Source: Clostridia bacterium (GTDB lineage Bacteria > Bacillota > Clostridia > Christensenellales > QALW01). From it: a DNA stretch of 64,000 nucleotides. Every line of letters starts with the position of its first letter. The first letter of the stretch is position 1. The position numbers and the translations under genes are program-made. The notes under the pieces were generated by a model. That model worked only from the letters and a program-made list of their open reading frames with translations. It searched no databases and was not told where the DNA came from. The stretch lies in contig JAZRXI010000077.1 in assembly GCA_045600145.1 (NCBI GenBank), positions 36,482-100,481 on the forward strand, read 5' to 3'. Positions 1-64,000 of this stretch are shown in pieces.

Positions 1-125
1 AAAAAGTCAAGCGTTTTGCCCCGCTTTTTCAAAAAAAAACGGGCAGAAAACACGGGGACAGCGCCGCCGTGTGGAGTTTTGGGCGGAGCCCCGAAAAGGG
101 GTACAGGAGAGTGTCCTGCGAGAAA
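1..125. repeat. Dispersed intergenic 3'-flank repeat, copy 1 (left part cut by window edge)
   Basis: AAAAAGTCA..TTTTGCCCCGCTTTTT followed by a GC-rich tail ending GTCCTGC aligns by eye with copies at 8341-8523, 12883-13037 and 53419-53588. It abuts the stop of the minus-strand gene at 128. Confidence 0.55.
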
Positions 126-127
126 TT

Positions 128-2245
128 CTACTTAACCTTATACACTCTTATCCCGTTCGCGTTGTACACGGCGTCGTATTTTGCGGCGATCATTTCCTCG
201 TTGACATCGTAGGTGGCTTCTTCTTCTCTGCCGACGACGATATAATCGACATTGTATTTTTCGATCAAGGCTTGGTTTGCTTCGACATCGGAATAAATAG
301 CCGAAACATCATTTTGCAATTTATAGAAGTCCGGCAGACCGTGCGTCGAGAAAAACGAATTGGAGCCGCAGACGACATTTCTGCCGCTCATGCCGGTAAT
401 GGTGTTATTGTACCTGTCATTTGTGAGAAATACATCGTCGCCGTCGGTATTGTTTTGTATCCACCACGCAAGCTCGACCTGCTCGGATGAAAATATCTCA
501 TATTCGCCCGCGACCGCCTCGCGTCCCATCGAAAGCACGGCACTCAGCATGCAAAGTGTCAACACGAGCGCGGCTATGATCTTACTTCCCTTTACCGTCT
601 TGATTTTTGAATAAATAATGCACATGTATTCCGCTACCGCACCGCACACCAGCACATACGCCGGATACAACAGCTTGTTATTATCATATGTGTTCGGCTG
701 AAACGCAAATGTTTCCGCAATGAGCATCAGCACGGCTATAGGTGCGATAATGCTTCTTTGACGCTTGCCTGCGTTAAAAACGGCAGGTATCAGAAGCAAC
801 GCGCATATCCCCACATTTTTGATATAGAACCAAATATACTCATCCTGATAATTTATCCAATTGAAATGCGGACGCAAAAAACCGGAGCCGGAGCTTTGCC
901 TGAACGTAAAGCATATAAGCTGAGGCAGTGCAAGCACGAGCACGGTAATGAGATAAACTCCCCAAGTCGAGAGTATTTGCAGAAACAAGCCTTTTTTGAG
1001 CGCATATATAATAAGGAAGATATATATAGCCGTCATTGCCGTCAAGCCTGCTATAAGCGCGTTTCTGCCGGAAATGTCAAGATCTTTTTTTACAAGATAT
1101 GTTATTATCATAGCTCCCGCGGTCAGAGCGAAAACAACCCACGCGATTACGCCCGTATGCTTGAGCCGGACGGATGCCGCAAGCCGTGAAATCATCCATA
1201 CTGCCGAAATCACTGCAATGCTCAAAAAAATATGCGTGCTTATAAGCGGCGTAAGTCCCGCAAAAATCCCGGCGTGGATAAAATACTTTTTTTCCTTCAT
1301 GAATACCGCGCGGTAGAGCAGATACAACACCGCAAAAAGCATCATCCAGCCGAACAGCGTCGCCCGCTGAGGTATCATCATGTCGCAGAAGGTATTCACC
1401 CAGCGTATCATGCTGGAGTTCAGGTTTGTCGGGGTCTCATACAGCGCAGTGAAAATGCGTGTAAAGTTGTCAGATGAATTTTTGAGTCCGTCAAGGAAAT
1501 AGATAAAGCCGAATCCGCCGTTGAAAAAGAACAACAGCCACGCTATTATCGCACGCGAGAACTTTTTCAACCATTTTTCGAAAAACACATACGCACCCGT
1601 AAATACGTTGAACGCCCCGGCAAGCGTAGGGAGTATGTACGCAAGCCGTAATGACGAGCCGAACACATATACCGATGCCGACACGGTATCGCTCAAAAAC
1701 GGATACGATACCTGCATCGTTGGCAAAATATTGTACACAAACGGCATTTTACCCTGCGCCACGGGAGTTGTTATGAAGCTTAAATGGATGTTCGCGTCAA
1801 AGTAGGTGCTTTGCCCGAAAATAAGACCGCCGTCCGGCGCGGGAGCAAGAATGTGATTAGTTTCAACAATCGTGTAGAAAACACACATCGGGATTATAAA
1901 CAACAGTGCGAGCAAATCGTTCTTATACGACGTAAAGCGCTGCTGATTTTTCCGGGATCTGCCATTTTTTCTTTTGGATATATATGACGCAACAATCAAA
2001 ATACCGAGAAGCACAAGTGCCGTGATATGCGAAAGTATATTGAAGCCGAGCACGATGGAGCATACCGCCGGAAGCCACATGAGCATAACCGTTCCGAGCG
2101 TTGTGCCGAGCCAGAGGCGCACGAACGGTCTGAACGCATCAAAAAGCTTTTGCGAAATAAATATGCCCGCCGTCAGATAAATGATAAAATAAAGGAAACC
2201 CGAAAGGTTTCCGAAAAAAGTGCCGCTGAACATAAAAAACATCAT
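128..2245 (-). CDS. Polytopic membrane protein, GT-C-type glycosyltransferase-like (PMT/ArnT/STT3-like); function uncertain
   Basis: Long ORF with many hydrophobic segments followed by a soluble C-terminal domain. Start placed at MMFFMF (2245) to clear the dnaA stop at 2262; the ORF is open up to 2332. Confidence 0.45.
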   Translation of the reverse strand: MMFFMFSGTFFGNLSGFLYFIIYLTAGIFISQKLFDAFRPFVRLWLGTTLGTVMLMWLPAVCSIVLGFNILSHITALVLLGILIVASYISKRKNGRSRKNQQRFTSYKNDLLALLFIIPMCVFYTIVETNHILAPAPDGGLIFGQSTYFDANIHLSFITTPVAQGKMPFVYNILPTMQVSYPFLSDTVSASVYVFGSSLRLAYILPTLAGAFNVFTGAYVFFEKWLKKFSRAIIAWLLFFFNGGFGFIYFLDGLKNSSDNFTRIFTALYETPTNLNSSMIRWVNTFCDMMIPQRATLFGWMMLFAVLYLLYRAVFMKEKKYFIHAGIFAGLTPLISTHIFLSIAVISAVWMISRLAASVRLKHTGVIAWVVFALTAGAMIITYLVKKDLDISGRNALIAGLTAMTAIYIFLIIYALKKGLFLQILSTWGVYLITVLVLALPQLICFTFRQSSGSGFLRPHFNWINYQDEYIWFYIKNVGICALLLIPAVFNAGKRQRSIIAPIAVLMLIAETFAFQPNTYDNNKLLYPAYVLVCGAVAEYMCIIYSKIKTVKGSKIIAALVLTLCMLSAVLSMGREAVAGEYEIFSSEQVELAWWIQNNTDGDDVFLTNDRYNNTITGMSGRNVVCGSNSFFSTHGLPDFYKLQNDVSAIYSDVEANQALIEKYNVDYIVVGREEEATYDVNEEMIAAKYDAVYNANGIRVYKVK

Positions 2246-2261
2246 CCCTGCCGTAAAATCA

Positions 2262-3605
2262 TCATTCGCCGCGCAAGCGCATCGTGATATCATCCACATA
2301 GTTTTTGAGCGTATCATCGGTTTTGACGGCATTTCTTATCTTGCCTATACCGTTTATCACGGTGGCGTGGTCACGTCCGTTGAATTCGTCGCCTATGCGC
2401 GATGTTGAAAGGTCGGTAAGCTCACGGCACAGATAGTACGCTATCTGACGCGGCATTACCACGCTTTTATCTCTGCGCGTGCCTATTATATCCTCGGGAG
2501 TTATTCCGAAATATCCCGCGACGGCTTCAATTATCATTTCAGCTGTATAGTACTCGGGTATTTCGTTGTGATAGTCCTTAAGCGCATCACTGACAAGCTC
2601 CGCAGTAAAGCTTCCGCCTATGAGCGATGAATACGCCGTTACACGCTTGAGCGCGCCTTCAAGCTCGCGGACATTGTCGCTTGCTCTTTCGGCTATCATC
2701 AAAAGCAGATCTTCACCTATCCTGATGTTCTCGATCTCCGCTTTTTTGCGCAGGATAGCAGTACGGGTCTCAAGATCGGGCGGAGTGATATCAACTATAA
2801 GACCGCCTTCGAAGCGTGAGCAAAGTCTGTCCGAAAGCGTTGCGATATTTTTCGGCGGTCTGTCGGAGGAAAGGATTATCTGCTTGTTGGCGTTGAACAA
2901 ATCGTTGATATTATGGAATATCTCTTCCTGTGTGCTTTCCTTTTTCTCCAAAAACTGAACATCGTCTATCATCAGAACATCGACGTTCTGACGGTACTTT
3001 TCTCTGAACGACGCTATCTGATGCTTTGAAAGCGCCTTAATAAAATCGTTCGTATACTTTTCGCATGTAGTATACATTACCTTTGTTGACGGTGATTCGC
3101 TTAGTATGTAGTTTCCTATGGCGTGCATGAGATGCGTTTTGCCCAGCCCCACGCCGCCGTATATGAACAGCGGATTATTGAGCGTTGCGGGAGATTCCGC
3201 CACACTTACCGCCGCCGCGTAAGCAAACTGATTGCTCGTACCGATAACAAAATTGTCGAATGTGTATTTTTCATTGAGCATCGGATGCGGTATGACCGTC
3301 TGCTCCAACTCGTTTTGGTTAACTACCGAAGGTATCTCATCCTCTATTATTATAACGGCGTCGGCGCCATTGCCATCAATGACGATATTGAGGGCGGCAA
3401 CGAGATACTGATGCAATGCGCCGTCATTGCCCGTCATGATACGTCTGCGGTGCATATCGGAGGGAGCTACCAAAAACAGAGTATTGTTCTGAAACTTGAA
3501 CGGTTTGAGCGTAGCTATCCACGTCTTGTATGTGATAGGCTGTATTTCATGCTGTGATTGTTCAAGGATCGAACATATTTGCCCGAAAATTTCTTCCGCC
3601 GACAT
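2262..3605 (-). CDS. dnaA: Chromosomal replication initiator protein DnaA
   Basis: 447 aa. Walker A GGVGLGKTHL, AAA+ core, and C-terminal DNA-binding helix region (RRDKSVVMPRQIAYYLCRELT). DnaA boxes lie upstream. Confidence 0.97.
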   Translation of the reverse strand: MSAEEIFGQICSILEQSQHEIQPITYKTWIATLKPFKFQNNTLFLVAPSDMHRRRIMTGNDGALHQYLVAALNIVIDGNGADAVIIIEDEIPSVVNQNELEQTVIPHPMLNEKYTFDNFVIGTSNQFAYAAAVSVAESPATLNNPLFIYGGVGLGKTHLMHAIGNYILSESPSTKVMYTTCEKYTNDFIKALSKHQIASFREKYRQNVDVLMIDDVQFLEKKESTQEEIFHNINDLFNANKQIILSSDRPPKNIATLSDRLCSRFEGGLIVDITPPDLETRTAILRKKAEIENIRIGEDLLLMIAERASDNVRELEGALKRVTAYSSLIGGSFTAELVSDALKDYHNEIPEYYTAEMIIEAVAGYFGITPEDIIGTRRDKSVVMPRQIAYYLCRELTDLSTSRIGDEFNGRDHATVINGIGKIRNAVKTDDTLKNYVDDITMRLRGE

Positions 3606-3709
3606 TGCTTTACCTCTTTCGTTTTTTTGCTGAGTGCTACTATCATATCACAAAATTTTCGGTTTATCAAGAGAAAAAAGCGTTTTTGCAAAATAAATTT
3701 TTGCAAAAT

Positions 3710-3718
3710 TGTGGATAA
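3710..3718 (-). promoter_or_regulatory. DnaA box (TTATCCACA, perfect)
   Basis: Plus strand reads TGTGGATAA, the reverse complement of the consensus 9-mer. Confidence 0.8.
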
Positions 3719-3740
3719 CTTTTTGTTTTGCACAATATCT

Positions 3741-3749
3741 TGTGGATAA
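3741..3749 (-). promoter_or_regulatory. DnaA box (TTATCCACA, perfect)
   Basis: Plus strand reads TGTGGATAA. This is the second copy, 31 bp from the first. Confidence 0.8.
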
Positions 3750-3836
3750 CTAGCAAATAACACAGCTTAACACCATCGTACAAAAAAATTTCATGACAGC
3801 TTCACAGCAAATTTTCGCTCTTTTGGATTTTTTCGT

Positions 3837-3865
3837 TTGACACAATCAGTTCATTCCGTTATAAT
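3837..3865 (+). promoter_or_regulatory. Sigma-A-type promoter of the rpmH operon
   Basis: TTGACA (3837-3842), 17-nt spacer, TATAAT (3860-3865); about 100 nt upstream of rpmH. Confidence 0.65.
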
Positions 3866-3967
3866 AATAACGTTATTGTAAGTTGGTGGAACTTGCATTT
3901 CCCGCGTTTTCGCGATCATAAAGCAAATTTGCGCCCATAGAGGCGATTATGAAAGGATGATTTTATC

Positions 3968-4102
3968 ATGTTAAGAACTTATCAACCCAACCGTCGTAAG
4001 AGAAAGAAGGTACATGGCTTCCGCAAGAGAATGCAGACCAAGAACGGACGCAACGTACTTCAGAGACGTCGTCGCCGCGGCAGAAAGGTACTCAGCGCGT
4101 AA
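3968..4102 (+). CDS. rpmH: 50S ribosomal protein L34
   Basis: Hand translation gives [44 protein letters not shown] (44 aa, below the ORF-track cutoff). The position upstream of rnpA is canonical. Confidence 0.95.
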
Positions 4103-4117
4103 TTCGGAGGTGCCCTC

Positions 4118-4465
4118 TTGAAAAAACAGGACATGCTAAAAAAGAACAAAGAGTTCAGGTACGTCGCTTCGAGAGGCAAATCATACGCAACACCTTACAT
4201 GGTGTTGAAGTGTGCAAGCATAAGGGCAGGCATAAAAATAGGTCTTTCGGTAAACAAGGGCTTGGGTAACGCCGTTGTCCGCAACAGAACAAAGCGCATC
4301 ATGCGCGCAGGTATCACGCCGCTTTTGCCTTCATTAAAGACAAATACGGCATACCTTTTTATTGCCCGAAAAGCACTCGTAGGCAAAAAGTCCGATTTTG
4401 CACAGTCGGAAATGCTTTCTTTGCTTTCAAAAGCGGGTGCTTACAAAGACAGGTGTGAAGAATGA
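4118..4465 (+). CDS. rnpA: Ribonuclease P protein component
   Basis: 115-aa basic protein directly after rpmH. TTG start 7 nt after GGAGG. RnpA-like motif [11 protein letters not shown]. Confidence 0.9.
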
Positions 4466-4704
4466 GACAACCTGTAAAGTACATTCTGCTCCGGCTGATA
4501 GAATTCTACCAAAAGCAGGTATCACCCTGCTTTCCGCCGGCTTGCAGGTTTTACCCCACTTGCTCCGAGTATGCACGCGAAGCGATAGAACGCTTCGGTG
4601 CCCTTAAGGGCGGAGCGTTTGCACTGTGGCGCATAGTGCGTTGCAATCCATTTTGCAAGGGCGGATACGATCCCGTGCCGCTCAAGAGAGGACAATCCAA
4701 GTGA
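4462..4704 (+). CDS. yidD: Membrane protein insertion efficiency factor YidD
   Basis: 80 aa with [22 protein letters not shown] motifs. ATGA overlap with rnpA; located upstream of yidC. Confidence 0.88.
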
Positions 4705-5714
4705 GTTATATTAGTGAGTTTTTCGGCTGGATTTTCGATTGGATCAACGGCTTTACAAACAACTACGGTCTGTCGATAATCCTGTTTACGATACTTTTCA
4801 GGCTCGTGCTGTCACCCTTTGACATAAGAAGTCGTATCGGTCAGCGCGAATATACCGCCAAGATGGCTAAAATACAGCCTGAAATTGATATGATAAACAA
4901 GGCATACAAAAACAATCCCGAGAAAGCACAGCAGAGAATGATGGAAGTGCGTAAGCGCGAAGGCATCGGCATGATGCCCAAGGGTTGCGGTATGATGTTA
5001 TTGACCTACCCTATTCTTCTTGCGTTCTTTGCCGTATTCCGTAATCTCGCCGCTGAAAAGCTTTGTGAGCTTTCACAGCTTGCAAGTGACGCGGACATAG
5101 CGCAGTGGTTTGATACAAACAGCTTTTTGTGGATAAAAAACATTTGGCAACCCGACGTATATCTTAACTTCGGTCAGACATGGGGTCTGAGAACACTGTG
5201 GATAATCAAGAATATCGACGGATACATTCTGCCGCAGGCAAACGGCATAGCCGCAGTATTGCAATCGGCATTCAAGAGTGGAATGCTTGATGTATTCAAT
5301 CCCGGTGGGCTCGATTTCGCAGCGTTTACGGAGCAGGTAGCCACGGGGCTCGACGCGGCAAGAAGCTTCGCCTCATCCAATTTTGCGACCGGCGCATCAT
5401 GGATAGGCGGAAACGGCTTCTATATTTTCCCGATCCTTGCAGGCGTTGTACAGATTTGGAGTCTTAAGGCAACAAACGTACAGCAGCCGGCGCCCACCGA
5501 CGCTCAGGCGGCTCAAGCGGCAAGTACGGGCAAATTCATGAAGATATTCTTCCCCATAATGTTTGTTTATTTCTGTCTTGTATCATCTACGGCGCTCGCT
5601 ATTTATTGGGTTACCTCCAGTCTTTGCATGCTCGTTTTGAATTTTGTTATCAATAAAGTTCTCGACGCACGTGACAAAAAGAAAGCTTTAGCAGTTGAAG
5701 GAGAAAATAAATAA
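4701..5714 (+). CDS. yidC: Membrane protein insertase YidC
   Basis: Multi-TM protein in the rnpA-yidD-yidC-jag order. Start placed at the GTG overlapping the yidD stop; the ORF track's ATG at 4626 lies inside yidD. Confidence 0.88.
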
Positions 5715-6508
5715 TGGCAAGAGTCTTGGAAATTGAAGGCGATACCGTCGATCAGGCTTTATATTTAGGGCTTGAGCAGATGGGCCTTTCAATAGACGAA
5801 ATTGAAATGGAAGTAATTGAATACGGCAAAAAAGGCTTCATGGGCATTGGAAGCAAGCCCGCAAGAGTAAAGCTTACCGAACGTGAAGAAGCAATTGTGC
5901 CTGATTTTATTCTGAACAAAAAAGAAAAAGCCCCCCGTAAGGACAAAAAAGACCGTCCGCATAAAGACAGACGCGACAAATTCGAAAACCGCCGCGCTTC
6001 TGACGGTGATGGCGTTCCCGCGGTCAAAAAAGAGTATTTCCCCGAAGGTACCGAGTTCGTCGAAAACGAAGTTACTGAGTTTTTGAGCGGACTTATGAAG
6101 CATATCGGTGTCAACGGAACAGTAAAAGCCGCCAACACCGACAACGGTCTGCTTATCAACCTCGAAGGTGACGACATGGGCGTGCTCATCGGACATCGCG
6201 GCGAAACGCTCGACGCGATACAGTATCTTGCTTCGCTCGTTTACAACAAGGATAAAAATGATTATCAGCGCGTTACGGTCGATACCGAGAACTACCGCAC
6301 AAAACGTGAAGGAACACTCATCCGCCTTGCCCGCAAAAAAGCCGGTCAGGTAGCGCGCACAGGTCGCAAAGTCGTACTTGAGCCGATGAGCCCGTTTGAA
6401 CGCAGAATAATCCATTTTGCGCTCCAGAACGATAAATATGTTACCACCTACAGCGAGGGCGAAGAGCCTAACCGCCACATAGTTATCGACAAGAAGAAAG
6501 ACGAATAA
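5714..6508 (+). CDS. jag: RNA-binding protein Jag/KhpB (Jag_N, KH, R3H domains)
   Basis: 264 aa. Lys/Arg/Asp-rich linker; C-terminal R3H-type region (LEPMSPFERRIIHFAL). 1-nt overlap with the yidC stop. Confidence 0.85.
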   Translation: MARVLEIEGDTVDQALYLGLEQMGLSIDEIEMEVIEYGKKGFMGIGSKPARVKLTEREEAIVPDFILNKKEKAPRKDKKDRPHKDRRDKFENRRASDGDGVPAVKKEYFPEGTEFVENEVTEFLSGLMKHIGVNGTVKAANTDNGLLINLEGDDMGVLIGHRGETLDAIQYLASLVYNKDKNDYQRVTVDTENYRTKREGTLIRLARKKAGQVARTGRKVVLEPMSPFERRIIHFALQNDKYVTTYSEGEEPNRHIVIDKKKDE

Positions 6509-6566
6509 ATTTCGCGATGACTCCCCCACTTATAAGTATTCACCACGAAAAGTGCCCAAAAAAAAC

Positions 6567-6595
6567 TTGACAAACGCTTTATCAGCTGATATACT
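6567..6595 (+). promoter_or_regulatory. Sigma-A-type promoter of the riboswitch-mntP unit
   Basis: TTGACA (6567-6572), 17-nt spacer, TATACT (6590-6595). Confidence 0.65.
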
Positions 6596-6603
6596 ATAAG
6601 TGC

Positions 6604-6729
6604 TTTGAGGGAGTAGCGAGCGCACAGCAAGTGCGTAGCAAGTCAACAATCCCGGCGTCGTGCCTGATTTTGCTTCAAATTGCGAGACTCAGATATACCC
6701 TATCGCGGTATATTTGAGTCTCTTTTTTT
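6604..6729 (+). promoter_or_regulatory. Probable yybP-ykoY (Mn2+) riboswitch with terminator expression platform
   Basis: GAGGGAGUAGCG matches the conserved GGGGAGUAGC core, and a ..UUGCGAGAC.. element sits in the 3' half. Terminator hairpin GAGACTCAGATATACC/GGTATATTTGAGTCTC (6684-6722) followed by a T-run. A manganese exporter gene lies directly downstream. Confidence 0.7.
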
Positions 6730-6746
6730 ATATTGGAGATGATTTT

Positions 6747-7328
6747 ATGGATGTCTTCTTATTCATATTCAATTCGTGCTGTCTCGGTGTCGGACTTGCG
6801 ATGGACGCATTTTCGGTATCACTTGCCAACGGTCTGAACGAACACGATATGAAAGCACGAAAAATGTCACTGATAGCGGGAGTGTTTGCGATCTTTCAGG
6901 CGCTCATGCCGATGATAGGCTGGATATGCGTTCACACCGTGGTAGAATACTTCAAGTCGTTTGAAAAATTCATACCGTGGATCGCGCTTGCTTTACTTAT
7001 ATATATAGGCGGCGGAATGCTTATCGGCGGCATCCGAAAAAAGGCAGATGACGGCGAAATCAAAAAGCTGACGGCGGGCACATTGCTTGTTCAGGGGGTA
7101 GCGACGTCGATAGACGCACTGTCCGTAGGTTTTACGATAGCCGGCTACGGTCTTTACGAGGCGATCGCCGCATCACTGATAATCGCGGCGGTAACGTTTG
7201 CGATATGTATGCTCGGACTGAAAATAGGCAAAAGATTCGGCATGCGTTTTGCCAATTCCGCATCAGTATTCGGCGGGATAATACTCATAATAATCGGTTT
7301 TGAAATCTTTATAAGCGGAATATTATAA
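6747..7328 (+). CDS. mntP: Manganese efflux pump MntP
   Basis: Starts MDVFLFIF.. 8 nt after GGAGA. Duplicated DAFSV/DALSVG motifs typical of MntP. The ORF-track start at 6660 would run through the riboswitch terminator. Confidence 0.85.
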   Translation: MDVFLFIFNSCCLGVGLAMDAFSVSLANGLNEHDMKARKMSLIAGVFAIFQALMPMIGWICVHTVVEYFKSFEKFIPWIALALLIYIGGGMLIGGIRKKADDGEIKKLTAGTLLVQGVATSIDALSVGFTIAGYGLYEAIAASLIIAAVTFAICMLGLKIGKRFGMRFANSASVFGGIILIIIGFEIFISGIL

Positions 7329-7342
7329 ATCAGGAGGTAAAT

Positions 7343-8320
7343 ATGTTAATTCCGATACTTTTGTTTCTTTTAGGACTTGTACTTCTGATAAAGGGCGGCG
7401 ATTGGTTTGTCGACGGTGCAACGGGCATCGCCAAGCGTCTGCATGTGCCGGAGCTGCTGATAGGCGCTACCGTGGTCTCTATCGGCACGACATTGCCCGA
7501 AGTCATGGTCTCGGCGACCTCTGCGGCACAAGGCTTCGGTGCGATGGCCTACGGCAACGCGATAGGCTCGATCATCTGTAATACATCACTTATAGCGGCG
7601 ATAACGGTCGCTATAAAGCCATGTGAAACTGACAAAAAATCTTTGACTGTCCCCGTTCTTTTTTTCTTCTTTGCGGCGTTAATTTATTCATTCACGGCGT
7701 ATCTCGGCGGCTACTTTTCAAGACCTATAGGCATTTGTTTACTCGCTGTCTTTGTACTGTATATTGCGATAAATGTTTCATCGGCGCTTAAGGAAAGCAA
7801 GAAAAACGTCGTAAGCGAAGAAATAAGCGGAAGCATTGCAAAGGATATAATCCTGCTGATAATCGGTGCAGTACTCATCGCCGTCGGCGCAAAGCTGCTC
7901 GTCGATAACGGAACTAAAATTGCCGAAGGCTTTGGTGTTCCCGAATCCGTCATTGCAATAACTTTTGTCGCGCTCGGCACTTCCCTGCCCGAGCTCGTCA
8001 CCGCGATAACCTCGCTTGTAAAAGGACATGGTGCACTGTCACTCGGAAATATAATCGGCGCAAATCTTTTCAACCTCGTGCTTGTCAGCGGAATTTCGAT
8101 CGCCATAAACCCGTTTGATATCAGCGAAGGCATAGCGAACGGAACAATGAAATCGATTGCCGGCATGAATGCCTCACTTATTGTCGATGTTCCCGTAATG
8201 CTCGCCGTAATGCTGATCCTAACCGTGCCGCCGCTCGTGCGAGGCAAACTCTCCCGCGTTCAGGGAATACTCCTGCTTGCAATATATACGGCTTTCTGCG
8301 TGTTTCAATTCGTGGTATAG
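7343..8320 (+). CDS. Ca2+/cation antiporter, CaCA family (YrbG-like Na+/Ca2+ exchanger)
   Basis: 325 aa with about 10 TM segments. Two alpha-repeat motifs, GATVVSIGTTLPE and ALGTSLPELVTAI. Confidence 0.8.
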   Translation: MLIPILLFLLGLVLLIKGGDWFVDGATGIAKRLHVPELLIGATVVSIGTTLPEVMVSATSAAQGFGAMAYGNAIGSIICNTSLIAAITVAIKPCETDKKSLTVPVLFFFFAALIYSFTAYLGGYFSRPIGICLLAVFVLYIAINVSSALKESKKNVVSEEISGSIAKDIILLIIGAVLIAVGAKLLVDNGTKIAEGFGVPESVIAITFVALGTSLPELVTAITSLVKGHGALSLGNIIGANLFNLVLVSGISIAINPFDISEGIANGTMKSIAGMNASLIVDVPVMLAVMLILTVPPLVRGKLSRVQGILLLAIYTAFCVFQFVV

Positions 8321-8340
8321 CATAAGGGGCTCCTTTTCCT

Positions 8341-8523
8341 TGACCCTACCCGTTTTTTTCAAAAAAGCGGGACAAAAAACTTTTGTGACTTTTTGAAAAA
8401 ATCTCCCGCCGTAAGTAGGACGGGAGATTTTTTATTATAAAACAATAAAAGTATTTTGCCGAGCTTTTAAAAAAAGCTCGCAGAGGTGCGGGGACGGAGT
8501 CCCTGCGAAAAAAGAGAGGCCGA
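8341..8523. repeat. Dispersed intergenic repeat, copy 2 (palindromic composite: the arm is present on both sides of the central hairpin)
   Basis: Right arm ..TATTTTGCCGAGCTTTTAAAAAAAGC..GGGGACGGAGTCCCTGCG. The left arm is the reverse complement of CAAAAAGTCACAAAAGTTTTTTGTCCCGCTTTTTT. Lies between convergent genes. Confidence 0.65.
8395..8434. terminator. Bidirectional intrinsic terminator (core of repeat copy 2)
   Basis: A6, then ATCTCCCG..CGGGAGAT hairpin, then T6, between the convergent 7343-8320 (+) and 8524-10824 (-) genes. Confidence 0.7.
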
Positions 8524-10824
8524 TCAAAATCTGTGCCAACGGCATCCAAAGAGTGACGGGAATGTATCGCCCTCGGCTTTTTGATAAAATACCGAATAGA
8601 ATGAGCCGTCGGAAAGCTCAGTTGCGGACGGATATCCGAGGTCGCCGTCGAAACCGAAGCAGATATGTTTTTCTTCGCCGAACGTCTTGCCTCCGTCAAC
8701 GCTAAAGCGCACACATTCACCGAACGGTTTCTCGCGTCTGCCGTAGCTCAGGAGCACATCGCCGCTTTGGGTCAGCAAAAGGTGCGGAGGCGCACCGCAA
8801 TAGCCTGTCAGAACGGGCTTTGTCCACGTTCTCCCGCCGTCATACGAAAAGGTTTTCACCATAGTCATATGTCCGTCCTTATCAACACGTATCATACCAA
8901 GCAGTGTACCATCGGGCAAACAAAGCGCGGCAGGCTCATGCAGATGCTCGGCTTTCAGTCCATCAGGCAGCGGAACCTTGCCGATAATTTCCCACGAGAT
9001 CCCGTCATTGTGGCTTACAGAGCAGTAAATCATATCTTTTTCGATATCAAGCCCGGAATAAAACTCTTTGCCCAAATGAAGTAACGTACCGTCCTTCATA
9101 AGCAAAGGTCCGTGCGGCGATGTCAGCGGTGCACGATGCGGTTCACTCCACGTCTTGCCGTAATCAAGAGAAATTTTTGTAAAAGAGCCGCCCGGCTCGC
9201 TGTGCTTCTTCCAATACTTTTTCATTACTTCGGATAGCGGAAGTGAATCCTCAGGTGTGATTTTTGTGATGATATCATCCCACCATTCATCGTACATCTC
9301 CGCAGGATGATCAAACCACATGAGCAGCATTTTACCGTTACCTATATATACCAGCCCTGTATCGCGGTCATCCATCAGTGTATCATTGACGATTATCGGT
9401 CCGCGCCAGGAAGCGCCGCGGTCGTCAGATATGAACATCTGATTCTGACCGAACGGGCAGATATGCGAAAGTCTGTGACCCGAGCAAACAGCGTAGAGTA
9501 CACCGTTTTCGTCCTGTGTTACTGTCGGCCAGCCTATGTAGCGAAACGGCAGCGACTCATGCCGGTAAATTATTTGTGCATCCATTATTAAACTCCGGCA
9601 ATCGAACAGCTGTCCCGGAAGCTTCTTTTTCTCTTTCGGCGGAAAATTCTTATCGAATTTTTCTACATCCTCGTCTTTGACATAATATCCCGACGGCGTC
9701 TGATATACTCCCGTAATACCGTCAAGATACCCCGGTATCAATTCCTTGCATAAAAAGAATGAATCGTCGGCGTCTTCCGGCAGATCATGATAGCGTATGC
9801 CGAATTTACGGGCATAGTCAAATCCGCTCTTGCCGTAAAAGCCGATATTTCCCTCAAAGAGTACAGCGCCGAAGCCCATTTCAGATGCCTTTTGCAAAGA
9901 AAAATCCAACAGCTTTTTACCGTAACCCTGGCGTTTAAGCTCAGGCTTGATTCCGATAGGACCCATCGTCAATATAGGAATGATCCTTCCGTCGTCTGCC
10001 TCGATAACGGTTTTTACAAACATGTTTTGCCCGATGATTTCTCCGTCCTTTTCCATGACCAAATCAAGCTCTTTGACGAACGCCGGATCGTCTCTCATCA
10101 AATAAATAACAAAATGCTCACTGCACCCCGGACGGTAAACATTCCAGAATGCTTCGCGTACAAGGTTTTCTACTGTTCTGTGTTCATCGTTTCTTTCCTC
10201 GCGTATTATAAAATCATTTTCCATTTTTTCTCCTTTTTTTGACTTTATCCACGCATCAAGATAAGTCATCTGTTTATCTGTATGAAACCAATGCTCGCCG
10301 CCTCGCATAACGGTGAGTGATGCGCCGGTTTTTTCCGTAAAAGATTTGACCGTATCCCGCGAAATCAGCATATCGTGTTCGCCGTAAAGAATATGTGTCG
10401 GCACATTCCAATTCACGGGATTTTCTCTTATATAGCAAAGATATTTCCACGACAACATCTCGCCGAACGATGTAAATATCTCCTTTTTATTCCGTAGCTC
10501 GCTTTCCGTGATGTTTTCGGACGTCATCATTTCAATGATAAGCTTTTCCATATCGACTACGGGCGAAATAAAAAATGCTTCTTCGATTCGTGCAGTTGCA
10601 TTCATCGCAAAAAACGCACCTATGCTGTTTGCTATCAAGGTAAACGCACCGTATTTTTTATTTATTTTGCCAAAAAACTCCGAAAACTCCGTTTTTGCAT
10701 CCCACGGAGTTTCAGAAAAATAATCAAATCCGATAACTTCACAATTTGGAAAAAGTGCTTTATAATGTGCGGCTTCCGAAGCGTCACCGCCCTTGCCGTG
10801 TATATAGATGACAGCCTTGCTCAT
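8524..10824 (-). CDS. Three-domain fusion protein: alpha/beta-hydrolase (esterase-like), GNAT N-acetyltransferase, BNR/Asp-box beta-propeller (sialidase-like)
   Basis: One uninterrupted frame. N-terminal domain has an ANSIG nucleophile elbow and ..GGEHWFH. Middle domain has a GNAT core (RQGYGKKLLD). C-terminal domain has five S-x-D-x-G-x-(T/S)-W/F Asp-boxes (SDDRGASW, SLDYGKTW, SHNDGISW, SYDGGRTW, SVDGGKTF). Start set at MSKAV (10824), after the upstream gene's stop. Confidence 0.7.
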   Translation of the reverse strand: MSKAVIYIHGKGGDASEAAHYKALFPNCEVIGFDYFSETPWDAKTEFSEFFGKINKKYGAFTLIANSIGAFFAMNATARIEEAFFISPVVDMEKLIIEMMTSENITESELRNKKEIFTSFGEMLSWKYLCYIRENPVNWNVPTHILYGEHDMLISRDTVKSFTEKTGASLTVMRGGEHWFHTDKQMTYLDAWIKSKKGEKMENDFIIREERNDEHRTVENLVREAFWNVYRPGCSEHFVIYLMRDDPAFVKELDLVMEKDGEIIGQNMFVKTVIEADDGRIIPILTMGPIGIKPELKRQGYGKKLLDFSLQKASEMGFGAVLFEGNIGFYGKSGFDYARKFGIRYHDLPEDADDSFFLCKELIPGYLDGITGVYQTPSGYYVKDEDVEKFDKNFPPKEKKKLPGQLFDCRSLIMDAQIIYRHESLPFRYIGWPTVTQDENGVLYAVCSGHRLSHICPFGQNQMFISDDRGASWRGPIIVNDTLMDDRDTGLVYIGNGKMLLMWFDHPAEMYDEWWDDIITKITPEDSLPLSEVMKKYWKKHSEPGGSFTKISLDYGKTWSEPHRAPLTSPHGPLLMKDGTLLHLGKEFYSGLDIEKDMIYCSVSHNDGISWEIIGKVPLPDGLKAEHLHEPAALCLPDGTLLGMIRVDKDGHMTMVKTFSYDGGRTWTKPVLTGYCGAPPHLLLTQSGDVLLSYGRREKPFGECVRFSVDGGKTFGEEKHICFGFDGDLGYPSATELSDGSFYSVFYQKAEGDTFPSLFGCRWHRF

Positions 10825-10834
10825 AGCTGTTCCG

Positions 10835-11539
10835 TCATTTTCGTCTGTTGCGTCCGCCGACAATAATCACAAGACGCAACAGCTGCATGACCGATACCGC
10901 GAGCGCGGCAACATACGTCAATGCGGCTGCACGAAGCACTTTTTTGGTGCCGCTGAGCTCGTCGCCGACAAGAAGCTGACCTTCTTCGATACACTTGACG
11001 GCACGTCTGCTCGCGTCAAATTCCGTCGGAAGCGTTATAAGTTGGAACAACGTACTGAGCGCGAAGCAGGCAACACCGACATACGCAATAAAGAAAAACG
11101 TTTCGCTCAGATAACCGAGCAGCAAGCCGATTATAATAAGCGGAACAGAAAGCTTTGATCCGATGTTCGTGACGGGGATTATAGCTGTTCTTAGCTTTAT
11201 CGGCACGTACTCGTCAGCATACTGTATCGCGTGCCCCGCTTCATGGCAGGCGACGCCTACCGCCGCCGTCGAAGCACTCGAATACACATTTTGTGAAAGT
11301 CGTATCACATTATCCTTCGGGTCATAGTGGTCGGTGAGGTCGCCCTGTATCATCTCTATTCTGACATCCTTAAGCCCGTTGGAATCAAGCACGAAGCGTG
11401 CGGCTTTCATTCCGGTGATATTTTTCGAATTATACTGCGTTTTGTATTGATTATAAACGTTATTTACATTTGCGCTCGCCCACAGAGCAAATATCATTGC
11501 AGGCAGGACGAACACAAGATAAGTCCAATCGAAGTACAT
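10835..11539 (-). CDS. Membrane zinc metallopeptidase, YugP-like (Zn_peptidase_2 family)
   Basis: 234 aa with N- and C-terminal TM segments and a HEAGHAIQ zinc-binding motif. Confidence 0.75.
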   Translation of the reverse strand: MYFDWTYLVFVLPAMIFALWASANVNNVYNQYKTQYNSKNITGMKAARFVLDSNGLKDVRIEMIQGDLTDHYDPKDNVIRLSQNVYSSASTAAVGVACHEAGHAIQYADEYVPIKLRTAIIPVTNIGSKLSVPLIIIGLLLGYLSETFFFIAYVGVACFALSTLFQLITLPTEFDASRRAVKCIEEGQLLVGDELSGTKKVLRAAALTYVAALAVSVMQLLRLVIIVGGRNRRK

Positions 11540-11554
11540 ATAAAAAATCTCCCG

Positions 11555-11998
11555 TTAAACTTTTTTGGTAAACTGCTTTGCACAGACACGGCAAGTTATT
11601 TTGATTTTACCCTTACCTTTCGGGACGCGGCAGTAATTTTTACACCCCGGACATTTGATGTACCTATACTGCTTGCGTTCTCTGAACATTGTTCTGTACA
11701 GCTTTGATTTTGTACGCATTTTTTGTGTTTTTGCAAGATAAGCGTGATTTTCCATTACGCGTCGGTTGATATTCTTTGAAAACGCACGGTAGATAATAAA
11801 CGCTATAAGCACGATGTTGACAGCATTAAGCGCAAGCGCGACTATCTTAAGCGAAAACAAATTGAATATCATTCCGATAACCGAAACGGCTATTGCGGCG
11901 ATAAGCATATCTTTACCCAATTCATCAATGCCGTAGCGCCCGTACATGAATTTCATAAATCTGTTGAACATAAGTGATCTCCCGATGTTTTTTATCAT
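11555..11998 (-). CDS. Hypothetical membrane protein with C-terminal zinc ribbon
   Basis: Two hydrophobic helices followed by CPGC..N..CRVC (a four-Cys ribbon). Start uncertain because there are several early Met codons. Confidence 0.45.
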   Translation of the reverse strand: MIKNIGRSLMFNRFMKFMYGRYGIDELGKDMLIAAIAVSVIGMIFNLFSLKIVALALNAVNIVLIAFIIYRAFSKNINRRVMENHAYLAKTQKMRTKSKLYRTMFRERKQYRYIKCPGCKNYCRVPKGKGKIKITCRVCAKQFTKKV

Positions 11999-12052
11999 TA
12001 TACACTAAATTTTTGATAACTTCAAGAAGCAAAAGTGAAAACTCGGAAAATT

Positions 12053-12730
12053 TTACATCGCACCGCGGAGCTTATCAAGCGCCGCTTTCTCTATCCTGCT
12101 TACATACGAACGCGATATGCCGAGTCTTTCAGCGACCTCACGTTGTGCCAGCGCGCGGTGTCCGCCGAGACCGTAACGCATTATCAATATACGTTTTTCC
12201 CGTTCATCGAGTATTTCATTCATTTTTCGAAGCATATGTTTAATATGTATTTTTAATTCTGCATTTTCGGAAACCTCGATTTCTCCCGATGCAAGAATAT
12301 CTATCAGCGTTACTTCGTTGCCTTCCTTATCAGTACCTATGGGCTCAGACAGTGAAACCTCGTTTTTCAGCTTTTTTGTCGCACGCAGATACATGAGTAT
12401 TTCGTTTTCAATACATTTCGACGCATATGTTGCAAGATGCGTCGCTTTATCGGGCTTATACGAATTTACCGCCTTGATAAGCCCTATCGAGCCTATGGAA
12501 ATGAGGTCATCTGAATCGTGCGACGACGAAACATATTTTTGTGCGATGTGCGCAACTAAACGCATATTGTGCTCTACGAGCTTTTCTTTTGCTTTTTCAT
12601 CACCCGAAAACCACCTGCTGAGATATTCTTTCTCCTCCGCTTTACCGAGTGGCTTCGGAAAATAGTTTTTATCCCTAATATGACCGATAAAAAAACGTAT
12701 TCCCGACAGCAATGTCAGTAAAAATGACAT
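12053..12730 (-). CDS. sigK: Sporulation sigma factor SigK (pro-sigma-K, uninterrupted)
   Basis: The N-terminal pro-sequence and FPKPLGKAEEKEYL..LVEHNMRLVAHIAQKY closely parallel B. subtilis pro-sigma-K. Region 4.2 reads GISRSYVSRIEK. Confidence 0.8.
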   Translation of the reverse strand: MSFLLTLLSGIRFFIGHIRDKNYFPKPLGKAEEKEYLSRWFSGDEKAKEKLVEHNMRLVAHIAQKYVSSSHDSDDLISIGSIGLIKAVNSYKPDKATHLATYASKCIENEILMYLRATKKLKNEVSLSEPIGTDKEGNEVTLIDILASGEIEVSENAELKIHIKHMLRKMNEILDEREKRILIMRYGLGGHRALAQREVAERLGISRSYVSRIEKAALDKLRGAM

Positions 12731-12882
12731 ACAACCACCTCCGCATGATGATATGCGCGTTTACGACAAAAAATGACAGTTATCAAAGTTTCTATTCATG
12801 TTGACCCATTGCGCTTCGCGCCGCTTTGCCTCAAGGAAGTGGCAGGAAGCAGTTTGCCGACATGCGAAAGCATTATATCTTT

Positions 12883-13037
12883 CCGCTGATACTTTTGCAT
12901 AAAAAATTTTCCCGCCATACTCGCGGCGGGAGAATTTTTCAATAAATCAAAAAAGCTTTTTGCCCGTTTTTTAGGCGTACTGGGGCAATTGACGGAGTCC
13001 CTGCAATGGTTCGGGGGGCAGAGCCCCCGTGCCGTAC
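12883..13037. repeat. Dispersed intergenic repeat, copy 3
   Basis: GCTGATACTTTTGCATAAAAAATTTTCCCG..CGGGAGAATTTTTCAATAAATCAAAAAAGCTTTTTGCCCGTTTTTT..GACGGAGTCCCTGC aligns with copy 4 over about 110 nt. Abuts the spoIIIAH stop. Confidence 0.7.
12899..12939 (-). terminator. Intrinsic terminator of the spoIIIA operon (inside repeat copy 3)
   Basis: Hairpin CCCGCC..GGCGGG extended by T/A pairs (12907-12934). On the minus strand it is followed by T6 (12901-12906). Confidence 0.65.
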
Positions 13038-13538
13038 TCACTGTGCTTGAATGACCTTGACTTCGTTCGGGGAATACTGTGTTTCGCTCGTTATGATATC
13101 AAGTATTTGTGCCACCTTTGCCGAAGTCAAGTCGGCATCCTTTACAACGACGTTTATGCTTGTTGTACCGAATGTCACCACAGCGTCCGCGAAGCCCTTT
13201 GCCTTCATAAGTCCTTCAATAGTATTTTCAAGCTCCATATTCGATACTATTTCCATTTTCATTTGCTGAGCTTCCTTTATCGTTGCATCATCCGTATTGG
13301 CGTTTGTGATGACACTTTCAAGATATGTCATTTCCTCTTCGCGATTGCTGGTGCGCTCGCTCTTGTACGTTGAAAAGAAATTCGCGGTTTCAACGTCGCC
13401 TGTTTCCGCTGTTTTGTCCGCCTCATTATTTTTTTCACTCTTGTTTGACGCTATGTACTTCCAATTCAGAAGTCCCGTGACGAGCAGCAACACCACCATT
13501 GCCGAAATAACCATTGCTTTTCTGCTGATTTTGAACAT
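13038..13538 (-). CDS. spoIIIAH: Stage III sporulation protein AH
   Basis: Last gene of the spoIIIA operon. N-terminal TM anchor, Glu/Lys-rich linker, and a YscJ/FliF-like C-terminal domain. Confidence 0.75.
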   Translation of the reverse strand: MFKISRKAMVISAMVVLLLVTGLLNWKYIASNKSEKNNEADKTAETGDVETANFFSTYKSERTSNREEEMTYLESVITNANTDDATIKEAQQMKMEIVSNMELENTIEGLMKAKGFADAVVTFGTTSINVVVKDADLTSAKVAQILDIITSETQYSPNEVKVIQAQ

Positions 13539-13550
13539 AATTTTCTCTCC

Positions 13551-14081
13551 TTAATTCATTACAAAGATTTCTACCTTTTCCGGTGATACCTGAAGCACCG
13601 TTTCGACCGCTTTCTGCAAATCCATTCTGACCTTTATATTGTCAGCTCCCTGTGCTACCACGATCACCCCCTTGATCTCAGGTTCTTTTTCGACCACTAC
13701 AAGCGCATTTTCGCCGTTTCCCGAGCCAACCGTAACGGGTTTGCTGTTTTCTATCACCGTTTCCGATTCCTTAGTCCCGCCGTTCTCGCTCTTTTCGGTG
13801 ACGGTATTGACCTGCTTTTCGGTAGTGCTTGCGCATACTGCCTCGCTTCCGCTGACGTAGGTTATCATTACATTCACGCTTCCCGCGCCTCTGATACTGC
13901 TTAATACCTTTTCAAGCTTCTGCGTCGCATCTTCTTCCGTATTATTAGATATGCCCGTACTTTCCTTATTATTACTCTTTGACGGAATAAAATATATCAT
14001 CACCGCCGCCGCGCAAAGTACGGCTATTACGGCTATCTTGAACTTTTTTGAATTTTTGAAATGCACAATAATATCATTCAT
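13551..14081 (-). CDS. spoIIIAG: Stage III sporulation protein AG
   Basis: N-terminal TM segment, then ..VEKEPEIKGVIVVAQGADN..VETVLQVSPEKVEIF, which is typical of SpoIIIAG. Operon position fits. Confidence 0.75.
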   Translation of the reverse strand: MNDIIVHFKNSKKFKIAVIAVLCAAAVMIYFIPSKSNNKESTGISNNTEEDATQKLEKVLSSIRGAGSVNVMITYVSGSEAVCASTTEKQVNTVTEKSENGGTKESETVIENSKPVTVGSGNGENALVVVEKEPEIKGVIVVAQGADNIKVRMDLQKAVETVLQVSPEKVEIFVMN

Positions 14082-14515
14082 TACGATTCCACCAAAAAAA
14101 TATTTTCCTTTTCGACACCGTATATCGCACTGAGCGAGCTTTTAAGATACTCACTGAGTGCCTGACGCTTTGCACTCTCAATAAGCTTATCATACCTTAC
14201 CGTTATGTGTATCTCGGAAATATCATTGCCGTTCTGAACCACACTGACGGACGCATTTTCAAAGCCGGACACTCCGTGCACGATGCGTTCAACTGCAGAC
14301 GTATAATCATATGTACTTTCGCCTTCGGTAAAATCGAAGCTGATCTCGGGCATTTTTGTAATAAGCGGCTGCATGATGCAAACACTCAGCAAAACCGCCA
14401 TCGCAAACCGCGCATACGCTCTTATTTTTCCCGATGGCAGGATGCTGTCGGCAAGAAGCATCGTAACAGACGCCCCGATAAGCGTAAGCACATAGCTTTT
14501 TATCCATTCGCTCAT
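14081..14515 (-). CDS. spoIIIAF: Stage III sporulation protein AF
   Basis: Starts MSEWIKSYVLTLIG with an ATGA overlap on the spoIIIAE stop. Two TM helices. The ORF-track N-terminal extension overlaps spoIIIAE. Confidence 0.7.
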   Translation of the reverse strand: MSEWIKSYVLTLIGASVTMLLADSILPSGKIRAYARFAMAVLLSVCIMQPLITKMPEISFDFTEGESTYDYTSAVERIVHGVSGFENASVSVVQNGNDISEIHITVRYDKLIESAKRQALSEYLKSSLSAIYGVEKENIFLVES

Positions 14516-15615
14516 CACAATCCCCCGCCTCCGGCGCCGATTATCATTCCGAGATAAATGAACCACAATACGCTGACTCCGAACAGCGTGACCGCGATCA
14601 TTTTCAGAAAATCGTAAGCACGATCCGTTTGCAGCGACGTTATTCTCCCCGCAAACGGGCGAACGCATGCCGAAAATATCCTCAAAGCCAGCATAAACCC
14701 GAGCAGATTTACGATCGGTGCAAGTATTATCCCCGCTATCGCAAGCATACCGGTTACTCCTACGGCATTTTTTATCAGTGATCCGCTCGAAAGCACAAGC
14801 GAAAGACTTTCACTGACAGAGCCTCCGATTATCGGTACGGCTGAGCTGAGTGCGTATTTTATTCCACGCACCGATATTCCGTCCGAAATGCCGGACGCAA
14901 GTCCGCGTATGGCTATCACTGCCGCGAAAACCGTAAAAATACCGCCGATAAGCCATGATGAAATGCTCTTAAAAAGCAAAGCGACACCCGACAGCTTGCC
15001 GTCCGGCAAAAGAGTATCGGCCTCCGAAATCACAAAGCCGCAAATCAAAAGCGGAAATATTATATCCGTAGCCGCTGAAATAAGCACGCCAGAGAGCAAT
15101 GATACCGTAGGCGAAAGCGACGCAGCACTCCCCTGTGCTCCGCACGATGCAAGCAATGTTGCAAGCACCGGCGTAAGCACTTGAGAAAACGCACGGATAC
15201 CGTGCAATGCTTCTTTTGCTTCCGAAAGCGGCTTTATTACCGCAGACAAAAGCGCACAAAGAAAAATTATTCTGCCGCCCGTCAGTGCCGCTTGCTCAGT
15301 ATCCGGCGAAAGTATTTTCAGGTTTTCGACGATCGAAAGTACCATTGAAACAGCAAGTAATACTCCGAGTTCTTTTATGCCGGATCGCAGTGAGCCGTTC
15401 AGCATCGCTGTGATCTTCTCTTTCCCGCTGTTTTTTAATTCAAGCTTGTTTGCCAGAATATCTTCGATTATTTTTCCACAAGTCCCGAACGGCGTCTGCG
15501 TATCCGTAAAATCACTGTCGATGTTCTCCGCACTCAAATCAAGCGCAAGTGTGCGCAGCGTAAACAGTTGTGTACACAGCATGATAAGCGCGACATACAG
15601 AAATAATCTTTTCAT
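14515..15615 (-). CDS. spoIIIAE: Stage III sporulation protein AE
   Basis: 366-aa polytopic membrane protein with a signal-like N-terminus. Operon position fits. Confidence 0.85.
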   Translation of the reverse strand: MKRLFLYVALIMLCTQLFTLRTLALDLSAENIDSDFTDTQTPFGTCGKIIEDILANKLELKNSGKEKITAMLNGSLRSGIKELGVLLAVSMVLSIVENLKILSPDTEQAALTGGRIIFLCALLSAVIKPLSEAKEALHGIRAFSQVLTPVLATLLASCGAQGSAASLSPTVSLLSGVLISAATDIIFPLLICGFVISEADTLLPDGKLSGVALLFKSISSWLIGGIFTVFAAVIAIRGLASGISDGISVRGIKYALSSAVPIIGGSVSESLSLVLSSGSLIKNAVGVTGMLAIAGIILAPIVNLLGFMLALRIFSACVRPFAGRITSLQTDRAYDFLKMIAVTLFGVSVLWFIYLGMIIGAGGGGL

Positions 15616-15995
15616 TCCATCACCGTAACAAGCTCAAACAGCTTTTCGATGTACGGCAGACATATCACCGTAACAAGTATTTTTACCGCCGTTTCGCACT
15701 TGTCCGCCACCGAATTTTCGCCCGCGTCACGGCAAAGCTGTATTCCCCACTGTCCTATAAAGCTGATAAGCGTAATTTTGATAACCGAACCGATCCACCC
15801 GGCGTCAACGACAGTGCCTATCGCACTCATTTGTTCTTTGATTTCAATTATGCCGTCAAGCACGAAAATGAGTATCATAGTTCCGGCGCATACCGAAGCC
15901 GCAAGCGCGATCACAGGTGAATACTTTTTTATCGGCAGAATTACAAATACCGATAACAGTGCAAACGGTATAAGTACATAAATCTTATCCATCAA
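15612..15995 (-). CDS. spoIIIAD: Stage III sporulation protein AD
   Basis: 127-aa protein with four TM segments. 4-nt overlaps with both neighbouring genes. Confidence 0.8.
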   Translation of the reverse strand: MMDKIYVLIPFALLSVFVILPIKKYSPVIALAASVCAGTMILIFVLDGIIEIKEQMSAIGTVVDAGWIGSVIKITLISFIGQWGIQLCRDAGENSVADKCETAVKILVTVICLPYIEKLFELVTVME

Positions 15996-16189
15996 TATAA
16001 CTGAAACGCGCTGCGCACTGCCGAAAAGAAGTCTTCCACCATATCTACTGCCATAAGAAGTACTATTATCAGCCCCGCGATCGTAGTGACCATTGCTATA
16101 TCATCGCGTCCCCACTTTGTCAAAAGCTGATTAAGAAGCGTCACAAGCACTCCTATCGCGGCAATTTTAAAAACGATATCTATACTCAT
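15992..16189 (-). CDS. spoIIIAC: Stage III sporulation protein AC
   Basis: 65-aa protein with two TM segments between spoIIIAB and spoIIIAD. Confidence 0.8.
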   Translation of the reverse strand: MSIDIVFKIAAIGVLVTLLNQLLTKWGRDDIAMVTTIAGLIIVLLMAVDMVEDFFSAVRSAFQLY

Positions 16190-16677
16190 ATTATCAGCAC
16201 CGCGACAAACAGTCCCAGCATAAGCGCAACTGCGGGAGCCGTTTTTACTTTTGCGCGATTTTCCTCCTCAATTTGCTGTTTATACCGCATAAACGTATGT
16301 ACGCACATATCAAGTGAAGCGGCTATTTGTGAAGCGTCACTGCTTGATTCGGCAGTGTACAGCGCTTCCGCAAGTATTTTCAGACACTCTTTTTCTTCCT
16401 TGCAGGATGCGGAATATTCATCAAGTATCCGCTTCATTCCCGCATTTTGCCTGCTGTGCGCGAATCGGCAGAACACGCCGGCTCTGCCACGGTCGAATTT
16501 TTCGAAAAAATCATACATGTTTTTGCCCGAAAACATTACCGCGCTTTTCATTTCGGATGCAAAAAACAAATAGCTTCCGACAAGCTCTGCCTTTTTACGG
16601 ATGTAATCCGAATACTCTTTTCCTGTTTCATACATCCCGACGCATATCACGCATGCGCAGATAAGCCTTATAAGCAT
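16186..16677 (-). CDS. spoIIIAB: Stage III sporulation protein AB
   Basis: 163 aa with TM segments at both ends. Operon position fits. Confidence 0.75.
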   Translation of the reverse strand: MLIRLICACVICVGMYETGKEYSDYIRKKAELVGSYLFFASEMKSAVMFSGKNMYDFFEKFDRGRAGVFCRFAHSRQNAGMKRILDEYSASCKEEKECLKILAEALYTAESSSDASQIAASLDMCVHTFMRYKQQIEEENRAKVKTAPAVALMLGLFVAVLII

Positions 16678-17552
16678 GCTTTTCCCTCTCGGTCAAGCAC
16701 ATTGCCGACCGTTCCGACACCACGCGTACCGTCTAAAATAACATATCGCTCAAATCGCAGACCAAGCCGTGCTTCCACATCCTTTGCGGAGCATCCGTGC
16801 GCTGTCGCGATCACTTTTACGCCCTCCGTCTGCGCTCTGCGCACCGCCAAAGCATCCTCATCGCCGCCAAGCTCATCGACCGCTATGACATCAGGTCTGA
16901 GCGAGCGTATCATAGCATTTATCGCAAAAGCTTTGGGCGCGTCACTCATCACATCGGTACGCTTGCCTACATCAAGCCGCGGCACTCCGTTTTCACAAGC
17001 GGCTATCTCGCCCCGTTCGTCGGCTACCGCGACATTGAAGCCGTTCGATGAAATCATTCGCACAGTATCACGCAAAAGCGTCGTCTTGCCGCATCCCGGC
17101 GGCGATACGATGAGCGTATCAAGCGGAATGCCGTTTTCGGTGATACGGTCATAAACCGTGCGTGCACATCCCTTTACCTCGTGATGCACGCGCACGCAAA
17201 ACGAATCGACACAGTCGATATGCGTCATGTTGCTCTCCGAAAAAGAGTATCTTCCGCAAAAGCCTATTCTGTTGCCGCTGAGAGTAATATAGCCTTCCTT
17301 TTGCTCCCGTATACAACTGTACGGTGCGCCGCGGCACATTCTGCTCCACATTCCGCGTGCGTCGGTTTCGGAAAAAACATATCCGTCACGTCTTGATATG
17401 CCCGTTTCACATATCCCGTATTCGACCCCGCCGATATAAAAATACACCGGCTGTCCGACACGAAGCCTGATTTCCGTCAGCCGTTCCCGCTCATTTACGC
17501 TCAGGCGCTCATATGCCGCACTCACAAAGCACGGCAAAACATCATTAAGCAT
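16668..17552 (-). CDS. spoIIIAA: Stage III sporulation protein AA (secretion-type ATPase)
   Basis: Walker A SPPGCGKTTLLRD and Walker B VIAVDELG. Start set at MLNDV (17552), 8 nt after GGAGGA. Confidence 0.85.
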   Translation of the reverse strand: MLNDVLPCFVSAAYERLSVNERERLTEIRLRVGQPVYFYIGGVEYGICETGISRRDGYVFSETDARGMWSRMCRGAPYSCIREQKEGYITLSGNRIGFCGRYSFSESNMTHIDCVDSFCVRVHHEVKGCARTVYDRITENGIPLDTLIVSPPGCGKTTLLRDTVRMISSNGFNVAVADERGEIAACENGVPRLDVGKRTDVMSDAPKAFAINAMIRSLRPDVIAVDELGGDEDALAVRRAQTEGVKVIATAHGCSAKDVEARLGLRFERYVILDGTRGVGTVGNVLDREGKACL

Positions 17553-17594
17553 AAGTTGTCCTCCGTTACAGAAAAAATATATGTGTGACCGTTC

Positions 17595-17635
17595 CAAAAA
17601 AGAATAAAGGACCGTGAAAGTTTTTTCACGATCCT
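17595..17635 (-). terminator. Intrinsic terminator downstream of RNase P RNA
   Basis: Hairpin AGGACCGTGAAA/TTTCACGATCCT (17608-17635). On the minus strand it is followed by TTTATTCTTTTTT. Confidence 0.6.
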
Positions 17636-17650
17636 AATAAAACAAATTTT

Positions 17651-17974
17651 GAGTAGGTCTGTAAGCCGAGTTCTGTATTCGATGACTATTTATCTATTTC
17701 CTGCGTTGCCGCAGGACTTAAGCGATTACATGGGAGCCGGCGAGCAACCGTTAATGCTCCGCTGTCAATCTTGCTTCGGATGGGGTTTACAGGTTCGCTG
17801 AGTCGCCAGAGCGAACGGTGAGCTCTTACCTCGCCTTTCCACCCTTACCGCTTGCGCGGCGGTATATTTCTGTTGCACTTTCCTTAGAGTCGCCTCCACC
17901 GGACGTTATCCGGCATCCTGCTCTGTGAAGCTCGGACTTTCCTCGTATTTTCACCGCAGTCATCCGACCTGCTC
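17651..17974 (-). ncRNA. rnpB: RNase P RNA (M1 RNA/rnpB)
   Basis: Minus strand carries the universal GAGGAAAGUCCGAGC, GGUAAGAGCUCACCG, ACAGAAAUAUACCGCC and the 3' ACAGAACUCGGCUUACAGACCUACUC. The 5' GAGCAGGUC pairs with the 3' GACCUACUC to form P1. No ORF is present. Confidence 0.88.
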
Positions 17975-17982
17975 AAAAAATT

Positions 17983-18681
17983 TTATTCTATGTAAACTAT
18001 TCTGCCGCAGTTTTCACATTCACAGTAACCGTTCTTTGCCGCATTGGAAACGGTGAATGACGGCATTTCCATATGACATCCGCCGCAACGGCTATCTGCG
18101 AGCGGCGCTGTCGGAACGATTTTGTTTTTCTTAAGCCGCTCGTATTTGGCAAGCATAGCTTTATCGACGCCCGTGGCAAGAGCATCACGTTCTTTTTTGA
18201 GTTTATCTATTTCCGGTTTCGCGTTCTCAAGCATTTTCTCGTATTCGGCTTTGTTCGAATTGAACTCATCCTTGGCTTTATTTGCCGCCGCGGCATACTC
18301 GGTAATTTTCTTTTCGTTGCCGCTTACCTCGGAATCTATTTTATTGAGCTTATCCTCGGCTTTTTTGAGTGCCGAAGTAAGCTTGTCGATATCAGCAACG
18401 AGCTTTTTGAGCGCGTCGATATCATCAGGCGCATCCTTAGTGCGGTCTGCTTCGGCAAGCGAAGCAAGCTTTTCGACCTCCGCCGATATCGTGCTTACCT
18501 CTTTTTCGGCATCGTCACGCCTTGCGATAAGCTTTTTGCGTTCCTCTACCGCAAGTTCATAGCGCTGTTTCATAAGCGTAGCGGTCTTTCTCTCCTTGCT
18601 CGACCTGAGCTGTTTTTCCGCCGCATCAACGGCAAGGTCTGCCTTTTGAAATTCAAGCAGCTTTGCGATCTGTTCTGTCAT
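17983..18681 (-). CDS. Coiled-coil protein with C-terminal C4 zinc ribbon (COG1579/DUF164 type)
   Basis: Long heptad-rich Lys/Glu sequence ending in CGGCHM..N..CENCGRI. Sits downstream of nif3, as in many Firmicutes. Confidence 0.7.
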   Translation of the reverse strand: MTEQIAKLLEFQKADLAVDAAEKQLRSSKERKTATLMKQRYELAVEERKKLIARRDDAEKEVSTISAEVEKLASLAEADRTKDAPDDIDALKKLVADIDKLTSALKKAEDKLNKIDSEVSGNEKKITEYAAAANKAKDEFNSNKAEYEKMLENAKPEIDKLKKERDALATGVDKAMLAKYERLKKNKIVPTAPLADSRCGGCHMEMPSFTVSNAAKNGYCECENCGRIVYIE

Positions 18682-18694
18682 ATATATACCTCCG

Positions 18695-19477
18695 TTAATT
18701 ATCGAATGGGTCGGTAATCACTTTAGTTTCGATTACATCACATTCTAACATATTTTTATTATTTTGTAAACTGCATGCGAGCGAGTGTATTATACAACGT
18801 TCCGTGTAATAGTGTCCGGCGATAACGAATGCCTTGTTCAGCCGTCTTGCTTCAAGCGCGGTATGATACTTCATTTCGCCCGTTAAAAACACGTCGGCAT
18901 CCGAATCGAAAATAAAATCCTCACCGGCGCCCGTCGAGAGCGCTACTGTTTTCACGGTTTTGTTAAGCCCGCCTGAAACGATATGCGTGGCTCCCGTTGC
19001 TTTTTTGACAAGCCCTATAAATTCTTCGCCCGTCATTTCTCTTTCAAGCTCGCCGCTTCTCGCACAGGCGATTTTTTCGCCATTTGCACCAAATTCACCC
19101 AAAAGCTTTACATTTTTGAGCCCGAGACATTCGCAAAGCGAATCGTTAACTCCGCCACGTGCGATATCAAGGCTCGTATGAGCGCAGTAGAGAGATATCC
19201 CGTTTTTATACAAAAGCTCAAGAGCACCGCCCTCAAGTGTATCGGCTGTAACTTTTTTTACGGCACGGAATATCAGCGGATGGTGGGATATCATCATATC
19301 ACAGCCGTTGTCCGCCGCTTCAGATATGACATCGTTCGTTACGTCGAGCGTAACGAGTATTTTGGTGACCTTGCGATTCGCGTCACCGCAAACAAGCCCG
19401 CAGTTATCCCATTCATAAGCGTATTCGGGCTTAGCGGTCTTTTCGATCTCATTTATCACATCGCGCACCGTCAACAT
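18695..19477 (-). CDS. Nif3-like dinuclear metal centre protein (YqfO family)
   Basis: N-terminal WDNCGL..; ISHHPLIF motif. Follows trmK and rpoD, as in B. subtilis (sigA-yqfN-yqfO). Confidence 0.85.
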   Translation of the reverse strand: MLTVRDVINEIEKTAKPEYAYEWDNCGLVCGDANRKVTKILVTLDVTNDVISEAADNGCDMMISHHPLIFRAVKKVTADTLEGGALELLYKNGISLYCAHTSLDIARGGVNDSLCECLGLKNVKLLGEFGANGEKIACARSGELEREMTGEEFIGLVKKATGATHIVSGGLNKTVKTVALSTGAGEDFIFDSDADVFLTGEMKYHTALEARRLNKAFVIAGHYYTERCIIHSLACSLQNNKNMLECDVIETKVITDPFDN

Positions 19478-20117
19478 TCGCTATCACCTCGTTTATCCTA
19501 TCGAGCTGTGCTTTAAGCTCGGAATATCGGCTTTCATCCGCCGTTCTTGCCCCCTCAGCGGCACGGGAAATTATTGTCGCTTTCTTTTTCAGATACGCAA
19601 TCGCGTCTTCATCCATGCACAGCTTGTCAAGCGGCGGCAACGAATAATCAAACGCCTGCTGTTTTTTGGGCAAAGCAAGTATTATTTCATAAAACCTTCT
19701 GTCCTCACGGGCGATCATGACCTTTTCGACCGAAAATCCTTTTTCAGTCAACGCCTCATACAGTATGTCGGAATCCTTCATCGGCTGAAGTACAAGCTTC
19801 GTCCGCGCATACGGATGATCAAGCATCGTGGCGATGACCTCACCGCCCATACCCGCGATCACCGCGGCATCGGTTTTTTCATCTAGCGCGTCAAAGCCGT
19901 CTCCGCACTTAAGCACGAGCGCGGCAAGACCAAGCTCCGCTTTAAGCTTTTCCGCCTTTTGAAGCGACTTTTGCGAAATATCCGTTGCGAACACTCTGTC
20001 AGCAAGTCCGTTTTGCAGTAAATACGCACTCAGCTTGCCGTGGTCACATCCGATATCGGCAACGGTCACGTTTTTACCCAAAGACGACGCTATCAGCATA
20101 AGTCTGCGGCTATTCAA
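19449..20117 (-). CDS. trmK: tRNA (adenine22-N1)-methyltransferase TrmK
   Basis: SAM motif [10 protein letters not shown]. Sits immediately downstream of rpoD. Confidence 0.8.
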
Positions 20118-21216
20118 GATAATCTCTCAGCTTTCTGCTGCGGCTTGGATGTCGAAGTTTTCTGAGCGCTTTTGCCTCTATCTGTCTTATACGCTCACGA
20201 GTAACATTGAACTCCTTACCGACCTCCTCAAGCGTGCGCTGACGTCCGTCGTCGATGCCGAAGCGCAGACGCAGTACTTTTTCCTCGCGCGGAGTGAGCG
20301 TACTGAGTACCTGCATGAGCTGTTCCTTGAGCAATGTGGCCGCCGCCGCGTCCGACGGAAGCGGAATGTCATTATCCGGGATGAAGTCGCCAAGGTGGCT
20401 GTCCTCCTCCTCGCCTATGGGCGTTTCAAGCGATACGGGATCCTGCGCTATTTTTATTATTTCGCGCACGCGCTCGACGGAGACCTCCATTTCCACGGCT
20501 ATCTCCTCGGGCGATGGGTCTCTGCCCAACTCCTGCAAAAGCTGACGCTTTACGCGCGAAAGCTTATGTATCGTCTCGACCATATGAACAGGTATCCTTA
20601 TCGTGCGGGCCTGATCGGCTATCGCGCGGGTGATCGCCTGTCTTATCCACCAAGTGGCATATGTCGAAAACTTATAGCCCTTTGTATAATCGAATTTTTC
20701 CACCGCCTTGATAAGTCCGAGGTTTCCCTCCTGAATGAGGTCAAGGAACAGCATGCCGCGTCCGACGTATCGTTTCGCTATGCTGACAACAAGACGCAGA
20801 TTGGCTTCGGCAAGCTTTTCCCTTGCTTTTTCGTCGCCTGCCTCGACGCGTTGAGCGATTTCTATTTCCTCATCCGCCGAAAGCAGGGGCACTTTACCCA
20901 TTTCCTTAAGATACATCCTTACCGGGTCGTCGATGCTGACACTGTCGTTCAGCACTATCATGTGACTGTCGTTTTCGTCTATTTCCTCCATGATATTCTC
21001 AATATCAGGGTCAACATCGCTCTGTATCTTTATTCCAAACCCTTCGAACATATCAAATATCTGCTCGATGTGCTCCTCGTTGTACGGTATACCGTCAAGC
21101 ATATCCATGACTTCCGTATACGTCAGCGAGCTTTTAATAGTGCCGTCCTGTACTTTTTTCTTGATTTCGCACATCTTTTCGATGAGCTGATCGTTCAATT
21201 GAGTATTTTCGCTCAT
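20110..21216 (-). CDS. rpoD: RNA polymerase primary sigma factor RpoD/SigA
   Basis: Regions 1.2-4.2 are recognisable ([61 protein letters not shown]). Preceded by dnaG. Confidence 0.96.
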
Positions 21217-21225
21217 ATGATCCTC

Positions 21226-22980
21226 CTAAAACTCACTTTTCAGCTGTTTTATTTCTTTATCCAACATCGCTATTTCCGATGCAAAGCCTATCTTTTCTTC
21301 CGCGGTAAAGTTTTCCTCAAGCTTACTCTTAAGTCCGTCGCGTTTACGAACCAAAAATTCGATATTCATTTTAAGGCAACAATCCTTCAAGTATGACTGT
21401 GGGTCACCGAACACCGTCGCCTCTATCCCGACAGCGGAAAGTGCCGTCTGACATTCCTCATCGCTTCCGAAATCGCGCATAAGCGTCTGAATATCCGTCT
21501 TTTTACCTTTTTCACACAGATACTTGAATATTCTGAGATGCGCGGGACTTACAAATAGCTCGTCCTTAAGGTGCGTCTTGGCGAAGTCCGCAAGATGCGG
21601 ATGCTCTATAAGTACCGCGACGAGCGCCCGCTCGGTGATAGATTCGAATTTATTCGCTATCCCGTATGATATCCGCGTATCGTTTCGTGTATCCTCTGGT
21701 TTTTGTTCGATATTACTGTAAAGTGCCTCCATCGAAAAGCCGCTGTCCGAATTTATCTTTTTAAGATACATTTCGGTCTCGATGCTGTCAAACGCATATT
21801 TTGAAACTATCGCCGTGGCTTTTTGTGCATATTCCGCGCGTCCGGCATCGGTAGTCATATCGCACTCTTTTTTTATTTCATCCGTGAGATACTCGATGCT
21901 TGTCCGCGCCTTTTTCATCATATCGACAAAGCTCTCCGCGCCGTATGCCTTTATGTATTCATCGGGGTCGACACCGATCGGGAGTTCTATTATCCTCGGC
22001 TTGAGCGATTCCGCCTTCATGAGGTCTATGACCTTATGCGTGGCGCTGATGCCCGCCTTGTCGCCGTCATAGCAAATATATATTTCCTGTGCGTAGCGTT
22101 TAAGCAGACGTACCTGCTCGGGCGTTACCGCCGTTCCGAGCGACGCCACGCCGTAATCGAAGCCCGCCATATTGAGCGCTATCACGTCCATATATCCCTC
22201 GCCGATTATTGCTCTGCCCTTGTTGTTCTTCTTGAGGATATTCAGCGCATAAAGGTTTTTGCGCTTGTTGAATACGGGAGTATCGCCGGTATTGAGATAT
22301 TTCGGGAGTGACTTATCCAGCACCCTGCCGCCGAAGCCGAGTATATCGCCCGACGGCGAAATTATCGGAAACATCACTCTTGTGCGGAAATTATCGCGTA
22401 TGCCGTATTCATTTTGTCGGGCAAGTCCCGCAAGCACTATCAGTTCATCTTCGAAGCCCTTTTCGCGCAGATATTTGACAAGCGTATCACGCGAATCGGG
22501 AGCGTAGCCGAGCCCGAAGCGCTTTATTATCTGCTCTGTCAGTCCCCGTGAAGTGAAATAGTTCATTCCTTCAGCGCCCGCTTCGCTGAAAAGCGTATTG
22601 AAATAGAACCGTGCCGCCTCTTTGTTGGCTTCAAGTATTTTTTGCTTTTTCTCCGCCGAAAACGAAGGTGTGAAGCCGCCCTGTACCTCGGGAAGCTGCA
22701 TATTTGCCTTTTTTGCAAGCTCAACTATGACATCGTAATACGAAAGATTTTCCTTTTTCTCCAAAAAGCCTACAACATTTCCGCCGACATGGCATCCGAA
22801 GCAATAATAAAGCTGTTTATCGCTATCGACCGTAAATGACGCGGTCTTTTCATTATGAAACGGACAAAGCCCTAGGTATTTGCTTCCCGAGCGCTTGAGT
22901 GAAACGTATTCGGAAATGACCTCTACGATATCGGTTTTATCTATTACCGCTTCAATAAAATTTTCGGGAAGCCTTGGCAT
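21226..22980 (-). CDS. dnaG: DNA primase DnaG
   Basis: Zinc finger CPFHNEKTASF..CFGC, and a TOPRIM region (EGYMDVI, DGDKAG). Start set at MPRLPENF (22980), after the upstream stop at 22994. Confidence 0.95.
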   Translation of the reverse strand: MPRLPENFIEAVIDKTDIVEVISEYVSLKRSGSKYLGLCPFHNEKTASFTVDSDKQLYYCFGCHVGGNVVGFLEKKENLSYYDVIVELAKKANMQLPEVQGGFTPSFSAEKKQKILEANKEAARFYFNTLFSEAGAEGMNYFTSRGLTEQIIKRFGLGYAPDSRDTLVKYLREKGFEDELIVLAGLARQNEYGIRDNFRTRVMFPIISPSGDILGFGGRVLDKSLPKYLNTGDTPVFNKRKNLYALNILKKNNKGRAIIGEGYMDVIALNMAGFDYGVASLGTAVTPEQVRLLKRYAQEIYICYDGDKAGISATHKVIDLMKAESLKPRIIELPIGVDPDEYIKAYGAESFVDMMKKARTSIEYLTDEIKKECDMTTDAGRAEYAQKATAIVSKYAFDSIETEMYLKKINSDSGFSMEALYSNIEQKPEDTRNDTRISYGIANKFESITERALVAVLIEHPHLADFAKTHLKDELFVSPAHLRIFKYLCEKGKKTDIQTLMRDFGSDEECQTALSAVGIEATVFGDPQSYLKDCCLKMNIEFLVRKRDGLKSKLEENFTAEEKIGFASEIAMLDKEIKQLKSEF

Positions 22981-22993
22981 AATTTGATTCCTT

Positions 22994-24049
22994 TCAGTTT
23001 TTTTGCCATGATCGCGGCACGAACAGCTTTTCGTATTCCTTGAGTGCGTAGCCATCACTCATGCCGGCTATATAGTCACATACCGCCTGCTCTTTTCCGT
23101 AAATTCCGATCGCGTGTCTTACGTTTTCAGGGAGCGATGCTTCATCGTTCATGTAAGCCGTAAACAAATTGCGCACAACGCCTTCGGCTTTTATTTCTTC
23201 GCTTTTGGCAGTACTTTTTTTGCTGTAGATATTTGCGAACATATAGTCTCTCAGCTCGCGCATCACGCTTTCCACCTCATCCGACATCAGGATATCCGGC
23301 TTGCCGAAGCTGTTTTTGATTATGTCCGTGACAAGCGTGTTTATCCGCGCGGAATGCTTTGTGCCGAGCACCATATTCGCCCGAAACGGCAGATCCGCAT
23401 CGGTGATTATCCCGGCGCGGCAAGCGTCGTCGATATCGTGATTTATGTACGCTATCCTGTCGGCATACGATACCACTCTGCCCTCAAGTGTTGCCGCCTT
23501 TGAATGACTCGTGTGGTTTTCTATCCCGTCGCGTACCTCCCATGTGAGGTTGAGTCCTTCGCCGCCCTCAAGCTTTTCGACAACACGGCGGCTCTGCACA
23601 TTATGCTCAAAACCGTTAGAACAAATTTCATTCAGCACTCTTTCGCCCGCATGACCAAACGGCGTATGCCCGAGATCGTGTCCCATCGCTATCGCCTCGG
23701 TAAGGTCTTCGTTAAGTTTCAGCCCGCGCGCGATGCTCCGCGCTATCTGACTTACCTCAAGCGTATGGGTAAGCCGCGTGCGGTAATGATCGCCCTCGGG
23801 CGATAGGAACACCTGTGTTTTATGTTTGAGCCTGCGGAACGATTTGCAGTATACTATTCTGTCGCGGTCGCGCTGATACACCGTGCGAAGCTCGCACTCA
23901 TCCTCGGGGACTTCCCTGCCGCGGCTCTCACACGATTTTGCCGCATATGGCGAAAGATATATCCTTTCAAATTCCTCAGTATCAACTCTCATGCCGCACC
24001 TCAAAACATAAAAAAGTCTCTTGCTATTCTCTAATTCCGCAAAAGACAA
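22994..24049 (-). CDS. dgt: dGTP triphosphohydrolase-like HD-domain protein
   Basis: RTRLTHTLEVSQIAR..GHDLGHTPFGH HD motifs. Sits upstream of dnaG. The true start may be the internal MRVDTEEF. Confidence 0.85.
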   Translation of the reverse strand: MSFAELENSKRLFYVLRCGMRVDTEEFERIYLSPYAAKSCESRGREVPEDECELRTVYQRDRDRIVYCKSFRRLKHKTQVFLSPEGDHYRTRLTHTLEVSQIARSIARGLKLNEDLTEAIAMGHDLGHTPFGHAGERVLNEICSNGFEHNVQSRRVVEKLEGGEGLNLTWEVRDGIENHTSHSKAATLEGRVVSYADRIAYINHDIDDACRAGIITDADLPFRANMVLGTKHSARINTLVTDIIKNSFGKPDILMSDEVESVMRELRDYMFANIYSKKSTAKSEEIKAEGVVRNLFTAYMNDEASLPENVRHAIGIYGKEQAVCDYIAGMSDGYALKEYEKLFVPRSWQKN

Positions 24050-24144
24050 AAAAATCCTTTATTTTTATTTTCAGTTCAAAAATTCTTAAAGCACCGATCG
24101 AATATAACAGTTTATTTCAAGGCTCCTGCCGTAAAAACATACGG

Positions 24145-24420
24145 TCACTCTTCGCCGTCCTCATTTATTTCTTCGCTGTACGCATCCCATATTTCGTCAA
24201 GCAATACATCGTTTTCAACAGGAAGCAGGAGTGTATCGTCGCCATCTTCCTTATACTCCATGACTATTACCTGCGCTTCGTCATTGTCCTTTTCATCCAC
24301 GGGAACGAACATGCAGTATGTATGTCCGTCATACAAGATGCTGTCGATAAGCTCTGCATCAAAGCTTTCATCATTTTCATCCACAAGAGTAACTATCGCA
24401 TTTTCGGTATTTTCGCTCAC
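24145..24420 (-). CDS. DUF1292 family acidic protein
   Basis: 91 aa and very acidic. Follows ruvX, as in the yrzL-yrrK-yrzB arrangement. Confidence 0.75.
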   Translation of the reverse strand: MSENTENAIVTLVDENDESFDAELIDSILYDGHTYCMFVPVDEKDNDEAQVIVMEYKEDGDDTLLLPVENDVLLDEIWDAYSEEINEDGEE

Positions 24421-24460
24421 AAAAAACTACCTCCGTCATTCATATTTCGTAAAACTCTGC

Positions 24461-24871
24461 TTACGGTCGGCTATCCAGATAATCCTGCAAAATTATCACA
24501 GCCGCAAGCTTATCTATATTCTGCTTGCGTTTTTTACGTGAAAGGTCGGCTTCGAGCATAGCGTTTTCAGCCGCTACGGAAGTAAGCCTTTCGTCCATAT
24601 ATTCTACCCTGCACCCTTTTTCACGCAACGCGGAGCAAAGTATTTCATTTTTATCAGCTTGCACATTACTGCTTCCGTCCAAATGTTTCGGAAGCCCGGC
24701 AACGATGACATCGATATTATACTGTCGCACAAGCTCAAGTATATGTACGCAGTCCTTTTCAATATTGACGCGCATGTAGGTCTCGACACCGCTTGCCATT
24801 ATCCCGCTTGTGCTGACGGCGATCCCTATACGCCTGTCCCCTATATCAAGCCCGAGAAATTTCATCAGCAA
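24461..24871 (-). CDS. ruvX: Putative pre-16S rRNA nuclease / Holliday junction resolvase-like RuvX (YqgF)
   Basis: Starts ..[15 protein letters not shown]. 136 aa. Confidence 0.9.
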
Positions 24872-25125
24872 TTCTCGATATAGTTCTTTACAAGCTCTTC
24901 AAGCAATTCGTCGCGCTCAACTCTGCGAAGCAGATTGCGGGCATTATTATAGCCCGTTATATACGTCGGATCACCCGAAAGAATATATCCGACTATTTGG
25001 TTGACCGGGTCATATCCCTTTTCCTGCAATGCGGAATACACCTGAACGAGTATTTCCTTTATCTGTATATTTTCGTTCCGGCGATTGTACTTCATAGTGT
25101 TATCGAAATTAGCGGTATCTGACAT
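24865..25125 (-). CDS. ireB: IreB family regulatory phosphoprotein (UPF0297)
   Basis: 86 aa. ..[21 protein letters not shown].. is the family signature. Overlaps the ruvX start. Confidence 0.8.
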
Positions 25126-25188
25126 AATAATGCCTCCGTGTATGAATTTACACTATTATTGTATCATATTCTGACATTTTTTACAAGC

Positions 25189-26220
25189 CTATATTTTAAC
25201 AAGTTTCGGAAAATTACGTTTTCTTTCAGTGAAAAATTTATAAAATTCCTTAAAAAGTATCCTTAAGATAATAAAAGCAGGTATCGCGAGCACCATTCCC
25301 AAAAAACTGCCGACGCTGTTCCCTGCCACAACGCACAACAGTACCGTAACGGGGTGCATCTTGACGCTTTCCGAAATCACGAACGGATGCACTATCAGAT
25401 TGTCTATCTGCTGTACCGCAAGAATCAGTATCAGTGCAAGCACGATTTTATTTCGAGTCGATGCCACAAGGATTATCGGAACGCTTCCGAGCAGTGGACC
25501 GACATACGGGATTATATTGAATATCCCCATTATTATGCCGAGTATCAGCCAATAGTCAAACCCGAAAACACCAAGCGTGCACGCCATCAGCGCACTTACT
25601 ATGACGGTTATGATGATTTGTCCCGAAACATAATCACGCAGTTGACGGTTGATATCACGGAAAAGATACATAACGGGCGTGCGTAGCTTGCCGGGCAGAA
25701 AAAAGAGACAGCGACTTCTTATTTTTTCTCTGTCCTTGAGCATATAAAACATCAGTACGGGCAGAAGGAGTGACGTTGCGAAAAACGATATTGCAGCGGA
25801 CGGTGAAAAACGTGTGAGCCAAGCGTCCAAAAAGCCGAAAACACTCGTTTTGACTTCAATTTTTTCTATGATCTCGCTGATGTACGGAATACCTCCCGCA
25901 TAGTTGTACACGAACGCACGAATACTTTCTATATAGTCGGGCAAGACGGCGGCAAAGGTCTTTATCTGCTGTGAAAACACCGGTATAACAAGTACGATAG
26001 CCGAAACATTTACCGCAAGCACGAGCAAAAATGCAAGGATTATCGCCGCTGTTTGCGGTATGCGCTTTTCAAGCGGCTTGACAATAGGCAAAAACAGATA
26101 CGCTTCAGCGGACGCGGCGAGCAGTAACCCCGCAATTTCAAGCACCGCGTTCCGTATAAGCAGTATTCCAGCGATCATGATAAGTGCGGCAAGCAAGAAT
26201 AAAATGACTCTTTTTTTCAT
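25189..26220 (-). CDS. AI-2E family transporter (PerM-like permease)
   Basis: 343 aa with about 8 TM segments. Conserved ..IPYVGP.. and ..HP(V/L)..L.. motifs. Confidence 0.78.
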   Translation of the reverse strand: MKKRVILFLLAALIMIAGILLIRNAVLEIAGLLLAASAEAYLFLPIVKPLEKRIPQTAAIILAFLLVLAVNVSAIVLVIPVFSQQIKTFAAVLPDYIESIRAFVYNYAGGIPYISEIIEKIEVKTSVFGFLDAWLTRFSPSAAISFFATSLLLPVLMFYMLKDREKIRSRCLFFLPGKLRTPVMYLFRDINRQLRDYVSGQIIITVIVSALMACTLGVFGFDYWLILGIIMGIFNIIPYVGPLLGSVPIILVASTRNKIVLALILILAVQQIDNLIVHPFVISESVKMHPVTVLLCVVAGNSVGSFLGMVLAIPAFIILRILFKEFYKFFTERKRNFPKLVKI

Positions 26221-26321
26221 ATTTGTTCCTTAAAAAATTATAAGCAGAGCGTCGTCTGCCGTTTATGTATCGCCCGAAGCAAGGCGAGCTCCGACGGATT
26301 CGCTATGCTGCGGCGATACGG

Positions 26322-26468
26322 TCACATATTGAGCATTTGCTTTGCGGTACGCTTGCCCATTCTGTAGAGCTTGCGTGCGCACTGATTGTTCATGACGAGA
26401 TACGCTCCCGCCACCATGCCTGCCGCCATTCCCGCGGCTACCATGACACCCGTTCCGAATGCTTTCAT
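26322..26468 (-). CDS. Small hypothetical membrane protein (48 aa)
   Basis: Hand translation MKAFGTGVMVAAGMAAGMVAGAYLVMNNQCARKLYRMGKRTAKQMLNM. ATG lies 7 nt after GGAGGTG. Below the ORF-track size cutoff. Confidence 0.4.
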   Translation of the reverse strand: MKAFGTGVMVAAGMAAGMVAGAYLVMNNQCARKLYRMGKRTAKQMLNM

Positions 26469-26519
26469 TTCAACACCTCCGTTAAATTTTTTGCCGTGTT
26501 CAACACAGCTTGCATATAA

Positions 26520-26981
26520 TCAAATTCCGGATTTATCAATAATAATACCGTTTTCGGTCATTGCGATATCGTCCGCGCTGAGTATTTCCCTGCCGAAAAT
26601 AAGGTCATCAAGAAAACCGTGCTTAACGCTGACGCTTTCGATTTTCAGTGTCAACGGATCAAAATATATTTCGCCTACACTTCCTGATAAAAAGCTTTCG
26701 TTTCCGAAAACAGCAAAATCGCTCGCATATTCTTCACCGAAGCTTTTTTTATAACGTACCTTGCTCTTATCGACAACTATACCGTTGCGGTCTATGTGGA
26801 TTATTCCGTCGGCACGGACAAAAAATCTGCCTCGGATTATTCCGATGTTCGATATGCACGCTACCCCGCTTATTTTCTTTTGTTCGGTATCTATCATAAG
26901 ATCGGAAACTCTGCCGATTATCTTGCCCCCGGCATATACATCAGTTCCCACGAAGCTTGCCGCTGATTCCATTTTCTTCAC
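26520..26981 (-). CDS. PRC-barrel domain protein (YlmC/YmxH-like)
   Basis: 153 aa. Two segments with PRC-barrel-like patterns (GKIIGRVSDLMID.., GSVGEIYFDP..). The assignment is tentative. Confidence 0.45.
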   Translation of the reverse strand: MKKMESAASFVGTDVYAGGKIIGRVSDLMIDTEQKKISGVACISNIGIIRGRFFVRADGIIHIDRNGIVVDKSKVRYKKSFGEEYASDFAVFGNESFLSGSVGEIYFDPLTLKIESVSVKHGFLDDLIFGREILSADDIAMTENGIIIDKSGI

Positions 26982-27033
26982 CTTTTTTGTTTTTGTATGC
27001 TTATTATGTCCCTTTTTTCGTTTTTTATTGCAT

Positions 27034-27063
27034 GAAAAAACCGTCGGATAAATTTTCCGACGG
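27034..27063 (-). terminator. Intrinsic terminator after the GH39-like gene
   Basis: Hairpin CCGTCGGA/TCCGACGG (27041-27063). On the minus strand it is followed by T7 (27034-27040). Confidence 0.65.
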
Positions 27064-27079
27064 TTGATTTTTGAACGGC

Positions 27080-28414
27080 TTACATTTCTGACGGAGCAAG
27101 CTTTATGTATATTTGGTCATATTTTTTTACGTTGAAATACAGCACCGCACGAGCCGTTGAAATATACTCGGTGCGGACAGGTTCAATAAAACAGGTCTCG
27201 TCACTTAAATATATATCTGCCCTCATGGGCTTATCAAGCCCGGAAATATCAAGGCTTACTCTGCGCTCATCCAAATCATCGCTGTCGTTGTAATACGTAA
27301 GCGCGATAGCCTTGTTGTCGCCGTCCTGTGCGGCGCAAGCGAAGATATCTTTTTCATCGGTCTCCGAAACGGCTTGATTTTTAAGCCTGTACATATCGCC
27401 GAATATTTTGAACGCATAAAACGGCGGATAATATTCCATGCTTCTGTTGTCGATAAGTCCGTTCCACAGCGTCGGACGGGCGTCATAATACATGAAATGG
27501 TCAAGCTTCGTGCGCGTCTGCATATCAAGCATGCACGCAAGGCAGAACGATGCCGCCTTATAGGTTATGAGTGTTTTGTAGCTGTATCTTATCGCCGTTA
27601 CCCAATCGCGCACATAGTTCCATTCGTTAAGAATAAGCTCGCCGCGCGGCATACCGTAATTTTTGAGCATCTCCTCAAACTTAAGCACGCCGTCCGTAAA
27701 GCAATGCGGCTCGGGGAAATATCCGTGGAAGGAATAAAAATCCAAATACGCATCATACTCTTTAAGATACGGCAAAAGCTCATCCCACATCGCGTCACAC
27801 GGTCCGCACATAGCAGGACCGCCGATCTTAAGAAGCGGGAAGCACTTTTTAAGATGCTTGAACGCTACGGTGAAAAACTCGTAAAACTCTTCATCCGTTC
27901 CCTGCCAGCACGGGTTTGAACCGTTTGCATTACGGCAATCCGGCTCGTTCCATATCTCCCAATACTCGATGCCGTACTCAAAGCCGTCCGCCCATTTCTC
28001 GTTATAGTGGCGTATGATATGCTCACATATCTTCGCCCATTTGAGATAATCCTTCGGCGGATAAGTGCCGTACTTCTTTATTTCATGCTCGATAGACGCG
28101 CCGAGACGGTAGAACACCTTTGTGCCGCACGCAATAATTTCACCGATATACTTATCCGTGAGCGTGAAATCGTAGTTTTCGGCAACGTTTTCGTCCTTAT
28201 CAAAATCCGGGAATATCCTATGCACATCGACCGTATGCGCTCCGCCGTAGCCCGCATAGAACGATGAATCGTGTGTACGCGCGAACGGTACACCGATATC
28301 GCTGAACATTTTTTCGTTACCGCCGCCGCGAGCCTCGAACGGTCCGTTGTTGACGCTGTGCATATCACGCATCGCGCCTGCGTTTTTACTGAAATCGACC
28401 TTTATATTGCTCAT
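27080..28414 (-). CDS. Clan GH-A (TIM barrel) glycoside hydrolase, GH39-like
   Basis: YWEIWNEPD acid/base motif. No signal peptide. Start set at MSNIKV, 8 nt after GGAGG. Confidence 0.55.
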   Translation of the reverse strand: MSNIKVDFSKNAGAMRDMHSVNNGPFEARGGGNEKMFSDIGVPFARTHDSSFYAGYGGAHTVDVHRIFPDFDKDENVAENYDFTLTDKYIGEIIACGTKVFYRLGASIEHEIKKYGTYPPKDYLKWAKICEHIIRHYNEKWADGFEYGIEYWEIWNEPDCRNANGSNPCWQGTDEEFYEFFTVAFKHLKKCFPLLKIGGPAMCGPCDAMWDELLPYLKEYDAYLDFYSFHGYFPEPHCFTDGVLKFEEMLKNYGMPRGELILNEWNYVRDWVTAIRYSYKTLITYKAASFCLACMLDMQTRTKLDHFMYYDARPTLWNGLIDNRSMEYYPPFYAFKIFGDMYRLKNQAVSETDEKDIFACAAQDGDNKAIALTYYNDSDDLDERRVSLDISGLDKPMRADIYLSDETCFIEPVRTEYISTARAVLYFNVKKYDQIYIKLAPSEM

Positions 28415-28472
28415 TTTGCACACCTCCGTGCTTTTTTATGTGATTATACCATTTCGCACCGCGCAGTGCAAG

Positions 28473-28511
28473 CAAAAAGCTATCGGAAAATTTCCGAAAT
28501 CTTCCGATAGC
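28473..28511 (-). terminator. Intrinsic terminator after the DUF5060/DUF4038 hydrolase gene
   Basis: Hairpin GCTATCGGAA/TTCCGATAGC (28479-28511). On the minus strand it is followed by TTTTT. Confidence 0.6.
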
Positions 28512-28521
28512 CTCAAAAAAA

Positions 28522-30591
28522 TCACTCCTGCTTTTCGTATGCGCCGAACTTCACAAACTGCAAATTGTCGCCGTCTGTACGCGCATTGAAGAATACCTTG
28601 ATAAATCTGCTCTCCGTGTCGATCGGGTCATAAAACTCCTTGTACGGACCGCCGATGCCGACGCGCTTGCCGACACGCTCGGTCAGGAACGTATAGTCTT
28701 TTCCGTCGCGCGAGCCGTATATCCTGAAATCGACCATCTGCGCTTTCGGCATATTCGATATCATGCCGACGAAGCCGACTTTCTTTACCTCACCGAAATC
28801 CATGGTTATCGTCTGTCCCGTCACCGGCGCAAAGCTTCTCCAATATGTGTCGTCCCTGCCGTCGGTCATGTTTTCGGCGGGATACTCCGCCGTATCAAGC
28901 GATGTCCAAATCGCCTTTACGGGTATCTCCTTGCCGAGCTTCGCCTGTGTCGGCGCTATCGTCGGGGGATTTTGGGGATATACCTCCGTCTCATATTCGC
29001 CGAGGTCCTCTGTCGTAACAAGCAACAGCCAATCGCGGCGTGAGGGCTTTTTCGGGATGGGATAAGTACCGTCGGGCGTGCTGAACGACGGCAGCTCGAT
29101 GAACTTTCCGTGTATGGTGTCGTAATAACGCATGTTGTAGACGGTGTTCTTCTTAAGGTTGCTCATCATGCCGACTTCGATATCCGCATCGTAGAAATAG
29201 TATATGACGGTATCCTGACCGCGGTGCGATATAGCCGCGCGGTTACGCGCTTCAAGCATTGCGAACTCATAGCCGAAGCTCGGCTCAAGCGTCCACCACT
29301 TTACATGCTCATAGAATTTTTTGAGATATGTCATTTCATCCGAGCCGTGCTTATTCATTCCGGCATACCAAGGCTCGGGCGAATATCCCGTCCAACCTGT
29401 CTCCTCGGTATGACTCCATCTGAGCGCCCAAACGCCGACCGCTCCGTAGGTAAAGCCTGCCGAGCCCGACTGAACAGCTATGTACGCGCCCATTCTCGAC
29501 GAATCACTTGAGCATTCGCCGGGCATACAGCGCAGCTCATCGTAGTTGCACTCGGTCTCGATATACAGCTTGTTTTTCGGCATATTGGCGTAATCGCGGT
29601 AGAAGAATCTGTGAATAAGTCTGTTGACATCTCCGTGACCCTTCTGAAGCGTCCACCACTGATGCCACGGCTGTTCGTTCAGGTCCTGCGAACGCGGATC
29701 GCTTGCGGGATGCGCGTGTATATGCGCGCCGTTGGGACGGTGATATCCGTCTATTTCGTTAACAAGCGCGCCGACCTGCTTCCACATCTCAAATGTACTG
29801 CCGTAGAGGTTGTCTATTTCCTGTGCGGTTATCCACACTGTCGGATAGCACGCATAACGCGCGATGCAGTATCTTGTGAATCTGAGCAACGGCTCTACAT
29901 TGAATTTGAAGCCGATTGGCGTTGAGCAATGCACGCCGAAGCCCATCGCAACGGTCATGCCGTTGTTTGCCAAGTATTCTATCATTACGTCCATCGTCTC
30001 GTTGAACGCCTGCGGATTTATCTTTGTGAATTTCTCCGTCCACCAATGGTGAACACGCTTGTTTCCGCCGCCGTCGGATTCAGCGGAATCAAAATACGTC
30101 TGATAAACGTTGAAGCCTTTCTTTATACGGTCATCCGCAAGGTGCTTGAACTGGTTTCCGCAGTTGCATCCGGGATAATTGCACTCGTGCAAACGCTCCC
30201 AATCCGCCATCTGCCAATGCGTATCGCCCAGCCAGAAGAACGGTGTACCGTCGCCGTAAACCATGTAGGGCTTGCCCTCCTCAAGGCGGACATAGCCGTG
30301 CTTTTCAAGCTCGGTCTTTTTCTCCGATTCGGTCGCCTCTATCTCGCCGCTCGCGCAAAGCGAAGCGTTATCCTTATCGGTGCAGGTGACCTCATACTTC
30401 CACAGACCCGTCTTTTCGGGGCTGAAACGCACCTTCCACTCATTGTCGCCGTTCCAGAAGCCGGGAAGCTTGATGACCGTGCCGTCCTCATGCGTGAAAA
30501 CAGCGTCGATATCCACGTCGGCAAAGGGATTGGCATATTCCTTGGTGCTGTGAAGAACGATCTCACAGCGTTTATACTGCATGCACTTCAT
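28522..30591 (-). CDS. Putative glycoside hydrolase: DUF5060 N-terminal beta-sandwich, DUF4038 (GH140-like) TIM barrel, C-terminal F5/8 type C (discoidin/CBM32-like) domain
   Basis: N-terminus ..VFTHEDGTVIKLPGFWNGDNEWKVRFSPEKTGLWKY is typical of DUF5060. C-terminus ..AENMTDGRDDTYWRS.. is discoidin-like. Start set at MKCMQYK (30591) after AAGGAGAA. No signal peptide. Confidence 0.6.
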   Translation of the reverse strand: MKCMQYKRCEIVLHSTKEYANPFADVDIDAVFTHEDGTVIKLPGFWNGDNEWKVRFSPEKTGLWKYEVTCTDKDNASLCASGEIEATESEKKTELEKHGYVRLEEGKPYMVYGDGTPFFWLGDTHWQMADWERLHECNYPGCNCGNQFKHLADDRIKKGFNVYQTYFDSAESDGGGNKRVHHWWTEKFTKINPQAFNETMDVMIEYLANNGMTVAMGFGVHCSTPIGFKFNVEPLLRFTRYCIARYACYPTVWITAQEIDNLYGSTFEMWKQVGALVNEIDGYHRPNGAHIHAHPASDPRSQDLNEQPWHQWWTLQKGHGDVNRLIHRFFYRDYANMPKNKLYIETECNYDELRCMPGECSSDSSRMGAYIAVQSGSAGFTYGAVGVWALRWSHTEETGWTGYSPEPWYAGMNKHGSDEMTYLKKFYEHVKWWTLEPSFGYEFAMLEARNRAAISHRGQDTVIYYFYDADIEVGMMSNLKKNTVYNMRYYDTIHGKFIELPSFSTPDGTYPIPKKPSRRDWLLLVTTEDLGEYETEVYPQNPPTIAPTQAKLGKEIPVKAIWTSLDTAEYPAENMTDGRDDTYWRSFAPVTGQTITMDFGEVKKVGFVGMISNMPKAQMVDFRIYGSRDGKDYTFLTERVGKRVGIGGPYKEFYDPIDTESRFIKVFFNARTDGDNLQFVKFGAYEKQE

Positions 30592-30676
30592 TTGTTTGTT
30601 CTCCTTTTTCAAAGTTTTATTCAGTATATCATACCGCAAATAAAATTTCAACCCCCGTGAGCTGATTTTATAAAAA

Positions 30677-31195
30677 TCAAATCTTTTTTTCCAAAATTTC
30701 AATATATGCCGACGCACGCTTCTTTGCCGCCGGAAGATCCATATCGGAATAATTACCGCACTCCTCAGGCGTTGCACCCGGAATGTCGCCCTCAAAGTCC
30801 GCGATAAAAGAAAATGTTTCTCTCATCAGCTCCGTTATGCTTTCAAGCGGAATGTCGCCCGCCATTATAAGATAAAATCCCGTCCTGCACCCCATCGGTC
30901 CCCAATAGATGACACGGTGCGCGATGTCACGTCTGTTGCGCAGATATGTTGCGCCGATATGCTCTATCGCGTGTATCTCGGCAGTCGTCATCACCGGCTC
31001 GAAATTCGGGCGCGTGATGCGAATGTCATATGTTGATATCGGATAGACCGTTTTTTCGTCAAGTCCGTCGTGTCTGACGGGAGCACTCTGATAAGCGTCA
31101 AACGCATCATGCGCACTGACGGTATCAAGTCTGCTTAAATACACTCCCGGCATGAGCGTCATGTGATCTATAGTAAAGCTCTTTATTTTTTCCAT
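30677..31195 (-). CDS. luxS: S-ribosylhomocysteine lyase LuxS
   Basis: Metal-binding HAIEH motif and ..ECGNY.. motif. Start set at MEKIKSFTIDH. Confidence 0.9.
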   Translation of the reverse strand: MEKIKSFTIDHMTLMPGVYLSRLDTVSAHDAFDAYQSAPVRHDGLDEKTVYPISTYDIRITRPNFEPVMTTAEIHAIEHIGATYLRNRRDIAHRVIYWGPMGCRTGFYLIMAGDIPLESITELMRETFSFIADFEGDIPGATPEECGNYSDMDLPAAKKRASAYIEILEKKI

Positions 31196-31321
31196 TTTAC
31201 ACCTCACAAATGATTTTCTACATTGTACCACAAACTTCCTTACAATTCAAGGTAAATATTCTACGCATTTTTCCTCGAAAATATCCAAAACAACAATTTT
31301 TCACATAAATAACTTATTTAT

Positions 31322-31350
31322 TTGACATTTGCTTGCTTTAGTAGTATAAT
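31322..31350 (+). promoter_or_regulatory. Consensus sigma-A promoter of the kinase/nucleotidyltransferase pair
   Basis: TTGACA (31322-31327), 17-nt spacer, TATAAT (31345-31350). Confidence 0.7.
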
Positions 31351-31384
31351 CGATGTGAATATGTGTCGGAGGTGAATTTTTGCT

Positions 31385-32530
31385 ATGGGAAATCGGCAAG
31401 TATCTACAGAAACCGTAAAGAATATTCTCAGCAAATTCAACATATCCGGCAATGTCTGCACCATAAAAGCAATAAACAGCGGATACATAAATACAACATA
31501 TAAAGTTGAAACCATATCAAATTCCGGTCACATACACAAGTACATACTCCAGCGCATAAATGAGAACGTCTTTCATGATATTGACGGGCTGATGAGCAAT
31601 TATTTGACAGTTACGACGTATCTTGCGGATTTCAAATTGCCCGGAACAAAGTCGAATCAGCATTCGGTACCTATTCTTAAGCTCACAAAAGACGGGAAAA
31701 AGCCGTACTGCAAAACAGAATACGGGTGCTGGCGTGTTACAAAATATATCGGCAGTGTCGTTTCGTTCGATATTCCCGATTCACCGCAAACCTTCTTCTA
31801 CGCGGGACAGGCGTTCGGTTCATTCGTCAAGGCTCTTTCGGGTATCGACCCGAACAAGATTTCCGTGATACTGCCCGATTTTCACAACACATTGAGCCGC
31901 TACAACGACCTGCAAAAAGCGATCGCACTTGACCCATTCGACCGCGTCAAAGATCTGAGCGTCGAGATCACGTCCGTTGAATCGCGCAGAGAGTTTTATC
32001 CGCTCATTTCAAACGCCCTTGAATCCGGCGAAATACCTACAAGGATCTGTCATAACGACTGCAATCTCAACAATATCCTATTTGATAAAAAGACCCGTCT
32101 GCCGGTGGCTATCATCGACCTCGACACAGTAATGCCATCTTCCCCGCTTTATGATTACGGCGACAGTATGCGTGTCGGTACAAATACTGCCAAGGATGAC
32201 GAAAAGGATCTCTCTAAGGTTTCGTGCGATCTTACGCTTTACGAAAAATACGCCGACGGCTATCTTTCCGTGTACGGCTCCGCTTTTACGGAAAAAGAAC
32301 TTGAATTGCTTCCGTATGCTTCAATAATAATCACTTCGGAGGACAGCATACGTTTTCTTATGGATCACATAAACGGCGATACTTATTACATCGTATCGTA
32401 CCCCGGTCAGAATCTTGACCGTGCGCGCACACAACTCAAGCTTGCGTCCGACATGCAGACCAAGCTTCCGCAGATAAAAGATATCCTGAACAAACTTTAC
32501 AGAAAATATGGTTTGAATAAAACACTTTAA
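31385..32530 (+). CDS. Anomeric N-acetylhexosamine 1-kinase-like phosphotransferase (NahK/AmgK-like, APH fold)
   Basis: GYINTTYKV, YILQRIN, ICHNDCNLNNILFD, AIIDLDTVMPSSPLYDYGDSMR and DDEKDLSKV closely parallel my recollection of Bifidobacterium NahK. Confidence 0.7.
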   Translation: MGNRQVSTETVKNILSKFNISGNVCTIKAINSGYINTTYKVETISNSGHIHKYILQRINENVFHDIDGLMSNYLTVTTYLADFKLPGTKSNQHSVPILKLTKDGKKPYCKTEYGCWRVTKYIGSVVSFDIPDSPQTFFYAGQAFGSFVKALSGIDPNKISVILPDFHNTLSRYNDLQKAIALDPFDRVKDLSVEITSVESRREFYPLISNALESGEIPTRICHNDCNLNNILFDKKTRLPVAIIDLDTVMPSSPLYDYGDSMRVGTNTAKDDEKDLSKVSCDLTLYEKYADGYLSVYGSAFTEKELELLPYASIIITSEDSIRFLMDHINGDTYYIVSYPGQNLDRARTQLKLASDMQTKLPQIKDILNKLYRKYGLNKTL

Positions 32531-32542
32531 GAGGAGTTTTTA

Positions 32543-33292
32543 ATGGAAAAGAACGTGCGGGTAATAATCCCCGCGGCAGGAAAGGGCTCGCGTCTGCACT
32601 GTGCCGATATCCCGAAAGCAATGCACAGAATATGCGACCGTCCGCTTATCGACATCGTTTTGGAGAACACATCCTTTATCTCTCCCGAAAACACATACAT
32701 CATCGTAGGTTACAAAAAAGAAAAAATAGTTGAATTTTACGGTAATAAGTATAATTACGTTTTTCAGAATGAACAGTTCGGAACGGGTCATGCCGTAATG
32801 CTGTGCAGTGACGCATTTAAGGATTTCGACGGAACGGTTTTGATAACCTTCGGTGATATGCCGCTTTTCCGCAAAGAAATCCTTAAAAAGCTGTGTGAGC
32901 ATCACAAACGCACCGGGGCTGCCTGCACGTTGCTCACAGCCATTGACCCAAAGCGTAATGATTGGGCGCATATATTGCGCGGCAACAACGGAGAATTTAT
33001 TTCCATAATCGAATACTACGACGCCACGCCGGAGCAATTAAGGGCAAACGAGCTGTTCGCCGGCGCGCTTGTTTTTGACAGTAAAGCGCTCTTTGACGTG
33101 CTTCCTTTGATGAGCTGCTCCAACGCTCTGAACGAATATTATCTTACCGAAGTGCCCGAAATACTCGCAAAGCATGGGCTTAAGATCGAAACGCTCGCAA
33201 CGGATGACAACAACGACCTGTGCGGAGTGAATACACCCGAGGATATGGTGATTTGCGAAGCCGTATACAAGGAACGTATGGGTATCGATTAA
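32543..33292 (+). CDS. Sugar-1-phosphate nucleotidyltransferase (GlmU N-terminal-domain-like / MurU-like), no acetyltransferase domain
   Basis: IIPAAGKGSRL..IPKAMH, QNEQFGTGHAV and FGDMPL are motifs of the GlmU pyrophosphorylase domain. 249 aa. Starts 12 nt after the kinase stop. Confidence 0.7.
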   Translation: MEKNVRVIIPAAGKGSRLHCADIPKAMHRICDRPLIDIVLENTSFISPENTYIIVGYKKEKIVEFYGNKYNYVFQNEQFGTGHAVMLCSDAFKDFDGTVLITFGDMPLFRKEILKKLCEHHKRTGAACTLLTAIDPKRNDWAHILRGNNGEFISIIEYYDATPEQLRANELFAGALVFDSKALFDVLPLMSCSNALNEYYLTEVPEILAKHGLKIETLATDDNNDLCGVNTPEDMVICEAVYKERMGID

Positions 33293-33321
33293 AAAAAGCA
33301 AAACATCTGCGTAAAATAGCG

Positions 33322-33370
33322 CAAAAAAACACTTGACGGAAGCTTTTTCCTCCGCGCAAGTGTTTTTCTT
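33322..33370. terminator. Terminator between the convergent nucleotidyltransferase (+) and STAS (-) genes
   Basis: A-run, imperfect hairpin CACTTGACGGA..TCCGCGCAAGTG, then TTTTT. Confidence 0.55.
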
Positions 33371-33387
33371 ACTTTGAAGCTATGAAA

Positions 33388-33681
33388 TCATTCTACCGTA
33401 AGTATGTCCGAAAATCCCGTTATTTCAAAAACTTCCATTATATCAGCGCAAACATTCTTGATGACCATGCTACCCTGCTTGTTCATAGTCTTTTGTGCCG
33501 CAAGCAAAACACGAAGTCCCGCCGAAGAAATGTATTCAAGCTTTTCAAAATCCATTATAAGCTCGGTCACATCGTCAATCGATTTGATTTCAGCCTCAAG
33601 CTGAGGTGCCGTAGTCGTATCAAGTCTTCCTGATACAGTAAGTTCAAGCTGTCCGCATGCTTTTCTTTTTGAAATGTCCAT
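33388..33681 (-). CDS. STAS-domain protein (anti-sigma-factor antagonist family)
   Basis: 97 aa. ..LEYISSAGLRVLL.. carries the phosphorylatable-Ser context. GGAGG lies 9 nt upstream. Confidence 0.8.
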   Translation of the reverse strand: MDISKRKACGQLELTVSGRLDTTTAPQLEAEIKSIDDVTELIMDFEKLEYISSAGLRVLLAAQKTMNKQGSMVIKNVCADIMEVFEITGFSDILTVE

Positions 33682-33696
33682 TATTCTATACCTCCA

Positions 33697-34875
33697 TTAA
33701 AATTCAAGTGTTTCAATTTTATCTAACAACTCAATGATATGGTTCTTATAAACCTCTATCGCTTTTTTGCCTTCCTCGCTCTCAAGTCCCTTACGTCTGA
33801 TGATGCGGCGCAAAAGTCTTGTATAACCTATCAGCATCGCCTTATTCTCGACATCGGCGATCCTTTCGGGGTCATCGGTTCCGAGATAAAGCGGAAGTGA
33901 CTTTTTCCAGATCGACACCGCTGTTTCATACGATATTCCGAGGAACGATTCTGAGACGCTGTGATCAAGCTCAGAAAATCCTATATAAGCGTTGTATACC
34001 GATGCAAGCTCAAACACAGGATGTCCCTGGCAAAGCGTATCCATATCAATAAGAAGCACTTCACCGTTCTGCATCATAACGTTTTTAATATGATAATCGC
34101 CGTGCATCATTCTGTGCACAACCGGCACCGCACATACAAGTGCATTGAGCTTTGACCATTTATCCTCAGGAAGATACGGCTTAAGGAATGCCACCCAATC
34201 AAGCACTACCGCGCGCATATCAGGCATATCCTCGGGCTTTACCTCGGTCGAATGTATCTTTTTCATGAGGTCAACATAAAGATCTACATATTTATCGAGA
34301 TTTTCGGGCTCCTGCTTGATAAGCTTTGAAAACGGAAGCGCATCAAGCAGCTCAAATACCGAGCCGTAGCCCGTTCCGACCTTAACGACATCATATGGAA
34401 TGGCTGTCGGAATTCCGAGCACGAACGCGCGGCGTGCAAGCTCACGCTCTCTGTGTATATCCGGCAAGCTGTCCGGGTTGAAATATACTTTGATAATGGT
34501 ATCGGGATCCAGCCGATAAACCTTACCGTTAGCGCCTTGACCGATGACCTCACAGCCATCTACCGACAATTTGCGGTATGCCTTTTCAACGGTTATCATT
34601 TCGGTGAATCCGGTCATATCGAAAATATCATAAACTTCACTAGAAGCATTGATTATTTTCATATCCTTGGATTCCTTGCGTACTCTGAGAACTATGCGCA
34701 GACCGGCACTTGAAATATATTCAAGCTCATCAACATCCAAGACTATCGTGTCATGCGGTGTTTTGCAGGCATCCACTACCAGCGCTTCTACCTGCGCGGC
34801 ATTGGAAGAATCCACACGCCCTGCAAGCGTAATGACCAGTGCTCCGTTCTCGACTTTTGAATTGACTGTAGCCAT
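33697..34875 (-). CDS. STAS domain fused to a protein-kinase-like (APH/PKL-fold) domain
   Basis: Residues 1-97 are STAS (LEYISSAGLRIVL). The remainder has a Gly-rich loop GQGANGKVYRL..IIKVY, a catalytic HGDYHIKNVMM and a LIDMDT motif. AAGGAGAA lies upstream. Confidence 0.7.
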   Translation of the reverse strand: MATVNSKVENGALVITLAGRVDSSNAAQVEALVVDACKTPHDTIVLDVDELEYISSAGLRIVLRVRKESKDMKIINASSEVYDIFDMTGFTEMITVEKAYRKLSVDGCEVIGQGANGKVYRLDPDTIIKVYFNPDSLPDIHRERELARRAFVLGIPTAIPYDVVKVGTGYGSVFELLDALPFSKLIKQEPENLDKYVDLYVDLMKKIHSTEVKPEDMPDMRAVVLDWVAFLKPYLPEDKWSKLNALVCAVPVVHRMMHGDYHIKNVMMQNGEVLLIDMDTLCQGHPVFELASVYNAYIGFSELDHSVSESFLGISYETAVSIWKKSLPLYLGTDDPERIADVENKAMLIGYTRLLRRIIRRKGLESEEGKKAIEVYKNHIIELLDKIETLEF

Positions 34876-34890
34876 CCTTGATTTCTCCTT

Positions 34891-35451
34891 TTAAGCAAAT
34901 AGTTTATTTAATAATTGCACATATTCCATATATGCTGCATTGTCCTTGAGTGAAGCCGTGTATTCTGCCACGGAGCGGTAATACCATTCGTGCATTTTCT
35001 TATCCTTTTGATGAAAGACTTCGAATGCGGCGTCGCCTCGTTCAAGCCACATGCGGTAAAACGAACGTATATTCGCAAGCTTATCGGCAAGCCACAGTAT
35101 TTTGATGTTTTCGTCATCCGTGTTTTTCAGCACCTCAAGCGATTCTTCCTTGCGGATCTTCCATGTCTGCTCCGCGGGAATATCCTTCCGCTTGTTTTCC
35201 GTTTCGCTTTTGACTAATGCCGCCACATACTCGCCGAAATTTTTGACTATTTCTTCCTCTTTTGCCTTCGTATCCTCCAGCACATCGTGCAGAAGTCCCG
35301 CGATCATAACGTCCTCGTCGCACGTTATGCCGGCTATTATCGAAGCCACCTCCATAGGATGTATTATATACGGTATTTTCCCCGTTTTACGCATCTGCCC
35401 TTCGTGACAGCGTGCCGCAAAGATTATTGCATTGTTAAGTTGTTCGCTCAT
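34891..35451 (-). CDS. HD-domain protein, SpoT/Mesh1-type (p)ppGpp hydrolase-like (small alarmone hydrolase type)
   Basis: AARCHEGQMRKTGKIPYIIHPMEVA and GLLHDVLEDT match the RelA/SpoT hydrolase-domain signature. 186 aa with no synthetase domain. ATGA overlap with the upstream gene. Confidence 0.72.
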   Translation of the reverse strand: MSEQLNNAIIFAARCHEGQMRKTGKIPYIIHPMEVASIIAGITCDEDVMIAGLLHDVLEDTKAKEEEIVKNFGEYVAALVKSETENKRKDIPAEQTWKIRKEESLEVLKNTDDENIKILWLADKLANIRSFYRMWLERGDAAFEVFHQKDKKMHEWYYRSVAEYTASLKDNAAYMEYVQLLNKLFA

Positions 35452-38345
35452 ATTTTTTTCACCAATGTAAGAATGTTCTTGTCGCTCTCATATCTGTATT
35501 GCATATCATCCATAGTCTGCTTAACCATATATATGCCGAGTCCGCCGATGTTGCGTTCCTCTGCCGAAAGGGTGATATCCGGGTCTTCCTTCGTAACGGG
35601 GTTATACGGTGTACCTTCATCAATAAAGGTAAGATGTACGTACGAATCGTTCGTGGCCTTTATCTGTACTGTTACCGGACCCTTGCCGTCCGGATACGCA
35701 AATTTGGCGATGTTGCTGTATATTTCATCGACTGCTATATTCATCTGAACGATCGTCTTCATCGGGCATTCAAGCTTTTCAAGCTCTTGCTCAACAAATT
35801 CCGTTACAGCCGGAATGTCATCTATTTTTGCTTCATCAAAATGTATCTCAGGCACTATATTTCCCATAAACTTTAATCCCACCATAGTAATATCGTCAAA
35901 CTGCGGTGCTTCACCAACGAAAGCATCGACGCTTGCCTTGACCGTTTCACACAACAACTTTACATCAGTAAACCGCTGTGAATTTACGGTTTCAAGCAAT
36001 CTGTCCTCGCCGAAAAGCTGATTGTCGGCATTTGTCGCTTCGGTAACACCGTCCGTATAAAGAAATACTATGTCGCCGGGTGAAAGCTGCATTTCCTGCA
36101 TCTTGTATTTTACGCCATCCATACCCGCAAGCACGAAGCCGACCTTTGAGCGCAAATATTCAAAATTGCCGTCGCCGTGACGCACAAGCGGAGGATTGTG
36201 TCCTGCCGATACATACTGTACCTTGCCCGTATCAAGGTTTACACTTCCCTGCCATGCCGTTACGAACATTCCCGCGTCATTGCCCTCGCAGAGCGCGCTG
36301 TTGCCGGCAGTGAATACTTCATTTATCGGCATATCGGTTTCAGTAAGAGATTTAAGCTCTGTCTTGGCGCGCATCATGAACATTGCCGCCGGTATTCCCT
36401 TACCTGAGACGTCGGCTACAAGGAAATTAAGGATGTTATGGTGACTCGTATAGAAATCATAGAAATCTCCGCCGACCTCTTTTGCCGTATTCATCATTGC
36501 GAAAATTTCAAAATCCTTTCGCTTCGGGAAGACATTCGGCAATGCTGAGCTTTGGATGCTCTTTGCAAATTCAAGCTCCTTATCAATTCTTGCCGACGCC
36601 GCTTCAATATAATTTTTAAGAGTAGTGACCGTTGAGTTTATGTCGTCCGAAAGCGACGCAAATTCCTCGTTCGACCTTACGTTGACAGTTTCATCAAGGT
36701 CGCCGCCCGTGATTTTCTGCAACGAACAGTTTATCGACTTTATCTGATTTACGACAGCGTTCTTAATAAGGAAGTAAATGAACGCAAACAACAGCGCAAA
36801 GACGAGCACCTCCATGAACGTGTTTACATACATCGTGGTGGTGAATTGATTCATTGCCTCATTTTTCGGATACGCGGCAACGACGTAATATCCCTCGGTC
36901 ATATCGCAGCTACAAAAGCATGGCGTTTTGTTGATTTCGAACTCAAACACACTGCCATCGCAGTTTTCCAATATTTCAGCCGAGTACGTTGATAAGTCCT
37001 GAGTGTCGAAGTCCTCCGGAGCGCTGACGATGTCGAAATTTTTATCAAATATAAGCACATATCCCGTTTCGCCGACGTGACGGTTTTTTGTGATATCTAT
37101 TACCTGCTCTGCCATTCGTGCCTGAAACAGAAGCGTATCGTACCCCACTTGAATGAAACCGTCGTCGGTCTTGATACCCGCATATTTGCGCGAGATCGTC
37201 GGGTCAGAGGTTATCGCACCGTATTCCTGAACAAACTGCTGAGTGTCTCCGAGCAACACAAGGAATTCCGCCGCCTGCGGTCCGGAGTGCATATCAAAAC
37301 CGATATATTCGAGATTCGTGCTTTCGACGATTATACCGTCTTTGCTGATGACGCTTATTTCGGAAAGCTCATATTTCGCGGCAAGGCTTTTTATATTGTT
37401 CTTTGTTTTTTCCTTTTGCACCATTCTCGCAATTTGCAAAATATTGGCGTCTGCCGCGTCGCCTATATCCGCTTTTGTTTCGGCGGTAGCCAACGTAAGT
37501 AACTGTTCACGCTGGTTTACGGATATCGACGTTTGAAGTGTATATACAAAATACGTAGTGAGCGCAAATGCGACAACTATCGTTATAAGCAGTGACCTTT
37601 GTACGATTTCCGATATGCGCATGCGCTGTTTTCTCTGTGCCTTTTTGCCTTCGGAGATCATAACAATAAAAATCGTTGCTATTGCAGACGCGCAGGCATT
37701 CGCAGTGATCATCGGCAGTGAGCACGCCTTTACGACCTCTATCGCCTTATCGGGCGTTGCCATGTTCGTAATGAATACCATCGTCAAGTGGAATACCTCC
37801 ATTACGATGCCTATCGCGAATGAAAGCACCCAACCGGGCTTTTTATTCTCAAACATGAACTTGCGGAGCAATGCCGCGTAAATACCTGCTATAGCCGTTG
37901 AAAGACTGCACGCCACTCTCGTAAAGGTACCAACGCCCCAAGCGACGGCTATCCAGCGTTCAACACCGCCGATAAGACCGGCGATTATACCGGCAGGCGC
38001 ACCGAACAGCAAGCCTGCGGTCAGCACCGCGGCATCACGACAGTTTATCTGCGCTCCGTTTATCGGTATGCCGTATTCGGTACCGAGCACGGCAAGTGCG
38101 CCGAAAATAATTCCATAAAGTATCTGCTTGACCGCACCGGGCATTTTGCCGCACACGGTCTTTTTGTCTATCCAATATAATATTACACTGACAGCCGCGG
38201 GCAACAGTGACACCGTGCCGAGCCTTACATACGGATTTCCAAGCATTGCTAAAATAAAATTCCAAATATCGCTGAAAAACTGTATCAATAGATATGCCCC
38301 TTTTCGAGTCCGGTAATGATTTCTTTTCAGAAAAAAACCGAGCAT
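35448..38345 (-). CDS. Membrane sensor protein: 5TMR-LYT-like N-terminus, Cache-like extracytoplasmic domain, HAMP, PP2C (SpoIIE/RsbU-type) phosphatase, C-terminal RsbW/SpoIIAB-type GHKL kinase domain
   Basis: 965 aa. Polytopic N-terminus (about aa 35-230). A roughly 240-aa loop between TM helices at about 251-270 and 509-527. HAMP-like region at 528-582. PP2C motifs GGDFYDF, VADVSGKG, YTDGVTEA, DDITMV. C-terminal ..NIGGLGIYMV.. G-box. Start is uncertain because there is no clear SD. Confidence 0.75.
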   Translation of the reverse strand: MLGFFLKRNHYRTRKGAYLLIQFFSDIWNFILAMLGNPYVRLGTVSLLPAAVSVILYWIDKKTVCGKMPGAVKQILYGIIFGALAVLGTEYGIPINGAQINCRDAAVLTAGLLFGAPAGIIAGLIGGVERWIAVAWGVGTFTRVACSLSTAIAGIYAALLRKFMFENKKPGWVLSFAIGIVMEVFHLTMVFITNMATPDKAIEVVKACSLPMITANACASAIATIFIVMISEGKKAQRKQRMRISEIVQRSLLITIVVAFALTTYFVYTLQTSISVNQREQLLTLATAETKADIGDAADANILQIARMVQKEKTKNNIKSLAAKYELSEISVISKDGIIVESTNLEYIGFDMHSGPQAAEFLVLLGDTQQFVQEYGAITSDPTISRKYAGIKTDDGFIQVGYDTLLFQARMAEQVIDITKNRHVGETGYVLIFDKNFDIVSAPEDFDTQDLSTYSAEILENCDGSVFEFEINKTPCFCSCDMTEGYYVVAAYPKNEAMNQFTTTMYVNTFMEVLVFALLFAFIYFLIKNAVVNQIKSINCSLQKITGGDLDETVNVRSNEEFASLSDDINSTVTTLKNYIEAASARIDKELEFAKSIQSSALPNVFPKRKDFEIFAMMNTAKEVGGDFYDFYTSHHNILNFLVADVSGKGIPAAMFMMRAKTELKSLTETDMPINEVFTAGNSALCEGNDAGMFVTAWQGSVNLDTGKVQYVSAGHNPPLVRHGDGNFEYLRSKVGFVLAGMDGVKYKMQEMQLSPGDIVFLYTDGVTEATNADNQLFGEDRLLETVNSQRFTDVKLLCETVKASVDAFVGEAPQFDDITMVGLKFMGNIVPEIHFDEAKIDDIPAVTEFVEQELEKLECPMKTIVQMNIAVDEIYSNIAKFAYPDGKGPVTVQIKATNDSYVHLTFIDEGTPYNPVTKEDPDITLSAEERNIGGLGIYMVKQTMDDMQYRYESDKNILTLVKKI

Positions 38346-38362
38346 TTATAAATATTTATATT

Positions 38363-38391
38363 ATTGTATATTAAGATACGAAAAAAGTCAA
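38363..38391 (-). promoter_or_regulatory. Candidate sigma-A promoter of the four-gene signalling operon
   Basis: Minus strand reads TTGACT, 17-nt spacer, TACAAT. The -10 element ends 17 nt before the annotated ATG. Confidence 0.45.
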
Positions 38392-38687
38392 TCACAAAAG
38401 TGCATATAAATAAAATTTATTGCGTTTTTCAGTGCCACCGGCATGAAACCGTGCCGTCACCGTTCATTTTGAGCATAACGCCGTAAGGTGCGCACATTTT
38501 CACAAGTCTTTCAATGAACGGCGAATCTGCCGACGCGATGTGTGGAAGCCCCTCGTTGAGCTTATCGTCCGTTCCTGACAGCTCTACCGGCAGAAGCGTA
38601 AGCTCCGTCAAAACACCGTCATTACTTTTTTATCCTTGAGCAAAGAGTTTTGCAAAATATTGGTGACACAAAAAACGCTCAAATATC

Positions 38688-39488
38688 TTACAGTGCCGTT
38701 TGAGTGTCGTTCGGATCACCGTTGCGGGCAAGCTCGTACTCCTTCGACCAGTCAAGCTCACGGTATTCTTCACCGCGCGGATCGGTCTTTATCCATGCAA
38801 GTAGCATATCGAGCATTTCTTCCGTCCAAGTATTCTTATCTATCTGTGCCGTCGTGAATTTGTTTTGCGCTATCATTTCAAAGCCGAAATCGTCCTTGAC
38901 ATGTGTCTTTGCCGCTCCGTCAACCACATCGGCAACAAGGTGCGCCGGTATGAACATCACACCGCCTCCCGCACCGAAAACGACATCACCGGGCAGACAC
39001 ACAGCGCCCCCGAAATTCGTAACAGTGTTAAAGCCCGTCATAACGAACTCTCTTATCGGAGTCGGGTCTATGCCGCGGTAATACACCTGCACGTCGGGTA
39101 CTTTTTTTATTTGTTCGACATCGCGGATCCCGCCCCATATCACTGCGCCTCCGTTCTTTGTGCGAGTGCGAATGGCAGTGGTAAGATTGCCGCCCAAAAA
39201 TGTACCCTTATAAATTTTATCATACATATCGGCAACGACAACATCGCGCTCGACAAGCGTATCTATGACCCACTGATTATAATTGCCCTTTCTGCCTTCC
39301 TCGGCGCCTTTTTGAAACATGACCTCATGGAGATCGGGTCGCGTCGGACAAAATGAGCAGGTTACGGCTCTGCCGACTAATTTTCTGCCGTCATCGTGTT
39401 TTGCAATAATTTGTTCGTTTTTTTTTACTCTCTGCTCCGTTGGGCTTCCCCGCAAGTCCCATGATGCAAAAGATAAATGCGGAAACAT
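38688..39488 (-). CDS. RraA-like family protein (RraA / HMG-aldolase fold), function unknown
   Basis: 266 aa. The central ..GGNLTTAIRTRTKNGGAVIWGGIRDVEQI.. resembles the RraA/aldolase family core. Tentative. Confidence 0.5.
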   Translation of the reverse strand: MFPHLSFASWDLRGSPTEQRVKKNEQIIAKHDDGRKLVGRAVTCSFCPTRPDLHEVMFQKGAEEGRKGNYNQWVIDTLVERDVVVADMYDKIYKGTFLGGNLTTAIRTRTKNGGAVIWGGIRDVEQIKKVPDVQVYYRGIDPTPIREFVMTGFNTVTNFGGAVCLPGDVVFGAGGGVMFIPAHLVADVVDGAAKTHVKDDFGFEMIAQNKFTTAQIDKNTWTEEMLDMLLAWIKTDPRGEEYRELDWSKEYELARNGDPNDTQTAL

Positions 39489-39564
39489 TTACATCGCAAG
39501 CAGTGCATCAAGAATGCTGTACCCTACAACGCATATCGGGATTTTTGCGGCACGAAGTCCCCCC

Positions 39565-39600
39565 CAAAAAAGAGTACAGGGGGAACAAAATCCCCCTGTG
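39565..39600 (-). terminator. Intrinsic terminator after the PrsA-like gene
   Basis: Minus strand: ACAGGGGGATTTTGTTCCCCCTGT followed by ACTCTTTTTT. Confidence 0.7.
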
Positions 39601-39618
39601 AAACGTCGAGCTCAAATT

Positions 39619-41010
39619 TTACAGTCTGCTCTCGTATGTCTTGATATTTGCTTCGCTCTTCCAATTAGTGAGCATATTGTCCCATTCGGTCGTTTTCTTA
39701 GCTTCGGTAAGTGAAGTCTGAAGTTCTTCTTTGATGTCATCGTAAGGTACCTTGCCCTCGGGAAGGTTCTTTATGCTGCGGATGATATGATATCCGTAAT
39801 ATGTGGCAACGGGGGCACTCACCTGACCGGCTTCAAGATTTCTTGCGATCTGCGAGAACTCAGTTACCATGTTGTCGGCGGGACCTACAAGATAACCCTT
39901 CTTAGCTGCTTCCTCTGTCTGCATGCCGGTATCATCAGAGCTTGCGATTATCGCATTGATAAAGATTTCCTCGTCGGCATCCTTAACCGCGTCGTAAACA
40001 GCATTTGTTTCATCCTGCACCTTGAGCTTTGCAAGCTCCAAAGCGTCGGCGTACTGCTTTTCGAGTATCGCTTTTTGAGCGATAGCGTCATCAAGTGCCG
40101 CCTGAGTTTCAGCCTTTATCGTGTCGTCGGTCTCATTTGCTAGCGACGCAGTACGATCTGCTATTTCTTCCTCATATTCGTCGATATTCGACTGAAGTCC
40201 CTGCAACGTATTCACGTCATCATCCTCAAAGGAAATAAGTATTTGCATTACAAGCGAATATCCCGCGCGATAATATACAAGCGGTTTACATTCAACGGTT
40301 TCGCCTGAGGTCGCACTTGTGATGCTTCCGTTGTTCCACGCCGTAACAAACAGCTCGTCTGTCGAAAGCTCCTGATTCTGTTTTTGGAATCTTGATTCAT
40401 ATTCAGCCATGACATCCGCTTCAAGAACGGTGACATCCTTGACCGAATCCTCCTGGAAGCGTGTCAAAGCATTGGATTTAAGCTGTTCATTAAGCATTTC
40501 TTCTACGCTTGTGCCGTTATCCTCAAGATTTTTAAGATACTTTTCTTCGGCAATACGCTTGAAATAATCTTCATTGCTCTCGCCATCGTTCTTGCCCTTG
40601 ATATCTTGTCCTTCGAACGCATTGGTATACTGCTCTACAAGATTGTCAATAAACGATTGCTTATCCTCATCGATCGTTGCCTGTGCCTCCGCTTTCTGCT
40701 CGTCGGTAAAGTTAAAATAACCTGCCGCCTCCGCTTTCTGGCTCAAGAGCTCCTGCTCAACAAGGTTATTGAGGATATCTGCTTTCATGCTTTCAAGCGA
40801 GCTTGCCGCCGTCGAAGCATCATATCCATAGTAAGTGGTATACATGTAATAATAGTAATTATATACCTCATCAAAGTCGCTTTTAAGGATAGCTTTGCCG
40901 TTAACCTTTGCAATAACAACATTGCTGTCGTCCTTTGTGATCAGTGAGCATCCGGAGAAAATGCTCAGTGTGAGCACGATCGCCACTGCGAGTGAAATGA
41001 TTTTTTTCAT
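39619..41010 (-). CDS. Lipoprotein peptidyl-prolyl isomerase (PrsA/SurA-like foldase, parvulin domain)
   Basis: Lipobox LSIFSGC. SurA-N-like helical region. C-terminal parvulin motif ..SAPVATYYGYHIIRS. Confidence 0.72.
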   Translation of the reverse strand: MKKIISLAVAIVLTLSIFSGCSLITKDDSNVVIAKVNGKAILKSDFDEVYNYYYYMYTTYYGYDASTAASSLESMKADILNNLVEQELLSQKAEAAGYFNFTDEQKAEAQATIDEDKQSFIDNLVEQYTNAFEGQDIKGKNDGESNEDYFKRIAEEKYLKNLEDNGTSVEEMLNEQLKSNALTRFQEDSVKDVTVLEADVMAEYESRFQKQNQELSTDELFVTAWNNGSITSATSGETVECKPLVYYRAGYSLVMQILISFEDDDVNTLQGLQSNIDEYEEEIADRTASLANETDDTIKAETQAALDDAIAQKAILEKQYADALELAKLKVQDETNAVYDAVKDADEEIFINAIIASSDDTGMQTEEAAKKGYLVGPADNMVTEFSQIARNLEAGQVSAPVATYYGYHIIRSIKNLPEGKVPYDDIKEELQTSLTEAKKTTEWDNMLTNWKSEANIKTYESRL

Positions 41011-41104
41011 ACTTCAGTAAACCTCCACATTAAATCTCAAATATTATACAGTAAAATTTTGTTATTATCAAGCGATTTTTTTGTTTTTCATGATTTTTTC
41101 ATAA

Positions 41105-44100
41105 TTATTCCGCAAGCGCTTCCGCAAATTCGCGTATAAGCTCAATGCGTCTGCTGTCATCAAAGCCGCGCGTTTTCAATATGACACAGAATACTTTTCC
41201 CGCGCTCACGACACAGTCTTTGCCCTCAATCGCCTTCGAAACATTTCCAAGGTCCGGGTCCGGGAACATCAGAACAGTATTCCCTGCATCCTCCCTGATA
41301 ACGCTTACTCCCGCGGCACCGGCTATTGAGCGTATGTAAGCGATATTGAGCAGATTATCAACCGTTTGCGGAAGCGCGCCGAAACGATCACGCAGCTCAT
41401 CGCGGATATCCAACATGCCGTCCTTATCCGAAATATCCGAAATTTTTCGATAAATCGCAAATTTGACAGACTCATTCGGGATATACTCGTCGCTGATAAA
41501 GGCATCGAGCTTGATTTCCACCTTTGCTCTCGGTACTTCCTCGTTCTTTTTGCCCATGCTTGAATCGACAGCTTCTTTTATCATTTTGCAGTAAAGATCA
41601 TATCCGATTTTTGCCATATGCCCGTGCTGTTCACCGCCGAGCAGATTGCCGGCTCCGCGTATCTCAAGGTCTCGCATGGCTATTTTGAAGCCCGAGCCCA
41701 TTTGAGTAAACTCCTCTATCGCTTTGAGGCGCTTGACGGCATCCTCACCTATGCTCCTCGACTGCGGCACCGTGAAATAGGCATACGCCATTCGATTCGA
41801 GCGTCCGACACGTCCGCGAAGCTGATAGAGCTGTGCAAGCCCGAGGCGCTGTGCGTCCTGCACGATTATAGTGTTAGCGGCGGGAATATCGACACCGTTT
41901 TCGATTATCGTGGTGCAAAGCAGAACATCGTATTCACCGTTATAGAAATCAAGCACGATCTTCTCAAGCTGTTTTTCGTCCATTTGACCGTGTGCTATTG
42001 CTATTCGGGCATCGGGGACAAGTCCCTGCAAATGCTCGGCAAAATACTCTATTCCCTGCACGCGGTTATAGAGATAATATACCTGTCCGTTGCGCTGAAG
42101 CTCGCGTGTTATCGCGTCGCGGATCAACGCCTCCGAATACTCGATAACGTATGTTTGCACTGGATAGCGCTCCTGCGGAGGCGTTTCGAGAAGGCTCATA
42201 TCACGTATGCCCGAAAGTGCCATGTTGAGCGTGCGTGGGATCGGTGTTGCCGAAAGCGTCAGCACATCGATATTTGTTTTCAGCTCCTTGATTTTTTCCT
42301 TGTGCGCGACGCCGAAGCGCTGTTCTTCATCAACCACGAGCAAGCCGAGCTCTTTGAATTTTACATCCTTTGCGAGCATCTTGTGCGTACCCACAAGAAT
42401 ATCGACCTTTCCTTCCGCAAGGTCTGCTATAATCTTTTTCTGCTCCTTAGGCGTACGGAAACGGCTGAGCATTTCGATGCGAACGGCTTGAAAATTCACC
42501 ATTCGCGTTTTCAATGTGTTGTAATGCTGTTGAACAAGGATCGTCGTCGGTGCGAGTATCGCCGCCTGCTTTCCGCTCATGACAGCTTTGAATACTGCAC
42601 GCAATGCGACCTCGGTCTTTCCGTAGCCGACATCTCCGCAAAGCAATCGATCCATTACCTTATCGGATTCCATATCCGCTTTTATCTCTGCTATACATCT
42701 GAGCTGATCAGGTGTTTCTTCGTATTGGAAATCCTCCTCAAAATCCCTTTGCCACGGCGTATCGGGAAGAAAGCTTATGCCTACCGAGCTTTCGCGGACG
42801 CGATAAAGCGCAAGCAGCTTATCTGTCATATCGGCTATTGATTTTCTTACCTTGGCCTTTGTGTTGCTCCATTCCTGAGTACCGAGCTTGCTGAGCCTTG
42901 GCACGGTATCGTCGGGAGCGACGTATTTCTGTACCCTGTTCATCTGCTCGACCGGCACATACAGCTTATCGTCATCGCGATATTTCAGAAAAAGATAATC
43001 CTTTTTCGCTCCGTCTGTTTCGATTTGGACTATGCCTTGATAAATGCCGATACCGTTTGTTTCGTGAACGACGGCATCGCCGATTTTCAAATCAACGAAT
43101 GTATCTATGCCCTTTTTCGAGCTTTTTATATTGCTCGTGCGGTTTTGCTTGACAAGCGTGAAAATATCGTTTTCACCTATCACGGCAAGCTTCATAAGCG
43201 AATATTCGTATCCGCGCGTCACAGTTCCCGGAACAATGACTATCTGCCCCGCCTCAATCACGACATCGGTGCGTTTGAGCGGTATGACGGCTATGTTCGC
43301 TTCGGTAAATTCCTTTTCAAGGCGTTCGAGCCTCGCCTGTGTTCCGGCGCAAAGTACCACTCTGTAGCCGGCATTCTGATACATTTTTACTTCTTGTATC
43401 AGAAATTCCGGTTTGCCGTGGAATGACTGTATCGCCCGTCCGTCAAAGCGGAATATGGCTTTCGCGTCAACATCGGGGATAGTGCCCGTTATCGTTTGCA
43501 TCGAAACGACCTGATATTCAAGTACCCTTTTCCAAAAACGCCCGAAGCCCGTAAACACGTTCGCGTGCCTGCCGAGTGCCTTGCCCTCCTCCGTAAGATT
43601 GGTTACAGTCGCCGAAAACTCACGCTCGATATTATCGCTGTGCTCGCGCAAAACCTTGATTTCATCCACGACAACAAGCGTATTTTGGGGCATGTAATCA
43701 AGAATACATGTGTATCCCGGATAGAAATACGGCATAAGCTGTTCCGATTGATTCGGATATATGCCGTTTTTCAGCTTTTCGGCAAGCGGTGCGAAGGTAT
43801 CTGTCGCCTTAGTGACCGATTCACGGTTGCGGCAAATGCGGTTGAAGCGGACAAGTTCCTCTGAAAGCAGCTCAGCGGCACGCGCACATCCCTCACGGTC
43901 ACTGCAAACCTCTTTTGTCGGCAAAATTTCTATTTTGGAAATATGGTCGACAGACCTTTGCGATACAGGATCGACCGTCCGCATAGTATCGACCTCATCA
44001 TCGAAAAAGTCAATGCGCACTGGGTTATCGGCATTTTTCGGGAAAACATCCAAAATACCGCCGTGAACAAAAAACTCACCCTTGCCGCAAAGCTGTGACG

Positions 44101-44581
44101 CAGGAGTGTATCCGCACCTGACAAGCTTTTCCGTCAATTCCGAAATATCATAATGCTTGCCTTTTTCAACAGTTATTTTCAGCTCTTTCAGCTTTTGCGG
44201 CGGCATCAAATTGAACAGCACCGCGTCGCACTCGGCTATGACCGCATCCGCGCCACCGAGCACCGAGTTGAGTGTCTCTATACGACTTATCTGCTGTTCA
44301 TCGCTTTGAAACTGCGCCGTAAGCATCTGATCGCGTCCGTGCAGAATGACTGCTTTTTTGCCGCTATAAAATTCATAGTCATTTTTGATTTTTTCCGCGC
44401 TTGCCGCCCCCTGCGCTATAAACAGCAGAGGTCTGTTCTCGGCAAGTGATGTTGCGATATGGGTTTTTTGCCCGTCCGAAACGCCGAAAACCGAGATAGG
44501 TGTCACCCCATCCCGGATATTTTTCTCCAGCCTGCAAAAATCCGCGTTTTCGCAAAGAGACTGCTTATATAGTCTGAACAT
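41105..44581 (-). CDS. mfd: Transcription-repair coupling factor Mfd
   Basis: 1158 aa. CarD/RID region, superfamily-2 helicase motifs ([18 protein letters not shown]), and a TRG motif region. Adjacent to pth. Confidence 0.96.
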
Positions 44582-44584
44582 TAT

Positions 44585-45154
44585 TTACCCCATTGAATTG
44601 TATTTTTGCATTGCTTCGTCAAAGCCTTCGCTTACTGCCATTATCGCCGCGTCACCTGCGCGGAGTATCGCCTTGTTGACCTTTTCGACAGATTCGCCCG
44701 TGGGCTTTGCAAGAACATAATCCGCAAGATCCATCTGTGCATTTTCGGGCTGACCCATGCCGATGCGTATTCTTGCAAAATTCTCGCTTTTAAGCTCCGA
44801 AACTATCGAGCGCATGCCGTTGTGTGTTCCCGGACCTCCGCGCGCCCGCAGACGGAGCTTGCCCTCGGGCAGGTCGATATCATCATAAATAACGATGAAG
44901 CTTTCCGGTGCAAGCTTATAGAACTGCATTATCTCAAAAAGGCACTGACCGCTGTTGTTCATAAACGTCTGAGGCTTTACTATAAGGACTTTTTTGTCTT
45001 TCACCTTTGCGGTGAATATCAATCCGTTAAACTTTTCCTTCGGTAATGACGCTTTGAGCTCCTGCGTGATATAATCTATTGCGCGGAAGCCCACATTATG
45101 CCGCGTCTGCGCATAGTTTACGCCCGGATTGCCAAGACCGGCTATGACGAGCAG
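44585..45154 (-). CDS. pth: Peptidyl-tRNA hydrolase Pth (start codon unresolved)
   Basis: The frame encodes ..LLVIAGLGNPGVNYAQTRHNVGF.. and the rest of Pth. The first canonical start (GTG at 45094) lies after the catalytic His motif. The 5' limit given here is a CTG; an ATT at 45167-45169 is an alternative. Confidence 0.85.
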   Translation of the reverse strand: MLVIAGLGNPGVNYAQTRHNVGFRAIDYITQELKASLPKEKFNGLIFTAKVKDKKVLIVKPQTFMNNSGQCLFEIMQFYKLAPESFIVIYDDIDLPEGKLRLRARGGPGTHNGMRSIVSELKSENFARIRIGMGQPENAQMDLADYVLAKPTGESVEKVNKAILRAGDAAIMAVSEGFDEAMQKYNSMG

Positions 45155-45158
45155 ATCA

Positions 45159-46529
45159 TCATTTCCAATTTTTATACTTAAGCACCCAGCCTTTCTTGTT
45201 CGTCTGTCTTTCTCTTGCTATGCAAAGGTCGTTTTCTTCGACATCATCGGTGACGGTAGAGCCCGCGGCGATAAACGCGTTGTCTCCGACAGTGACGGGA
45301 GCGACAAGGTTCGCGTTACAGCCGATGAAAACATGGTTACCGATCGTCGTCTTATGCTTGTTTGCGCCGTCATAATTTACAAAAACGGTGCCGCAACCCA
45401 TGTTGCAGTTCTCGCCCACCTCGGCATCTCCGACATATGTAAGGTGACTTACCTTTGTGCCGTTGCCTATCGTGGATTTCTTTATTTCGACAAAATCTCC
45501 GATCCTTGCATGGTTTCCGATCACCGATTGCGGACGGAGATATGCGTTGGGACCAATAGTCGTATGCTCGCCAACCTTTGCCTCGATAAGCACAGATGAT
45601 TGCACATCGGTAAAATCTCCGATAACGGAGTTTTCTATTCTGTTATTCATGAAAAGCGTGACGTTCTCACCAATAACGGTGTTGCCCGTCAAAAGGTTGC
45701 CCGGATATACCACGGTATCTCTGCCGATAGTCACGCCCGCTTCGATATATGTGTTTTCGGGGTCTATAAGCGTAACGCCCTCACGCATGATGCGCTCGTT
45801 GATACGCTTTCTCATCATTTTTTCCGCCTCTGCAAGCTGAATACGGTCATTTATGCCCATAGCCTCGGTTACATCGTCAACGATGCAAGCGCCGACCTTT
45901 TTGCCCTCGGAGCGCATTATCGAAAGCGTATCGGTAAGATACATTTCGCCTTGCGCATTGTCGCAGTTGACCTTTGTGAGCGCTTCAAGCAAATCAGGTA
46001 TTCTGAAGCAGTATACCGACGTGTTGATCTCGTTTATCTTTTTCTGTTCCTCTGTTGCATCACGGTGTTCGACGATGCTTTCAACGCATCCCGAAGCATC
46101 GCGGATGATCCTGCCGTAGCCGGTCGCGTCGTCCACAACGGCGGTCAGCACGCACGCGGACATATCGTCATTCATTGCGGCATCGAGTAACTTGATGAAA
46201 GTCTCGCCCGTCAGCATCGGCATATCGCCCGCGGTAACGGTAACATAACCGTCCTTGTCCCCAAGATACTTCTGACCGCACATAACCGCATGAGCAGTAC
46301 CCTTGCGCTCTGTTTGCTCCGCGTATCTCACGCTGTCGCCGAAAAGCTCGTGCATAAGCTCGCCGCGTCTGCCCGTTATAAGGATGGGCTCATCGTCCGA
46401 AACCTGCTTGACGGCATTATAAACATGCTTTACAAGCTGATATCCGCAGACCTTGTGCATTCCCTTCGGAATGTCCGATTTCATTCTTTTGCCGTCACCC
46501 GCGGCAAGGATAAGTGAAGTTTTGTACAT
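45159..46529 (-). CDS. glmU: Bifunctional UDP-N-acetylglucosamine diphosphorylase / glucosamine-1-phosphate N-acetyltransferase GlmU
   Basis: N-terminal LAAGDGKRMKSDIPKGMH. C-terminal left-handed beta-helix hexapeptide repeats. 456 aa. Confidence 0.93.
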   Translation of the reverse strand: MYKTSLILAAGDGKRMKSDIPKGMHKVCGYQLVKHVYNAVKQVSDDEPILITGRRGELMHELFGDSVRYAEQTERKGTAHAVMCGQKYLGDKDGYVTVTAGDMPMLTGETFIKLLDAAMNDDMSACVLTAVVDDATGYGRIIRDASGCVESIVEHRDATEEQKKINEINTSVYCFRIPDLLEALTKVNCDNAQGEMYLTDTLSIMRSEGKKVGACIVDDVTEAMGINDRIQLAEAEKMMRKRINERIMREGVTLIDPENTYIEAGVTIGRDTVVYPGNLLTGNTVIGENVTLFMNNRIENSVIGDFTDVQSSVLIEAKVGEHTTIGPNAYLRPQSVIGNHARIGDFVEIKKSTIGNGTKVSHLTYVGDAEVGENCNMGCGTVFVNYDGANKHKTTIGNHVFIGCNANLVAPVTVGDNAFIAAGSTVTDDVEENDLCIARERQTNKKGWVLKYKNWK

Positions 46530-46625
46530 TTTATACCTCCGAAATAATAGATGCCGACCATAAAATCACGTTTTACGGTCTTAAAAATATAGTATTGCCG
46601 ACGGGAAATACCGCCGGCAATAAAT

Positions 46626-46880
46626 TTACTGTTCTTCCGCAAATTTTTCAAGCACTGCTGATGAGATTCTTTCCCGTAACTCGGTTTTTATCGGATGCGC
46701 CACATCCTTAAATTCGCCCGCTGAGTTTTTGAAGCTCGGCATTGCCACAAACAATGAATTTGTACCGTCAATCACCTTGATATCATGGACTACGAACTCA
46801 TCATCAAAGGTAATTGAAGCAACTGCCTTCAGCTTCCCCGCGTTTTCCACCTTACGGATTCTGACATCTGTGATCTGCAT
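46626..46880 (-). CDS. spoVG: Septation protein SpoVG
   Basis: [45 protein letters not shown] is the SpoVG signature. Confidence 0.92.
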
Positions 46881-46942
46881 TGAAATTTCCTCCTATGCAA
46901 GAAATATTGTACAACATTTTTTTTATTTCGGCAAATGCTTTT

Positions 46943-48982
46943 TTACTCATCCGCGTCCTTTGACGCTGACGCGGCTATTTTTGACGCAAGCATTGCCGGA
47001 ACTTCCTCATAACGTGTAAACTCCATAGTGTATGTACCTCTGCCCTGCGTCATCGCACGAAGGTCGATGGCGTATGTGAACATCTCCGAATACGGCACCT
47101 CGCCGTCGATACGCTGACCGCCGGAAACGGGTGTCATCCCCAAAATGCGTCCGCGGCGCTTGTTGACATCACCGATGACGTCGCCCATATAATCGTCGGG
47201 CACGGTTATCTGCACCGAATATACCGGCTCAAGCAAAACGGGATTCGCTCCCGCACAGCCCGTCTTGTACGCAACAGACGCCGCCGCCTTGAATGCCATT
47301 TCAGACGAATCGACGGGGTGATACGAGCCATCATAGAGCGTACAGCTTATGCCGGTTACGGGATAGCCCGCAAGCACGCCCTTTTTCATACACTCGATAA
47401 GTCCTTTTTCCACCGCGGGAATATACTGACGCGGAACGGCACCACCGACAACTTGATCGACAAATTCGAAATCCTTGTCGCTCGGATTGAACTCTATCCA
47501 ACAATCGCCGTACTGACCGTGACCGCCGGACTGCTTCTTGTATTTGCCCTGCGCCTTGACGGATTTACGTATCGTCTCTTTGTACGGAACGATAGGCGTA
47601 TGGAGCTCGGCTTCGCCGTTATATTTCGCTTTGAGCTTCTGCAACGCGACATCAAGATGCGTGTCGCCCAAGCCCATTAAAATCATTTCGTTCGTCTGCG
47701 TATTTTTTTCGAGAACTAGCGTATTATCCTCATCGATCAAGCGGCGCAGACCCGAGAAAACCTTATCCTCATCGCCCTGTTTTTTTGGCACTACCGCCAT
47801 ACGCATACCGGGCCACGGAAGCTCGGGCTGAACGTATTCTATCTTTTTGCCGGAATACAGTGTATGTCCCGTAAGCGTGAACTGAAGCCTTGCGATAGCT
47901 CCGATATCACCCGCGTAAAGCGCTTTAGCGGGGATCTGATTTTTGCCGCGGATAACGAAAATATTACCTGCCTTTTCGGGCTTATCCTCGTTGGCGTTAA
48001 ACAACGGCGTATCCTGTGTCAGCACGCCTGAGCGCACCATGAACACCGAAAGCTTTCCTGCAAACGGATCCGATACGGTCTTAAAGACATATGCCGAGAA
48101 CGGCTCGTTCTCTGAGCAGACGCGGATATCGTCAACGCCCTCAAATTCCTTGTTTTCGGGCGTGGGGATGAATCGCAGAATAGTATCCTGCAAAAGTCTT
48201 ACGCCCTTGAAATCAAGTGCACTGCCGCAAAGTACCGGTACCGCGGAAGCATCAGCAATACCGATTGCAAGTCCCTTTACGATCTCATCGGGAGTAAGCT
48301 CCTCGCCCATAATGACCTTTTCCATAAGCTCCTCGTCGTTTTCGCCCGCCGTCTCCATGAGTGCGGCATGCTCAAGCTCTATGGTATCTCCAAGGTTCGC
48401 GGGGATCTCGGTTTTTTCGCGCTTGTCACCCTTAAAAGCGTACGCCTGCTTATCTACAAGGTCAACAAAGCCGATCATGACATTGTTTTCCATTATCGGA
48501 TAAAGTATCGGAACGATGCCGCTGCCGTACTTTGCCTTGAGCTCGGCAACCGTCCTGTCGAACGAAGTGTTTTCCTTGTCTATCTGATTGATAAAAATTA
48601 TTCTCGGAAGCTTATTTTTTTTCGTAAGCTCGACCGCTTTTTCCGTTCCGACATCAAGTCCGGAAGCCGACGCAACGATAACAGCGCCGTCTGCGACCGA
48701 AAGCGCGTTTATCACACTGCCTTCAAAATCAAAATATCCGGGACAGTCAAGAATATTTATTTTTTCATCTCCCGCCTCGACCGGTGCGACAGAAAGCGAA
48801 AGAGACGTCTTACGTTTGATTTCCTCGGCGTCATAATCGCATACAGTGGTGCCGTCGGCGACCTTGCCGAGCTTTTCGATATTACCGTTTAAGAATAACA
48901 TCGCCTCTGTAAGTGAAGTTTTGCCGTTTCCTCCGTGACCTATAAAGGCTACATTTCTTACTTTAGAAGCGTGATGATCCAT
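46943..48982 (-). CDS. Elongation factor G family GTPase (EF-G paralogue, EF-G2-like)
   Basis: G1 GHGGNGKTS, G3 DCPGYFDF, and domains II-V by length (679 aa). It is not in an rpsL-rpsG-fusA-tuf context. Confidence 0.8.
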   Translation of the reverse strand: MDHHASKVRNVAFIGHGGNGKTSLTEAMLFLNGNIEKLGKVADGTTVCDYDAEEIKRKTSLSLSVAPVEAGDEKINILDCPGYFDFEGSVINALSVADGAVIVASASGLDVGTEKAVELTKKNKLPRIIFINQIDKENTSFDRTVAELKAKYGSGIVPILYPIMENNVMIGFVDLVDKQAYAFKGDKREKTEIPANLGDTIELEHAALMETAGENDEELMEKVIMGEELTPDEIVKGLAIGIADASAVPVLCGSALDFKGVRLLQDTILRFIPTPENKEFEGVDDIRVCSENEPFSAYVFKTVSDPFAGKLSVFMVRSGVLTQDTPLFNANEDKPEKAGNIFVIRGKNQIPAKALYAGDIGAIARLQFTLTGHTLYSGKKIEYVQPELPWPGMRMAVVPKKQGDEDKVFSGLRRLIDEDNTLVLEKNTQTNEMILMGLGDTHLDVALQKLKAKYNGEAELHTPIVPYKETIRKSVKAQGKYKKQSGGHGQYGDCWIEFNPSDKDFEFVDQVVGGAVPRQYIPAVEKGLIECMKKGVLAGYPVTGISCTLYDGSYHPVDSSEMAFKAAASVAYKTGCAGANPVLLEPVYSVQITVPDDYMGDVIGDVNKRRGRILGMTPVSGGQRIDGEVPYSEMFTYAIDLRAMTQGRGTYTMEFTRYEEVPAMLASKIAASASKDADE

Positions 48983-49027
48983 TTTTTAAGACCCCTTTCA
49001 ATTTAAGCAGTATTCAATCGTAACTAT

Positions 49028-49056
49028 ATTATACACTGTTGTTTCACGAATTTCAA
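49028..49056 (-). promoter_or_regulatory. Sigma-A promoter of the EF-G paralogue gene
   Basis: Minus strand reads TTGAAA, 17-nt spacer, (TG)TATAAT extended -10. Confidence 0.6.
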
Positions 49057-49152
49057 GAAAAATATTTATAACTTATTCATAAAAATCAAGTTTTTTCTTA
49101 TTTATTTTACTTATTATTATAATTTTATACCAAATATGTCTTTTTATGGAAA

Positions 49153-49180
49153 TAAAAAGCACTCTGCCAAAGCAGAGTGC
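49153..49180 (-). terminator. Intrinsic terminator after the PHP-domain gene
   Basis: Hairpin GCACTCTGC..GCAGAGTGC (49159-49180). On the minus strand it is followed by TTTTTATTT. Confidence 0.65.
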
Positions 49181-49204
49181 AGATAAAAAAAGAAATATCC
49201 GAAC

Positions 49205-49891
49205 TCAAATAACAAGAGTTCCGATACATTTGAAATCGTGTTCGCTCAATACCCGGTGCAAAACCGAATTATCCGTAAGTCGAACATCGGTCTCTATCCC
49301 GCCGTTGCACACATATGCCATCTGATGTGCGTCGCCTCCGCCGACGAGTAACATGTTTCTATGTGTGAGCGCATAGCTTTCGGCAACAAGGTTATCCCAG
49401 TCGGTATTACAGGCATTATTGACCTCTATACCGTCGATCAGCGAATTATCGGTAACACCGTATTTTATTATATAATCGCGTTGGCGGAACGGATGCGCCT
49501 GTACGATTATACCGCCGTTGGCGTGTAAAACACTGCTCCAAACCTTAAGGTCAGACGTATCAAGCTCGGGATGAGCGTAAAGCAATTCGGGTGTAATGCA
49601 ATAGCACAGTATCTCAAAGCCGCCGCCTATCCCCTCCTCTATGCCGAACAGCACATCAAGTCCCCGTTTTTCAAATTCAGCTTTGCAGGCATAATAATCC
49701 TTTTCGTATTCGGCAACACATTCCTTCCACGGGATATCTCTAAAGCCCGAATTGCCGTGGCGGAAATGGTTTGTCAGCACGCAACCGGCATAATCTCTTG
49801 CATAAAGCCCCTGTGCAAGCTCCTCCGGCGTCATTTTTGCGCACTTACTGCACGGCGAAGTATGTACATGTATCTGATATTTATATTTCAT
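49205..49891 (-). CDS. PHP-domain metal-dependent phosphoesterase
   Basis: N-terminal HVHT, plus later ..AHP.. and ..GGGDAH.. metal-ligand motifs. 228 aa. Confidence 0.6.
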   Translation of the reverse strand: MKYKYQIHVHTSPCSKCAKMTPEELAQGLYARDYAGCVLTNHFRHGNSGFRDIPWKECVAEYEKDYYACKAEFEKRGLDVLFGIEEGIGGGFEILCYCITPELLYAHPELDTSDLKVWSSVLHANGGIIVQAHPFRQRDYIIKYGVTDNSLIDGIEVNNACNTDWDNLVAESYALTHRNMLLVGGGDAHQMAYVCNGGIETDVRLTDNSVLHRVLSEHDFKCIGTLVI

Positions 49892-50703
49892 AAATCTGTA
49901 ACCTCCATATAAACATCGTTTTTCGGAACACCGAGCTTTTGCGCCACCTGCTTTATCGCGTCTTTTTTGGCAATGCCCGAATCAATAAGCGTTTGTACCT
50001 GTTCGCGGACGCTGAGCGACGGGCTTTCATCCGAAATCTGGTTTTCATCGAGCTCACCGAGAATTATTACAAACTCGCCTTTTACCATCGGAAGCTTTTC
50101 GCGCCATTCATCCAGCGTGAACGATACACATTCCTCATGGATCTTTGTTATTTCGCGCACTATGGCGATTTTTCTGTTGCCGAGATTCTTATTCAGATCC
50201 TCAAGCGTCTTTTCAATATGATGCGGTGCTTCGTGGATTATCACCGCGCGTTGTTCGTTTTTAAGTGCTTCAAGTCTTATTTTTCTCTCTTTGCCGCTTT
50301 TGGGCAAAAAACCTTCGAAAACGAAGCGGTCACACTTCATGCCCGACAGTACAAGTGCGCATAGTCCCGCGTTCGCTCCGGGAAGCACGGTTACGGGGAT
50401 GTTCCGTTCGTGCGCCTTCGCAACGATAACATAGCCCGGATCGGAAATGCAAGGCATACCCGCATCGGTGACAAGCACGATATTTTCGCCGTTCTCAAGT
50501 CTTTTAAGGAGCTGTTCGCTTTTCTGCTGTTCGTTATGCTCATGATAAGCTATCAACGGCTTGTTTATTTCGTATTTAAATAAAAGCGAAGCACTGTGAC
50601 GCGTATCCTCACACGCTATCGCATCACACTCTTTCAATACGCGCAGCGCTCTGAGTGTAATATCCTCAAGATTGCCTATCGGCGTGGCACATATGTAAAG
50701 CAT
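49888..50703 (-). CDS. rsmI: 16S rRNA (cytidine1402-2'-O)-methyltransferase RsmI
   Basis: MLYICATPIGNLEDITLRALRVLKECD..CEDTRHS.. tetrapyrrole-methylase-fold signature. Confidence 0.9.
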   Translation of the reverse strand: MLYICATPIGNLEDITLRALRVLKECDAIACEDTRHSASLLFKYEINKPLIAYHEHNEQQKSEQLLKRLENGENIVLVTDAGMPCISDPGYVIVAKAHERNIPVTVLPGANAGLCALVLSGMKCDRFVFEGFLPKSGKERKIRLEALKNEQRAVIIHEAPHHIEKTLEDLNKNLGNRKIAIVREITKIHEECVSFTLDEWREKLPMVKGEFVIILGELDENQISDESPSLSVREQVQTLIDSGIAKKDAIKQVAQKLGVPKNDVYMEVTDL

Positions 50704-50716
50704 TGATTTCTCCTTG

Positions 50717-51448
50717 TTATTTATGATATATCCTATTGATTTCGTCCGTCAGCGTACCGTCGGCGTTGTAGATCGTAAGTGTCGGTTCCCAATTCATATA
50801 TGGCTTACCGTCCTTGACGCCCTCTATCAACACGACATACGCCGGCGTATTCGGACGCGATTGCACGGGGCGGCACCGTTTAGGCTCGATATTATATTTG
50901 CGCATCGTCATGAAAATATCAACGATGCGGTCACTGTGATTTATAATCGCAAAGCGTCCGCCGTTTTTCAAAAGATACGTTGCGGCGGCGCAGACATCAT
51001 CAAGCGTACAGGTCTCCTCGTGACGTGAAACCGCGTGATTGCTCTGTGAATTATGCTCCCCGCTTTTATCCTTTTTGTACGGCGGATTGCACACAACAGT
51101 CGAATACGCGCATGACGGAAGTATTTCTTTAATGTTGCGCAAATCGCCGTTATGTACTGCTATTTTATCCTCAAGTGAATTAAGACGCATACTGCGCGAT
51201 GCCATGTCAGCCATTTCGGGCTGTATTTCGATAGCGTCGCAATGGATAAAATCATGCCGCCCGTAAATGAGTATCGGTATGATGCCCGTACCCGTGCCGA
51301 GATCGCAGATATACGCGTTTTTCTTGACCGTAGCAAAATCGGAAAGCAGTACCGCGTCCGTTCCAAAACAGAAAGATTCAGGGTTCTGAATCAATTTCAG
51401 ACCCCTGAATTGTAAATCATCAATGCGTTCGCTGTCCTTAACAAGCAT
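50717..51448 (-). CDS. SAM-dependent methyltransferase, tRNA1(Val) (adenine37-N6)-methyltransferase-like (YfiC/TrmN6 type)
   Basis: DLGTGTGIIP SAM motif and NPPY catalytic motif. Start set at MLVKD, in an ATGA overlap with the upstream stop. Confidence 0.7.
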   Translation of the reverse strand: MLVKDSERIDDLQFRGLKLIQNPESFCFGTDAVLLSDFATVKKNAYICDLGTGTGIIPILIYGRHDFIHCDAIEIQPEMADMASRSMRLNSLEDKIAVHNGDLRNIKEILPSCAYSTVVCNPPYKKDKSGEHNSQSNHAVSRHEETCTLDDVCAAATYLLKNGGRFAIINHSDRIVDIFMTMRKYNIEPKRCRPVQSRPNTPAYVVLIEGVKDGKPYMNWEPTLTIYNADGTLTDEINRIYHK

Positions 51449-53259
51449 CAGATAAGCCGCCGTCCCCAAGAAAATCTTGTGTTATAGTAATTCTGCGAAA
51501 GGCTCGAAATGATGACCTTATGCGCCGAGCCGGATGACGCGTGGATGACCTGACCGTTGCCGATGTATATTCCGGCGTGGTCACAAAGGTCGCTGTCGGA
51601 ATCCACGGTGTTGAAGTATACTAGGTCACCTACCTGAAGATTCGACTTTGAAGATATCTTCGTTCCTTTGCTCCAATATCCCTGCTCATACGCGGTACGC
51701 GGAATCGAGATCCCGAAATGTGCGTAGACATATTTGGTGAAGCCCGAGCAATCAAACAAATTCGGGCCGTTGGCACCCAATTTATACGGCACACCGAGGA
51801 AGTTCTGCGCATAATCGGCGATTTGCTGACCAAGCGCGACATTGGTATTCGGAACATATTCACCTGCCGATGAGCTTCCGCCGCTTGTGCCTGACGACGA
51901 TGATGAAGCTTTCTTTGCAGACGATGCGAACATCACCGTAAGTGTCGCGGAATTGCAGATTCCGTCGGCATTCAAGCCGCTATTCTGCTGGAATTTCTTC
52001 ACCGACGCGACCGTTGCTGAGCCATAATAGCCTGTTGCCGTTCCCGTAAAATATCCGAGCGTTTTAAGACGCTTTTGTATCGTTACGACATTACTGCCCT
52101 CTGCCCCCTGCTTGTATGTTCCCGAAGGTGCGTTGGATGAATTATTTGACGGAAGCGATCCGCCGAGCTTCACATATTCACTGCTTACATATCCCTCTTT
52201 GCCATCGACGTTCTTTATCTTAAACCATTTCGAAGAATCGTCAAGCAGTGAAACGACATCACCTTTTTTGAGCGTCGTTACGACATCGTAATCCTTGCCG
52301 GGTCCCTTGCGGACATTAAGTGTACCGTCCGCTGTTATCGTACAGGTTTTCGCGCCTGTACCCTTTTTTACATAATTTTTATTAACGTAGCCCTTGCTTC
52401 CGTTTGCAAGCTCAACATAATACCAATCGCCGCTCTCGCCCTTAACGGAAAGCACCGTGCCCGAAGAAAGCGTGGTTATCGTATCGTATCCCGTGCTCGG
52501 ACCGGTGCGAAGCTTCAATGAGCTCGCCGAAACACTGGCTATCCACGCGTCGGAAAGCTCCTTAAGTGAGGTCGCCGAGCCTGATTCTCCGCCTATCGAT
52601 ACATACTGCTTGAAAATATAACCTGCCTGCTGTTCATATTCTATTTTGAACCAGTCACCAGAGCCGCCTATTACCCAAAGCTCAGCACTTTGAGGAAGCT
52701 TGAATGCCACAGTACCGCCGAGGTCGGGGCTTGTACGTGCATTGACCTCACCCTCTTCGCTGACGATTTTAGCGGCTATTCCGACGAACTTGCCCGCGGT
52801 AAGATATTTTGTAAGTACAAAGCCCGTATTTCCGTTTTCGGTCTCAATATGATACCACCCATCCTTTTCGGAATAGATGTATACGACCGAATTTCTTGTA
52901 AGCAGATCTATCGCCTCAGCCTCCGGACTCGGCTGTTCACGCACATAAAGCTGTGACTTAACATTCACGTTAGCTTCACGGCAGCCCGCTTCTCTTATTG
53001 AGGCAAATGTGTCATCATCCGCCGTTCCCGTGACGCTTATGCCTCTATCCTTCTGGAATGCGCTTATTGCCGCTTCGGTGGCATCTCCGAAATATCCGGT
53101 GCACTCATTCGTAAAATAACCGTATATTTTGAGAATGTACTGAAGCTCATAAACATCATATCCCTCGGCACCTTTATTGATAGGCTCAGCTCCGGCCGTA
53201 ATCGAAAGACATCCGAGAATAAATAATAATGTTAATATTATCGAAATTGCTTTTTTCAT
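51448..53259 (-). CDS. Secreted cell-wall hydrolase: PG_binding_1, multiple SH3b repeats, second PG_binding_1, C-terminal NlpC/P60 endopeptidase
   Basis: Signal peptide MKKAISIILTLLFILGCLSITAGA. Repeated ..GYV..YV/L.. SH3b-type units. NlpC/P60 catalytic DCSGF..HAGIYIG..IHAS. Confidence 0.8.
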   Translation of the reverse strand: MKKAISIILTLLFILGCLSITAGAEPINKGAEGYDVYELQYILKIYGYFTNECTGYFGDATEAAISAFQKDRGISVTGTADDDTFASIREAGCREANVNVKSQLYVREQPSPEAEAIDLLTRNSVVYIYSEKDGWYHIETENGNTGFVLTKYLTAGKFVGIAAKIVSEEGEVNARTSPDLGGTVAFKLPQSAELWVIGGSGDWFKIEYEQQAGYIFKQYVSIGGESGSATSLKELSDAWIASVSASSLKLRTGPSTGYDTITTLSSGTVLSVKGESGDWYYVELANGSKGYVNKNYVKKGTGAKTCTITADGTLNVRKGPGKDYDVVTTLKKGDVVSLLDDSSKWFKIKNVDGKEGYVSSEYVKLGGSLPSNNSSNAPSGTYKQGAEGSNVVTIQKRLKTLGYFTGTATGYYGSATVASVKKFQQNSGLNADGICNSATLTVMFASSAKKASSSSSGTSGGSSSAGEYVPNTNVALGQQIADYAQNFLGVPYKLGANGPNLFDCSGFTKYVYAHFGISIPRTAYEQGYWSKGTKISSKSNLQVGDLVYFNTVDSDSDLCDHAGIYIGNGQVIHASSGSAHKVIISSLSQNYYNTRFSWGRRLI

Positions 53260-53340
53260 AAGATTCACTTTCCGTAAGCACATCTGTGCCGACTGTTGAT
53301 TTATTACGCAAACAAAGTATTTGCGTAACACTTTTGTAAT

Positions 53341-53369
53341 ATCTTATCATTTCTTTACGATTTTGTCAA
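53341..53369 (-). promoter_or_regulatory. Candidate sigma-A promoter of the NlpC/P60 gene
   Basis: Minus strand reads TTGACA, 17-nt spacer, TAAGAT; about 80 nt upstream of the ATG. Confidence 0.5.
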
Positions 53370-53418
53370 CACCTAATATGAAAAAAAGTAAAATTTTTGT
53401 ATAGAAACGCCGTTTTCT

Positions 53419-53588
53419 CGCTGATGCTTTTGCATAAAAAATTCTCCCGACTTACAGCGGGAGAATTTTTCAAAAAGTCATAAAAGTTTTTTGCCCCGTT
53501 TTTTAAAAAGCAAGCGAGGCTCAAGGGCGCGGAGTCCCTTGCAAGGCTTGAGGAAGCGGAAGCCCTAAAGAGTAATGCGGAGCCACCT
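53419..53588. repeat. Dispersed intergenic repeat, copy 4
   Basis: GCTGATGCTTTTGCATAAAAAATTCTCCCG..CGGGAGAATTTTTCAAAAAGTCATAAAAGTTTTTTGCCCCGTTTTTTAAAAAGC..GCGGAGTCCCTTGC. Abuts the ispA stop. Confidence 0.7.
53436..53470 (-). terminator. Intrinsic terminator of the nusB-...-ispA operon (inside repeat copy 4)
   Basis: Hairpin TTCTCCCG..CGGGAGAA flanked by an A-run and a T-run. On the minus strand the hairpin is followed by TTTTTT. Confidence 0.65.
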
Positions 53589-54446
53589 CTATTTTGTTCT
53601 CACAAGCAAGCTCTGTGCGAGGGATGATAGAAAATTACCTTTTTCGCCGAAAGCCGACATAAGTTCAACTGCATTTTCTGTATGTCTGCGTGCTTCGACT
53701 TTTGCACCGTCGATACCGTAAAGCGTCACATATGTAGTCTTATTCTTTGCTTTATCGCTGCCGACAGCCTTGCCGAGTTCCTTTTCATCACCGTTGACAT
53801 CGAGGATATCATCTATGATTTGGAACGTATAGCCTATTTCTGTGCCGAATTTATCAAGTATATCAAGCGTTTCATCATCAGCCCCGGCGCACGCTCCGCC
53901 GGCAAGCAAAGCCCCCTTTATCATAGCAGCGGTTTTGTTGAGATGAATATACTCCATGGTCTTTGTGTCGAACACGTTGCCGTTAAGTGTAACATCCACC
54001 CACTGCCCTGCAACCATTCGTGAGCTCCCCGCCGCTTCCGCGATATAGCGCGAAGCGTTGAGATTTCCCGCTTTAAGCATGATTTCGAATGCGTAGCTCA
54101 GCAGTGCATCGCCCGCAAGGATCGCTCTGTCCTCACCGAACATCTTATGCGATGTCAGCTTGCCGCGTCGGTAATCATCATTGTCGAGCGCGGGCAAATC
54201 GTCATGGATCAGCGAATATGTATGAATCATTTCGATTGCCGCCGCATACGGAAGTGCAGTATTGATATCACCGCCGCACATTTCACACGCAGACAGCAAA
54301 AGTGCGGGACGCAGTCTTTTTCCGCCCGCAAAAACACTGTACGCCATTGCTTCGCGCAAATCGGCAGGTATAGCATCATTGCTAAAAAATTCATGAAGCG
54401 CATCATCCGTAATGCGCGTATATTCGTCCAATTTATTATTCATCAA
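53589..54446 (-). CDS. ispA: Polyprenyl (farnesyl/geranylgeranyl) diphosphate synthase IspA
   Basis: First DDLPALDNDDYRRGK and second FQIIDDILD aspartate-rich motifs. Follows xseB, as in B. subtilis. Confidence 0.87.
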   Translation of the reverse strand: MMNNKLDEYTRITDDALHEFFSNDAIPADLREAMAYSVFAGGKRLRPALLLSACEMCGGDINTALPYAAAIEMIHTYSLIHDDLPALDNDDYRRGKLTSHKMFGEDRAILAGDALLSYAFEIMLKAGNLNASRYIAEAAGSSRMVAGQWVDVTLNGNVFDTKTMEYIHLNKTAAMIKGALLAGGACAGADDETLDILDKFGTEIGYTFQIIDDILDVNGDEKELGKAVGSDKAKNKTTYVTLYGIDGAKVEARRHTENAVELMSAFGEKGNFLSSLAQSLLVRTK

Positions 54447-54669
54447 ATGTTGCCTCGGTTTCTTTTAATATGCCGTTTTCTTTTTTAAGGACTGTTATTC
54501 GCTTTGAGTATCCATCCAACAATTTTCTTGAATGCGATACCAACTTTATACCCTGTTCAAATATATCTATTGATTTTTCAAGCGAAACATCCGAGCTTTC
54601 AAGCTTATCAACTGTTTCCTCAAGCTTTTTCATTGCTTCCTCAAGAGACAATTCATCAATACTTTTCAA
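54436..54669 (-). CDS. xseB: Exodeoxyribonuclease VII small subunit
   Basis: 77-aa helical protein (..LEEAMKKLEETVDKLES..SLEKSIDIFEQG). Overlaps xseA and ispA. Confidence 0.87.
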   Translation of the reverse strand: MKSIDELSLEEAMKKLEETVDKLESSDVSLEKSIDIFEQGIKLVSHSRKLLDGYSKRITVLKKENGILKETEATFDE

Positions 54670-55843
54670 TTCTTTTTACCTCCGCGTCCGCTGTGCCGTC
54701 AGTGAAGCGCACATGTATTCTTTCGCCCTCGCTGAGCTTTTTTACCGATTTTACTATTCCCTTTTCATCCTTTACTACCGAATATCCGCGTTCAAGCACC
54801 TTTAGCGGACTGAGTGCGTCAAGCTTTCCCGCAAAAATCCCGAGTCGACTCTCACCGTCCGTCATCCGCGCTTCTTCAAGCGATATCATTTTTTCGTAAA
54901 GCTTGTCGAGCTGTTCTTTTTTTATGTCGATCAAATTTGTCGGATCTCTGAAAATGTCCGCCGCTTCAAGCAGGCGCATGTTAAAATCCGAAATTTTTCC
55001 AGATATGAAGCTTTCAAGACATGTGCTGTAATGCGATATATCCTGCATGATATCGTAATAATCAAAAACCGCAAGCTCTGCCGCCGCCGAAGGAGTTGGC
55101 GCACGCAGGTCTGCGACAAAATCGGCGATAGTGAAATCAGTTTCATGCCCCACCGCCGAAATGATCGGCTTTTTGCAATCAAATATGGTGCGCGCGAGCA
55201 TTTCGTTATTGAAGCACCATAAATCCTCCATTGAGCCGCCGCCTCGTCCTACGATGATAACATCGACATCATCCATTTTTTCAAGCGCGCGTATTCCTGC
55301 GCACACCGAACGTGGCGCATCGTCCCCTTGGACCGTGACAGGCGCCAAAACTATGCTCATCACGGGGCATCTGCGCGTCGTAACATTGATGATATCGCGA
55401 ATGACCGCACCCGTGGGCGAGGTCGCAACTCCGATTTTTTTCGCAAATGCGGGAATCGGCTTTTTATGACTTTTGTCGAAAAGTCCCTCCGCTTCAAGCT
55501 TCTTTTTCAAAAGTTCAAATTCTTTATATAGTCTGCCCTGTCCGTCTTCCTCAAGTGAAAACACCTTAAGCTGATATGTTCCGTCGCGTTCATAAAGCGT
55601 GACCTGCCCGCGTGCAAGCACTTTCATGCCATTTTCCGGCTTGAATTTCAGTGAAAGCGTGTGCGGCTTAAAAAAAGCGCACCTTATCGCTGCGCTTTCA
55701 TCCTTGAGTGTAAAATATATGTGTCCCGATGAGTGGAGCGTCACGCCGGATATTTCTCCCGAAACGGTTATGTCATTCAAAAGCACGTCCATTGATAGTG
55801 CCTGGCGCACATATGAGTTGAGCTGAGAAACCGTTACATTCAT
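54656..55843 (-). CDS. xseA: Exodeoxyribonuclease VII large subunit
   Basis: N-terminal OB fold (VSGEISGV..HSSGHIYFTLKD) and catalytic core (GRGGGS.EDLW.FN). Confidence 0.92.
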   Translation of the reverse strand: MNVTVSQLNSYVRQALSMDVLLNDITVSGEISGVTLHSSGHIYFTLKDESAAIRCAFFKPHTLSLKFKPENGMKVLARGQVTLYERDGTYQLKVFSLEEDGQGRLYKEFELLKKKLEAEGLFDKSHKKPIPAFAKKIGVATSPTGAVIRDIINVTTRRCPVMSIVLAPVTVQGDDAPRSVCAGIRALEKMDDVDVIIVGRGGGSMEDLWCFNNEMLARTIFDCKKPIISAVGHETDFTIADFVADLRAPTPSAAAELAVFDYYDIMQDISHYSTCLESFISGKISDFNMRLLEAADIFRDPTNLIDIKKEQLDKLYEKMISLEEARMTDGESRLGIFAGKLDALSPLKVLERGYSVVKDEKGIVKSVKKLSEGERIHVRFTDGTADAEVKRIEKY

Positions 55844-56667
55844 AAAACACCTGCCGCCTTGACGGTGTTGTACATGAGCATAGCGCGTGTCATCGGGCCT
55901 GTGCCGCCCGGATTCGGCGTTATGGCAAATGCTTTTTCGGCAACATTTTCAAAATCCACATCACCGACCTGTCTGCCGTTGATTCGGCTTATGCCGATAT
56001 CTATAACGACAGCACCCTCTTTTACCATATCGGCAGTTATCATATGTGCCTTGCCTACGGCGCAAACAAGGATATCGGCTTCACGTGTTATTGATGCCAA
56101 ATCAACGGTCTTTGAGTGACATACCGTCACAGTCGCTCCGCTGTTGAGTAACAAAAGTGCCATCGGCTTGCCGACATTGTTGCTTCTGCCGACGACCACC
56201 GCACGCTTGCCCTGAATGTCGATACCGCTTGATTTTATCAGCTCCATCGCGCCTGCCGGCGTGCATGAAACAAATGCGTCGCGGTCATTCATCAGTACAC
56301 CGCCGACGTTGATTTTTGAAAAACCGTCAACATCCTTTTTAGGGTCTATCTCACGAACGACCTGTGCTTCGTCAAGTCCCGCGGGAAGCGGGAATTGCAC
56401 TAAGATACCGTTAACGGAATCATCTTTGTTAAGTTTATCTATAAGCCCGGACAGCTCCTCTTGAGAAGTTGTTGCAGGAAGCTTGTATTCAAGCGAACGT
56501 ATGCCGATTTCGTTGCAATCGTTTGTTTTATTGCGGACATAAATACAGCTTGCCGGGTCTTCACCAACAAGGATCACCGCAAGAGTGACGTTTTTGCCCG
56601 AAGCCGCTATTTTTTTCTTAAGCTCCGCCTTTATCTCACCGGCGAGCTTTTTGCCGTCAAGTATCAT
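55840..56667 (-). CDS. folD: Bifunctional methylenetetrahydrofolate dehydrogenase/cyclohydrolase FolD
   Basis: ILDGKKLA.., LAVILVGEDPAS..YV, TPAG.., VVGRSN.VGKP, NPGGTGPMT. Start set at MILDGKK (56667), 9 nt after GAGG. Confidence 0.93.
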   Translation of the reverse strand: MILDGKKLAGEIKAELKKKIAASGKNVTLAVILVGEDPASCIYVRNKTNDCNEIGIRSLEYKLPATTSQEELSGLIDKLNKDDSVNGILVQFPLPAGLDEAQVVREIDPKKDVDGFSKINVGGVLMNDRDAFVSCTPAGAMELIKSSGIDIQGKRAVVVGRSNNVGKPMALLLLNSGATVTVCHSKTVDLASITREADILVCAVGKAHMITADMVKEGAVVIDIGISRINGRQVGDVDFENVAEKAFAITPNPGGTGPMTRAMLMYNTVKAAGVL

Positions 56668-56672
56668 ATGCT

Positions 56673-57626
56673 TCAGCCTCTGCTCAAATATTTTTTTCTG
56701 CAAAGAAGTGCCACTCCGACTGCGTTATCCGAGCTGTATTCCACGGGCGAAAAGTGCACATCAAGTTGCATGCCCTTCTTTTCAAGTAAGAGCGGGAAAT
56801 TCGTTCTTAAATACTCACTTGACGAAACGCCGCCCGCCATAAGCACACTGCCGACGCCCGCATAATATGTTGCGCCGCCGACCATTTTTGCAAGAGTTCT
56901 CGTTATTGCCGCCATAAGTGCCTCGCAAAGCGCGTCACCGTCACAGCCCGCTTCGAGCTCACGCAGCGCCGCCGCCTCAGTTCCCGAAAAGCTGCAGCCG
57001 TCGAACGAAGCGCTTATCGGAAGTTGTATGCGCGCCCCGTTAAAGTTAACGGCGCGTCTGTCTACCTCTTTGCCCGCCGGGAAGCTCATGCCGAGCTTTA
57101 CACCCAAACGGTCGATAAGCTGACCGGCATTGATATCCTTTGCCGAAGCGATTATCTTTACCTTGAAATCGGCTTCATGCTCCTCGGCGAGAAGTACCTC
57201 GGTAGTACCGCCCGAAAGATGCACTGCGCAAAATTGCTTGTCCGGCATCGGATTATCATAAAGTGCCGCCTGAATATGTCCCTGTTGATGGTCTGTTGCA
57301 AAAAGAGGAACATTGAGCGACATGGCAATGGTTTCAGCCAATCTGCGTCCGGCGAAGAAAACCGGCATATAAGAATGTCCCAAGCCGCGCGGTTGAGTGC
57401 TGACGCACACCGCGGTAATATCAGAAGTATCTATTTTATCGCAAACCGCCTTATAAAGCTCCGGAAAATTGTTCACATGCTTAAAAAAAGCTTCGCTCTG
57501 GCGAAGTCCGCGTTCGCCCTCGGCAACCGAGAGCAATCTGCGCTGTTGAGTGATAAGTCTGCCGTTTTCATCGACTGCCGCGACAGATGTCGTATAGCAA
57601 CTCGTATCAATACCTAAAAAAATCAT
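56673..57626 (-). CDS. Kae1/TsaD (peptidase M22, ASKHA fold) family paralogue; function uncertain
   Basis: LGIDTSCYTTSVA start, DHQQGH in place of the TsaD HHxxGH metal site, and a GGVSSS motif. 317 aa. Confidence 0.5.
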   Translation of the reverse strand: MIFLGIDTSCYTTSVAAVDENGRLITQQRRLLSVAEGERGLRQSEAFFKHVNNFPELYKAVCDKIDTSDITAVCVSTQPRGLGHSYMPVFFAGRRLAETIAMSLNVPLFATDHQQGHIQAALYDNPMPDKQFCAVHLSGGTTEVLLAEEHEADFKVKIIASAKDINAGQLIDRLGVKLGMSFPAGKEVDRRAVNFNGARIQLPISASFDGCSFSGTEAAALRELEAGCDGDALCEALMAAITRTLAKMVGGATYYAGVGSVLMAGGVSSSEYLRTNFPLLLEKKGMQLDVHFSPVEYSSDNAVGVALLCRKKYLSRG

Positions 57627-58045
57627 AAGCTTCTTACATATGCCCCTAAAATTCCGTTAATGAATTGCGGTCCCTCGTCCGATGAATACTTTTTTGCAAG
57701 CTCGACGGCTTCGTTTATTGCCGTTGCCGTCGTAACATCTTCACGGTAGAGTATTTCGCAAAGCGCAAGGCGAAGGATCGAAACGTCGATGCGGCTCATC
57801 CGTTCGATCGACCATCCCTTCGCAAACGTTGAAATGATACTGTTGATCTCATCCGCATGAGCTTTCACGTTTTCGCGGATAAAGCTTATGTATTCAAGCT
57901 CGCGCTCGTGGATACTGCTCCATGATTCATCCTCTTCAAAGAGCTTTCCGAGCATTTCACGCGCCGTACCCATGCCGAAAGTATCTTCAAAAAGGAGCTT
58001 GAATGCAAACTCCCGTGCTTTGATTCTGCTTGCTATATTATCCAT
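57623..58045 (-). CDS. nusB: Transcription antitermination factor NusB
   Basis: Starts MDNIASRIKAREFAFKLLF, 4 nt after GGAGG. Has a ..AINEAVELAKKY.. motif. The ORF-track extension runs into a GC-rich noncoding element. Confidence 0.9.
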   Translation of the reverse strand: MDNIASRIKAREFAFKLLFEDTFGMGTAREMLGKLFEEDESWSSIHERELEYISFIRENVKAHADEINSIISTFAKGWSIERMSRIDVSILRLALCEILYREDVTTATAINEAVELAKKYSSDEGPQFINGILGAYVRSL

Positions 58046-58081
58046 AGTGCCTCCGAAAAAATTTGACTGACAAAAGAGCGG

Positions 58082-58211
58082 GGGATCCGTCCTCCCCCCC
58101 CCGGAGAGCGCCCCCGCCGGCAAGCGCCCCTAAACGTATATCATCCCGTCTCGGGCGTCGTCACGCATGAGTATCGTCCCCGCATGAGTAGCGCCCGCCC
58201 TCGGGATCCGT
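58082..58211. other. GC-rich noncoding insert of about 130 nt, flanked by 9-bp direct repeats, with an internal tandem 16/17-mer
   Basis: GGGATCCGT at 58082-58090 and again at 58203-58211. Tandem TCGTCACGCATGAGTA / TCGTCCCCGCATGAGTA at 58158-58190. Visibly far more GC-rich than the surrounding sequence. Confidence 0.5.
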
Positions 58212-58246
58212 GTGTGCTTAAAACGGAGTCTACGTTTCTCTCCGCT

Positions 58247-58768
58247 TTAAGCTTTTTGCTGTACAGTATTATCTACCTGTATATTTACCTTGCTCACAGC
58301 GATGCCGCAAAGCGTCTCGATATCATTTTTGACGTTTTGCTGTACCTCTGCCGATGCGTCCGGAATTACAATTTCGGGCGAAAACGCCGTTTTTACCGTG
58401 ACCGACACGCCGTTTTCCACCATAAACGAGCGGACGTGTGTCTCTTTTACACCGTTCACACGCTTCACCGCACGCTGTGCAAGCTCATCTATCGTATCAA
58501 TGCTTATGTATATGCCGCCCTCAGCGGTCGTAGCCGCGAGAGTGCTCGGTTTTTTGGCGGAGCCCGCGGATACGAATGCCGCGCGCACAGAAAGGATGAT
58601 AAGCGCCAGCAACACCGCGCTTACGGCTATTTTTATGTAAAGCACGTCTGAGAGTGTCTTAACGGCATCAAACAACGGCGCGCTCCACATACATGACGCG
58701 ATAAAAATACATATTACTGTAAATACAAGCGTCATAAAAATGAGAAGTAATCTTTCTCCTGCTTTCAT
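58247..58768 (-). CDS. amaP: Alkaline shock response membrane anchor protein AmaP-like
   Basis: Two N-terminal TM helices followed by an Asp23-like soluble region. Sits immediately downstream of asp23. Confidence 0.6.
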   Translation of the reverse strand: MKAGERLLLIFMTLVFTVICIFIASCMWSAPLFDAVKTLSDVLYIKIAVSAVLLALIILSVRAAFVSAGSAKKPSTLAATTAEGGIYISIDTIDELAQRAVKRVNGVKETHVRSFMVENGVSVTVKTAFSPEIVIPDASAEVQQNVKNDIETLCGIAVSKVNIQVDNTVQQKA

Positions 58769-58776
58769 AAAAACTC

Positions 58777-59151
58777 CTATTTTTTATCCTCAAGCTGAAC
58801 GCCGAGAATATTTACGTTTACAGCAACCGCCTTGAGTCCTGTCATACCTTCAACGGCACGCTTAACGTTCTTTTGCACTTCGGAAGCAACTGCACTTATC
58901 GTTGAGCCGTACTGCACAATCAAATTAACTTCAACAACGACTTCTTCTCCTGTTATTGTTGCCTTGATGCCTTTTGCAAGATCCTTTCGTCCGAGCAATT
59001 CACCTATCCCGCTTTTGATATTTCCGCTCATTCCGGCAACGCCGCGTACTTCCGTAGCGGCAAGCCCCGAAATTATTGCTATAACATCCTCGGAATACGA
59101 AATGCTTCCCCCTACCTCGGGCATGCTTACTACACCTTTATTTTCTGACAT
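58777..59151 (-). CDS. Asp23/Gls24 family envelope stress protein
   Basis: 124 aa. ..YSEDVIAIISGLAATEVRGVAGM.. is the family signature. Positional equivalent of B. subtilis yqhY upstream of nusB. Confidence 0.85.
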   Translation of the reverse strand: MSENKGVVSMPEVGGSISYSEDVIAIISGLAATEVRGVAGMSGNIKSGIGELLGRKDLAKGIKATITGEEVVVEVNLIVQYGSTISAVASEVQKNVKRAVEGMTGLKAVAVNVNILGVQLEDKK

Positions 59152-59284
59152 TACAAAACACCTCCAAACATATTTCTATTATATCATCTGACAAGCTTTT
59201 TTTCAACAGTTTTTTTTGAATCTTTAGTAAGATTTGTCATAAATGACGGAAATCTGAAATAAAATATCTTCATATATTCTCCCC

Positions 59285-59434
59285 CTATTTACAAAGAATT
59301 ATTCCGATCGCTATAAGAACAGCACCGAGAAGTATGAGCCACATATATGCCGGAATGTTGAAAATAATGAATATCACACCCGCGAGGATACACAGCATCC
59401 CGACAAGATTGCAGCGAAAGAATATTTTTTTCAT
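59285..59434 (-). CDS. Small hypothetical membrane protein (49 aa)
   Basis: Hand translation MKKIFFRCNLVGMLCILAGVIFIIFNIPAYMWLILLGAVLIAIGIILCK. ATG lies 7 nt after GGGAGGAG. Below the ORF-track cutoff. Confidence 0.4.
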   Translation of the reverse strand: MKKIFFRCNLVGMLCILAGVIFIIFNIPAYMWLILLGAVLIAIGIILCK

Positions 59435-59508
59435 ACAAGCTCCTCCCTTTTCGCATTATTATGCTTACTACATAATATACAAAAGCGAGGAAAAATGTTA
59501 ATCCGTCG

Positions 59509-60150
59509 TTATGCGTTCCTTATATTTTCTATCGCTCCGCGCGGATCGGCTGAGTTGAACACACTGCTTCCCGCGACAAGCACGTTCGCACCCGCGTTTT
59601 TGATATCAGCTGCATTATGCTCGTTTATTCCGCCGTCTACTTCGATCATGATATCTCTTTTTCCTACGATGCTTTTGACATTTTCGAGCTTTTTGAGTGT
59701 CGAAGGAATGAATTTCTGTCCGCCGAAGCCGGGATTTACCGACATAAGCAAAATCATGTCAATGACATCCTCAAGATATTCGAGCGATTCGATGCCTGTG
59801 CCGGGATTATAAACGATTCCCGACTTAAGTCCTTTCGAGCGTATGTATTCAAGCGTTCTGTGAGGGTGAAGCGTCGCTTCGAAATGTACGGTTATGATAT
59901 CCGCGCCGGCATCGGCAAATGCGTCTATATAGCGTTCGGGACGGTCTATCATAAGATGCACGTCAAGCGGCTTTTTTGTGTGCTTTCGTATCACTCCGAT
60001 CATCTGAGGACCGAATGAAATGTTGGGCACGAAAATGCCGTCCATAACGTCGCAATGTATCATGTCGGCACCGCAGGAATCAATAAACTCTACCTCTTTG
60101 CCTATCTTGCCGAAATCGGATGCCAATATGCTCGGTGCAATTTTAATCAT
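59509..60150 (-). CDS. rpe: Ribulose-phosphate 3-epimerase
   Basis: MIKIAPSILASDF..HCDVMDG.FVPN..DVHLM..VNPGFGGQKF. Start set at 60150, after GGAGGAAAC. Confidence 0.94.
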   Translation of the reverse strand: MIKIAPSILASDFGKIGKEVEFIDSCGADMIHCDVMDGIFVPNISFGPQMIGVIRKHTKKPLDVHLMIDRPERYIDAFADAGADIITVHFEATLHPHRTLEYIRSKGLKSGIVYNPGTGIESLEYLEDVIDMILLMSVNPGFGGQKFIPSTLKKLENVKSIVGKRDIMIEVDGGINEHNAADIKNAGANVLVAGSSVFNSADPRGAIENIRNA

Positions 60151-61024
60151 AACGTTTCCTCCATTTGTCGCTGATTTCAATAAAAAGCTCTCTGTAGCGT
60201 TCGTATCGTTCAGCCGAAAGCCTGTTTTCGTTTACGGCTTTTTTCACGGCGCAATCAGGTTCGTTTACATGATTGCATCCGTTATATCTGCAAAGCGGCG
60301 CATATTCGGCATATTCATCATAAAGATCTCTAAACACCGAAGGTTCAAGCTCGGGCAACTCCAGCAGCGAAAAGCCGGGGGTATCGGCCACCCATTTGTT
60401 CTTTGCAAATTCTACAAGCTCTGTATGGCGCGTAGTATGTTTGCCGCGTTCCGTTTTCTTACTCAAGCCGCCTGTTTGGAAGGCGTCTCTGCCTATTAAA
60501 AAATTCATAAGCGACGATTTTCCGACGGCTGACTGACCGCACAGACAAGTTATCCCGTCGCCGATATTATTTTTTAATTCTTCCGTGCCCCTACCCTCAT
60601 TTACACTGACGGTATATGCCTTTATCCCGCACTTTTTGTATTGCATCGAAAGCTCAACAGCGCGTTCGTGTGAATAATCACACTTGTTTATACATATTAT
60701 CGGCTCTATTTTCAGCATCCTGCAATAGCAAATGAGCATATCCGCAAGCTTCAAATCGGGCTCAGGCTTTTTGACCGCCAACGTTATTATCAGCGTATCG
60801 ACATTGGCCACAGGCGGACGCAACAGAGCATTTTTTCTTTCGAAAACATCCGTTATCAGATTTTTCTCGTTTTCGCGCTCCGAAAGTAAGACCTCTACTC
60901 TGTCACCTGCCATCGGAGATATATTCATATTTCGGAATTTTCCGGCGGCGTATGCGCTTAAAACGCCGTTTTCGCACAAAATGTCATAAACGCCGGCGAC
61001 GCATTTTATCACAGTTCCGCGCAT
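60143..61024 (-). CDS. rsgA: Ribosome small subunit-dependent GTPase A
   Basis: Circularly permuted GTPase (NKCD .. GQSAVGKSSL) and a C-terminal zinc knuckle C..C.H..EP.C. Confidence 0.92.
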   Translation of the reverse strand: MRGTVIKCVAGVYDILCENGVLSAYAAGKFRNMNISPMAGDRVEVLLSERENEKNLITDVFERKNALLRPPVANVDTLIITLAVKKPEPDLKLADMLICYCRMLKIEPIICINKCDYSHERAVELSMQYKKCGIKAYTVSVNEGRGTEELKNNIGDGITCLCGQSAVGKSSLMNFLIGRDAFQTGGLSKKTERGKHTTRHTELVEFAKNKWVADTPGFSLLELPELEPSVFRDLYDEYAEYAPLCRYNGCNHVNEPDCAVKKAVNENRLSAERYERYRELFIEISDKWRKRYD

Positions 61025-63072
61025 CAGCCGTTCACCTGTGATGCCGTGCGTATCGTCTGCTTATCTATTCTTCGGCTTCCCGAATACAGCTCAAAGGTGA
61101 TATCCTCGATTATTTCGCTGTCGTAAACATATGTGACGTGATTTGCTGAATCGTATTTTCTGTAGTCGGTCTCATCACCGTCGGAATTGTAGACGATAAG
61201 CTCCATATCGGCAGTTTCGTCATTCGGCAAAGCATAATCATAGGTACAGTGGAAGCCGTTGCTGATATAAATTGTAAACTCTATTTCCACTTCGGGCGGC
61301 GTCTGTCCGTTGATATAGATGTATTCGGTTCCCGCGGCGGGGAACTGATAGCCGACACCGAACTTTGCAGGATCGTCGATTTTCTCCTCACGGTATTTTC
61401 CTACCTGGAATCCCGCTTCGGTTATCTTTTTCTTAGCTTCATCTATCGTCTTACAGGAGCTCAAATCGGGTACAACGATCTTTTCCGCCTGAATATTCCG
61501 TATTACCGTTATCGTGATCTCGGAGCCTACAGGCAGAGCCTGCGTCGTGTTCGTCTGGTCAATAACAAGCCCGTTTTCCTTTGACATATCTTCAACATAG
61601 TTAAACTGTACCTTAAAGCCCTGTCCTTCAAGTATCTTGACCGCCTCTGATGACGTCTTGCCTATTATATTTTCGGGTAAAACGCTCTTCGCGCCGCTGC
61701 TTATGTAGATTTTGATTTCGGTATTTACCTTAACTACGGTATGCGGCTCGGGCTCCGTGCGTATGACAGCTCCCTCCGGAACATCTGTCGCACTTTCCTT
61801 TATCCACTTGAATTTTGAAAATTCTTCGGCGTGCAGTACCACACCTGCCGCCTGCTTACTTAATCCGATAACATCAGGCAGTGGCTTTTGCGGATATTTT
61901 CCGTCACCGAACAACAGTGGGATAAGCAACGCTATCACAAGCACGACAGCTACCGCAGAAACAGCTACCGCACCTATTATGACTGCCGTTTTCTTGCGTT
62001 TTGAATGTTTTACTTTTTTGCGTTCATCGTCGCTGACATATGTTACGCGCTTTTTGACGCTTTCCTCACTGCTTCTTTTGCGTGCATCCTTGTCGGCAAA
62101 GTCCTCCGCATTACCGCGCAAAGTACGTTCCGGATTTCTGCGGCGCGGAGTATCAGTCGTATCGTCTGCAGTTTTGCGCAAAGTACGCTCTGTATTCCCG
62201 CGTTCGCCGCGTGTCCTTTCGCGTGTATCGCTTATCACCGTGAATCCCTCGGGATTCGCGGCAAAAAGCAAAAGATCCTCTCTTAATTCGGATGCCGTCT
62301 GATATCTTCTCTGCGGGTCCTTTTGTATACACTTCATTATGATATCATTGATTCCCTTTAAAAGCGACGGATTGACAGTTTTCGGCGGAGCAGGCTGTTC
62401 GTTGACATGCTTCATGGCAATAGTGACCGCTTCCTCGCCCGTAAACGGAACTTTTCCGGTAAACATTTCATAGAGAAGTATTCCGAAAGAATATATATCC
62501 GTTCGTGAATCCACCTGCGCGCCGCGCGCTTGCTCAGGGGATATATAATGTACGCTGCCGACAACATCCTTGCCGCCCATGGTGCGCGTCGTATGTGAAA
62601 GCATACGTGCTATGCCGAAATCGACTATTTTGACTGTGCCGTCATTGGCAACGATTACATTTTGTGGCTTGATATCGCGATGAATGATGTTTTTAAGGTG
62701 GGCATGCTCTATACCCGCGGTGATCTGTAATGCGTAATCAAGTGCTTTTTGCGAGCTCAGCGGGCCTTTTGTGTTTATGATATCCTTAAGCGTTTTTCCG
62801 TCAATATACTCAGTAACCATATAAAGCGAATCGTTCCACTGCCCTACTGCGAATATACGTCTGATATTCTTGTGCGACATATGTGCGAGTGCTTCCGCCT
62901 CAAGGCGAAAATGACGTTCTTGTTCCTTAATGTCCTCAAGTTCTTCACGTATCACCTTGACCGCAACGATCTTGCCGTCGCTCAGTCTGCGTGCCTGATA
63001 TACTATGCTTGTTCCGCCGCTTCCGATTTTGCTTATTATCTCATATTTACCGTCAATCAATTCATTCATCAT
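61024..63072 (-). CDS. prkC: Ser/Thr protein kinase PrkC/Stk1 with extracellular PASTA repeats
   Basis: Hanks kinase motifs GSGGTSIVY..VAVK, HRDIKPQN and DFGIA. A single TM helix, then three PASTA-like units and an extra C-terminal domain. Confidence 0.92.
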   Translation of the reverse strand: MMNELIDGKYEIISKIGSGGTSIVYQARRLSDGKIVAVKVIREELEDIKEQERHFRLEAEALAHMSHKNIRRIFAVGQWNDSLYMVTEYIDGKTLKDIINTKGPLSSQKALDYALQITAGIEHAHLKNIIHRDIKPQNVIVANDGTVKIVDFGIARMLSHTTRTMGGKDVVGSVHYISPEQARGAQVDSRTDIYSFGILLYEMFTGKVPFTGEEAVTIAMKHVNEQPAPPKTVNPSLLKGINDIIMKCIQKDPQRRYQTASELREDLLLFAANPEGFTVISDTRERTRGERGNTERTLRKTADDTTDTPRRRNPERTLRGNAEDFADKDARKRSSEESVKKRVTYVSDDERKKVKHSKRKKTAVIIGAVAVSAVAVVLVIALLIPLLFGDGKYPQKPLPDVIGLSKQAAGVVLHAEEFSKFKWIKESATDVPEGAVIRTEPEPHTVVKVNTEIKIYISSGAKSVLPENIIGKTSSEAVKILEGQGFKVQFNYVEDMSKENGLVIDQTNTTQALPVGSEITITVIRNIQAEKIVVPDLSSCKTIDEAKKKITEAGFQVGKYREEKIDDPAKFGVGYQFPAAGTEYIYINGQTPPEVEIEFTIYISNGFHCTYDYALPNDETADMELIVYNSDGDETDYRKYDSANHVTYVYDSEIIEDITFELYSGSRRIDKQTIRTASQVNG

Positions 63073-63087
63073 ACGACTAATCTCCGT

Positions 63088-63804
63088 TTATTCAAATACA
63101 AGTACCGCCGTGATATTATCCTTGCCTCCGGCATCGTTTGCCGCCTTTACGAGTGCTTTTACGGATTTTTCACAGTCATCCGATACTAAGTCAATAATAT
63201 CTTCTTCTTTTATCATTCCGGTCAGACCGTCGCTTGCAAGCAGAAGCATATCGCCCTTTTGCCATTTGCGGATAAAGACATCGGTCTGCACGAATTTACT
63301 CACGCCTATGGCTCGCGTGATCAGGTTTTTATTTGGATGATTTCTTGCCTCGCTCGCGGTAATGATACCCTTGTCGACCATTTCCTGAACATACGAATGA
63401 TCCACGGTTATCTGTTCAAGCTTCCCTTCAGAAATAACATAGCATCTGCTGTCGCCGACGTTTGCGACGTACAGCATGCCGTCCTTTATCAGCGCACATA
63501 CGAGCGTCGTCCCCATACTGTCGTAAACAAGATCGGCATGCGCGGTAGTAAACACCGTTGTATTCGCGCTTGTGAACGCCTGACGCAAAAGGAGCGTCAT
63601 ATCGTCCTGAGCGGAAAAATTCTCATTTACATGCAAAACAACACTTGCGACTGCAAGTGAGCTTGCCACCTCTCCCGCATTTTGCCCGCCCATGCCGTCC
63701 GCTACGACAAAGAGCTTTATATCGTTTTCATCAGCGGGAATATGAAAGAAATCTTCATTATTGCCGCGAACTCTTCCTTTGTTGCTTGAGCCGTAGTACC
63801 TCAT
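63088..63804 (-). CDS. prpC: PP2C-family Ser/Thr phosphatase PrpC/Stp
   Basis: RGNNEDFF, VADGMGG, SDGL and GGKDNITAV motifs. Sits upstream of prkC. Confidence 0.92.
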   Translation of the reverse strand: MRYYGSSNKGRVRGNNEDFFHIPADENDIKLFVVADGMGGQNAGEVASSLAVASVVLHVNENFSAQDDMTLLLRQAFTSANTTVFTTAHADLVYDSMGTTLVCALIKDGMLYVANVGDSRCYVISEGKLEQITVDHSYVQEMVDKGIITASEARNHPNKNLITRAIGVSKFVQTDVFIRKWQKGDMLLLASDGLTGMIKEEDIIDLVSDDCEKSVKALVKAANDAGGKDNITAVLVFE

Positions 63805-63874
63805 ATTTCCTCCATGTTATAATATTACAAATACCTTTGCAAAGCTGTGTTTTACTGACCGTCCGTTCATTTCA

Positions 63875-64000
63875 TCATTTCTGCGCCAAAGAGCTCCTTC
63901 GGAGCTGACCGCATGCGCCTGAAATATCCGCGCCCAACTCTCTGCGCACCGTCACCGATACGCCTTTTTCCTCAAGATACCCCATAAATGCCTTGACCCG
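63875..64000 (-). CDS. rlmN: 23S rRNA (adenine2503-C2)-methyltransferase RlmN, C-terminal fragment (5' part outside the window)
   Basis: Hand translation ..[41 protein letters not shown]. Canonical position upstream of prpC-prkC. Confidence 0.8.

Follow-up and report, generated by a model that had tools for sequence, protein, structure and literature searches.

The classical target of the GHKL protein in a partner switch is a sigma factor, which is bound when the STAS protein is phosphorylated. The 64-kb stretch of Clostridia DNA analyzed here (the window) contains a four-gene operon with the phosphatase, kinase and STAS parts of such a switch, and a Pfam scan found no sigma factor among the operon genes and the ten genes flanking them. 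This raises the question of what the switch controls.

Organization of the operon and domains of its products

The four genes are co-directional on the minus strand, in the order g1-g2-g3-g4, and all features described below lie on that strand. Open reading frames and Pfam matches define g1 (35448-38345; 965 aa, the length of the public gene call) as a membrane sensor that carries both a PP2C phosphatase domain and an RsbW-type Ser kinase domain, g2 (34891-35451; 186 aa) as a small-alarmone-hydrolase-type HD_4 protein, g3 (33697-34875; 392 aa) as a STAS domain fused to an APH-fold kinase, and g4 (33388-33681; 97 aa) as a stand-alone STAS protein. The start and stop codons of g1 and g2 overlap in an ATGA at 35448-35451, and 15-nt spacers, each with a Shine-Dalgarno site, separate g2 from g3 (aaggagaaatcaagg) and g3 from g4 (tggaggtatagaata). 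This packing agrees in all respects with a preliminary description of the locus, and every domain proposed there scored above its curated Pfam cut-off. The intrinsic terminator placed at about 33322-33370 is borne out by its folding energy (hairpin of -26.5 kcal/mol, z = -5.3, with none of 200 shuffles folding equally well) and by the U-run that follows; it is probably bidirectional and common to the operon and the convergent gene at 32543-33292. The sigma-70-type promoter TTGACT-N17-TACAAT (38363-38391) is likewise present as described, with a 10/12 match that is the top score in 33200-38700, but it must be regarded as a candidate, since the region holds 9 promoter-like sites against 10.7 in shuffles. 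Only 18 nt separate the end of its -10 hexamer from the downstream g1 ATG, which is not preceded by a Shine-Dalgarno site. Domain HMMs identified no additional STAS or GHKL domain within the 64-kb window.

The g1 sensor begins with a 5TMR-LYT membrane domain (aa 71-227, 37665-38135; PF07694, 5TM-5TMR_LYT, 4e-28), followed by a variable domain (about aa 285-500, 36846-37493), a PP2C/SpoIIE phosphatase domain (aa 640-826, 35868-36428; PF07228, 1.1e-47) and an RsbW/SpoIIAB-type GHKL domain (aa 839-963, 35457-35831; PF13581, HATPase_c_2, 2.8e-20). The variable domain has hydrophobic segments on both sides and is probably extracellular; a Cache-like fold is possible but unconfirmed, the dCache_1 match being weak (0.0037, below cut-off). 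This domain is missing in the g1 orthologs of loci L001, L050 and L055. The PP2C motifs GGDFYD, ADVSGKG, YTDG and DDITM are kept across 11 g1 orthologs, as are the GHKL boxes (N-box E..N, D.G.P(Y/F)NP and GGLGI). Although g1 passes PF13581, it scores far below the cut-offs of the NCBIfam RsbW and SpoIIAB equivalog models, and thus belongs to the same family without being an ortholog of either protein.

The HD_4 domain of g2 (PF13328, 8.9e-24, above the curated cut-off) has as its closest solved relatives L. levettii RelH (7QOE, 9.3e-23), Lmo0812 (4YF1) and Rel hydrolase domains, and was also aligned with 6S2T. Its best PDB matches include the small alarmone hydrolases (SAHs) Mesh1, RelH of C. 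glutamicum and L. levettii, PaSAH and XccSAH, which like g2 have a single HD_4 domain, roughly 190 aa long, and all the catalytic residues. The Rel/Mesh1 catalytic residues (His, His-Asp, Glu-Asp, Asp...Asn) are complete in this single domain, and across 65 cassette HD proteins the conservation of H16, R21, H31, H55, D56, E59, D60, D123, N127 and R129 is 95% or higher. Judged by these intact residues, alarmone hydrolysis by g2 is plausible. Bacterial SAHs known so far occur as orphans, as the antitoxins of toxSAS pairs or in phages (PMC7229694), and HD genes of the g2 clade are also found as orphans or in a prophage-like region. A toxSAS/SAH antitoxin role for g2 was rejected, as no RelA_SpoT synthetase domain is present in the four genes or among their recurrent neighbors. 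We know of no report of an SAH that is fused to a kinase or encoded beside STAS, PP2C or GHKL genes.

In g3, an N-terminal STAS domain (aa 5-98, 34582-34863; PF01740, 2e-14) precedes an APH-fold, eukaryotic-like kinase domain (aa 100-392, 33700-34578; PF01636, 5.8e-17, 62.7 bits against a cut-off of 23.2). The predicted phosphorylatable serine, Ser56 (codon 34708-34710), aligns with SpoIIAA Ser58 and is invariant in 24 of 24 diverse homologs. These homologs also show no variation at the kinase residues G114, K129, H258, N265 and D277, and conservation of D260 reaches at least 90%. The stand-alone protein g4 (PF01740, 7.3e-13) shares 38% identity with the g3 STAS domain, and both pass TIGR00377 (1.2e-17 for g4, above cut-off); g4 Ser53 (codon 33523-33525), like g3 Ser56, aligns with SpoIIAA Ser58 and lies inside an EYISSAGLR motif present in both proteins. 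Catalytic residues are intact in all four enzymatic domains of the operon.

The AF2 model of g3 (pLDDT 93, pTM 0.78) finds its nearest PDB folds in APH(2''), APH(3'), MPH, MTR kinase and FN3K. With these small-molecule kinases, as with the macrolide and capreomycin phosphotransferases, g3 shares the fold, the beta-3 Lys, the HxDxxxxN motif and the metal-binding Asp; in contrast to them it carries an invariant PTAI motif of its own family and the STAS domain. Identity to the solved APH-type kinases is only 12-17%, a generic level of match from which no substrate can be inferred. The best NCBIfam match, TIGR02172 (2.3e-29), reaches 102.8 bits against a cut-off of 228.2, which makes g3 a member of a related sister family and not of TIGR02172 itself. 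A role as an antibiotic-resistance kinase was set aside given the STAS fusion, the linkage to a sensor and the fusion to HD domains described below.

Conservation and natural fusions of the cassette

The closest relative is a Clostridia MAG (L004), at 84% identity. The STAS-APH fusion is present in at least 596 loci in species-representative genomes and, at 50% identity, falls into at least 707 clusters. Neighborhoods were counted in 58 genome loci with enough flanking sequence and in a distant set of 21. GHKL, PP2C or free STAS accompanies the fusion in 48 of the 58 loci, with a GHKL Ser kinase in 42; an HD gene is present in 35 and lies directly upstream of STAS-APH in 31, and STAS-APH occurs without HD in 23. 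Junctions between HD and STAS-APH are tight, with an overlap or a gap of at most 59 nt in 43 of 45. Some loci carry HD, STAS-APH and STAS with GHKL absent nearby, and STAS-APH stands alone in 7 of the 58 close loci and 8 of the 21 distant ones. The distant branches, recovered by a metagenome scan at 30-40% identity, keep PP2C, GHKL and STAS neighbors and have HD in 3 of 21, many of these contigs being short. Sampling from the HD side met the cassette in two of four cases.

The preliminary description took the four-gene neighborhood as the unit. Its linkage is indeed conserved in many genomes and in differing surroundings, the L001 cassette for example lying in a genomic neighborhood unlike that of the window, but the four-gene set as such is not the unit, as the exact window layout recurs in only 5 of 58 loci. 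What is conserved is a modular cassette around the STAS-APH kinase, usually with the HD_4 gene directly upstream, in which PP2C, GHKL and free STAS differ from locus to locus in whether and in what order they occur and in whether they are fused or split. Among 121 ORFs adjoining homologous cassettes, neither a sigma factor nor a family of DNA-binding proteins is recurrent, in support of the preliminary description; the ten flanking genes of the window likewise include no sigma factor. An anti-phage defense system was rejected, none of the four proteins matching a PADLOC defense-system model.

The modules of the cassette are also found joined in single proteins. Pfam confirms HD_4-APH (L137, L138), HD_4-STAS-APH (L124), STAS-HD_4 (L055) and STAS-APH-HATPase_c_2 (L064) fusions, and domain HMMs or precomputed Pfam assignments add further STAS-APH-GHKL proteins (L078, L081, L092, L094, L096, L104, L106 and L172). 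The STAS-HD_4 fusion is rare, and its three clusters serve as supporting rather than strong evidence. The HD_4-APH family is large, with 896 matches at E <= 1e-10, the best 120 of which are all about 490 aa long and contain both domains. These proteins correspond to g2 (50% identity over 179 aa) joined to the kinase part of g3 (34% over 296 aa), and both the HD and the kinase active sites are invariant; the AF2 model has a pTM of 0.79, with low confidence in the linker at 195-197. The HD_4-APH fusions are stand-alone genes that have no partner-switching parts adjacent, which indicates that the enzyme pair can work without such input. Related cassettes include a STAS-HAD phosphatase fusion, and in other genomes a GHKL-like domain is apparently fused to an SDF transporter.

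Comparison with known partner switches

A comparison of the cassette with the RsbU/RsbV/RsbW and SpoIIE/SpoIIAA/SpoIIAB modules of Bacillus shows the same complement of parts. At the level of sequence these are a PP2C domain with its metal-binding aspartates, a HATPase_c_2 Ser kinase domain with N, G1 and G2 boxes, and STAS proteins with a putative acceptor serine at the same position. Unlike the Bacillus modules, the cassette contains no sigma factor, combines phosphatase and kinase in one membrane protein, fuses STAS to an APH-fold kinase and includes an HD_4 hydrolase in the operon. Sigma-independent partner switches are known in SiaABCD and HsbR/HsbA of Pseudomonas, SypE/SypA of Vibrio fischeri, BtrU/V/W of Bordetella, the IcfG cluster of Synechocystis and HenR of Anabaena, and the missing sigma factor is thus not in itself new. 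In these systems a PP2C phosphatase works with a kinase on a STAS-type protein to control an enzyme or a process in place of a sigma factor, and the cassette would do likewise; SypE, like g1, unites an RsbW-type kinase and a PP2C phosphatase in one polypeptide. The cassette differs from them in the covalent fusion of STAS to the output enzyme and in its 5TMR-LYT membrane sensor, and to our knowledge no described partner switch has as its output an SAH-type hydrolase combined with an APH-fold kinase. The literature on sigma-independent switches includes PMC8256260, PMC8457831 and PMC13555669.

Candidate outputs and significance

We tentatively favor, with slightly less than even confidence, the reading that the cassette is a sigma-less partner switch whose regulated output is a two-enzyme unit formed by the HD hydrolase and the APH-fold kinase. 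The preliminary description had proposed one or the other of these as the output. Both are retained here, but the choice between them is not, as the existence of HD_4-APH and HD_4-STAS-APH fusions suggests that the output is probably the two enzymes as a pair. In the mechanism that we infer, an envelope or extracellular cue would be sensed by g1 through its 5TMR-LYT domain and, where present, its extracellular domain, and would shift the balance between the PP2C phosphatase and the RsbW-type Ser kinase. These opposing activities would set the phosphorylation of g3 Ser56 and g4 Ser53, and the STAS domains would, according to their state, be held by the GHKL domain or be free. The held or free state would in turn physically gate the fused APH-fold kinase and its partner hydrolase g2, with g4 acting as a second, competing STAS substrate or as a buffer. 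Kinase and hydrolase would form a coupled, probably opposing pair that shares one phosphorylated small molecule as substrate, the most likely candidate being a nucleotide with a 2'/3'-(pyro)phosphate on the ribose, and would in this respect resemble the hydrolase/synthetase of Rel/SpoT. The proposed make-and-break pair fits the chemistry of SAHs, which strip 2'/3'-(pyro)phosphates off purine nucleotides, NADPH included (PMC9765508). Several observations weigh against this reading: STAS-APH stands alone in some loci, HD genes of the g2 clade exist as orphans or in a prophage-like region, the HD_4-APH fusions lie apart from partner-switching genes, and the 12-17% identity of g3 to solved kinases points to no particular substrate.

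A possible but rather unlikely alternative is that alarmone hydrolysis is the sole enzymatic output. The g2 protein would then simply hydrolyze (p)ppGpp, pGpp or (p)ppApp, the APH domain of g3 would act on g2 or the STAS proteins as a regulatory protein kinase or scaffold, and the cassette would tune the stringent response to envelope signals. That g2 keeps every Rel/Mesh1 catalytic residue and that L. levettii RelH, its closest solved relative, hydrolyzes (p)ppGpp are both consistent with this, and in the loci with HD, STAS-APH and STAS that have no GHKL nearby the APH-fold kinase could serve as the STAS kinase. However, 42 of 58 loci already have a GHKL Ser kinase and so need no further kinase for STAS, the nearest folds of g3 are small-molecule kinases and not Hanks-type protein kinases, and the kinase active site is still invariant in HD_4-APH fusions, which have no STAS domain.

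It is also conceivable, though improbable, that the linkage is regulatory only, with the HD protein and the APH-fold kinase acting on different substrates (e.g., a nucleotide and a sugar or lipid) and being co-regulated by one switch. The STAS-HAD phosphatase and the GHKL-like SDF transporters of related cassettes suggest that the switch is used for several outputs, and HD is missing beside STAS-APH in 23 of 58 loci. Against this, the HD and STAS-APH genes mostly overlap or nearly abut, and the direct HD_4-APH fusions, encoded by stand-alone genes, make up a large and well-conserved family with both active sites intact; a direct fusion of two enzymes is the usual signature of one pathway or one metabolite.

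Very unlikely is a classical anti-sigma module whose GHKL domain sequesters a sigma factor encoded elsewhere, with ordinary anti-anti-sigma STAS proteins and with the HD and APH proteins as passengers: the GHKL and STAS domains belong to the families of RsbW/SpoIIAB (HATPase_c_2) and RsbV/SpoIIAA (STAS), g3 homologs are publicly annotated "anti-sigma factor antagonist" and the visible DNA is 64 kb of the genome, but no sigma factor was found in the operon and its ten flanking genes or recurs among the 121 ORFs beside homologous cassettes, a GHKL domain tethered to a membrane phosphatase, or elsewhere fused to STAS-APH or apparently to an SDF transporter, makes little sense as a soluble anti-sigma factor, and the fusion of STAS to APH, HD_4 and HAD enzymes points to enzymes as the targets.

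If the output is, as we favor, the hydrolase-kinase pair, a more specific proposal can be made, which we consider doubtful. The APH-fold kinase would write, and the HD_4 domain erase, a new phosphorylated nucleotide-type messenger, for example a nucleotide or a dinucleotide cofactor bearing a phosphate at the 2'/3'-OH of its ribose. The two enzymes would be united as a single HD_4-APH enzyme in many gut Firmicutes and placed under partner-switch control here. In the HD_4-APH proteins, whose two active sites are both conserved, the HD hydrolase precedes a phosphotransferase domain as it does in long RSH enzymes (Rel/SpoT), but the second domain of HD_4-APH has an APH/protein-kinase-like fold in place of the RelA_SpoT nucleotidyltransferase and would thus transfer phosphate rather than pyrophosphate. 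Other bifunctional make-and-break enzymes include PFK-2/FBPase-2 and AceK. If this proposal is true, the pair would constitute a second alarmone-like system, independent of Rel.

In conclusion, the four-gene operon is a real, widely conserved signaling cassette of gut Firmicutes and apparently an undescribed one. In agreement with the preliminary description, which had recognized no such system, the literature searched, which took in a minority of subscription journals, contained no account of this gene combination, and in the same coverage nothing relevant was found on TIGR02172 or on STAS or partner switching with SAH, alarmone or Mesh1. The regulation of SAHs has been termed unclear (PMC9293644), and to this open question the cassette offers a testable answer, namely STAS phosphorylation by a sensor phosphatase/kinase. 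Its conserved serines, catalytic residues and natural fusions make mutant and assay work directly feasible. The linkage of HD_4 and APH, by fusion and by adjacency, represents a widespread and unstudied two-enzyme unit that may make and break a signaling metabolite; it is found in Clostridia and Erysipelotrichia, and in some Coriobacteriia, of the human and animal gut. Taken together, the STAS-APH, STAS-HD, STAS-HAD and GHKL-like SDF proteins suggest that STAS and GHKL domains act as portable adaptors through which metabolic enzymes as well as transporters are regulated.

Operon structure and active sites

The four-gene feature is real: g1 (35448-38345, 965 aa), g2 (34891-35451, 186 aa), g3 (33697-34875, 392 aa) and g4 (33388-33681, 97 aa) were called as co-directional ORFs on the minus strand of the window, and every domain named in the preliminary description was matched by Pfam above curated cut-offs. 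The sensor g1 carries a 5TM-5TMR_LYT region (aa 71-227), a SpoIIE/PP2C phosphatase domain (aa 640-826, 1.1e-47) and a GHKL kinase domain (HATPase_c_2, aa 839-963, 2.8e-20), with only a sub-threshold Cache-like match in its middle region; g2 is an HD_4 protein (8.9e-24), g3 a STAS-APH fusion and g4 a free STAS protein. The ATGA overlap of g1 and g2 was confirmed at 35448-35451, both 15-nt spacers (g2/g3 and g3/g4) were recovered with AAGGAG and GGAGG, and the terminator downstream of g4 proved strong (-26.5 kcal/mol, z = -5.3) and is followed by a U-run. The proposed promoter, TTGACT-N17-TACAAT at 38391-38363, is the best match in the region but is retained as a candidate only, because such sites are no more frequent here than in shuffled sequence. 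Its -10 hexamer ends 18 nt from the g1 ATG, which would give the mRNA a very short leader, and the g1 start (38345-38391) has no Shine-Dalgarno site. The g1 N terminus varies among orthologs, with the first ~33 residues kept solely in the closest, at locus L004.

Judged by their residues, the active sites of the operon proteins look functional. The PP2C metal-binding motifs of g1 are kept in 11 of 11 aligned orthologs, across which the N, G1 and G2 boxes of its GHKL domain are also conserved. Both STAS domains contain EYISSAGLR. The residue phosphorylated in SpoIIAA, Ser58, corresponds in alignment to g3 Ser56 and g4 Ser53, and 24 homologs of only 33-72% identity all keep Ser56. The solved structures closest to g2 are bona fide small alarmone hydrolases (SAHs) and Rel hydrolase domains, and its Rel/Mesh1 catalytic set (H31, H55-D56, E59-D60, D123, N127, plus R21 and R129) shows at least 95% conservation among 65 cassette HD proteins. 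The g3 kinase domain retains the beta-3 Lys, HxDxxxxN and the metal-binding Asp. The AF2 model of g3 is confident (pLDDT 93), and its kinase fold resembles the APH, MPH, MTR-kinase and FN3K small-molecule kinases at just 12-17% identity, from which a substrate is not inferable.

Convergent with the operon, and sharing its terminator, is a plus-strand pair (31385-33292) encoding another APH-family kinase of 381 aa, unrelated to that of g3, and then an NTP_transferase (249 aa), presumably resembling an AmgK/MurU-type anomeric sugar kinase and nucleotidyltransferase. A few kilobases downstream of the operon, also on the minus strand, lie genes for LuxS (S-ribosylhomocysteinase, 30677-31231, 6.8e-52) and an AI-2E family transporter (25189-26220, 1.3e-49), with glycoside hydrolases (apiosidase-like, GH39) between them.

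Cassette conservation and a proposed enzymatic core

The STAS-APH family comprises 707 clusters at 50% identity (E < 1e-30), nearly all ~390 aa, and at least 596 loci among one-genome-per-species representatives, in Oscillospiraceae, Acutalibacteraceae, Lachnospiraceae (e.g., Coprococcus catus), Flavonifractor, Erysipelotrichaceae and even Atopobiaceae. The 80 closest loci were annotated in two rounds, tblastn/blastp followed by HMMs derived from these loci; layout counts rest on the 58 with sufficient flanking DNA. Partner-switching parts are found in 48 of the 58 (GHKL 42, free STAS 37, PP2C 31) and an HD gene in 35, directly upstream of STAS-APH in 31; seven have STAS-APH alone. HD/STAS-APH junctions overlap or nearly abut in 43/45 cases. 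The exact window layout occurs at five loci; others reorder the parts (e.g., STAS / PP2C-GHKL / HD / STAS-APH), split PP2C and GHKL into separate genes or lack some parts. Since the surrounding genes differ from locus to locus, the cassette moves as a unit. In distant kinase-family branches the PP2C, GHKL and STAS neighbors persist and HD is rarer. Tandem kinase duplicates were seen at L099:309-2722 (two STAS-APH genes) and L145:5617-7467 (two APH-only genes).

Sampling from the HD side placed two of four relatives in a cassette, one as an orphan and one in a prophage-like region. P0473, a close HD_4 relative from an Eggerthellaceae MAG (L171:5001-5579), has a prophage-like setting, with Macro, ADP-ribosylglycohydrolase, NUDIX, phage scaffold and capsid genes beside it; hydrolases of this clade therefore also serve outside the cassette.

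Pfam identified fusions of HD_4-APH (L137, L138), HD_4-STAS-APH (L124), STAS-HD_4 (L055), STAS-APH-HATPase_c_2 (L064) and APH-HATPase_c_2 (L146). STAS-APH-HATPase_c_2 recurs at several further loci (our domain HMMs, precomputed Pfam matches), and STAS-HD_4 is supporting evidence only, because it is rare (three clusters). At E <= 1e-10 the HD_4-APH family counts 896 matches. Each of the 120 top-scoring ones is ~490 aa long and carries both domains, and most of these 120 come from Lachnospiraceae, Ruminococcus and Eubacterium. The fusion matches g2 and g3 in colinear order: the entire HD protein at 50% identity, then the g3 kinase part (34%, 296 aa). Both active sites are invariant, and the gene stands alone in variable surroundings. 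From the fusions we conclude that the enzymatic core is probably an HD hydrolase and an APH-fold kinase working together, to which STAS, GHKL and PP2C would be attached as regulatory input in window-type cassettes. At L168, a divergent 341-aa STAS-containing protein (4829-5854) is encoded beside the stand-alone HD_4-APH gene P0277, and a 628-aa SpoIIE phosphatase (9264-11150) ~2 kb from it; some genomes may place the fused enzymes, too, under control by STAS and PP2C.

Possible use of STAS and GHKL domains as adaptors

The absence of a co-encoded sigma factor was upheld: a Pfam scan detected none among the ten flanking genes, our domain HMMs detected no STAS or GHKL elsewhere in the 64-kb window, and no sigma or DNA-binding family recurs in 121 ORFs immediately flanking or embedded in homologous cassettes. 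The sole recurrent extra family in those ORFs is an SDF (sodium:dicarboxylate symporter) transporter, at eight loci (L037:8495-10159, L041:8493-10157, L011:5358-7001, L018:2815-4467, L021:2869-4485, L058:1950-3548, L094:8918-10525, L097:585-2207). All eight have an N-terminal extension of ~140-175 aa, which in L037 matches our RsbW-type GHKL model (E = 7e-8), and the transporter may be regulated by the same STAS switch as the cassette enzymes. Another STAS-fused phospho-metabolite enzyme is encoded at L073:4801-5922, where Pfam detects a STAS domain joined to a HAD phosphatase of the Cof type (Hydrolase_3, 2.2e-55). The cassette around this gene also contains STAS, GHKL, HD and STAS-APH, and L089:817-1929 probably also encodes a STAS-HAD fusion. 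The pattern fits the use of STAS/GHKL domains as adaptors on enzymes and transporters and agrees poorly with a soluble anti-sigma factor. A sigma factor may still be encoded elsewhere in the genome.

Relation to known systems and proposed mechanism

The cassette shares three of the defining parts of partner-switching systems and would work like one, but lacks a sigma target. This absence is not new: SiaABCD, HsbR/HsbA, SypE/SypA, Btr, IcfG and HenR are established partner switches that do without a sigma factor. What is new is the pairing of an SAH-type hydrolase with an APH-fold kinase as output, together with the covalent fusion of STAS to a kinase, the HD_4-APH fusion family and the 5TMR-LYT sensor architecture. 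No paper describing the cassette was found in the literature searched, HD/APH/STAS linkage is not mentioned in the RSH and SAH surveys examined, and PADLOC returned no defense-system match for the operon proteins.

From the observed domains, residues, linkage and fusions, we infer a mechanism in four steps. A membrane or extracellular cue would shift the g1 kinase/phosphatase balance, which would set the phosphorylation level of g3 Ser56 and g4 Ser53; the STAS state would then control both the kinase joined to STAS and the HD enzyme paired with it, and these two enzymes would exert opposed activities on one phosphorylated small molecule. The main rival holds that g2 is merely a regulated (p)ppGpp hydrolase, an activity possessed by its closest solved relative, L. 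levettii RelH (7QOE), with the APH-fold domain regulatory. That the HD/APH pair defines a new messenger system is a minority possibility.

Make-and-break enzymes such as Rel/SpoT and PFK-2/FBPase-2 classically join a kinase and a phosphohydrolase in a single chain. SAH enzymes act on purine nucleotides, NADPH included, by stripping off 2'- or 3'-(pyro)phosphates (PMC9765508). Given this substrate chemistry and enzyme design, we hypothesize that a ribose-phosphorylated nucleotide would be the most natural candidate substrate of the kinase/HD pair.

What the first reader, a model, noticed from the sequence alone, without database searches (positions are those of the whole stretch)
35448..38345. 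Opposing enzymes fused in one polypeptide: PP2C phosphatase and RsbW-type kinase behind two different membrane input modules
The 965-aa ORF reads, in order:
- a polytopic 5TMR-LYT-like block (about aa 35-230);
- a loop of about 240 aa bounded by TM helices (Cache-like);
- a HAMP-like segment;
- a complete PP2C domain (GGDFYDF, VADVSGKG, YTDGVTEA, DDITMV; about nt 35868-36563);
- a GHKL HATPase_c_2-like domain (NIGGLGIYMV; about nt 35451-35843).
In canonical modules the STAS kinase and the STAS phosphatase are separate proteins that are regulated independently. Fusing them implies a single sensor that toggles between phosphorylating and dephosphorylating its STAS partners.
The N-terminus has no Shine-Dalgarno site, and the -10 element ends 17 nt from the ATG, so the true start or leader also needs checking.
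Basis: partly seen in the sequence, partly recalled or inferred. Interest (0 to 1): 0.6.

Follow-up and report, generated by a model that had tools for sequence, protein, structure and literature searches.

The report
Membrane sensor with fused STAS phosphatase-kinase
This is a real membrane sensor protein that carries both the phosphatase and the kinase for small STAS switch proteins; such fusions are already known (HsbR, SypE, Rv1364c), so it is not surprising, but it heads a widespread, unstudied four-gene cassette in gut anaerobes.

Summary
The ORF at 35448..38345(-) encodes 5TMR-LYT, a dCache-like extracytoplasmic domain, HAMP, a PP2C (SpoIIE-type) phosphatase and an RsbW-type GHKL kinase (HATPase_c_2). 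Both catalytic motif sets are invariant or nearly so across 120 homologues.

- **Not a frameshift artefact.** All 120 listed homologues (of more than 3,000) have the same three core domains at 931-946 aa.
- **Start codon.** The annotated ATG 38345 is very probably not the start. Comparison with the closest relative points to TTG 38288 behind a conserved AAAAGGGG Shine-Dalgarno site, giving 946 aa. That explains the missing SD.
- **The fusion is not new.** The best sequence and fold match in the PDB is the fused RsbU-RsbW fragment of M. tuberculosis Rv1364c. HsbR, CrsR and SypE are characterised bifunctional STAS kinase/phosphatases.
- **The fusion is common.** It recurs behind many different sensor modules, and at least 594 species genomes across several phyla encode a relative. 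Split versions also exist (Treponema).

The less ordinary part is the context. A conserved operon pairs the sensor with a small alarmone hydrolase (HD_4), a STAS-APH-kinase fusion and a lone STAS. At least 44 protein clusters fuse HD_4-STAS-APH into one polypeptide. No sigma factor is adjacent.

Verdict: an uncharacterised member of a known kind, with a possibly new output.

The parts
38363..38391 (-). Sigma-70-like promoter, TTGACT-17-TACAAT (10 of 12 matches)
   Evidence: The sequence is nearly identical in the closest relative, L001. Function is inferred; the 5' end has not been mapped.
38289..38362 (-). Probable 5' leader. It contains the in-frame ATG 38345 used in the 965-aa gene call.
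   Evidence: this stretch carries a 10-nt indel relative to L001, so the reading frame is not conserved; in L001 the equivalent ATG opens a 14-codon ORF that ends in TGA before the real start. No Rfam family matches here.
38297..38304 (-). Shine-Dalgarno-like AAAAGGGG, 8 nt upstream of TTG 38288
   Evidence: It is conserved as GAAATGAGG before the TTG start of the 946-aa orthologue P0002 in L001.
35448..38288 (-). Revised CDS of the sensor (946 aa, TTG start). The alternative start, ATG 38246, gives 932 aa. The public gene call of 965 aa starts at 38345.
   Evidence: Homologues are 931-946 aa. Most begin at the position of Met34 of the 965-aa call (ATG 38246); the closest relative P0002 begins at Leu20 (TTG 38288).
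37665..38135 (-). 5TMR-LYT polytopic membrane module
   Evidence: Pfam PF07694, E 4e-28, found in 50 of 50 family members. There are weak hits to ECF S-component families. The region is all-helical in the AF2 model at pLDDT about 75-96.
36765..37592 (-). TM helix, dCache-like extracytoplasmic domain (about 238 aa), TM helix
   Evidence: Hydropathy. dCache_1 is sub-threshold here and found in 16 of 50 homologues. AF2 secondary structure. Foldseek hits to the Tlp3 (6w3o) and Mlp24 (6iot) ligand-binding domains, E about 5e-6.
36543..36764 (-). HAMP-like helix-loop-helix and helical linker into the PP2C domain
   Evidence: HAMP PF00672 in 36 of 50 homologues. NCBIfam histidine-kinase models match aa 485-599. 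AF2 helices 475-527 and 541-582 in 946-aa numbering.
35868..36542 (-). PP2C/PPM phosphatase domain, SpoIIE/RsbU type (Pfam core 35868..36428)
   Evidence: PF07228, E 1e-47. Invariant GGDFYD, ADV.GKG, YTDG and FDD.T in 120 homologues. PDB sequence hits are Rv1364c, SiaA and RssB; Foldseek also matches SpoIIE.
35457..35831 (-). RsbW/SpoIIAB-type GHKL serine kinase domain (HATPase_c_2)
   Evidence: PF13581, E 3e-20. Conserved in 946-aa numbering: N-box D854-E855..N859, G1 D890-x-G892, G2 G915-G916-L917-G918. It aligns with the RsbW domain of Rv1364c. No HisKA/DHp domain is found.
34891..35451 (-). Small alarmone hydrolase-like HD_4 protein (186 aa). Its ATG overlaps the sensor's TGA (ATGA).
   Evidence: PF13328, E 9e-24, and TIGR00691 N-terminal hydrolase part. 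PDB hits to small alarmone hydrolases, Lmo0812 and MESH1. Overlap seen.
33697..34875 (-). STAS-APH fusion (392 aa): an N-terminal STAS with acceptor Ser56 and an APH-fold kinase
   Evidence: Pfam STAS + APH, and TIGR02172. Invariant S55-S56-A57-G58-L59, H258-G259-D260...N265 and D277-x-D279. AF2 pLDDT 93.7, pTM 0.81. Foldseek finds aminoglycoside, MTR and capreomycin kinases.
33388..33681 (-). Stand-alone STAS protein (97 aa), acceptor Ser53
   Evidence: Pfam STAS and TIGR00377 above its cutoff. Aligns without gaps to SpoIIAA and RsbV, so Ser53 corresponds to SpoIIAA Ser58. 38% identical to the STAS domain of the STAS-APH protein.
33322..33366 (-). Intrinsic terminator closing the four-gene operon
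   Evidence: terminator scan; hairpin plus U-run, -27.3 kcal/mol, z = -4.7 against shuffles.

Best explanation
The gene encodes a membrane-bound, bifunctional regulator of a partner-switching module.

**Shown by sequence and structure prediction**
- One polypeptide of about 946 aa, probably starting at TTG 38288.
- It carries two separable input modules: a 5TMR-LYT intramembrane module and a dCache-like extracytoplasmic domain flanked by TM helices.
- These are followed by HAMP, a helical linker, a SpoIIE/RsbU-type PP2C phosphatase and an RsbW/SpoIIAB-type GHKL serine kinase.
- All metal-binding and ATP-binding motifs are conserved.

**Inferred mechanism**
- The GHKL domain phosphorylates the conserved serine of the two co-transcribed STAS domains: Ser53 of the lone STAS and Ser56 of the STAS-APH protein.
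- The PP2C domain removes that phosphate.
- Ligand or membrane signals are passed through HAMP and the coiled-coil linker and mainly gate the phosphatase, as described for RsbU-type PPM phosphatases. The kinase runs by default.
- The sensor therefore sets the STAS phosphorylation level, as HsbR does for HsbA and SypE for SypA.

**Inferred output.** The output is probably not an adjacent sigma factor. It is the STAS-fused APH-fold kinase and the small alarmone hydrolase that travels with it and is fused to it in other lineages.
For: **Domains and motifs**
- Domains.
- Catalytic motifs invariant or nearly so in 120 homologues at 58-86% identity.

**Structure**
- Full-length AF2 model, pLDDT 84.5.
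- The best fold match is the RsbU+RsbW fragment of Rv1364c, 3ke6 (E 3e-16, 373 aligned columns). Cache ligand-binding domains are also hit. 3ke6 is also the best sequence hit.

**Genuine fusion**
- All 120 listed homologues carry all three core Pfam domains at 931-946 aa.
- 59 of 84 related genomic loci have PP2C-GHKL in one ORF.
- The Treponema loci L067 and L074 have the same two domains as adjacent genes, each with its own SD and ATG.

**STAS partners**
- 46 of the 59 fused loci have a STAS or STAS-APH gene in the fetched flanks.
- The acceptor serine aligns with SpoIIAA Ser58 and the corresponding serine of RsbV and is invariant in the STAS-APH family.

**Cassette**
- The same four genes occur in L001-L004, L006, L008, L010, L015, L020 and others.
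- HD_4 never occurs without STAS-APH.
- HD_4-STAS-APH is a single protein in at least 44 clusters.
- STAS-APH also lies next to a SpoIIE-only gene (L085), an HATPase_c_2-only gene (L087) or a shorter fused sensor (L088, L089).

**Operon structure.** Promoter, ATGA overlap, short gaps with SDs, and a terminator.

**Precedents for the mechanism.** HsbR/CrsR (PMC6482189), SypE (PMC3610818), Rv1364c (PMC9138534), and linker-gated PPM phosphatases including HAMP-PPM (PMC12143880).
Against: - No biochemistry has been done. Neither kinase nor phosphatase activity, nor either STAS substrate, has been tested.
- A fused GHKL domain need not be an active kinase. A paper on Rv1364c is titled 'Loss of kinase activity...' (reference list of PMC9138534).
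- dCache and HAMP are below Pfam thresholds in this particular protein.
- The full-length model has pTM of only 0.56, so interdomain geometry and the exact number of TM helices are uncertain.
- The idea that the signal gates the phosphatase rather than both activities rests on analogy only.
- The link to the APH kinase and the alarmone hydrolase rests on gene neighbourhood and fusions, not on function.
- A distant sigma-factor target is not excluded.
Confidence: 0.72

Rival explanations
1. The C-terminal GHKL domain is mainly a binding module of the anti-sigma type, not a working kinase. It sequesters a sigma factor or another partner encoded elsewhere. Unphosphorylated STAS, produced by the PP2C domain, displaces that partner, as proposed for HsbR/CrsR with RpoS.
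For: HsbR and CrsR GHKL domains bind RpoS (PMC6482189). Loss of kinase activity has been reported for Rv1364c (title cited in PMC9138534). There are weak NCBIfam similarities to RsbW and SpoIIAB anti-sigma factors.
Against: The N-box, G1 and G2 ATP-binding motifs are invariant or nearly so across 120 homologues, which argues for ATP binding. No sigma factor gene lies in any of the neighbourhoods inspected. The RsbW and SpoIIAB equivalog scores are far below their cutoffs (30 against 145; 22 against 135). The two roles are not mutually exclusive.
Confidence: 0.15
2. The fusion is an assembly or sequencing artefact (a lost stop codon or a frameshift), and PP2C and GHKL are really two genes.
For: Split arrangements do exist in relatives: L067 and L074 have separate genes, and L014, L017 and L057 have overlapping ORFs in different frames.
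Against: The ORF is uninterrupted in the window. All 120 listed homologues, from many independent assemblies, have the same length and domain content. 59 of 84 related loci have the fused form. The PP2C-GHKL junction is short and modelled with good confidence.
Confidence: 0.02
3. The protein is an unorthodox histidine kinase: the GHKL domain would be the catalytic domain of a two-component sensor, and the PP2C domain an accessory.
For: LytS-type 5TMR-LYT, Cache and HAMP are typical histidine-kinase inputs. HATPase_c (PF02518) matches weakly (E 0.008). Weak NCBIfam histidine-kinase hits cover the HAMP region.
Against: No HisKA/DHp domain or phospho-acceptor histidine region was found. HATPase_c_2 scores far better than HATPase_c (73 against 17 bits). 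No response regulator is in the operon, whereas two STAS genes are. The best structural match is the RsbW domain of Rv1364c.
Confidence: 0.02

Closest known systems
Mycobacterium tuberculosis Rv1364c (MursiF), PDB 3ke6
   Same: A PP2C (RsbU-type) domain is directly followed by an RsbW-type GHKL domain in one polypeptide. It is the best sequence hit (E 1e-10, spanning both domains) and the best fold hit (E 3e-16). It acts on a STAS domain (PMC9138534).
   Different: Rv1364c is cytoplasmic, has a PAS input, and carries its STAS substrate fused at the C-terminus. It regulates SigF. The window protein is polytopic, has 5TMR-LYT + dCache + HAMP inputs, and its STAS partners are separate genes. Sequence identity is only about 20%.
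Pseudomonas aeruginosa HsbR / Shewanella oneidensis CrsR
   Same: REC-PP2C-kinase/anti-sigma proteins that both phosphorylate and dephosphorylate a single STAS protein (HsbA or CrsA). The input domain decides which activity dominates (PMC6482189).
   Different: The input is a cytoplasmic receiver domain fed by a phosphorelay, not a membrane sensor. The outputs are RpoS, FlgM/FliA and the diguanylate cyclase HsbD. Membership by sequence was not tested here; the proteins are not in the PDB and were not retrieved.
Vibrio fischeri SypE
   Same: One protein carries an RsbW-like serine kinase and a PP2C phosphatase acting on the STAS protein SypA. The output is not a sigma factor (PMC3610818).
   Different: The domain order is kinase-REC-PP2C, it is cytoplasmic, and it controls the Syp biofilm polysaccharide.
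Bacillus subtilis RsbU / RsbW / RsbV and SpoIIE / SpoIIAB / SpoIIAA
   Same: The same three protein families and the same phospho-serine position are involved. The PP2C belongs to the SpoIIE Pfam family. SpoIIE is also a polytopic membrane phosphatase.
   Different: There the kinase and the phosphatase are separate proteins, the kinase is an anti-sigma factor, and a sigma factor is encoded in the operon. NCBIfam equivalog cutoffs for RsbW, SpoIIAB and SpoIIE are not reached.
Pseudomonas aeruginosa SiaA (with SiaB/SiaC)
   Same: It is the top NCBIfam hit (E 6e-17, aa 577-826) and a PDB hit (6k4e). SiaA is a membrane-bound HAMP-PP2C phosphatase.
   Different: The score of 61 bits is far below the equivalog cutoff of 700. 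The SiaB kinase is a separate protein, and the substrate SiaC is not the STAS proteins found here (background from PMC7647112 title and abstract, and general knowledge).
LytS/BtsS-type histidine kinases (5TMR-LYT)
   Same: They share the 5TMR-LYT membrane module (PF07694, E 4e-28).
   Different: Their output is a histidine kinase, not PP2C + GHKL serine kinase. They have no additional Cache domain. What 5TMR-LYT senses here is unknown.

Membership tests
PPM/PP2C phosphatases, SpoIIE/RsbU subfamily (Pfam PF07228) | Profile match above the gathering score | tested here: met
   162.9 bits against a cutoff of 25, E 1e-47, covering 6-191 of 192 profile positions. Found in 50 of 50 family members.
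PPM/PP2C phosphatases, SpoIIE/RsbU subfamily (Pfam PF07228) | Metal-binding aspartates in the conserved motifs (GGD.YD, D.xG.G, TDG, DD) | tested here: met
   D608, D611, D626, G629, D746, G747, D798 and D799 (946-aa numbering) are invariant in 120 homologues.
PPM/PP2C phosphatases, SpoIIE/RsbU subfamily (Pfam PF07228) | PPM fold | tested here: met
   Foldseek hits to Rv1364c, RssB, SiaA, SpoIIE, RsbX, tPphA and PstP, probability 1.00.
PPM/PP2C phosphatases, SpoIIE/RsbU subfamily (Pfam PF07228) | Mn2+/Mg2+-dependent phospho-Ser phosphatase activity | not testable with these tools
   Needs an enzyme assay.
RsbW/SpoIIAB-type GHKL serine kinases (Pfam PF13581, HATPase_c_2) | Profile match above the gathering score | tested here: met
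   73 bits against a cutoff of 27.4, E 3e-20, covering 3-127 of 127 profile positions. Found in 50 of 50 members.
RsbW/SpoIIAB-type GHKL serine kinases (Pfam PF13581, HATPase_c_2) | Bergerat ATP-binding motifs: N-box Asn, G1 (DxG) and G2 (GxxG) | tested here: met
   E855 is invariant and N859 is at least 90% conserved (invariant in the 50-sequence subset). D890 is invariant, G892 is at least 90% conserved, and G915-G916-L917-G918 is invariant.
RsbW/SpoIIAB-type GHKL serine kinases (Pfam PF13581, HATPase_c_2) | No DHp/HisKA domain, which distinguishes these kinases from histidine kinases | tested here: met
   No HisKA family appears in the Pfam scans of the protein or of 50 homologues.
RsbW/SpoIIAB-type GHKL serine kinases (Pfam PF13581, HATPase_c_2) | Orthology to RsbW or SpoIIAB (NCBIfam equivalog cutoffs) | tested here: not met
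   NF003144 RsbW: 30.4 bits against 145. TIGR01925 SpoIIAB: 22.5 bits against 135. The domain is of the same superfamily type but is not an orthologue.
RsbW/SpoIIAB-type GHKL serine kinases (Pfam PF13581, HATPase_c_2) | Binds and inhibits a sigma factor | not tested
   No sigma factor gene is adjacent in the window or in the inspected relatives. Binding cannot be tested here.
Bifunctional partner-switching regulators (HsbR / CrsR / SypE / Rv1364c type) | PP2C and GHKL serine kinase on one polypeptide | tested here: met
Bifunctional partner-switching regulators (HsbR / CrsR / SypE / Rv1364c type) | A cognate STAS protein with the conserved acceptor serine, encoded alongside | tested here: met
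   Two STAS domains lie in the operon. Ser53 and Ser56 align with SpoIIAA Ser58. 46 of 59 fused loci have a STAS gene in the fetched flanks.
Bifunctional partner-switching regulators (HsbR / CrsR / SypE / Rv1364c type) | Cytoplasmic REC or PAS input domain | tested here: not met
   The input here is 5TMR-LYT + dCache-like + HAMP. The input domain differs among known members and is not essential to the mechanism.
Bifunctional partner-switching regulators (HsbR / CrsR / SypE / Rv1364c type) | Both activities demonstrated on the same STAS substrate | not testable with these tools
   Needs biochemistry or genetics.
5TMR-LYT (Pfam PF07694) | Profile match above the gathering score | tested here: met
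   98.5 bits against a cutoff of 24.6, E 4e-28. Found in 50 of 50 members.
dCache_1 (Pfam PF02743) | Profile match above the gathering score | tested here: not met
   17.3-17.7 bits against a cutoff of 45. 16 of 50 homologues match at E<=0.01, best E 5.6e-6.
dCache_1 (Pfam PF02743) | Extracytoplasmic location between two TM helices; a long N-terminal helix plus two PAS-like alpha/beta modules | tested here: met
   Hydropathy. AF2 secondary structure at pLDDT about 73-93. Foldseek hits to the Tlp3 and Mlp24 dCache ligand-binding domains and to McpB models.
HAMP (Pfam PF00672) | Profile match; helix-connector-helix immediately after the last TM helix | tested here: inconclusive
   There is no Pfam hit in this protein at E<=0.01. 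36 of 50 homologues match. The AF2 model shows helix, a 13-residue loop, then helix after the TM. NCBIfam histidine-kinase models align to aa 485-599.
Small alarmone hydrolases (RelA/SpoT HD, Pfam HD_4): the neighbouring gene | Profile match, and similarity to solved small alarmone hydrolases | tested here: met
   PF13328, 84 bits against a cutoff of 27. PDB hits 7qoe, 4yf1, 7qoc and MESH1. Hydrolysis of (p)ppGpp was not tested.

The most novel reading that the evidence does not exclude
The sensor is the input of an undescribed but very widespread partner-switching cassette of gut and rumen anaerobes. Its output is not a sigma factor but a small-molecule phosphorylation cycle.

- The phosphorylation state of a STAS domain would gate the APH-fold kinase fused to it.
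- A RelA/SpoT-type small alarmone hydrolase is physically coupled to that kinase. It is co-transcribed here and fused as HD_4-STAS-APH in at least 44 protein clusters.
- The hydrolase would perform the opposing reaction, in the way hydrolase and synthetase are paired in Rel proteins.
- This would link extracellular or membrane sensing to a nucleotide or metabolite signal through partner switching.
Probability: 0.2. Interest if true: 0.7.

Novelty: new member of a known kind. Interest (0 to 1): 0.35.

Why it matters
The fused phosphatase-kinase does not change the understanding of partner switching. HsbR, CrsR, SypE and Rv1364c already established that one polypeptide can set the phosphorylation state of a STAS protein.

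The value of this locus is practical:
- It defines a large, uncharacterised family. More than 3,000 proteins matched at E<=1e-5, and at least 594 species-level genomes encode a relative. Most are uncultured Clostridia; Coriobacteriia, Spirochaetes, Elusimicrobia and the Planctomycetes-Verrucomicrobia group also appear.
- In this family a membrane sensor with two input modules is hard-wired to STAS phosphorylation.
- It shows that STAS-APH kinase fusions and a small alarmone hydrolase are the conserved partners of such sensors.

If the APH kinase and the hydrolase turn out to be the regulated outputs, this would be a new output class for partner switching. It could also connect to alarmone or nucleotide signalling in gut anaerobes.

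The analysis also corrects the public 965-aa gene call to a 946-aa product.

Tried and rejected
1. **Frameshift or two genes: rejected.** The ORF is uninterrupted and the fused form is conserved in all 120 listed homologues.
2. **ATG 38345 as the start: rejected.** Homologue N-termini, the 10-nt indel and the upstream mini-ORF in L001 argue against it. ATG 38246 is kept as a minor alternative to TTG 38288.
3. **Leaderless mRNA or a riboswitch in the leader: not supported.** With the revised start, the leader from the predicted promoter is about 65-70 nt, and Rfam finds nothing there.
4. **Histidine-kinase reading: rejected.** There is no HisKA domain, and HATPase_c_2 scores far above HATPase_c.
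5. **Orthology to RsbW, SpoIIAB, SpoIIE, SiaA or RssB: rejected.** All NCBIfam equivalog cutoffs are missed by a wide margin.
6. **Source contig of the window protein:** not on record. The organism is therefore inferred only as an uncultured Clostridia-type gut bacterium, from its relatives.
7. **Literature searches that found nothing:** 'TIGR02172' and '5TMR-LYT' + 'PP2C'. The original 5TMR-LYT description (Anantharaman & Aravind 2003, recalled from memory) is not held in the library. The STAS review PMC8256260 contains none of the six fusion-related terms searched, including HsbR and Rv1364c.
8. **First MAFFT run timed out** and was repeated with faster settings.
9. **The search of protein representatives was not used.** A count of hits would not separate fused from unfused proteins.

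Full report
**1. The observation**

The ORF at 35448..38345 on the minus strand (965 codons) is real. Pfam places three domains far above their gathering scores:
- 5TM-5TMR_LYT at aa 71-227 (E 4e-28)
- SpoIIE-type PP2C at aa 640-826 (E 1e-47)
- HATPase_c_2 at aa 839-963 (E 3e-20)

A hydropathy scan finds helices at aa 252-270 and 509-527, which bracket a loop of about 238 aa. dCache_1 matches that loop only below threshold (about 17 bits against a cutoff of 45). Three further lines support a double-Cache sensor followed by HAMP:
- 16 of 50 family members hit dCache_1 and 36 of 50 hit HAMP at E<=0.01.
- The AlphaFold2 model built on 120 homologues (mean pLDDT 84.5, pTM 0.56) shows a long stalk helix, two alpha/beta modules, a second TM helix and a helix-loop-helix.
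- Foldseek matches the dCache ligand-binding domains of Tlp3 and Mlp24.

This includes:
- the PP2C metal-binding aspartates (GGDFYD, ADVxGKG, YTDG, FDDxT);
- the GHKL N-box (DE..SN), G1 (DxG.PYNP) and G2 (GGLG).

**2. One gene, not two**

The homologue search returned more than 3,000 proteins at E<=1e-5. All 120 listed have the same three core Pfam domains and lengths of 931-946 aa, and they come from many independent assemblies. A frameshift artefact is excluded.

I built profile HMMs from the family's own domains and scanned 84 related loci. PP2C and GHKL are in one ORF in 59 of them. In two Treponema MAGs (L067, L074) the same two domains are adjacent genes. There the GHKL gene has its own Shine-Dalgarno site and ATG two to four codons after the PP2C stop. 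Fused and split states are therefore both natural, and the GHKL domain is the equivalent of a stand-alone RsbW-type kinase.

**3. The start codon**

TTGACT-17-TACAAT lies at 38391..38363, 17 nt before ATG 38345, and that ATG has no SD. But the ATG is almost certainly not the start:
- Most homologues begin at the position of Met34 (ATG 38246).
- The closest relative (P0002, 86% identity, 946 aa) begins at the position of Leu20, which is TTG 38288 in the window.
- Aligning the two upstream regions shows a nearly identical promoter, then a poorly conserved stretch with a 10-nt indel that breaks the frame, then a conserved GAAA(A/T)G(G/A)GG Shine-Dalgarno site followed by TTG.
- In the relative, the ATG equivalent to 38345 opens a 14-codon ORF that stops before the real start.

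The best reading is a leader of about 65-70 nt and a 946-aa product from TTG 38288. ATG 38246 (932 aa) is a minor alternative. The public gene call of 965 aa (P0001) is over-extended. No Rfam family matches the leader.

**4. The surroundings**

The gene heads a compact four-gene operon that ends in a strong terminator at about 33322..33366 (-27.3 kcal/mol, z = -4.7).

- **Gene 2 (34891..35451).** Its ATG overlaps the sensor's TGA. It encodes a 186-aa HD_4 protein that matches the hydrolase half of RelA/SpoT. Its closest solved structures are small alarmone hydrolases, Lmo0812 and MESH1.
- **Gene 3 (33697..34875).** It is a STAS domain fused to an APH-fold kinase (TIGR02172 family).
  - The P-loop, the HGDxHxKN catalytic loop and the IDMD metal site are invariant in 120 homologues.
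  - Its AlphaFold model is very confident (pLDDT 93.7, pTM 0.81).
  - The kinase half is closest to small-molecule kinases: APH(3')-Ia, APH(2'')-IVa, methylthioribose kinase and capreomycin phosphotransferase.
- **Gene 4 (33388..33681).** It is a 97-aa STAS protein above the TIGR00377 cutoff, 38% identical to the STAS of gene 3.

Both STAS domains carry LEYISSAGLR. The second serine (Ser53 and Ser56) aligns without gaps to SpoIIAA Ser58 and to the corresponding serine of RsbV, and it is invariant.

**5. Conservation of the cassette**

- The same four genes accompany the sensor in L001-L004 at 58-86% identity, although the flanking genes differ.
- Of the 59 fused loci, 46 have a STAS or STAS-APH gene in the fetched flanks and 21 have STAS-APH.
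- Fourteen have HD_4, and HD_4 never appears without STAS-APH.
- The association holds when the sensor has a different N-terminus, for example in L037, L039, L043, L047, L055 and L070.
- In L055, HD_4, STAS and APH form one ORF.
- A search with that protein found at least 44 clusters of about 575-aa triple fusions at 54-100% identity. One cluster has 1,114 members.
- Starting from STAS-APH, the neighbour is a SpoIIE-only gene (L085), an HATPase_c_2-only gene (L087), or a shorter 5TMR-LYT-SpoIIE-HATPase_c_2 sensor plus a STAS gene (L088, L089).
- No sigma factor is adjacent in any of these loci.

**6. Modularity of the inputs**

Relatives exist with only the Cache-HAMP part (L019, L023, L029, L034) and with only 5TMR-LYT-HAMP and no kinase (L054, L063, L064, L066, L069, L077, L080, L081). 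Others have MCP-like PDC+HAMP, dCache_1+HAMP or unrecognised N-termini in front of SpoIIE+HATPase_c_2. The two membrane modules of the window protein are thus separable building blocks placed in series.

Relatives come mostly from gut and rumen Clostridia (Acutalibacteraceae, Oscillospiraceae, Lachnospiraceae, Ruminococcus). They also come from Coriobacteriia, Erysipelotrichaceae, Spirochaetes, Elusimicrobia, Planctomycetes, Kiritimatiellia, Victivallales, Chloroflexi and Synergistota.

**7. Most likely mechanism**

Shown: the domain content, the conserved catalytic motifs, the co-transcribed STAS partners with the acceptor serine, and the conserved cassette.

Inferred:
- The GHKL domain phosphorylates Ser53 and Ser56, and the PP2C domain dephosphorylates them.
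- Signals from the Cache domain and/or the 5TMR-LYT module pass through HAMP and the helical linker and gate the PP2C domain. This follows the coiled-coil linker and dimer mechanism described for RsbU and predicted for HAMP-, PAS-, REC- and GAF-PPM phosphatases (PMC12143880).
- The kinase acts by default.
- The STAS phosphorylation level in turn controls the fused APH-fold kinase and the associated alarmone hydrolase.

I put about 0.7 on the bifunctional STAS kinase/phosphatase role. My confidence in the nature of the output is much lower.

**8. Comparison with what is known**

The fusion of opposing enzymes is established:
- **Rv1364c** is PAS-PP2C-kinase-STAS (PMC9138534, PMC12143880). Its RsbU+RsbW fragment (3ke6) is the best sequence hit (E 1e-10, covering query aa 604-892) and the best fold hit (E 3e-16, 373 aligned columns) for this protein.
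- **HsbR and CrsR** are REC-PP2C-kinase/anti-sigma proteins. In HsbR the receiver's phosphorylation state decides whether HsbA is phosphorylated or dephosphorylated (PMC6482189).
- **SypE** is kinase-REC-PP2C and acts on the STAS protein SypA, with a non-sigma output (PMC3610818).

The window protein differs in three ways. Its input is membrane-bound, with 5TMR-LYT + dCache + HAMP. It has two STAS partners. Its apparent outputs are different. It does not reach any NCBIfam equivalog cutoff (RsbW, SpoIIAB, SpoIIE, SiaA, RssB), so it is not an orthologue of a named protein. Where databases name its relatives, they call them only 'SpoIIE family protein phosphatase'.

**9. Novelty and scores**

For the finding as written (opposing enzymes in one polypeptide), this is a new, uncharacterised member of a known kind. 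A specialist in partner switching would not be surprised.

It is the conserved association, and in many lineages the fusion, of a small alarmone hydrolase with a STAS-gated APH-fold kinase under the control of such sensors. My searches for TIGR02172 and for related terms found no literature on it, though the library is incomplete.

I score overall interest at 0.35. I give 0.2 probability to the reading that this is a new output class for partner switching, which would deserve about 0.7.

Noticed in passing
window 38420..38615 (-), including the 60-aa 'ORF' 38429..38611: About 190 nt are roughly 90% identical to the 3' end of the PGA_cap (CapA-like) gene that sits directly upstream of the sensor in the closest relative (L001 4574-5869). 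The homology stops abruptly. In the window the upstream neighbour is an RraA-like gene instead. This is a gene remnant marking a rearrangement or deletion breakpoint just upstream of the cassette's promoter.
   Followed up: partly
L055 2506..4254; proteins P0241-P0283 and P0289: HD_4 (small alarmone hydrolase), STAS and APH kinase are fused in one protein of about 575 aa. At least 44 protein clusters at 54-100% identity show this, and one has 1,114 member sequences. This fusion links the window's genes 2 and 3 functionally.
   Followed up: yes
L067 836..988 and L074 3877..4029 (Treponema MAGs): PP2C and GHKL are separate adjacent genes here. The PP2C gene stops right after the DDxTM motif region, and the GHKL gene starts 2-4 codons later with its own SD and ATG. 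This is the natural split counterpart of the fusion. L014, L017 and L057 have overlapping ORFs in different frames, which may be splits or assembly frameshifts.
   Followed up: partly
L054, L063, L064, L066, L069, L077, L080, L081: A sister group of 5TMR-LYT-HAMP-PP2C proteins lacks both the Cache domain and the GHKL domain. They have no STAS or GHKL gene within about 6 kb. Their substrate is unknown.
   Followed up: no
window 31385..32530 (+) and 32543..33292 (+): A second, unrelated APH-family kinase (381 aa) is followed by a MobA-like/NTP_transferase nucleotidyltransferase (249 aa), convergent with the end of the cassette. The pair resembles a small-molecule kinase plus nucleotidyltransferase activation pathway of the LicA/LicC type. 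That comparison is from memory and was not tested.
   Followed up: no
window 17646..17975 (-): Bacterial RNase P RNA class A (Rfam RF00010, 264 bits). It was the only Rfam hit in the window.
   Followed up: no
window 37665..38135 (-), the 5TMR-LYT region: There are weak but consistent Pfam similarities to ECF-transporter S components (ECF-ribofla_trS, E 9e-5, in 35 of 50 homologues; ECF_trnsprt). L088 and L089 also have an ECF S-component gene immediately upstream of a related cassette. This may hint at a small-molecule binding role for the 5TMR-LYT module.
   Followed up: no
window 38246..38288 (-), first 14 codons of the revised CDS: The N-terminal extension between TTG 38288 and Met34 is shared only with the closest relative. 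It is modelled as an extra hydrophobic helix (residues 2-17, pLDDT about 77-82). Other homologues start at the Met34 position, so the N-terminal topology may differ within the family.
   Followed up: partly
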